In this document: piece by piece, positions 1-33,000 of the stretch
Layout of the letters: the number at the start of each line of letters is the position of its first letter
How positions within the stretch are numbered: position 1 is the first letter of the stretch
Assembly: GCA_011109175.1 (NCBI GenBank)
Contig: RDEW01000002.1
Location: forward strand, 872,676 to 905,675
Direction of reading: 5' to 3'
Source: Dicyema japonicum
Taxonomy: Eukaryota; Animalia; Dicyemida
Length of the DNA stretch: 33,000 bases
The notes under the pieces: generated by a model
What the model saw: only the letters and a program-made list of their open reading frames with translations
Told to the model about the DNA's origin: nothing
Database searches by the model: none
Position numbers and translations under genes: made by a program

Positions 1-810
1 GGAGGAAACTCTTTTGGCTTCCCATGGAAGTGTGTTAATTTTCATGTTGTGGAAGTTGTTTCGATTGATCGAGAGGTTATATAACTGAGTTAGAGCTATG
101 AGGGCACAATTTCTTCACGACAGTTGCTAGAATTCCATCTGGTCTAGTGAAGTAAATTTTTTCTGTGTTTTAATGGCATTTTAATCTTGTGGGTGAGAAA
201 GTGATTAGGTTGAGACATCATCTTGGTTTCAGGCAAGACGGTCGAATGAGTTAGTAGAGGACTGGGATGTCCTTTTGTGGATGTATTGTTTAATGGCCAC
301 ATATGGTTTTACTAAAAGGTTTCACTGCATTATCAAGTGATTTGTAACTTTCTGCGCCTAAGACCGTGGGGATGCTAAAGTTAAGTCTGGTGAGGTAACA
401 TTGTCATTAGCTCTGCAAGGTGTTCTTGTATTTCTTCGGTAGTCAGTAATGATCATAGGTTTTCCTGTGATCAGAGTATAGACAGGTGCCGTAGTTTTTT
501 TAAACCAGGTCGATGGACTCCATTCGTCATTATTAAAATTCCAAGGTATTCTAATGGGGATGAGAACTCGTGATGGCAAGGGGTCGTCATGTGAAAAATT
601 AAGAGTCAATTACTTTTCCTTCCACTCCGTTGACATTCAGTTAAATAATAGAGATAGATTTTGATAGTCGGATTTGGTTTGACGTCACAAGACATGATCA
701 GTAAGGTTTTCACCAGGTTAGGTCAATAGCAGCAACAAAAGAGTATTACTGTGAAGTTAAGTCCACTGTTGACTTTAGCAGAAACAGTGAACCACATGAC
801 CCCCGCTAAA
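1..810 (-). mobile_element. Degenerate Vingi/Ingi-like non-LTR retrotransposon, 5' part (decayed 2A, APE endonuclease, start of RT); runs off the window
   Basis: Minus-strand translation gives LLIMSCDVKPNPT (2A-like, 666-704), SII*LNVNG (APE N-terminus), TSPDLTLASP (APE C-terminal motif) and PDGILATVVKKL (pre-RT GPDG motif), with stops and frameshifts. The 5' boundary is approximate. Confidence 0.7.
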
Positions 811-829
811 TTCCAATTAGTAAATTATT

Positions 830-935
830 GTGAGTAAATAATGAGAAATTATAATTCATTAATTATTTATAAAATTATATTAAATATTTATTTATTTGAT
901 TAAATTAATAAATTATTTTCAAAATAAAGTATAAT
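830..935. promoter_or_regulatory. Extremely AT-rich intergenic tract, putative bidirectional promoter
   Basis: Near-pure A/T tract between the divergent retroelement 5' end and the Bcl-2-like ATG. Similar tracts precede other genes (~8990-9070, ~12500-12650, ~20750-20830, ~25990-26190, ~31450-31670). Function is inferred from position only. Confidence 0.4.
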
Positions 936-954
936 TCTTTTGTGGTCACTACTT

Positions 955-1417
955 ATGTTACAATTAACCACTTTTGATGTGTTCCAAGCAATTTGTTCTA
1001 CAAATCCAAACACCTGCCAACTCAAACCCCTTATAATAAAGATTGAGGAAATGATAAAAGAACGTTTACCTTATCTTTCCCTGGTAAACCGTTGGTGTAG
1101 ACTCTCTGGGTGTTCCATTCCATAAAAAATTGGAATTGATACTCGAAAATGTTGAGTCTGAGCATTTAAATTCAGTCAATGGTCGTCTGCTTATGCTTAT
1201 GGTGTTCAGTCGGTCACTGGCTAGTGCTCATCCTAATAATGTAAATGATATTGTGAATGTGTTTGCATCTCATTTTGATTGCAATGAGGAATATGTTAAT
1301 AATGTTGAGTCAAAGGGGGGTTGGCTTAGATTTCTAAAAGGTGCAGGACTTTGTACTGAAAATGAATCAATGTTCTCATATTATATGAGGTGGCTTGGGT
1401 CTGTATTTAGAATTTAA
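955..1417 (+). CDS. Intronless Bcl-2 family protein (~153 aa if one extra base at ~1085-1088 is removed)
   Basis: ORF 1130-1417 has BH1-like NSVNGRLLMLMVF and BH2-like SKGGWLRFL at Bcl-2 spacing, then a hydrophobic/aromatic tail. The upstream ORF from ATG 955 joins it by a 1-nt frameshift (GTA AAC C vs GTA ACC). Confidence 0.7.
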
Positions 1418-1462
1418 TTTATTTTAATAAATTTTTATTATATTTTGATTTTGTTAAGGATT

Positions 1463-1875
1463 TTATTAAGTTTGCTATTTTTAATTAAGTGTCTTTGTGA
1501 CGTCATAGATTGCGGTTTTACCGTAACTGCGGTTTTATCGACTATTTTTTGATGTACATAGCTTATTAATTTAAACTTATTTAAAAGGAAACATCAACCC
1601 AGGGTCATACAGTAGCCGCCCTGAGTGGGTGTTGCAACAACCAAATTAATAATAATAAAGCCTTTTCACGAGAGCCATATTATTTATAGCTCCGCATAGG
1701 CAAGACACACACTTTATTTTAGTAAAGAACAGTTAATTTTAACTAATCGGTTTATTATCATTATTAAATTTGCTATTTTTAAGTAAGTGTCTTTGTGACG
1801 TCATAGATTGCGGTTTTGCCGTAACTGCGGTTTTATCGAGTATTCTTTGATGTACATAGCTTATTAAATTTTAAC
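1463..1875. repeat. ~113-bp direct repeat (1463-1576 and 1761-1875) flanking a ~185-bp insert
   Basis: TTATTAA..TTTGCTATTTTTAA.TAAGTGTCTTTGTGACGTCATAGATTGCGG...GATGTACATAGCTTATTAA occurs twice with a few substitutions. Confidence 0.9.
1645..1745 (-). mobile_element. Short 3'-end fragment of an RTE-like retrotransposon with (TTA)n tail
   Basis: TTCACGAGAGCCATA..TATTTATAGC.CCGCAT matches the 3' UTR of the RTE copies at 6150-6191 and 4359-4401, followed by a simple-repeat tail. Confidence 0.7.
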
Positions 1876-3393
1876 GCTTACTAGCACAAATAAGTAGATC
1901 CGAATATCGTGAGAACACCAAATGAGCACTTTTTCAATTCATTTTGGAAGGTGATTGCTTGATATGATGCCAAAAGTCTCACTCCATTGAGGTTGAAAAA
2001 GACGTTTTCTATCCGTTTTTGAAGAGCACTATTTTGAAAACGTTTTTATTGGAGATGTAAGTAATCATTTGCGATAATTCAGAGACCCACATAAAAAACT
2101 CAAGACCCTTGCCTTAGACGACCCAGGAATTCCAGGTTCGAAGACACAAGGGAACCGGATGTTGCACCCCCGATTTTTATCTTACTATATAGTCGACAAG
2201 ATTGTTATCACATAGTTTGTTGAGAAGGTGAACTTATCAACCTGACAGTATCAACGACTCGGGTTCTGACGACATTACTAAGAACCTCGAAAATACAGGA
2301 AAAAGTTGAGAATTTATTGGTGGCTAATTAAGGCATATTCAGTTCCCAGGTTGGACGTGAAAACCTAATTAATCCAAGCATCACGTCCCTTTACACCGGC
2401 ATTGTGTGAACCCTCCACTGTAATAGGGGAGGAAAAAATATTTATAACTTCTGTGACAATCGCAATTGACGCCTCTTAGGATTTGATGAAGGCATGAGTA
2501 TGTTTTCGTCTCAAACAAAATAGATCCACTGGATTTCTAGTGGGCCACTGGATTTCAAGAATATGGTGAATCCAATAACGCCTCTGTGAATTGAAGATGG
2601 CAAAGAGCAGAAATTCATCAATCAAGTAGGCAGCGGTAGGGGAATCAAACCCACTGCTAAAGATAACCTGTAAATTACGAGCATGAAATTACCTAGAACC
2701 ACTGCTAAATGCAACGCGAGAAAAGCACTCAGCAGATCAATCTGACCAAAAAACAGCAAGCAGAGTACGCATGAGCCGATTGAGTTTTTTGCCTATCCAC
2801 TACTAACAAGGTGAAACTAAATTCCCTCAAGAATGATGATTCGCATAACATGTCACCCAGAGGAACTCCTTCCTCCTCGCCTCTATGCTTTTGTAATCAA
2901 AAAAAACAGTATCTGCATCCTCTGATATTGGAACGACAAGCAAATCGATGTCCTCCTGTAAGAGGTCCTCTTTAATATCATTTTAACGACATTGATACAA
3001 GAAAGCGGGATAATTACTGCTATCGGTATTTATGACCACGTGACCCACTTCAAGAACGGTGAAAATTCAATGTATCCTGCAAAGTATCACAAATATAAAC
3101 ACTTGTGAGTTGCAAGCAGAAGTTAATGTTGCATACATCAGATTTTCCATTACATATGTAACGAAAATGCCATATATGCATGAATGTAGACTAATATAAT
3201 CAGATTTGAAAACTTTGATTAATTACATCATCAATCAGAGCGGATAGAACATCAACTCAGAAGATTCTTATAGCCCACTAAAACACCCACGTTTAATACC
3301 ATTAATTATTTAAATATTTAAATATTTTTTATCAAAAACAACTAACAATTTTTATTAATGGTTTTATTAATGAAAATGGTCAATAATGGAAGT

Positions 3394-4408
3394 TGGATGA
3401 ATCGTCGGTTAGGATAATCAGACTACTACTTGCGAATACAAGACTATCTGTGAGGACAGAAGGAGCAACTTCCCGCAGTTTCAAAACAACGATTGGGACA
3501 CCCCGGGGTGATTCCCTCTCCCCTTTACTATTCACCATATACCTTGAATCTGCACTCCGCGACCTCCGTAAATGCTATATAGGAGACATAGAAGAGACAT
3601 CTTATGCGGATGATGTGGATTTTGTATCACGGGATGTGACCGCACTCCAACACTTGCTAGAAAATGCACCTGCGTAGCTTGAGAAATGGTTTCTCAGCGT
3701 AAATGTTAACAAAACTGAAATTACGGAAATCGAAAGAGAATACGATACTACTCATGACAGATGGAGACGTACTAATAAGCTCGGCTCTCTACTAGGAGAC
3801 GCTGAAGATGTACTAAGGAGGAAAACACTGGCAAATGCGGCAATGACTAAACTAAAGAAAGGATGGCTAAGGGCCAAAGGACTTGGAATTGACATCAGAT
3901 GCAGGCTTTACAACGCGTTTGTGAAACCGATCCTACTGTACAACGCTGGGACATGGGAAAGTTCCTTCAACGAACTATTGAAACTGGATTCGTTCCATAG
4001 AAGGCAACTAAGAAGCTTACTCGGAATGGAGTGGCCACGTAGAATATCAACCACTGGTATCTACAACAAGTGTATGTGTTCTTACATCAGCAAGGATGTG
4101 ATAGATGCCCGGTGGAGGCTATTTGGGCATGTACTAAGAATGAACCCGGACGCACCCGCTAACAAAGCGATGGAAGATTACTTTGACAGATGCGAAAAAC
4201 CCTTCCGCGGACGACCTAGATCGACACTTCCGACTGCCTAAACAAAGACTTAAATCGTGTGAGAAAAAATCTAAAGACGGGGACGACCTGGACGAATTGA
4301 GATCACTCGCATTCGACAGAGGAAAAGACTAACTATAAATATTGTTTCTTTGAGTGTTGCACATGCGGTGCTATAATCATTATAGCTTTCGATGAAAGTG
4401 CTAATAAT
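3394..4408 (+). mobile_element. 5'-truncated RTE-clade non-LTR retrotransposon (RT C-terminal half)
   Basis: PRGDSLSPLLF, YADD and YNAFVKPILLYNAGTW motifs in one frame broken by a single TAG (3675-3677); (TAA)n tail; 12-bp target site duplication AATAATGGAAGT at 3382-3393 and 4409-4420. Confidence 0.92.
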
Positions 4409-4911
4409 AATAATGGAAGTAGGTCTGCCCTCATCTATTTTCGCCGCACGTCTTACAGTCGCAGAAATCACTTCATTCTTCTGCGGAATATTTTTCATAA
4501 TGTAATTTTCACTAGATGATTTGGTCAGGGAGATAGAAGCGGAACCCTGTAATGTACTATTGGAAGATGGATTTTGTCAGCACAAGCAGATGTTCTCCCT
4601 TGGGTTCTTTTCTTGGATTAATTAGTTATGACTGTTTGTTCTAGGTTTACCAAAGATTGTTAGTCTGGGCTGTTACTTTCAAAGGATTGAGAGTTGTCTC
4701 AGAGAGAAACAAGAGAGAAATAAGACTTAGAGCACCTTGCTCGTCTCAGAGAGAGATAAGACTTAGAGTGACCTTGCACTTGAAGTATAAGAGGATGACG
4801 TTGTTATTAGTCTCTCGGGTTGCACATGCCTTTTCATAGCGAAAGTCCATTAAGCCATATTTTATGGTCTGGCCACTTCCCACGCACGTGTAATCCATAT
4901 TATATTCAAAT

Positions 4912-5900
4912 TTATTTATTTAACTCCAAGACCACCAAGAAAGATAGGTCATAACTAACTGATTAGGTGATCCCAGCCTCCAACAACATCCGAACTTTCT
5001 TCGCCTGGTCTTCTGATGACCCAACTGCATTCCGGAAGCGCCTTCTCTTCTTGTGCAAATGAATTCAATCGGCGTGCACTTTTTTATAACCGAACCGAAA
5101 TTCCTCTGAATGGGCCACCTTTTCCTTGAACGAGTTTCCCAGTTCCTTGCAAAAACGCAGGAAACCCTGGCCATTCTTAAACGTCGCCTCATCAGAAACG
5201 AGGCCGCAATGAGATATCAGTATGGTGCATAATTTTCCCGCCTGAGAGTTCAAGCGATCAATTCTCGAATAAAGAATGGCAAATCTCCAGACGGAGCAAA
5301 CATATTCAATAGAAGGAACAATGACTTGTTGGTAGACCTTGTTGACGCAAGCAGCATGGGGGAAGGGGCTCTTCTTTATGATCGCTTTTAAAATGTTCAT
5401 TTCGAAGACCTTTGGCAAGCACTTTCTCCGTGACTCGAGAACGTCATCAGAGAGTCAAAAACTACCCAATAATCCTCTGGGTCCTCGTAGAAGGGATAGA
5501 AGTATCTTCAAAAACAGTTCGAGTCCATCCTTAAATCTTCTATCAGTAGTGAAAATGGTGAACTGGGATTTAGATGCTGACACACATATTTGCAGATAGC
5601 CAGTCACATACCCGGTTTAGGTGTGACTGAACAATTGCTACAGCCATGTTCAAATAGGAGAACAGATAACGCAGTTGAACATTGGTCCCTGTAGCATTGC
5701 TTCAAGAGTTTCCAAATTTTTTAAATTTGGCGACCAGGCAGATTGTAGTTTTATTTGGAACAATTTTTCCGAAATTAATTGAATAATTTCCCCAAATAAT
5801 CACCCATTCCAGATATTAACAGTTACTAGAGGTGTTCTCTGGGAGATTGGAAATGCAATATCGTCCAGGATAGAGATCCACGGGGGTGGCATGGTTACGC
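4912..5900 (-). mobile_element. Degenerate CR1/L2/Jockey-type LINE fragment (RT C-terminus)
   Basis: Minus strand: DDIAF, VVFDSLMTFSSH and VYQQVIVPSIEYVCSVW (LY.S.VRP.LEY.S.VW-like); (TAAA)n-like tail near 4912-4923. Boundaries approximate. Confidence 0.7.
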
Positions 5901-6141
5901 AACCGTCTCAGAATTGCAATCGTTCGCGGCAATGATCACTATCTCTAGGTATCTGAATTTTTTGTCATTCTAAAAAGTAGATGCCCCGGTCCCTGGTGTT
6001 GAAATTGCTTTTTCATGTACGGTTGATTCTGACTTTTTCGAAGTTTGTATTCCTGCATTTTGAGTTTTTCAATTATTACTGCTTCTCCAAGTTCAAATCA
6101 CGATTTGATCGTCGAAAAGTAACTTACCTCATTTTATAAAT

Positions 6142-7947
6142 TATTATTAGCACTTTCACGAGAGCCATAATATTTATAGCCCCGCATGTGCAGCAAAAAA
6201 TATGAGAGAATTAGTTAGGTTGCTCCAAGCTCTTCTGTTCATAGCTAGTGAGTCCAGATCGTCACCAGATGCCAATGTTTTCTTCACGGCTTTCAGATCG
6301 TTTTGTAGAACGACCGGGAGGGTAGTTTTCGGTCTTCCACGAAAGCGTCTTACATTGGGGAGTAGTAATCTACCATTGCGATATTCAAGGGGATATCGGG
6401 TCCAACCTCAGGACGTATCCAAAAAGTCTCCAACGAGAGCTAATGATCTCGTGACTTAATGGTGTACAGTCACACTTATTGTACAGTCCATTCCGCAAGA
6501 TCTTGGATGGCAGGAGATTCTAGTTATGTTTCTTAGATGATTCTGTGAAACGAGTCTAGCCTCTCCAATTCCTCTTTTGAGGTGGCCAGGTCCCAGAGTT
6601 ATATAGTAGGATTGGTTTTATAAAGGTGTCGTATAACATTATCCTTTGTTTTACGTTATTCCTTTCCGTTTTAGCCATAGGTTTTTCAGCCCGTATAATG
6701 CCGCGTTTACCATGTTTTTCTCTGTATGATATCTTCACTATCTCCTAATTGGGAGCCAAGTTTCTTTGTATGTCTCCATTTCTCTTCGAGTGAGTTATTC
6801 ATTCGTCTTATTTCTGTCCGTTCTGTTTTTTTCTGTTCACGGTGAAAAACCATTTCCCAAATATATCTGGTGCTTTTTCTAGTATATGTTCCAGGAGTTT
6901 TTTGTCTTCAGAGATTAGGTCGACATCATCAGCATAAATCACTTCTTCTATTTTTTCATTGGTATAATTGTCTCAGTTCCCTCATAGCGGCCTCCAAGTA
7001 TATTGTGAATAGTAACGGAGAGAGGGAGTCTCCTTGAGGAGTGCCTGTGTTTGTTTCAAATTTTCTTGAGTAGGTTTTTCTAACTCTCACAAGGAGTTCT
7101 GTTTTAAATATAAGAATTTGTAACATTTTTAGACTCGATTCGTATAAACCTTCCAGCACTGTCATCAATTTGTTCCTGTTAACTTTTGATAGATCTATGT
7201 GGTGACATTGCAATATCTTTATGTGTTGCACATCTCATCTGTGACTCCAAACTGCATCAGCTGTTGATTTCCTTCTCTGAACCCACTTTGACTTTCGGGT
7301 AGTCGGGTCCTTTTATTCGTTCCAATACAATGTTAGCTAAGACTTTTTGTAGAGAATTTGTTTCCTTTGCGTGTCCATTTCGTGTATTCTCATTATTATT
7401 GTTTGTAGTGTTGTTATGTTTCTTATGTTTGATACCATGTTTCAATAACCATTCTGTGATCAGTTGTTGAACCTTCGTATGAGCGTGGTTATTTGTCATT
7501 GATCCGGCATATAATGTAATCAATTTGGTTGTATATAGGGACTAGTTTTCCTTCTGGGTTTCTTCGTTCGCCCATCCAAGTGGTTATGTGGCATGCACGA
7601 TGAGAGAATGCGGTGTTGCACAAGAACAGTTTGTTTGCCGTGCAGAAATGGCCAAGTATGGTCCCAGGCAAGTTTCTTTTCCCACGTCTGTGTCTTCCCA
7701 TGAAGGTATCTTCTGAGTCGATATTTTCCATGGTTTTCATCGAGATAGTAATTTTCGTATCTTGTGTACAGCCAATGGTAACGTTGTATCTTTCTAGGTC
7801 ATCACAGAGAGTATTTCTTGACTGAGGCTTAGATATTCCTCTAGCATTGAACGTATGAAGCTTTAGGGCATGCATATTCTTTTGTATCTTCTGCTTTCTA
7901 GACATTTTTCTTAACCGTTGTACAGAGAAGAAACGAGGCACGTCACC
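6142..7947 (-). mobile_element. Internally deleted RTE-clade retrotransposon (APE + RT remnants), both ends present
   Basis: APE motifs (TFNARG, NQIDYI), RT motifs (PQGDSLSPLLF, IYADDVD, YDTFIKPILLYNSGTW), 3' UTR plus (TAA)n tail, and 16-bp TSD ACCTCATTTTATAAAT at 6126-6141 and 7948-7963. Confidence 0.92.
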
Positions 7948-8251
7948 ACCTCATTTTATAAATATGGCGTTTAATTTTATTACAAGACTTACCCCCACCG
8001 ACATAATAGACACAGTGTTGCCACTCACAGCAATCGAGATCACAGTTTTTACGGACGTCATGACTTTTGGGTGTGGCCAGACGTCCAAGACACGTAGGGA
8101 AGACTAATCGATCAATTTGTCTCGAAAGTTAATGCATGAAAATTTAATTTGAAAATAAACCAGCACAAGGTGACACAATTAAATATTTATTAAATATTAA
8201 ATTTATAATGTAATTTTTTTCTAAAATATTTAATAATAAAATTTCCGATAA

Positions 8252-8987
8252 TCACAGTAATATTATTTTTGTAATAAGTACAATATTCGCATAAAATCTA
8301 TCTTCTGAATAATTCATTTCAATTCGATTATCTGTTAAATGCGTATTTTCTAAAATTGGCTTACGAACTGCTCCAAAAATAGACTTTCCACATTCTTTCG
8401 CTAAAAATTATTATAATAATTACCATTCCCAACAAAATCCCTGACTGTATCATTTCTGAAAAACTGAGCTCTAAAATCCGATATTTCCACAAAGACATCT
8501 TCCGGGAAGTAAACGAACAGTTTGTCACATTTATAGTAGTCATCGATTTCTGATGTCATGCTTACTTCCACACAAGTTTGTATTTTGTCGGCTAAATATG
8601 CATTTATAGTACTTATTGTTATCTCAAGCTGATAAATTTCAAACTTTCTTCCATCGGATCTGGCGGTGACCCCAAAATCGACTAGTCCGCTATCCATGAT
8701 GATTTGAAGGGGATTCGAATTAATATATTCTGTTTTAATTCTCACGTTTTTGAATAAATGCGATTGGAGCTGATTTTATAAATTATTTACTTTATCATCC
8801 TCCTTCCAGAAAACAGTGATATTCCCACTGATAGCCACGTGAGTTGTTTCTTGGTGATAGATGATCCAGGTTGGTGCTGGTTTAGTACGGTATTTAAATG
8901 AAAAGTAATAACGAGGAATTTGAGTATTTATAGTAATTATGTTGATAACTAAGATGAATTTTTGAAAATACAAATTATGTGTATCAT
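8252..8987 (-). CDS. LAMP-domain-like secreted/surface protein, 4 exons, 222 aa
   Basis: Removing GT-AG introns 8949-8971 (23 nt), 8770-8790 (21 nt) and 8401-8423 (23 nt) gives one open frame with a hydrophobic N-terminus. It includes YYKCDK...VEISDFRAQFFRND...FVGNAKEC, resembling the LAMP domain C-terminal Y-x-C...QAF...C pattern. Confidence 0.72.
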
Positions 8988-9074
8988 GTATGTTGAAATT
9001 GTTTATGCAAATTATTTTATTTAATTAAGATTTTTATATTTAATACTATATTATTTATTTATTTAAATAAAAAA

Positions 9075-9775
9075 CCCTTTCAATCTTTTTGGTTCTCCCC
9101 ACCGTCGGTGGTTCTTTCATCTCCTGTGTCTTCGACCTGTCTGGTGTCCCCATTTATCCAGACTTTTGATTCTTCTATGTGGAGACGTCGAAACCATTCC
9201 TGGTCCATGGAGAGGTTTTACAATTATACAACTGAATACGAATTGGATCAGGAAGAAAATCTTTGAACTCCGGGCACTTCTCCGCGAAAATGAGGCTGAC
9301 CTCGCTTTAATACAGGAGTCCAAGCTATCTCCCTCCATACAAATAAAGAGCTCACGGGCGAATGGCCTGACAAAGTATCTTATATTCACCTAAAACACCT
9401 AAGCCACTAAGCAATTGGCTACCTCACGCAAATATACAACCTGTCCATCAACTATAATATTATTCCCAAGATTTGGAAGAATTCTATCATCAGACTGATA
9501 TTGAAGGCTGGGAAACCAGAGACACAACCTGCATCCTACATGCCTATTTCTGTTACCAGCACACTGTCAAAAATTATGGAGAAACTTGTATTATCAGTCA
9601 TTATTCAGTATCTTCCACGTCCTATATTTCAACATGGTTTCCTCCGCGGTAGGTCCACCGCTACATACTTGGCAACTCTATCGCAGTTTATTGCCGACGG
9701 TTTTAACACCCATCCTCCGCCTCACAAACGCACAATCTTGGTTTCTATTGACATCAACAACTTTCGATTGGAATT
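9075..9775 (+). mobile_element. Rearranged Vingi/Ingi-like retrotransposon fragment (2A-like + APE start + RT start)
   Basis: LLCGDVETIPGP followed by IIQLNTN...LALIQESKL (APE); after a deletion, SYMPISVTSTLSKIMEK, QHGFLRGRST and LVSID (RT). Boundaries approximate. Confidence 0.8.
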
Positions 9776-10399
9776 GTAACAGGTAACTTGCTTGTTCTCT
9801 GTTTTTGATGCGCTATTTTATTTTTCTCTGGATTTTAATTTATTTTGCTCATTCACAAACCTTTCTGTGGATGGATACCGGTGTCGGAGCCTATACCTTT
9901 CCAGTGAAGTCACGGTTATATTAATGTGTTTTGTGCTTTTTTTCTTTTTTCAATTAGCATCAAGTTATCTGTTTGTTCCATATGGTTTGAACTATCAGGA
10001 TGGCATCAAAGCGGTCGTTTGCGTTTCCTTGAGGTGGGGGTTAACAATAACACCGATTCTAGAAGGCCAGACTAATTATCGAGTACCACAATGTCCCGTC
10101 TATTGTGCTTGATAACCACCGAGGTTCGGATAAAACTGTCCACATTGATATGGACCCCTGAATATCTATTACAGATTTCACCTTCAGCTTGAAAATGTAA
10201 GAACCAAATTCAATACACACAATATTTATTTCACAATATTAGAGAAAAATGACTCATTAATTATATACACTTCACTCAGCAGAGCTGGTCAAAATAGTTA
10301 TCAGATGAACAATCACTCTATTCGATTCGTACTGCCCCTACTCCTGTTACCCATACAAATGAATCTCCTTGTTTACCCCCAAAGATCATCAGATTTTTC

Positions 10400-12110
10400 T
10401 TTCACTCTAGCAAATCCAACTGCCACTTCACTAACATTTCTAGCTCTCCTTCCATAGCTTCTTCCTTTACTTTCACGACAACTATTTCTCTTTAAGTCTC
10501 TTCAGTCATTTTCTATATGGTTAAAAAACTATCCTCACTTTCCATTGTCTCGTCATCTGAATCCCCAAAAATCTCATTAAAGAGGTCTATAGGATGATTT
10601 TCAAACTCATTTACAAAGATTTCCTACATAGTAAGAGACGAGTGATTGATTTTCTTGTAGTCTTCCTTTGAAATACGAGGTTCCTCTGCGGTTTCCTCAA
10701 ATAGATGGACGGAATTGTTGGCTTCCTTGCGTTTTCGATCTGTTTTCTCTTTTTCAACATTTTCAGTTTTAACGGGCATCAAATGAGCAAAGATTTTATG
10801 CTTTCCCAACATTTTCGCGCCACTTGCCACTAGAATAGAAATACAAACCACAACGAACTCTAGGTAAGGATTTGGCAAGTTGAAAAGCTTGCATACCACA
10901 TTATGAGGCACCCTCCTAATAACCGTCCGTTGTACGTCCTTCCAGCGAATTGATGGGAAAGGAATAGATGAGCATACCTTCCTCAGAGTTATCTCTTTAG
11001 ACTCGCCCTCGATAATATCACTGGGAAGATTATTCGCCCCGAATTTGATGGACCTAGCATCAGTAATCTCACTCAGTTTGTCTCCTGAAAATAAAAATTA
11101 AAGTAAAACCCAGGATCTCAGCTCTGCTGGCTGCATTATATAAAAATCGATATTTTTTGGTATCAGATTTACTTTCTTCCGACTCAAAACAACTCGCCCT
11201 TGGAAGACGGTAGTTTTTCTGAAGGTTGATAAATTCGTCTTCTCATCAGATGGCCAGCTTCCTTAAATCCCTAAATAATTTCTTTAAATCTTGGAATAAT
11301 CACAAAATTGACTTAATGGGGGATCCAGTCATCCAATTTGTCATGTTCTACGTCTTCCTCATCTCTAGCATCAAAATTGTAGTCATTCATCAAAGAAAAA
11401 AATATTATTTTCATAAAGTTCTAATGCTCCCACTCCAAAAGTCTATAATAATGTGTCCACCAATGTAGAAACCTGGCCCTCTGAAGACAAATATCTATCA
11501 CAATCGAGGCCTAGACGGAATTGGGCAGTTGTAATGTTAAGATCCTTATTTTTTATGGCAGAAACTGAAATTACGCTATATCCGAGGCCAAACAGGTTGT
11601 CCTTTATTGCAACACCGATGACTGGAATATCAGGGGGTCAAAATCACTGATTGATGGAAAAGGATCAAGTAGAGGACAGCATCCATATATCTTTACAGAA
11701 AATTGAATTTTAAGCAATTTTATGCCCTTTTGCATTACTCCATCAGAAACTGAGTAAAACATCAAAATATACAAGATTGTAGTCAGTTCAGTTATCACCC
11801 ATCGCCAGAATTATACTTTGTAAATTTAGCCTGATTGTACTCTTTTTTTGGTTTGAACTCTTCTTGGAGCTATCCCAAATTAGCCTTGATCCTCACCATC
11901 CATAAACGCTGACGCAAATTGGCTTTCTTTGATCTCGGAGAAATAAAGGTAGACGGGGCCCATCAGATCAGTGAAACCTACTATGAATACTCGATGGAAT
12001 CGATATCGTTCCTCTTTGTCTGTCACTTTCTAGTGTTATACTGCTGTAGGGAAATAGCGTTTCTCGATTCATGTGGATCCCTATTGATGCTTAAGGAATT
12101 GAGAAAGCAA
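10400..12110 (-). pseudogene. GPATCH1: Unprocessed pseudogene of G-patch domain-containing protein 1
   Basis: Collinear motifs matching GPATCH1 as recalled: RYRFHRVF, WAPSTFIS, FMDGEDQG*FGIAP, SVKIYGC, KDNLFGLGY, TFGVGALE, SRAEILG, PHNVVCKLFNLPNPY, DLFNEIFG. Multiple substitution stops and frameshifts; the G-patch is truncated after GIKLLK; a 25-nt intron is retained at 11085-11109. Confidence 0.85.
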
Positions 12111-12653
12111 AAAAAAGAAGGAATCCTTGTTAATGTAGGTGGAAGTGTAGGAATATAGCTCACAGTCAATCGTGAGTGAAAGCACTAACCACTTTATTAT
12201 TATCTAACATCGAAAAAGGAAACATTAAGAAAAAGGAGTTAAACCATCAATTAAGAAACTTCGACAGGAATGAGAGGTTTTTGCTGTGTTCCTTCATAGT
12301 ACCACAGCTTTTCTGAATCCAATCGTTACTTTTAATAAGAATTTGGAGAGACGTGGGTTTTTTCTCAAATTTACGTGATTTGCCGACTTCTATAGCTGAT
12401 TAGTAGAAAGATAAAATTCGGAGCTGCATAGTGATAAAGCTGAAATTATTGTTCAAGATTCTCACGTTGTCGAGTAATGGAGGAGTAGTTAAGGAGAGAA
12501 ATTGATAATGTTAACTATATTTCTACAATTAAAGATATTTAATAAAAATGGTAATGAAATATCTTTTATCATAAATATTTAATATATAATTAAATAAAAC
12601 TATAAAAATAAAAATTTAAATAAATAAAATTTACCTAATAAAATTTAGATTAC

Positions 12654-13961
12654 ATGAACAGAACTATTCATTATATCATAATCATTCTGTTTAGCAAAAT
12701 AGTCAAAATAAAATGTGATAAGAGATATATATTAATTGATTCATATGTAATTTATAAGAATCCTTCTATAGTATATATTTCGTTAACTTTAGGAATATAG
12801 TTTATCAAAGTTATATAGCGATAGACATATAGATGTATGGGAGACTAAAGGTATGGATATGTTTTTTACACTGACATAAAATTTAAACTTATTCCATACT
12901 TCTACAATGAGTTTTATACTATTGACTTAGTAACAGAAATTGATTATGGTACGTTTTTTGTTGTACTTAAGGTGGTAAGCGATATACTAATATCACAAAG
13001 ATTCCTAAAACTAAATATGGGGATTACTACCGATGTGGTTATGCTTATTTTAGTTTTTCGAATAATATATCTGTTACATTTATTCAATCAAGTTGCAATA
13101 TCACAATAAAATAGCTTGTATTATTTTACTCGAAAAGGTTTTTACTAAAATTTATTTAGCTAATGACTGTAACCCAAATAATGACCCAAATACGCCTATT
13201 TGGTTTTTATTCAACCAAAATAGAATCCGAGCAGTAATAAGTGGAATTATCAAAATATCATATATTGACAATAACGAATTGTACACGTTTGCATTGATTC
13301 TTAGATAACAGATGAACATTTCAGTGATTATTACTATAATGTCTTAACACATAATTATAGTGACAATAAATATATATTGTACGTGATTATTCTAAAATAT
13401 CTATTACGGCGTATAAACAATATGGAATGAAAATCGTATTAATAGATTTTCTGTTTGTGTTGGGTATAAAAAATATAAATGTGTTTCACTTAAAAAGCAA
13501 TTTAAACAAATTAAAATGGGAGGATATAATCACTGTGGATCCATCTCACAAAACTATAAAAATGTGTCTATCGAAATTTCATCTTTAAAATTACAATTTT
13601 TCCGTGATGATTTGATTTTTGAATTTATTGGAGATGGTAAATAAATCCGACTGAATTTTAGATGAAGGATGCTTTGAAACACAATCATCTACTGAAATTA
13701 AAGACAAAAAAACCACGATTAAACATCATTATGTTGCAGATGGTTACTAAATTCGACTGAATTTTAGATAAAATAGGTTTTGAAGAACTAATTTCGTCTG
13801 AAAGTAAAGCAGTAAAAAAATTGACGAAAAATCAAATAATTGGAATCGTGTGTGGAGTTGTTGGACTAATATTCATATGTGTCATTGTCGCTGTTTTTAT
13901 CAAACTGAGATCACATACTGAAATACAGGAAAACATTGCATTATTCTCTCGAACTAACTAA
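12654..13961 (+). CDS. Type I membrane protein with two LAMP-like domains (multi-exon; at least two apparent 1-nt frame problems, possibly pseudogene or assembly error)
   Basis: Signal-like N-terminus; 22-25 nt GT-AG introns; GDYYRCG and GGYNHCG...SIEISSLKLQFFRDD...FIGDDEGC parallel the 8252-8987 protein; TM helix IIGIVCGVVGLIFICVIVAVFI and a short tail. Frame does not close near 12850 and 13285-13310. Confidence 0.65.
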
Positions 13962-14654
13962 TTTTAATTCGCATCCCGTCTTCAATTTATTTGAATTTAT
14001 TTAATTATTTGAACTAAGTCGATATTCGAAAAACTTACAAAATTTGAATTTTGTCAATTGTAACAAAGTATTTATGCCTAAATTTGGCATCGGAAGCCCC
14101 CTTGTTCAACATAAAAGATCCTTGGCTAACAGGGGACGATCAATTCGTCGAATCTGATAAATAATGAACATGTCCCCAAGCATAATTATTCTATAATCAA
14201 TATTCCGGACATACTAGCAAGACAACAATTTTCTAATTTATAATATAGGCTGCCTTTACAGTCCACTTCGCTCAAATTAAATTAAATTTGTGTGCCAAAA
14301 TAGCTTGTAGGATTATGAATAGTTATTTTTTATTATTTCAAGACCAATGTAGAAACCCATAACTATTTAAACGACTAGCCAAAGCCATAAATTAAGATCA
14401 GCAACGGAAATTAGTTCACTAAACAAAAATTTCAGAAATGATAAATTTAACTCAGATCTAAAACCGGTAATTTTGTTTCGAATAAAATGAGAAATCAGAT
14501 TATTTTTCCTAATCGCTAACAAATCGGAAAGTTTGATGAAGACAATACAGGGGTCAACTCAGTTCGCCTTAGATTTCTACATCACACAGGTCAGTTCGCC
14601 TTAGATTTCTTAGTGGTTTGAGGAGCAGCGTCCATTTTTTGTTGTCGCTATTTA

Positions 14655-14850
14655 TTAGCTTTTTGAATTCTCTCGTTTTGCAAAGACGAGTAAAGATGAA
14701 TAGCTAATCACCGCATGATCGTTCGTGACGAAACCAAAATTGATCTTTTCTGGCATTGTCCTATTTTTCCAGAAGATATGAAGACCTCCAAAAGACATTT
14801 TTACATTATTTTTGACAGCTTTTATTGCCATCATCAACTTTTCTAGGAAA
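14655..14850 (-). mobile_element. Degenerate LINE RT fragment
   Basis: Nucleotide similarity to 23870-23990 (ACCGCATGATCGT...GACGAAACC.AAATT.ATC), which lies in a recognisable RT. Confidence 0.5.
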
Positions 14851-14859
14851 TCTCTATTA

Positions 14860-15530
14860 ATGCTGTTTCTCCGACAATGGTTCTTAACAAGATTCTCCGC
14901 CATGAAATTATAGCTCACTTAAATATGAATGAAATTATTAAGAGTATGAATGAATATAATGCACCAATCAAAGAATGCATTGATTCTTTGCCTATATTAA
15001 ATATTAATATATCACTGATATCTTATCTGCCAGACAGTGCACTTATGAAGCTCTTACGGAAAATAACACTAAAAGTAGTTGATAAGAGAAAAGAACAGGA
15101 TAATTAATTTGACTAAAAATGTGTAATTCCTTGTGCACATTGCAATAAAATCGAAGATGGAGAATTCGATAGGGTTGGTTATATATTCGATTGTTGACTA
15201 AAAATTGCGATTTCATGAAATCAAGAAAAGATTTAGAAGAGCCACCTGGTGCTTCGAATTGAATAAAAGACGATTTATTCAAAATTATGGAGATAATAAG
15301 AGAGCAGTCCTTAATTTCATAGCAGGAATTTTTCCTTTTTGGAGTAACATTTGGAATTTGGTTCAGCTATAGAAAAGTAATTTCTTGATTAGCAAAAAAG
15401 TGACCGGGTTAGATAACTTTTTGTTTATTAACGAAGAAGGAAATTACTGATACTACAAGTCTGCTTCCAAATTGGAAGGCATCTGGTTATGGATTGACGT
15501 TTACGTTAATAGCATTACAGTTATTTACAA
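14860..15530 (+). mobile_element. Degenerate N-terminal fragment of an R4/Dong-like element related to 26191-28890
   Basis: RRATWCFELNKRRF...FWSNIWN aligns with RRANWCFELNRRRF...FWTTIWN of the 26160 ORF and extends further 5' than that copy. Confidence 0.75.
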
Positions 15531-16199
15531 AATCGAGTAAACAATCGCTAAATTTTCACTATAACAAAGTTATTTTAATTTTTAGTTAACTTTGTTATTA
15601 TAACTTGACTAATTTAAATATTTAAAAAAATTTGACCATAAGCCAAATTTTCTCCATTTAACAAAATTAATCCAAAATATCTTTAAGCGGAGGTATGTTG
15701 CTATATGATTCCCTATGCGATTATTAATCATGGATAGAGACAAGTCTGAGAGCAAGAGAGAGGGATTCCCGACTATCGATTAAAATGTAGATTAATGCCT
15801 TGTTTAATGAAAATAAATTTAGACACTATTGAAATCTGTAAATTCAACGAAACCGACAGCAGAGTCCCAAAAAGCCTAAGAATACTAAAGATAATATCAG
15901 AAGAGGTCGAAGTCCAGTGAAAAGGTGTTAACATACTCTGAATCAATTATACATAAAAAGACTGTGTTATCAAATGCTAGCCCAATTAAAGTATTATTGA
16001 GATAACGACAGAAGTCAATCATTAATGACACTTTGTCAATCAAAAACGACAATAGTCAATTAATACGATACTGGACCAGAATTTTCTTCACTTTCATTAC
16101 AGTGAACAATTATAACTACATTCTCTTATCATAAAGTCATTAAAACCCATTCCATAGCTACTAGCCACATTCCCTTAACCAGTCATTTGAATAGAGAAA

Positions 16200-16800
16200 T
16201 TGCATATGAAAAGATAATATACACGGAGAAATGATCAGATATGCTCTCATGGAGCTAATAGTTCTTATAACAAATATATTCAACTCCTTATTTGAAGCAA
16301 ATTCTCTTTGAAGTTTAGAGATTGGATTTTCCTTTCAAAAACCAAGAAAGAACAAAAGACCATCACAAAATCTGAGGCCGGTGATATTACTGAGAACAAT
16401 AAGGAAGATACTATCTCTTATTGTCCTCAACTGAATATCTTAGGGACTCTCAGAAAAAAAGTAGAGAAATTGTTGTCTCCAGGACAGAGCGGATTCAGTA
16501 GGGGACGCTTCTACTGCTGATGCTGTCTCATACTACAAGTGGATTTGTGCCCTATGCCAACGAGAATTCAAAGTCTGGAAGTTGATATGTCTAGTGCCTT
16601 TGACGCTCGACAGAAGATTATTGCTGAATGTTACTGGAAGTTTCCTTGATGAAGACTTGAACTGTTATTGGAAGTTTCCTTGATGAAGACTTGAACTGTT
16701 ATTGGAAGTTTCCTTGATGAAGACTTGAACTGTTATTGAAGTTTCCTTGATGAAGACTTACGTTAGTAATATGTTTAAATTGGCAATTGAGAATTAATGC
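16200..16800 (+). mobile_element. Degenerate RTE-like RT fragment
   Basis: QNLRPVILLRTIRKILSLIVL, LSPGQSGFSRGR, VDMSSAFD and FLDED in broken frames. Boundaries approximate. Confidence 0.75.
16631..16759 (+). repeat. Tandem repeat, 34-bp unit x ~3.8
   Basis: TTATTGGAAGTTTCCTTGATGAAGACTTGAACTG repeated head-to-tail starting at 16631, 16665, 16699 and 16733, with no spacers. Confidence 0.95.
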
Positions 16801-17358
16801 CACTTACTGGCAAAAATCGTACTTTTGCAATTTGTCAACATCCACGTATTTCAATGATTGTTGGGAAAAGATTTCGACTTTGATCAGCGTGATGATGTCC
16901 ATTTTATCTAAAACGAGAATATTCAAATTTTTTTTGTTCCTCGTATCCACGGTCACAAAATCTTGGATTTGATCACGAAAATAGGTAAAAATATATTTTT
17001 AGTATAAAATCAAGCTCAGAGACATTTATGGTCGATTCTCGCGTGATTTAGTCGTTATCATGATGCCATTTGGCTACTCGATTAAAATTTTCTTTTCTCC
17101 CCTTTTCTACTTGAGTGGCATCAAGTGATACCAGGGTGGCACGAAAGGGATCAATTGCTCACTCCCACTCCACTAGAGAGTTTTCCACAACTGCAAGGAA
17201 TGGAATCTTCTGCCTTTTATGCTGGCTACGGATAGACTTGTGTGACATTGGAAGGACTCTGTTTCTGTGACAGTGGGATTAATTGTTAACTTCTTTCTCG
17301 TGGGGGTTAGAAAAAATCGAAAATTATTATCCCAGAATTAGTCAAAGCAAAGTTAGTA

Positions 17359-18706
17359 TTAATGGTTAGTTGAGATAAAAATATAAGAGGGGGCGACATA
17401 ATAGAGATTAGATTGCTGGTACACATGATTAGAATCTCTCCCAACTGCGATAAGTAAGAATCTATATATTAATAACCGGTTTCTGAGCAAGAAATTTAAT
17501 CTCCTAAAATTTGTGTGAATAGTGAATGGAATAATCATTTTCGTGGCATCAACTTTAGTTTCTTTATAAATCCAAAATTTTTTCACTAAAATATTATTAA
17601 TTTAAAATACAAATTTGTATTTTTTTAATAAACAAAAAAATAAATTTTTATTGTCACATTTTTGTTAAATTCTGTTTTGTTGAAGTACGCAGTGATGTGG
17701 CCAGTAGCCATATTGTTGAATTCGTGCCGAATTGAGTCATTCACAAATAAATTATATTTATCTAATATTGAATTCAAATATACAAAGTCTGCACATTTTG
17801 ACCACTTTGAAGGAACTTGAGGGCGCTATGATTTAAGTTACAAAAGTGCAACATTTTGTGTAATGAGAACGCAGGAATACCCCAATTCGGTACCACTGAC
17901 AGTAGTAGCCAGCCAAATATGTTTGTGTAAAGTCAAATTCGTATGTGTTCTCAATAAAAAGACGTCTTTTATATTTCTTAGCACTTGAACTCGTCGTTTC
18001 CGACTACTATGAATTACATTTACGTACAATGTTGTATTCGCCCATGACTGATGTGATTGTAAGCGAAATATTGATTTCATCGTTGAAGTCCTGATTTGGA
18101 CTGGAGAGAATATATTTTGTGGAATTATTCGTTTTAATGCACGAAGCGGTCACTTTTACAAATATTTTGGTGGTTAAATCAATTCTTTGGAGTGAAAATG
18201 CATCGATGAGCATATAAGTCATTTCTAAATGCCAATCTCAGTTACTTTGATTGCAAAACTTTGTACAACGTGTAAATACAGTAGTTTTGTGTGTCGTTGG
18301 AAGATAGGGTCACTTGGGCACAAAAGAATTTCAAGTCATCACAATTTTGGGCTTCTCTTAGTGGCAGGATTTCAGTGAATTCATACAGATTATATTTGAT
18401 TTCTAGTATTTTAATAATCGGGAACTATTAGTGAGTACTTCTCTGTACTTTGGGATCTTTAAGTCCGCAAATTCTGAGTTTCTCTTTTCGAAGCTAGCGT
18501 TTGTGTTGTCGTTGGAAAAATAAATTTTAATCGAGTCTATCGTTTCAGTGGTATTTTGGTCGATTAAAATCCTCACATCTGCTTTATTGGGTTTATAGTC
18601 AGTGAGAATGAACTCGTATTCTGTATCCAACTCCAATTCTAGTTTATGTTCACAAATTACCCTTTATTTTGAAAGTTGTTATTAATTGGAACAGTAAGAG
18701 ACTCAT
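17359..18706 (-). CDS. Multi-exon gene for an unknown, probably secreted protein
   Basis: ATG 18706 with signal-like MSLLLFQLITTFKIK; ORF-track segments are linked by 21-27 nt GT-AG introns; many N-x-S/T sites. One junction near 18225-18245 and the 3' end do not close cleanly. Confidence 0.55.
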
Positions 18707-19689
18707 TGCTAATTTGTTAGAATTTACTATTTAAGGGGACGATTTTATTTATTTGGAGAGGGCATTGCCGATATATTGATATTGAGTTAATGGCAGTTAA
18801 ATTAAATCATTCAAAAGACCAAGGGTAATCTGAACTACCAATTACTTGATTCTGACGTGTTCCAGCAGAACCCTCACCCAACCAGAGTGATCCATGGCTT
18901 TGTCCAAGGGAGATAAGGTCGATTCCAGAACTCGTCGGGAGCGAAATTTTCTCCAGGTAGAATAAATAGATGAATCCTTTTGAGTGACAGTCAGGTATTT
19001 GGCATCTCCTGAGTAAGTGGATCCAATGACTTCACTAGAGAGAAAGAAAAGAAATCTTCAATCAAGTAGCCATATGGCACCACGTGGATATTACATATTG
19101 GTAAAACATTATCATACGAAAAGACATGACTTGTGAAAGTCAAAGGACTCCATTATGACCTGAAGACATTGAGCATGTATGGGTTATCTCTCATTATCAC
19201 AACCCCAATGATCTGGAAGAACCATCGTGTCATTCTAGGCTATCTTCTGCTATCCTGCAAGCCGCTAATCAACCTGATAATCGTTGAAGCTAGCGGAAGC
19301 ATGTCAAACGTCTCAACAGAGATCGGACGGAAGACGAACTGATTTCCAGTACTACGGTATTTATTCTTTTAGGAGTATTTGGTAGTAGTTGCGAACCAGT
19401 GCATAACGATGAATTGAACAGATTCGCATTTGAGAAAGTATCTGTGCATGTTGAATCCCAAAAGGCACATCCCTTCACCTCTGCAAGTCCACAGGCTGGA
19501 GTGACATGGAATCTCCTGGAGCTCTGTCTGCATGACAGCGGATGTAGTCCTTTCCTATAATTGGCATCGGTGTTCCAAGCAAACACGAGGTCTAGCCTAA
19601 GAGCAATCCCAACAAGATAGTATCCAGCTGAGTACCGACAACGTGAATCGGCAAGGCATTGAGCCAAGATATCGAATTCTTGCAGAAAA

Positions 19690-20720
19690 TATTGTAAGTC
19701 TCAATCCTAAAGAATAAATTTCAAGTATAAGACCTAAATGGAATTATTCAAAAGATCACAAGTACAGACCAGAAATGGACAACTACGTGACCTCGACACA
19801 TTCCAACAGAACTCTCAGCATGACTCGATATTCCCTCCTGAGTTCACACAACTTGTAATAGGCAGAGTCACGCCGGGATGTTTGATAGCAAACGTTTCTC
19901 TCCAGTGATCCATTCAAGAAATTATGGAAAGGATTCGTCTAATAAGAAATCACGTTAGACAATCTAATAAGGCGTTTACACTGAGGTTTCAGCGTTGACG
20001 ATAAGCTCATACGTGCGACAAACCAGTTTAATTTTCTAGAAACGGTGATTTAATCAATTATTTTTAACACTTAATAACGAGCTTGATCTCATTGGATGAC
20101 CAAAACTAGCTGATTTATTATTAGTACGTCATTACTTGACATGTTATACACATAAGTATTGATTCTATCATTTTATAAAGTTATCTATCCTACATAAGTG
20201 CATCTACGTCTTATAGCAAGTTAAGATGGAATCTGATTTCGCTAATGAGGTTATTAACAGTAATGATTTGATTAAAATTACCCTTAAACGACGAAATACT
20301 AGCTTCATATGGGGGTTCACGATCGCTGGGGGGAGGGAGTTTAACAAACCAATTTACATAATTAAAGTAATTGGTTTTATCTATCAAAGCTAATTCCGAG
20401 GAGTTTGGCTGACCGGAGTGGATTGGAGTTGGGGGATGTGATTGTAGCAATTGGCCAATATCACACAATAAATGCGACTTTATCAGCAGCAAAGGCAGAA
20501 ATTCTAAGAGCGGGAAACGACATAACATTTTTGGTTAAAAAGTCAATTTCTGTAAAAAATATTATATTAGGAGAATAATTGATATAAAAGATAAATCATA
20601 TGGAATTGTTCCTCTTTCATATAAAAGTCATCCCAAAGTATTCAACGGCGACATCAAAGATAAACCAGCCACTCAGTCGAAATCTTTCCTATTGCTCCAA
20701 TCAATGTTTCCTGGTATGAA
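19690..20720 (-). pseudogene. Probable degenerate CDC48-family AAA+ ATPase (NVL/SPATA5-like)
   Basis: Decayed motifs in order: PG..TLIGAIG (Walker A region), SPNIIFFTEIDFL (Walker B), ATITSPNSNPLRS...FDR (SRH), LPPPSDRE; weaker traces of a second AAA domain near 19750-19920. Many stops. Confidence 0.5.
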
Positions 20721-20860
20721 AAATGAATTTAATATTAAAGATTCTGAAAGTTTATGAACAATTTACTTTAATATTTATTAATAAAAAGTAATTATATTAA
20801 TTATTAATCGCTATAATAAATAAAACCGCCACAAAAAATGTTATTTTAGTTGACTCGGAA

Positions 20861-23337
20861 AATTTTCGATGTAGTTCTCCTTTACGTGGAGAAAATTGGA
20901 TACCAGTATCAATCTGGCAACTAAAAGAACCACAATTATTCCCCTGTCAACCTCTTCAACGACCTCTGGGAAGTCGGACTGGATGATGGCGGCTATTGAG
21001 CGGGCGCGTAGCTTTCGCTCCCAAAGATCGGATTGGCTACTCCTAATCCTTCCTGGAGACATCGAACAGAACCCTGGGCCCCATAAGAACGGGAAATTCC
21101 CCAATATCATGCAATTCAACATAAACGACCTCACACAATCAAATGAACTTTTTGCATTCCTAACTTCCCACAAAATTGATATTGCCATACTACAAGAAAC
21201 GAAACTATCAAGAAAGTCAGTGCTTCCACACTACAAGGACTACTCAATTGTCCGCCGTGACCGACCAAATTCAAACAGAGGAGGCGGTGTTCTCATACTA
21301 ATACACAAATCTATTCCATTCTCCGATACTTCCGCTCAGACACAAGCTCTGTTTGAAGATGACGATCACATCGAACTTACTTCCGTCTTGGTGAAAATAA
21401 ACCACACAAGGTATATATTTGTAAATATTTCATCCCGCCACCAAGTCCCAGTATGAAATATTACTCCCCAAAACTAACCGAATTGCAAAAGATTGAAATG
21501 TGATAATCTGCGGAGACTTAAATGCAAAAGATCCTCTCTGGCTAATCGACCAAAGAGTAATGAAAGGGGGGTTTCAGGTCATCTCTCAATTAGAACAATT
21601 AGTTCTCCTCAATGACAGAAAATCACACACTCGAGCAGCTTCCAGACCTGTATCATGGAGAATTGTATATGACCTACACTCGGACCATAATCCAATTCTA
21701 CTGTCAATCGAACTACTCTCGCCTACTGTTAGGCATCGGAAAACTATAAAGAATTACAAACGTGCAAAACATTCAGAGAAGAAACAGAAAAATTTCTATC
21801 CGACTTTTTCGTTGAGAATTTCAAATCGCTTGACGCCGCAATGAAATTTTTTTAAGAAACTAATATCGAAGTATCTTCCCTGATTTTCAACATGGCTTTC
21901 GTCCAAAATACTCAACATTAACACATCTCTCTACCCTAACTCTATATATCGCTGATGGTTTAAACAATTACAATCTTCCCAAACGGACTGTCCTTTCATC
22001 GATTGATTTAACCAAGGCGTTTGATCGAACATCAAGGCACGTGCTAAGTAACAAAATTCTTACATCTCTAATTCCTCCACGTCTTCAGAATTGGCTAACA
22101 AATTTCTTCTCTGGAAAAATTGGTCGAGCTGAAATTATGTCATGTCTATCTCACTATAGACTCCTTCCAAATGGAGTTCCTCAAGGCTCCGTCTTATCAC
22201 CCACCTTATTCAACTTACATCTAAGCGACATTCCAATCAATTCCAAGACACTTCTACTATTGTATGTGGATGACCTCACTATTGCCTCTAAAGACATTGA
22301 CGTTAACGAAGCAACGAAGGATGTTCAGATCCACTTGAACACTCTTGAAGAGTGGCTTGGAGCAAAACACCTATTCCCCTCTCCATCGAAATCCACCGTC
22401 ACTGTATTCACGTCCAACCGCCGCCAACTAAATTTTCAACCAATTTTAACAATTCATGGACAACCACTCGCCGTTACGAAACATCCCAAAATACTTGGAG
22501 TTATTTATGACCAACTACTAACCTTCTCTAAACATGTGGAGGAACAATGTACAAAGGCCTCTCGCAAGATCAACATACTTAAAGTTGTGTCAGGGCATTC
22601 CTTCGACCAAAGCAAAGAAGCCCTAACCATCATAAACAATTCATTCGAACAACTATTAACTATGCAAGCCCTTGCTGGTCAACCTCTGCCTCTCTTACTT
22701 CTATTGACAAACTACAAAAAGTACAAAACATCGCGCTCAGGATAATTACTGGATGTCTCAGATCAACTCCTGTCGATCATCTACATTGGGAGATCCTTCC
22801 AATTGGAGACCATCTGGAAATGAGAGCCCTGCAGTTCCTTTCCCAAGCCTACAGCCTAGAACATCCTTGCCACTCTCTATGCAAACCGCAAAACAAAAGG
22901 AGAATTATTATGACAACCACCTGTCTCGAATGTCATCATCCATCCCTTCCATCCCCAATGACAGGAGTCGTCTGAAACAGATACATGATTTTGTTTCTAC
23001 GAGAAGCATCCGAAGACTCGGAGACAATAAATTATTACAGCGACCCCTCCTCCAATAGACCAATCAGAATCCTCTTTTCCAAGGGACGTCCGAGTAAATC
23101 TGGGTCGTCTACGATGTGAGCACCACCCATATCTATCAATATATGATATACTCTGTCCCTTTTGCAACCTCCACGTGTTGACAACAAACCACCTATTTGA
23201 ATGTCATGAATTAGCACAACGTTTCTCCACAATACATGAACTGACCGATCTATGGGAGCGATCAACATCTGGTGCGTCCTACTTAATAGCTGCTGGCCTA
23301 CTACAAGTTAGTGAGGCTGGGGTTACCTAACTAACTA
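20861..23337 (+). mobile_element. Near full-length, decayed Vingi-like non-LTR retrotransposon (2A-APE-RT, no RNase H seen)
   Basis: GDIEQNPGP 2A, IMQFNIN/ILQETKL/CGDLNA/SDHNPI APE, GVPQGSVLSP/YVDD RT, C-terminal CPFC...HLFEC...DLW; (CTAA)n tail; 8-bp TSD ACTCGGAA at 20853-20860 and 23338-23345. Confidence 0.9.
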
Positions 23338-23349
23338 ACTCGGAACGAC

Positions 23350-24000
23350 CATTGACCACGTTGCACTCATATCAATGGACAAATTGGTCGTAGATAATGC
23401 AGAGTAATCTACAATTGTTTCCAAAAGTTTTTGCTACGATTTTTAAGATCGTTATTCTCTTCATCTGTCACCCGTTTTGCACATGTTTGCGAAAGTCCCT
23501 GGTCAAACATGACTCCCAGGATGTTTGACGTGTTATTGACTGAAATAATCGGATTGTTAAAAAGGATTCTTGGTTTGACATTGTAGTCCATTTAAATGTG
23601 GTGAACTATGTTACAAACGACTCAAAATTTATCCCTGTGGGACTTTTCTCTTCAATAATATCATATTTGACAAATAGCGTCTAACATAGGAGTTTTTTTC
23701 CTTCTATGTACACTTTCACCCAATTCACTAGTTCCTTCGGGCTTCTCTTCCGAGATAACTGGCCGATTATGGATTGTGGTTGACACTGTCGAATGCTGTT
23801 GATATGTCGAGACATATGACATCAAGAAACATTTGGATTCTCTGGCTTTGCAAACTCAGATTTCAGATAAATAGACAATCACCGCATGATCGTCCCGACG
23901 AAACCTAAATTAATCCTTTATGAAATAGTCTTTCTTTTCCAGATCATTTGAAAGCACCAAAAGACAATTTTTTCGATTATTTTTGAAATTGATAGAATCA
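23350..24000 (-). mobile_element. Older degenerate LINE RT fragment
   Basis: Minus strand ISKIIEKIV, DVICLDISTAFDSVNH, PQG*ILS and NILGVMFDQGL. Confidence 0.7.
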
Positions 24001-26159
24001 GACTGATCGGAAAGTAGCTAGCTAGATCCTTCTTTGGTTTCCTGTCTTTTCTACTATCCATACAACTGTTTCCTTCCACCCTAAAAATAAACTTAACAAA
24101 TAAATATAAAACGACAGATCTTCTAGAAGAACGGTTTTATTAGAATATCTCCGTCTATAAGATCGATATCTCTTTGACCTACTTCTTTACCTCCGCCTTT
24201 TATCCCTCCCTGAATTCGCTTAACTCTTCAATTTTCCCCAAACCTGTTCAAGTCATAATTCATCACTTCCAGCTTTTCAATCATCTCCAGACATCGAGAC
24301 AGCAGTATGGAAGGTCTTAGTCACCAGCTTATCGGCACCTTTGATCTTTTAAATAAAGTACAATCACTAGCACTGTCTTAAATTATATCAGACCTCTTAA
24401 TTCCTGTAACCAACAACTCTTCAACATTTTGGTAACAATATAAAACAAATCTGGTTTGTCTTAATTTATTGTTCCATTTCTTTATTATTTCATATTTGAA
24501 AATTAAAAAACCAGTAGTATTTGCTTTTAGGGATCAAGATCACCAAGAAAGAAGGAGTCAAAGCCAACTAACAAAGCGAACCCGACTCTCTTCAAGTTGT
24601 CCGCCAGGGATCACACGAATTTCTGCAAAAAAACTTGATCAGGGTGTTTTCTTCAAAACTCATCGGGAATCTTCCACATGGATAACTTTTTCAGTATGTG
24701 GAAATCTTGGTTTTTTGAGAAACACAGGAAACCTAGTCGACTTTTTAAAAAGAGATTTTTTTTCGTGTGATGGGAGAGCATGATATTCTGCAGGAGTAAA
24801 TTGATGGGTATTGAGATACAACACGATAAATTCTCTAACAAACCTCTCTACCAATTATTCCATCCCTCCTTGACCACTCCAGAATAACGAGTCCAGTTCC
24901 CTAACTCTCTACGATGTCGAAATTGACCCTTCACTTAAAAAAACAGTAGAAGCCACAAAAACGTGTAAATTGCAAGATTCTGCTGAAAGATGACTATGGT
25001 AAATAATATTCGAAAAAACAATTCTCTTGACTGAACACGACATTACATGGTACAGTATTCATCAAATTAATAAAATTTGTTGATGTAGATCACAGGAGGG
25101 AGAATGCTCTTTTGTGCTTTTGAACTATTCCACTTGGTCATAATTTCTTCAGCGCAGGAACCTGCTGACTTTTTCAACATAATAGAAATCATTACTCTTG
25201 ACAAAAGATACGAAAATGTCCCAACGAAATCCTTTCGTTTAAGAATACAACATATGACGAATTTCTGTCTTTCACTGATATATCGACAGTGAGATAATAG
25301 GTCTGTCCATTGTAAAAAAGGTAGGAAAGATTAAAAGGCTTTTCTACCTGTTCACATTCCGTACGATTTTGTTACACAAAAAAAGTGAAAAGTAAGAAAT
25401 TTTAATCAAGAATATATTCTTCAATCAGAAAGTGACCTCTGTGAAACCAAGTAGCCGTTCCTGTTGATCACGACAGTTAGAGATTACAAATTAACGCGAT
25501 CTTGCTTACTTCAACGAACAAATAAATTAAAGAATAGCTTTTTACATCACTTTTAGCAAAAAAAATAATAAAAAATTCCGAGCATTTAATAAATGTATAT
25601 GCTCCACCAAAATTGATCAAACTGAGAAACCAAAAGATCGACAATCTCAGTTTATGACAATGATTAGTTAATAATTCATTGCTTCCGAAAACAAATTTCT
25701 GTCATTTTCTATACAATGTGGTGTTTGATCAATACGCTGTTTCTGGATTTAGGGAAAAAAATTCATTAGATGTGAGAGATTTCCAAAAAAGATTTGTCCA
25801 GTTTCGAATCAATGAAAAACATAAGGTTAGTTCGAATAAACATAAAAAACTAAGTAGGAACTATTCAAGCTGTCAACATGGTGATTTCTTTAAATCCTTT
25901 CAATAAAAATATGTTTCATTAAAATTTTCAAGCATTTTATGAATTTTTTGGCCACGCCTAAATATATTTTGTCAAAAAATATATTTTGACAAAAAGATAA
26001 AATAAATAAACAGTAAAAATCCTAACATAAAAATTATCATAGTCAAAGAAAATATTTCAATATTATTGTTAAAGAAAATATTATGTAAATTAATTATCAA
26101 CGCTATAATCACAAATTTTATTAAATTATTATTTATTTTTATAATATTATTAATTTATA

Positions 26160-28857
26160 ATGGTCGACCCTTTTTATAATAAAATAATAACATATGGATT
26201 TAAGAAATCGAAGAGGGGAGAATTTGAGAGAATTGCTTCCTATGTCCGTGATCAAATCAAGATAATTGAGAAGAAATTGAGAATTTATGAATCAAGAAAG
26301 GGATTTAGAAGAGCCAATTGGTGCTTCGAGTTGAATAGAAGGCGGTTCTACAGAAATATTAGTGGAGATAATAAGAAGGGAGTGCTGAATTTCGATGAAG
26401 GGGAATGTCTACCTTTTTGGACAACCATTTGGAATGAGAGTGATCGAAAGGAGAGCAAATTCTTGTTGAACAAGAGAGTGACTGGGTCTGAAAATTCTTA
26501 TGCCGATTTTACAAAGGAAGCGATCGTCGATACTATCAAGATGCTTCCAAATTGGAAAGCGTCTGGGTGCGACGGAGTTTATAACTTCTTTATCAAAAGT
26601 TTTACTTCGATTCATGAACATCTTTGCGAGGAGATTCAGAAGATCATAAATGATGAATACACGCCTGGTGATTGGTTCTACACGGGGATAACACATCTTA
26701 TACCAAAAGTGGACGTATGTAATTCACCCAAGGAGTTAAGACCAATTACGTGTATGCCTAATCTCTATAAACTATTGACAAAGTGTGTGAACAAGAAATT
26801 ATCTGAATATATTGAATCGTACGATCTCTTAAGTGATAATCAATTGGGAACTCGGAGGATGTGTCAAGGAGCCAAAGAACAAGCTTTGGTGAACCAATGT
26901 TAAATCAAGAAATGGAAGTAACTTATGTTCTACCTGGATCGATGTTAAAAAAGCATTTGATTCCGTTGACCACGAGTTTTTGGGCGAAGTGCTCCAGAAT
27001 TCTGGCCTGCCTTTCTGGATTGTGAGTTTTATCACGAAACTTGTTGGGAAATGGAAGATACGACTGAATTTGGAAGGAAAAGTGTTGGGGGAGATTAGAA
27101 TAAGAAGAGGAATTCTACAGGGGGACTCTCTTTCGCCACAGATCTTTGCTTTGTTAATGGACCCCCTTAGCCGAATATTGAATGGAAAATTTCCTAAAGT
27201 AACTATGGGAAGCCCGGGAAATGGAGAGCCAACATATGCCACTAATCACCTTCTGTTTATGGACGATATAAAGTTGTTTTCTCACAAAAGTGATTCAATG
27301 GTTATGATGATGGAAGAAGTTGATTCGTTTTTTGATGCAGCCGGGTTGGAGAGGAACTTTGACAAATCTGCAACAAATGTCAAGTCCTTGTCTGGGAAAG
27401 CTCGTTTCCTTGATGGATTGGATGGATACCGATATTTGGGAGTTCTTGAAGATAAGAACAGCAATGTTCTTAAAGGAGAAATTATGAATAAAATCTATGG
27501 AGAAGTATCTAAGCGGATCAAAAATTTGACGAAGACGGATTTAAACTCAGTGAACCTGTTTAAAGCTATGAATGAGTATGCAATCTCCCTTTACAACTAT
27601 TACATTGGATTGATTGATATCGAACCTGGAGAGTTTGAACAGATTGATAAAAATATTCGCAGAATTCTTATGGACAGTCATATCCACTTGCAACCGGCAA
27701 ACAAAGAAAGACTTTATCTACCAAGAAATAAATTTGGAAGAGGCCTCGAGTCAGTCAGTAACAAAGCAGAAAGAATGCTCCTCCAATTTTATAGTGATTT
27801 GGAACATAAGGCAAATTACTGCCTAAGAAGAGCGGGAATTCTACGGGTCATTAATTCAAAGAAAATACACATGGCCACTATCGTAGAATTCATCTCAAGA
27901 AAGTACAACATTGAAAATGTGAAGGATTTGACAATGTTGAAATTGATGGAAATACAACATGAATATCTACTGGGAAAAATTGAAGAGAAACCGCTGCACT
28001 CTATTCTATTTGAGTGTCTGAAAGATACCGAAGTGAATATTGCTGAATCCTCAGGGTGGTTAGTTCATGGAAATCATTCTCCTGTAACCGAAGGAAGGCT
28101 GTGTCTGCTTCAGGATCGTAACATGTTTTTTGATAATGGAGAAGCCAAGTGCAAACATTGTAACTCAGGAAAGAAGACCGTTGATCACCTTGCAACTAGA
28201 TGTGGGAGAATGCTGAATAGCTCGTATCTCAGGCGGCATAACGAGGTGGTCAGATGTATTCACTTACACCTCTGCCGTCAATATGGAATAAGAAAAACTA
28301 AGAAACTGAAGACCCACTCAGTCCAATCTGTTGTCTCAAATGAATTTGTGGAGATTCGTGTAGACACAACGATTAGTACAGATACGGCTGTACAGAATAA
28401 CAAACCCGATATTTTCGTTCATGATAAGGTGCGTAATACGATTACTCTCGTTGAAATTGGGATCACGTCCCAAAACTGCCTCAAGCAAGTCGAGGTGGAA
28501 AAGTTCCATAAGTATGACTTACTGGCGAACGAACTCGGATGTATTCATCGCGCAAAGGTAAAAATAATCCCTGTAGTCATTACCTGGGATGGGATTGTTT
28601 CGAGATTCTTCAAGGGCCATCTGGATGCCCTCAAACTGGAGGAAAGGGTGAAAGCGTACATCCAAACGTTAGTATTGAGAAAGACGTTGGAGAGCATGCA
28701 AGCTGAAGATAGACATGGAGTATCGATACCTGATGAGGAGGAAGCTGATAAGGAATGCCGACCTAGGGGAGTCTCGGAATGTGGGTTGTGCGACAACGAA
28801 AACACACCTATACTGACAATTGACGTTGGCCCCAAGAAGAGGAGATTAGCTAATTAA
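26160..28857 (+). CDS. Retrotransposon RT-REL polyprotein, ~899 aa if two single-base deletions near 26900-26915 are repaired
   Basis: 247-aa and 625-aa ORFs join as ...ALVNQCLNQENGSNLCSTWIDVKKAFD... when one T and one A are added to short homopolymer runs; ends in basic PKKRRL. Confidence 0.85.
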
Positions 28858-28890
28858 TTAATTACTTGTGACTCGTTGTTTCGTTAAAAT
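26191..28890 (+). mobile_element. 5'-truncated R4/Dong-like non-LTR retrotransposon (RT + CCHC + restriction-like endonuclease)
   Basis: Absent from paralogous copy B (empty site at 31641-31667). Motifs KAFDSVDH, QGDSLSP, FMDD, CKHC...H...C, RRHNEV and KPDI...VEIG; imperfect A/T-rich TSD-like flanks. Confidence 0.95.
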
Positions 28891-28919
28891 ATAAAAATAA
28901 AATTTAACGGTTAATTCAT

Positions 28920-29452
28920 ATGATTGTCCTATTCAGTTTGATTGCTGCTGGTAAAATTTAAGTAAACATTTTAGTTTTCTCTCCGTGTCCTAAAATATCG
29001 CAATTAGTAGTTGGGGCGAACGAGTTTAGAGGAATTTGTTATTGGCCAGAATTACAAAAATTTAACTGTGAAACTAACGGAGGAGAATTGGTATGTTTAA
29101 ATTAGTTTTTTAGGCAAAAATTAAATCTGAAGAAGAGTCAAACTTTATTGTGGGATTGTTAAATTCAGTTGATTTATGGGATCCTATAAGCCGATTTGGG
29201 TTACTTATTGCTGGAAAATTTGAAAATGGAATTTGGATGCTTGATGGTAACTAATAAACTCTATTTTTAGGACAAGCAATGAATTACACAAATTTTTATT
29301 ATTCGAAATATACTGCAAATCTGAATATTACTAGTCGTTTAAGTAAATGTGTTTGTATAGAAAATGCAATAAAGTGGCAAATGATTGCATGCTCTTGTAT
29401 TCTGAAATATCTTAATGGACTTTTGTGTCAATCAAGTAAAATTTTTTATTAA
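28920..29452 (+). CDS. Secreted C-type-lectin-like domain protein, paralog A (4 exons, 153 aa)
   Basis: Introns 28951-28974, 29091-29113 and 29247-29270 give MIVLFSLIAAVFSPCP...CYWP...CETNGGELAKIKSEEE...WMLDG...CVCIENAIKWQMIACSC...CQ, a signal peptide plus CTLD Cys/Trp pattern; no EPN/QPD motif. Confidence 0.85.
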
Positions 29453-29659
29453 TATATTATCGGCATCTCCCTCAACTCCAACAACACCAACTCCAACAAC
29501 ACAACTCCAACGACCTCTCAATACCAATTCCTTAACTAACGACTAATACATTTACTTTTGGATTTTGGGAAAGTTTCGTTAATCACAATACAATATAATT
29601 TCTAGTAGAATATCGAGTCTGAAAAGATTAATCTTTTTTAAGCAAAAAAACAATTTAAT

Positions 29660-30420
29660 TAGGAAAAAGGTGAGCATATGGTCATATAGCGACCGTCCGA
29701 GTGCGTGGCTATTTTCTCTTAGGATAGCGTGCGAGATTCATTCAAATAACCAGAAGCGCTCATAGAAGTCTCCTGATAGTGTAGAAATCCGATTATCTAG
29801 ACGACTCCAGAATTCCAGATGTCTCAACGGAACGAATAAATAATCATTTAGTAGGACCGTGTACTTTTCCCGTTTAAACCTCTCGGCCTTCTCATCAGCA
29901 GAACAAGCTCCAGAGTCACTCTGAAGTAGGTTGCAAGGGGCAAATGTGTCGGTGTAGGTGACTTCCCAGACGAGAGGTTTCCCGGTTTCAAAATGGAAGA
30001 TTGACATTCCATCAGGTCTTTTTCTCTCACGCCTGCAAAGAACGACTGGTTCGAGCATGGAGAGGTTTCCAGCAGCATCCAAAGCTCGCCTAGCGAGTTC
30101 GTTCAAGGCCATGTGTATGGGAAATCTGCCAGCACTCTTCCTGCAAAACGGACGGGGTAGGCCAAAACAGTCGATCTGGTCTCCGCTCTGGCACGGATGT
30201 GGAACACAGACTTTTAATCCAAGTCGTAATGAGATCCCAAGACACATTCATCATCCAGGAAGGTAAAAACTCCATTGGGATCGGCGATTAGTCAGTCACC
30301 GCTTTTGGAGGACGCACCCGACAGCAAACAAGTACGGGGAAGTTGGCTAGATGACACAAGCAAATCTTCGAAATAAGTCCAGCGTTATAGTTTGCTGTCA
30401 TTGTTGAATTTTAATTCAAA
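29660..30420 (-). mobile_element. Degenerate CRE-like non-LTR retrotransposon 3' fragment (Zn knuckle + REL endonuclease)
   Basis: LRLGLKVCVPHPC, ALNELARRAL, RKRPDG, PLVWEVT.TDT, AERFKREKY and ERISHAI. Boundaries approximate. Confidence 0.85.
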
Positions 30421-31676
30421 CAAAACATTTTGATTTGGTTGATCGAAAAATGATTGAATAAAAGAAATCATATAGGTATCGACACTGGAATTTATTTAAA
30501 AGATATCCTATATGAAAATTCTTTCCCTGAAAACTCACATCCTAAGAGGAATTTTCTGATGTTGATTAAAGGAGGGAAAAGGCTCTTTTGTGTCTTTGAA
30601 CCATTCCACTTGGTCATAATTTCTTCAGCACAGGAACCTGATGACTTTTTTAACATAATAGAAATCATTACTCTTGACAAAAGACGCGAAAATGTCCCAA
30701 CGAAATCCTTTCGTTTAAGAATACAACATATGACGAATTTCTGTCTTTCACTGATATATCGACAGTGAGATAATAGGTCTGTCCATTGTAAAAAAAGGTA
30801 GAAAAGATTAAAAGGCTTTTCTACCTGTTCACATTCAGTGCGATTTTGTTACACAAAAAAGTGAAAAGTAAGAAATTTTTAATCAAGAATATATTCTTCA
30901 ATCAGAAAGTGACCTCTGTGAAACCAAATAGCCGTTCCTGTTGATCACGACAGTTAGAGATTACAAATTAACGCGATCTTGCTTGCTTCAACGAATAAAT
31001 AGTTTAAAGAATAGCTTTTTACATCACTTTTAGCAAAAAAATAATAAAAAATTCCGAGCATTTAAGAAATGTACATGCTCCACCAAAATTGATCAAACTG
31101 AGAAACCAAAAGATCGACAATCTCAGTTTATGACAATGATTAGTTAATAATTCTTGCTTCCGAAAACAAATATCTGTCATTTTCTAGACAATGTGGTGTT
31201 TGATCAATACGCTGTTTCTGGATTTAGGGAAAAAATTCATTAGATGTGAGAGATTTCCAAAAAAGATTTGTCCAGTTTCGAATCAATGAAAAACTTAAGG
31301 TTAGTTCGAATAAACATAAAAAACTAAGTAGGAACTATTCAAGCTGTCAACATGGTGATTTCTCTAAATCCTTTCAATAAAAATATGTTTCATTAAAATT
31401 TTCAAGCATTTTATGAATTTATTGGCCACGCCTAAATATATTTTGTCAAAAAATATATTTTGACAAAAAGATAAAATAAATAAACACTAAAAATCCTAAC
31501 ATAAAAATTATCATAGTCAAAGAAAATATTTCAAAATTATTGTTAAAGAAAATATTATGTAAATTAATTATCAACGCTATAATCACAAATTTTATTTTAA
31601 TTATTTTTATAATATTATTAATTTATAATGGTCGACCCTTTTTATAATAAAATAATAATATTAACGGTTAATTCAT

Positions 31677-32209
31677 ATGATTGTCCTATTTAGTTTGATT
31701 GCTGCTGGTAAAAATTAAGTAAACATTTTAGTTTTCTCTCCGTGTCCTAAAAAATGGCAATCTATGGATAGGGTAAACGAGTTGAATGGATTATGTTATT
31801 GGCCTAAATTTGATACAGAACATTCTAAGTGTGAAGATGATGGAGGAGAATTGGTATGTTTAAAATAGTTTTTTAGGTAAAAATTAAATCTAAAGAAGAG
31901 TCAAACTTTATTGTGGAATTGTTAGATGTAGTTAATGTATGGGATCCTTTTGTCCGATATGGGGTACTTATTGGTGGAATATATACAAATGGAACTTGGA
32001 TGCTTGATGGTAACTAATAAACTCTATTTTTAGGAAAACCAATGGGTTTTACAAATTTCTTTAATTCGAGTTTTAATGCAAGGCTGAATAATCATTCAAA
32101 TGATTGTATTTGTTTAGAAAATGCACTCAAATGGCAATGGATTCGATGCCCTTGTGAAAAAAGGTATGTTAACGCAATTATGTGTCAATCAAGTAAAATT
32201 TTTTATTAA
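31677..32209 (+). CDS. Secreted C-type-lectin-like domain protein, paralog B (4 exons, 153 aa)
   Basis: Introns 31708-31731, 31854-31876 and 32010-32033 give an open frame with the same signal peptide and the same 8 cysteines as paralog A. Confidence 0.85.
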
Positions 32210-32400
32210 TATATAATTGGAATCTCCTTCTACTCCAACAACACCAACTCCAACGACCTCTCAATACAATTCCTTAACTAACGACTAATACATTTACTTT
32301 TGGATTTTGGGAAAGTTTCGTTAATCACAATACAATATAATTTTCTAGTAGAATATCGTGTCTGAAAAATTAATCTTTTTTAAGCAAAAAAACAATTTAA

Positions 32401-32742
32401 TTAGGAAAAAGGTGAGCATATGGTCATATAGCGGCCGTCCGAGTGCGTGGCTGTTTCTCTCAGGATGGCGTGCGAGATTCGCTCAAATAACCAGAAGCGC
32501 TCATAGAAGTCTCCTGATAGTGTAGAAATCCGATTATCTAGACGACTCAAGAATTCCAGATGTCTCAACGGAACGAACAAATAATCATTTAGTAGGACCG
32601 TGTACTTTTCCCGTTTAAACCTCTCGGCCTTCTCATCAGCAGAACAAGCACTCTGAAGTAGGTTGCAAGGGGCAAATGTGTCGTGTAGGTGACTTCCCAG
32701 ACAACTGGCTTCTTGCTTCAAAATGGAAGATTGACATTCCTT
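32401..32742 (-). mobile_element. Shorter duplicate of the CRE-like fragment
   Basis: Near-identical to 29660-30012 with small deletions. Confidence 0.85.
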
Positions 32743-33000
32743 CTGGCATTCAGCAAGTATATTATACTTTGTGATTTTTTTAATGAATGCTCAATATTTT
32801 TTGTCGTAATCAGACCTAGTTTTTCAAAAAAAGTCGTCAATTATTGCTCCCATGTGTAATCCTCGAACCGGACGTTGAATATGCGTTCCACTGTCGAACG
32901 GAAGATTAATTTGTGTACAGTAAAACTCCTATTAACCGCCAACTTTTATAAAAACAATTCATTAAAATTTATTTAAATACATCAGTCCTTACCACCAAAT

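Follow-up and report, generated by a model that had tools for sequence, protein, structure and literature searches.

The stretch of Dicyema japonicum DNA analysed here (33,000 nucleotides, hereafter the window, to which all positions refer) holds two intact genes, A and B, each encoding a C-type lectin-like domain (CTLD) protein of 153 amino acids with a signal peptide, and each lying within one copy of a tandemly duplicated unit of roughly 2.7 kb. The 153 codons of A and of B are interrupted by three introns of 24, 23 and 24 nt with GT..AG borders. Introns of 23-24 nt, a G+C content of about 36% and LINE-rich DNA fit D. japonicum (PMC6736024, PMC13644364), and an earlier note, made on the letters alone, had rightly taken the source for a probable parasite. 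The annotation and organization of the genes and their units are as follows.

28920..29452, + strand: gene A, predicted secreted CTLD protein (splice model and translation)
28920-28950, 28975-29090, 29114-29246 and 29271-29452 (including the stop codon), + strand: exons of gene A
28951-28974, 29091-29113 and 29247-29270, + strand: introns of gene A
31677..32209, + strand: gene B, paralog of 153 amino acids (splice model and translation)
31677-31707, 31732-31853, 31877-32009 and 32034-32209, + strand: exons of gene B
31708-31731, 31854-31876 and 32010-32033, + strand: introns of gene B
25074..26193, + strand: upstream arm of unit A, homologous to 30550-31661, with 34 mismatches in 1110 positions (3.1%) and 7 gap events
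30550..31661, + strand: upstream arm of unit B, preceding gene B and homologous to the arm of unit A
26194..28903, + strand (that of the genes): 5'-truncated LINE with RVT_1 in the ORFs 26160-26903 and 26980-28857, not in unit B
29453..30000, + strand: 3' arm of unit A, homologous to 32210-32740, a high-copy repeat fragment from 29660 on
32210..32740, + strand: 3' arm of unit B, with a repeat fragment shorter than that of unit A

Both proteins scored above the gathering score (22.6 bits) of Pfam Lectin_C (PF00059), with 23.5 bits for gene A and 27.1 bits for gene B. The AlphaFold2 model of the gene B protein (pLDDT 83.7, pTM 0.79) gave 367 PDB matches at E <= 0.001 in Foldseek, and the best 50 of the 367 were CTLDs with TM 0.56-0.65. 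Judging by this model, both proteins are predicted to adopt the CTLD fold, with two helices, two antiparallel sheets and a long-loop region. Four of the cysteines (C44, C120, C136 and C146) occupy columns at least 90% conserved across 54 CTLDs, which are the positions of the predicted C1-C4 and C2-C3 disulfides. The likeness to the CTLD superfamily, including the calcium-independent CTLDs and the snaclecs, thus comprises the profile match, the fold, the canonical cysteines and the motifs GG.LA.I.S.EE..F and W...DG. In contrast to that superfamily, A and B have a very short first helix and an extra cysteine pair (C.C ... C.C), and the calcium/sugar motifs EPN/QPD and WND are absent from both, the equivalent positions reading NARLN/NLNIT and KWQW/KWQM. 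Therefore, the proteins should be named lectin-like and not lectins. Calcium-independent CTLDs include lithostathine, CD23, MCL and the snake-venom C-type lectin-like proteins (snaclecs).

Searches for close relatives were negative. The full-length gene B protein had no match among 5.8 billion proteins, and an exhaustive HMMER search of 1.84 billion representatives returned generic CTLDs only, none more than 31% identical; it must be noted that the source genome is evidently not represented in either collection. The exon 4 peptide had no match in protein libraries, tblastn found no third copy within the 33-kb window, and Rfam gave zero matches there. In the literature, we found no paper connecting Dicyema with lectins, which are also unmentioned in the supplements of the D. 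japonicum genome paper.

Read evidence was drawn from contigs of four public runs. Contigs covering 31723-32025 and 32006-32210 reproduce gene B exactly, with zero variants, while those covering 28966-29262 and 29243-29453 reproduce gene A with four variant sites. Three of the gene A positions (29407, 29411 and 29416) carry gene B bases on one read haplotype, forming a patch of about 10-11 nt with two silent changes and one Leu/Val change. A Trp/Cys variant is seen at 29179. The two genes have similar, single-copy depth at a likeness of at least 90%. No splice joints were present in the contigs holding the locus, and the four runs behave as DNA. The unit A upstream arm has a depth 2-6 times that of a single copy, so that more copies of the arm may exist elsewhere; at 29660-30440 and 32390-32650 the depth is 10 to over 100 times that of a single copy. 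The LINE ends 16 nt before the ATG of gene A, where homology between the units resumes; given this position, gene A may be poorly expressed. Similar LINE fragments are scattered across the window.

These data bear on whether A and B could be a single locus whose two divergent haplotypes, both present in a pool of parasites, were wrongly assembled as a tandem. The units are linked through at least about 225 nt of very high-copy repeat (29971-30195) that no read contig bridges, and the sample is polymorphic, with 6 variants in 224 nt at 30400-30623. Nevertheless, the outer boundaries of the units differ (24500-25073 and 30000-30549 are without homology). The LINE insertion and a 3' repeat fragment of unequal length also set the two units apart. 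In run X4 the unique spacer is covered about as deeply as either gene (about 610-815), and the passage from 30400 into unit B's upstream arm is borne out by read contigs. An assembly artefact of this kind is hence quite improbable and, in any case, the hyperdivergence would then stand between alleles and need the same explanation.

The earlier note had described 153-residue paralogs about 58% identical with two in-frame 2-codon indels, near-identical introns and flanks, few synonymous changes among about 90 conserved codons, codons changed at several positions, and eight fixed cysteines. Our recount bears out this description. The proteins agree at 89-90 of 151 aligned residues (59%), with the two indels. 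Exon 1, encoding the signal peptide, differs by one silent base, and introns 1, 2 and 3 by 1, 1 and 0 bases. A synonymous change is found in 5-6 of about 90 unchanged codons, 24 of the 61 changed codons differ at two or three positions, and 8/8 cysteines as well as the core motifs GGEL, WMLDG and C.C.EN..KWQ are common to A and B. The flanks, put at about 95% identity, are 3.1% diverged over the 1.1 kb upstream and 0.6-4.7% on the 3' side. Exons 2-4 differ at 91 of 425 sites (21.4%), compared with 57 of 1707 (3.3%) in non-coding DNA (odds ratio 7.9, p = 7e-31), and the coding exons are about seven times more diverged than introns plus flanks. This is a pairwise comparison of A with B, and the differences counted are unpolarised.

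Several traits of the replacements agree with selection on the protein. Reading frames and splice sites are intact in both genes. The N-glycosylation sequons are wholly non-overlapping (NYT98 and NIT112 in A; NGT89, NSS106 and NHS115 in B), and the changed residues occupy alignment columns with greater variability in CTLDs generally (p = 0.044). In strands beta-3 and beta-4 they alternate with conserved ones and, judging by this pattern, they may be surface-exposed. Against the selective reading, 16 of the 62 replacements are conservative hydrophobic swaps that are no obvious targets of selection, and the first 25 nt past the stop codon, in the 3' UTR, are 20% diverged (5/25), the remainder of the 3' arm differing at 1 of 166 sites in its unique part and 15 of 319 in its repeat part.

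The exonic divergence is not of one kind, and three segments can be distinguished.

28996..29078, + strand: dense tract 1, exon 2 (alignment columns 18-47; gene B about 31753-31841), N-terminal strands and short first helix, with a 6-nt indel
29079..29272, + strand: middle segment, comprising the end of exon 2, intron 2, exon 3 (helix alpha-2, strand beta-2) and intron 3, nearly all differences amino-acid-changing
29273..29428, + strand: dense tract 2, exon 4 (alignment columns 97-147; gene B about 32036-32185), long-loop region and strands beta-3 to beta-5, with a 6-nt indel

The long-loop region and strands beta-3 to beta-5 form the usual ligand face of CTLDs. In the middle segment pS was 0.016 and pN 0.17-0.18, with 1 difference in 47 intron positions. 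Exon 3 has 20 differences, distributed over the codon positions as 9/10/1, of which 0-1 are silent, and none of its 30 silent third positions has changed; it differs from non-coding DNA with p = 1.6e-7. The chance of 0 or 1 silent among 20 neutral changes is 0.008-0.05, and the corresponding omega is about 10. In the tracts, by contrast, 18 of 28 codons (tract 1; codon positions 8/8/11, pS 0.31, pN 0.32) and 28 of 49 codons (tract 2; 16/17/11, pS 0.27, pN 0.31, at least 6 silent steps) are changed, so that first, second and third codon positions all show about 30% divergence in both, with omega about 1. Together they hold at least 9 silent steps on 41.5 synonymous sites, compared with 1.4 expected (p = 1.5e-5). 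Given an omega of about 1, the tracts call for more than selection on amino acids. That the coding region is uniformly old is in turn excluded, since only 1 of 30 four-fold sites differs in codons having their first two bases in common.

Two claims of the earlier note must accordingly be divided. Silent sites are frozen in exon 3 and at the gene termini (0/30 third positions) but not in the tracts, where pS (0.27-0.31) approaches pN (0.31-0.32). Likewise, extreme diversifying selection fits exon 3, with its 20 replacements, 0-1 silent changes and introns at background level, but is not sufficient by itself for the tracts. The note had also named dS comparable to dN across the exons as evidence against its reading, and such equality is formally what was found for the whole gene and for both dense tracts.

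Compensated frameshifts were rejected as the cause of the tracts: with a gap-friendly DNA alignment, 20 mismatches remain in exon 2 and 35 in exon 4, the tracts stay about 70% identical whatever the alignment, and a scan gave one candidate pair of 5-nt indels only, near 29398-29410. An apparent patch of hyperdivergence in the upstream arm, 16 nt long (25384-25399), proved to be an alignment artefact of two 1-nt indels, which weakens the case for clustered mutation in non-coding DNA (about six tandem pairs).

The codon models reflect this heterogeneity. For the whole gene, the Nei-Gojobori method gave dS 0.18 and dN 0.26, and the maximum-likelihood omega of 1.1-1.6 was not significantly greater than 1 (likelihood-ratio statistic 0.1-1.5), which argues against selection, as does the weak rejection of a dS fixed at the non-coding level (statistic 5.3). 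A two-class model, in favour of selection, assigned an omega2 of about 4.6 to about half of the codons; the upper class above 1 of a mixture model was not significant (statistic 0.21). With two sequences, mixture and dual-rate codon models do not separate selection from heterogeneity in rate or age (statistic 1.97). A double-hit model fits better (statistic 5-12.6), in support of multi-site events, of which the three-base patch on the gene A haplotype is an instance. However, adjacent differences that straddle a codon boundary are no more frequent than expected (4 against 6.4), so that this fit may reflect rate variation among codons and not true multi-nucleotide events.

The silent divergence of the tracts may be taken to indicate a mosaic ancestry, in which flanks, introns and exon 3 are recent while the tracts came in from diverged family members, or from old alleles kept by balancing selection, through recombination or short-tract gene conversion. 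Their end-points would fall in conserved blocks, and perfectly identical blocks of 21-30 nt do border the tracts. The tracts have at least 9 silent steps on 41.5 sites and exon 3 has none on 31.8 (p = 0.008); of the strictly silent third positions in unchanged codons, 4 of 28 differ inside the tracts and 1 of 54 outside them (p = 0.044); and the near-equal divergence of codon positions, the 6-nt indel within each tract, the gene-B-matching patch on the gene A haplotype and the excess depth of the upstream arm all point the same way. Nonetheless, once the counts of differences are considered, exon 3 and the tracts have silent shares that are not significantly different (p = 0.2-0.28). Moreover, the window holds no third copy, the single-copy depth of both genes at a likeness of at least 90% leaves no recent donor, and no family member appears in the protein libraries, in which the source genome is evidently not represented. 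We regard this ancestry as possible though rather unlikely, and it would still require positive selection in exon 3. Patchwork conversion from a donor family, as proposed in the earlier note, is viable in this form and not alone; no donor is apparent among two copies at single-copy depth and relatives at most 31% identical.

The per-segment dS of 0.4-0.5 in the tracts could also be read as the age of ancient paralogs whose non-coding and less constrained parts were homogenised by A-B conversion, selection for diversity having protected the coding differences. The gene-B-like patch in one gene A haplotype and the upstream arm, 6.7% diverged in its distal half and 1.5% in its proximal half (first alignment, p = 1e-5, partly an alignment artefact), are in line with such concerted evolution. 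Conversion, however, would have to homogenise three introns of 23-24 nt and 30 silent sites interleaved with 16 changed codons of exon 3 while sparing those codons, and the four-fold sites differ too rarely for ancient paralogs. Moreover, the LINE insertion and the repeat truncation are each confined to one unit, although homogenisation on a large scale would be apt to copy such differences to the other unit or to erase them. Since exon 3 would still need about 20 adaptive replacements since the last common ancestor, nothing is saved, and a history of homogenisation only is disfavoured; concerted evolution is, in our view, improbable.

A third possibility is programmed or regionally targeted mutation, either hypermutation focused on exons or transcripts or mutagenic copying by a reverse transcriptase. 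The equal divergence of codon positions in the tracts, the 20% divergence of the transcribed non-coding stretch just past the stop codon and the reverse-transcriptase gene 16 nt upstream of gene A may be cited for it. Such mutation cannot yield the replacement changes of exon 3 nearly free of silent ones. In addition, there is no base-specific bias (differences affect 26, 18, 22 and 45% of the occurrences of A, T, G and C, respectively), the transition-to-transversion ratio is not significantly different from the non-coding one, a template repeat is absent, and the reverse transcriptase comes from an ordinary 5'-truncated LINE lying beside one copy only. With zero variants in gene B and four in gene A in the contigs of the four runs, a targeted mutator finds no support, and we consider it very improbable.

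In attention to the above, our preferred explanation, to which we give a probability of about 0.45, is that positive selection has diversified a recent tandem duplicate while the CTLD scaffold was conserved, with something extra in the two tracts, either exchange with diverged copies or clustered mutation. A lineage-specific gene for a small secreted CTLD protein would have been recently duplicated in tandem, with neutral divergence of about 3%, and the mature domain would then have been driven apart by diversifying selection, leaving signal peptide, cysteines, core motifs, splice sites, introns and flanks in place. The likely selective agent would be host interaction, through diversification of ligands or epitopes including the complete turnover of N-glycosylation sites. 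Silent changes and in-frame indels of the tracts may represent multi-site events fixed alongside the selected changes, for which micro-conversion, complex indel-associated changes and clustered mutation are candidates. More speculatively, and with little probability, A and B could belong to a more extensive family of dicyemid CTLD genes, of which they are the visible part; the signal exon, the ultra-short introns and the core motifs would serve as recombination anchors, and short coding cassettes would be shuffled between copies or alleles. If so, this would be templated diversification of a host-facing protein in one of the simplest animals, with a logic like that of antigenic-variation archives.

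Dicyemids are parasites of about 30 cells living in cephalopod kidneys and, to our knowledge, almost nothing is known of their molecular interaction with the host. In this regard, the gene pair is a strong candidate for a host-interface factor, with adhesion, immune evasion and glycan mimicry as candidate roles. The locus is also a compact natural test case, with 2.7 kb per unit and introns of 24 nt that provide internal neutral markers.

Diversity-generating retroelements (DGRs) of bacteria and phages carry variable proteins with a C-type-lectin fold, and that fold together with an adjoining reverse transcriptase is the likeness found here. Unlike a DGR, the locus has neither a template/variable repeat pair nor an adenine-specific pattern, the variation between A and B is spread across the whole domain, and the reverse transcriptase is a truncated fragment of a eukaryotic LINE. 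DGR-like mutagenesis was rejected on these grounds and is disfavoured. Gene-conversion archives of the VSG, var or vlsE type need donor copies, whereas here there are two copies in the window and depth shows no near-identical donor. An expansion of CLEC genes was reported in the myxozoan Myxobolus honghuensis (PMC8855578), likewise a parasite of reduced genome that retains and duplicates secreted CTLD genes with a proposed role at the host interface; that report concerns copy number and not hyperdivergence restricted to exons.

The closest comparison is with the accelerated evolution of venom-type genes, which is also known from genes of host interaction. There as here, recent duplicates encode secreted disulfide-rich proteins, mature exons are far more diverged than introns and flanks, cysteines and fold are kept, and short exon segments look replaced between near-identical neighbours. 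The present case differs in belonging to a tiny parasite and not a venomous animal, in its CTLD scaffold, and in being known from two copies and from DNA alone. With respect to segment switching of the ASSET type, both dense tracts are sharply bordered by identical sequence and contain indels, yet their segments are still recognisably homologous (about 70% identical) and not unrelated. The gene pair represents a known type of phenomenon in a new gene family and a new lineage, and it addresses the question raised by venom genes of whether divergence greater in exons than in introns arises from selection alone or also from segmental exchange or local mutation.

Genes A and B are tandem paralogs that encode small, probably secreted proteins with a C-type lectin-like domain (CTLD), and both were intact by splice model and translation.

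Exons of the two genes
28920-28950, 28975-29090, 29114-29246, 29271-29452, plus strand: gene A
31677-31707, 31732-31853, 31877-32009, 32034-32209, plus strand: gene B

Each gene had three GT..AG introns (24, 23 and 24 nt) and each product was 153 residues long, with a short hydrophobic leader (MIVLFSLIAAVFS) at the N-terminus. Both proteins scored over the gathering score of Pfam Lectin_C. The AlphaFold2 model of the gene B protein (pLDDT 83.7, pTM 0.79; input alignment of 54 CTLDs) gave as best PDB matches only C-type lectin-like domains (MCL, lithostathine, CD23 and others; TM 0.56-0.65). Since the sugar and calcium motifs (EPN/QPD and WND) were missing from both proteins, they are most safely called "lectin-like". 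The nearest relatives among 1.84 billion representative proteins were generic metazoan CTLDs of at most 31% identity, including amphioxus and insect mannose-receptor-like proteins and proteins of Elysia and Steinernema, and no closer relative was found in a 5.8-billion-protein index.

Each gene lies in a duplicated unit composed of an upstream arm, the gene and a 3' arm, within a transposon-rich, gene-poor stretch. LINE fragments were abundant throughout the window, in which no Rfam family was matched.

Duplicated arms and surrounding repeats
25074-26193 (unit A) and 30550-31661 (unit B): upstream arm
29453 to ~30000 (unit A) and 32210 to ~32740 (unit B): 3' arm
29660-30440 and 32390-32650: high-copy repeat, depth 10 to >100 times single copy
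26194-28903, plus strand: 5'-truncated LINE, reverse-transcriptase ORFs 26160-26903 and 26980-28857
3393-3677 (plus), 6956-7231 (minus), 20896-23058 (plus): further LINE fragments with reverse-transcriptase and endonuclease domains
16629-16771: tandem array, ~4 copies of a 34-nt unit (TGTTAYTGGAAGTTTCCTTGATGAAGACTTGAAC), 98% alike

The outer 3' arm is a fragment of the high-copy repeat, of which unit A has the longer piece; the repeat was left as an unclassified element because its 169-aa ORF (29738-30247, minus strand) had no Pfam match. Read depth over both upstream arms was ~2-6 times single copy, which exceeds the two copies of the window, so further genomic copies may exist, possibly adjoining other family members. 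In the 3' UTR, the copies of a CAACAACACCAACTCCAA-type short repeat (29478-29530 and 32235-32270) differed by 14 nt in length; reads were sparse or missing around it, and 32260-32389 was uncovered in three runs.

Unit B lacks the LINE. In unit A it was inserted on the strand of the genes, 16 nt ahead of the gene A start codon, and it parts this gene from the sequence that once preceded it; gene A transcripts may read through the LINE, or the gene may be poorly expressed. The closest protein relatives of its reverse transcriptase (26980-28857) were annotated in Octopus sinensis (50-67% identity, on contigs of 0.2-0.5 Mb), followed by microsporidia, Babesia and mites. At one octopus locus (GCA_006345805.1, contig VCDQ01002782.1; 35.5% GC) the DNA was 67% identical to the LINE over 2.4 kb. 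Octopus sinensis is a likely host of the presumed parasite, and this likeness could mean that the two share transposons or that the octopus assembly contains DNA of the parasite. The 23-24-nt introns, the GC content of ~36%, the abundant LINEs and the 2019 date of the runs fit Dicyema japonicum, whose published genome (PMC6736024) has a GC content of 36.7%, is 49% repetitive and likewise combines many LINEs with ultra-short introns; introns this short are otherwise found only in myxobolid myxozoans (PMC13644364).

Contigs from four public runs of one sample matched gene B exactly and gene A except at four variant sites, and in the deepest run depth was alike (~610-815) for gene A, gene B and the unique spacer between them; both sequences are therefore real and each approximately single-copy. 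No contig of the four runs bridged the tandem link, which runs through repeat. A misassembly of two haplotypes as a tandem pair is unlikely: the units have neither outer border in common, only unit A carries the LINE, and their repeat fragments are unequal in length. At 29179, contigs of three of the four runs carried T in place of G, changing a Trp common to A and B (DLWDP/NVWDP) to Cys; as the fourth run kept G, this is probably a segregating polymorphism of gene A.

The two units were compared by gap-aware alignment.

Differences between unit A and unit B
Upstream arm: 34/1110
Introns: 2/71
Unique 3' part: 1/166
3' repeat part: 15/319
Exon 1: 1/31
Exons 2-4: 91/425 (21.4%)

All non-coding DNA together differed at 57/1707 sites (3.3%), so that the earlier note was right in describing mature exons far more diverged than introns and flanks (odds ratio 7.9, p = 7e-31). 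Its description of ~58% identical paralogs with two in-frame 2-codon indels also held: 89-90 of 151 aligned residues were identical, both indels were of 6 nt and 8/8 Cys were kept. Its claim of frozen silent sites stood only in part. Over the whole gene dS was formally comparable to dN (0.18 vs 0.26, Nei-Gojobori), an outcome that the note had itself named as refuting its reading, and the maximum-likelihood omega (1.1-1.6) was not significantly >1 because the coding region is a mosaic of segments; on two sequences only, such codon models cannot tell selection apart from heterogeneity of rate or age. Silent sites were frozen in exon 3 with the end of exon 2, but not in the two densely diverged tracts.

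Segments of the coding mosaic (differences by codon position; changed silent thirds; pS; pN)
Exon 3 and last four codons of exon 2: 9/10/1; 0/30; 0.016; 0.17-0.18
Tract 1 (exon 2, alignment columns 18-47): 8/8/11; 1/9; 0.31; 0.32
Tract 2 (exon 4, alignment columns 97-147): 16/17/11; 3/19; 0.27; 0.31

Exon 3 carried 20 differences while the introns on its two sides differed at 1/47 bases (exon 3 vs non-coding DNA, p = 1.6e-7); if all 20 were neutral, at most one silent change among them would have a probability of 0.008-0.05. Exon 3 shares a recent ancestor with its neighbouring introns but has gained ~20 amino-acid changes with essentially no silent ones. We infer that only positive selection on the protein explains this pattern, since under a mutator or a greater age silent sites would have changed as well. 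By the same logic, old paralogs in which conversion homogenised the non-coding DNA alone are disfavoured: the 30 silent sites lie scattered among 16 changed codons, and conversion cannot have homogenised the former while sparing the latter. An ongoing targeted mutator is likewise unlikely in view of exon 3 and of gene B contigs free of variants. Selection on a fixed scaffold is supported by changed residues that alternate with conserved ones in strands beta-3 and beta-4, by changed positions falling in columns more variable across CTLDs (p = 0.044) and by full turnover of N-glycosylation sequons (NYT98 and NIT112 in gene A; NGT89, NSS106 and NHS115 in gene B).

The same selection could produce the amino-acid divergence of the tracts. 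It must be noted, however, that these require something beyond it because of their excess silent divergence, indels and sharp borders. Counted as minimum silent steps over all shortest codon paths, they held at least 9 silent changes on 41.5 synonymous sites vs 1.4 expected at the non-coding rate (p = 1.5e-5), although the silent share given the number of differences was not significantly different from that of exon 3 (p = 0.2-0.28). One 6-nt indel lies inside each tract, the borders abut identical 21-30-nt blocks, and a gap-friendly alignment did not dissolve the tracts. The 25 nt directly after the stop codon were 20% diverged. Short segments might have been imported from diverged copies or alleles, giving mosaic ancestry, or multi-site mutational events might have been fixed together with selected changes; no donor copy came to light in the window. 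The reads hint directly at multi-site events: in their gene A haplotype, three departures from the assembly (29407, 29411 and 29416; two silent, one Leu/Val) lie within 10 nt, and each has the gene B base. The patch arose either by micro-conversion over 11 nt or by clustered mutation. Between 29398-29410 and 32155-32170, an alignment with 5 nt deleted and 5 nt inserted around a shared TGAAA accounts for the change of Cys-Ile-Leu-Lys-Tyr into Cys-Glu-Lys-Arg-Tyr, which may then be a compensated frameshift in place of eight separate substitutions. A process like that of diversity-generating retroelements, tempting because a reverse transcriptase adjoins a C-type-lectin fold, was rejected: there was neither template repeat nor adenine bias, and the reverse transcriptase is that of a common LINE.

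The pair is of interest chiefly because it may act at the host interface and because it offers a clean test locus, in which the 24-nt introns serve as internal neutral markers. Membership in a cassette-shuffling family would be much more notable, but we consider it rather improbable. No paper linking Dicyema and lectins was found. In snake-venom gene families, mature-protein exons outpace introns in divergence with cysteines kept, and short exon segments appear switched (exon-segment switching, ASSET) by a mechanism that is openly unresolved (PMC2474615, PMC2711939). Genes A and B resemble them in their more diverged mature-protein exons and kept cysteines. The pattern itself is thus already known from venom genes, and what is new here is the setting, unlike that of venoms: an undescribed, lineage-specific CTLD family with 24-nt introns in a probable dicyemid.
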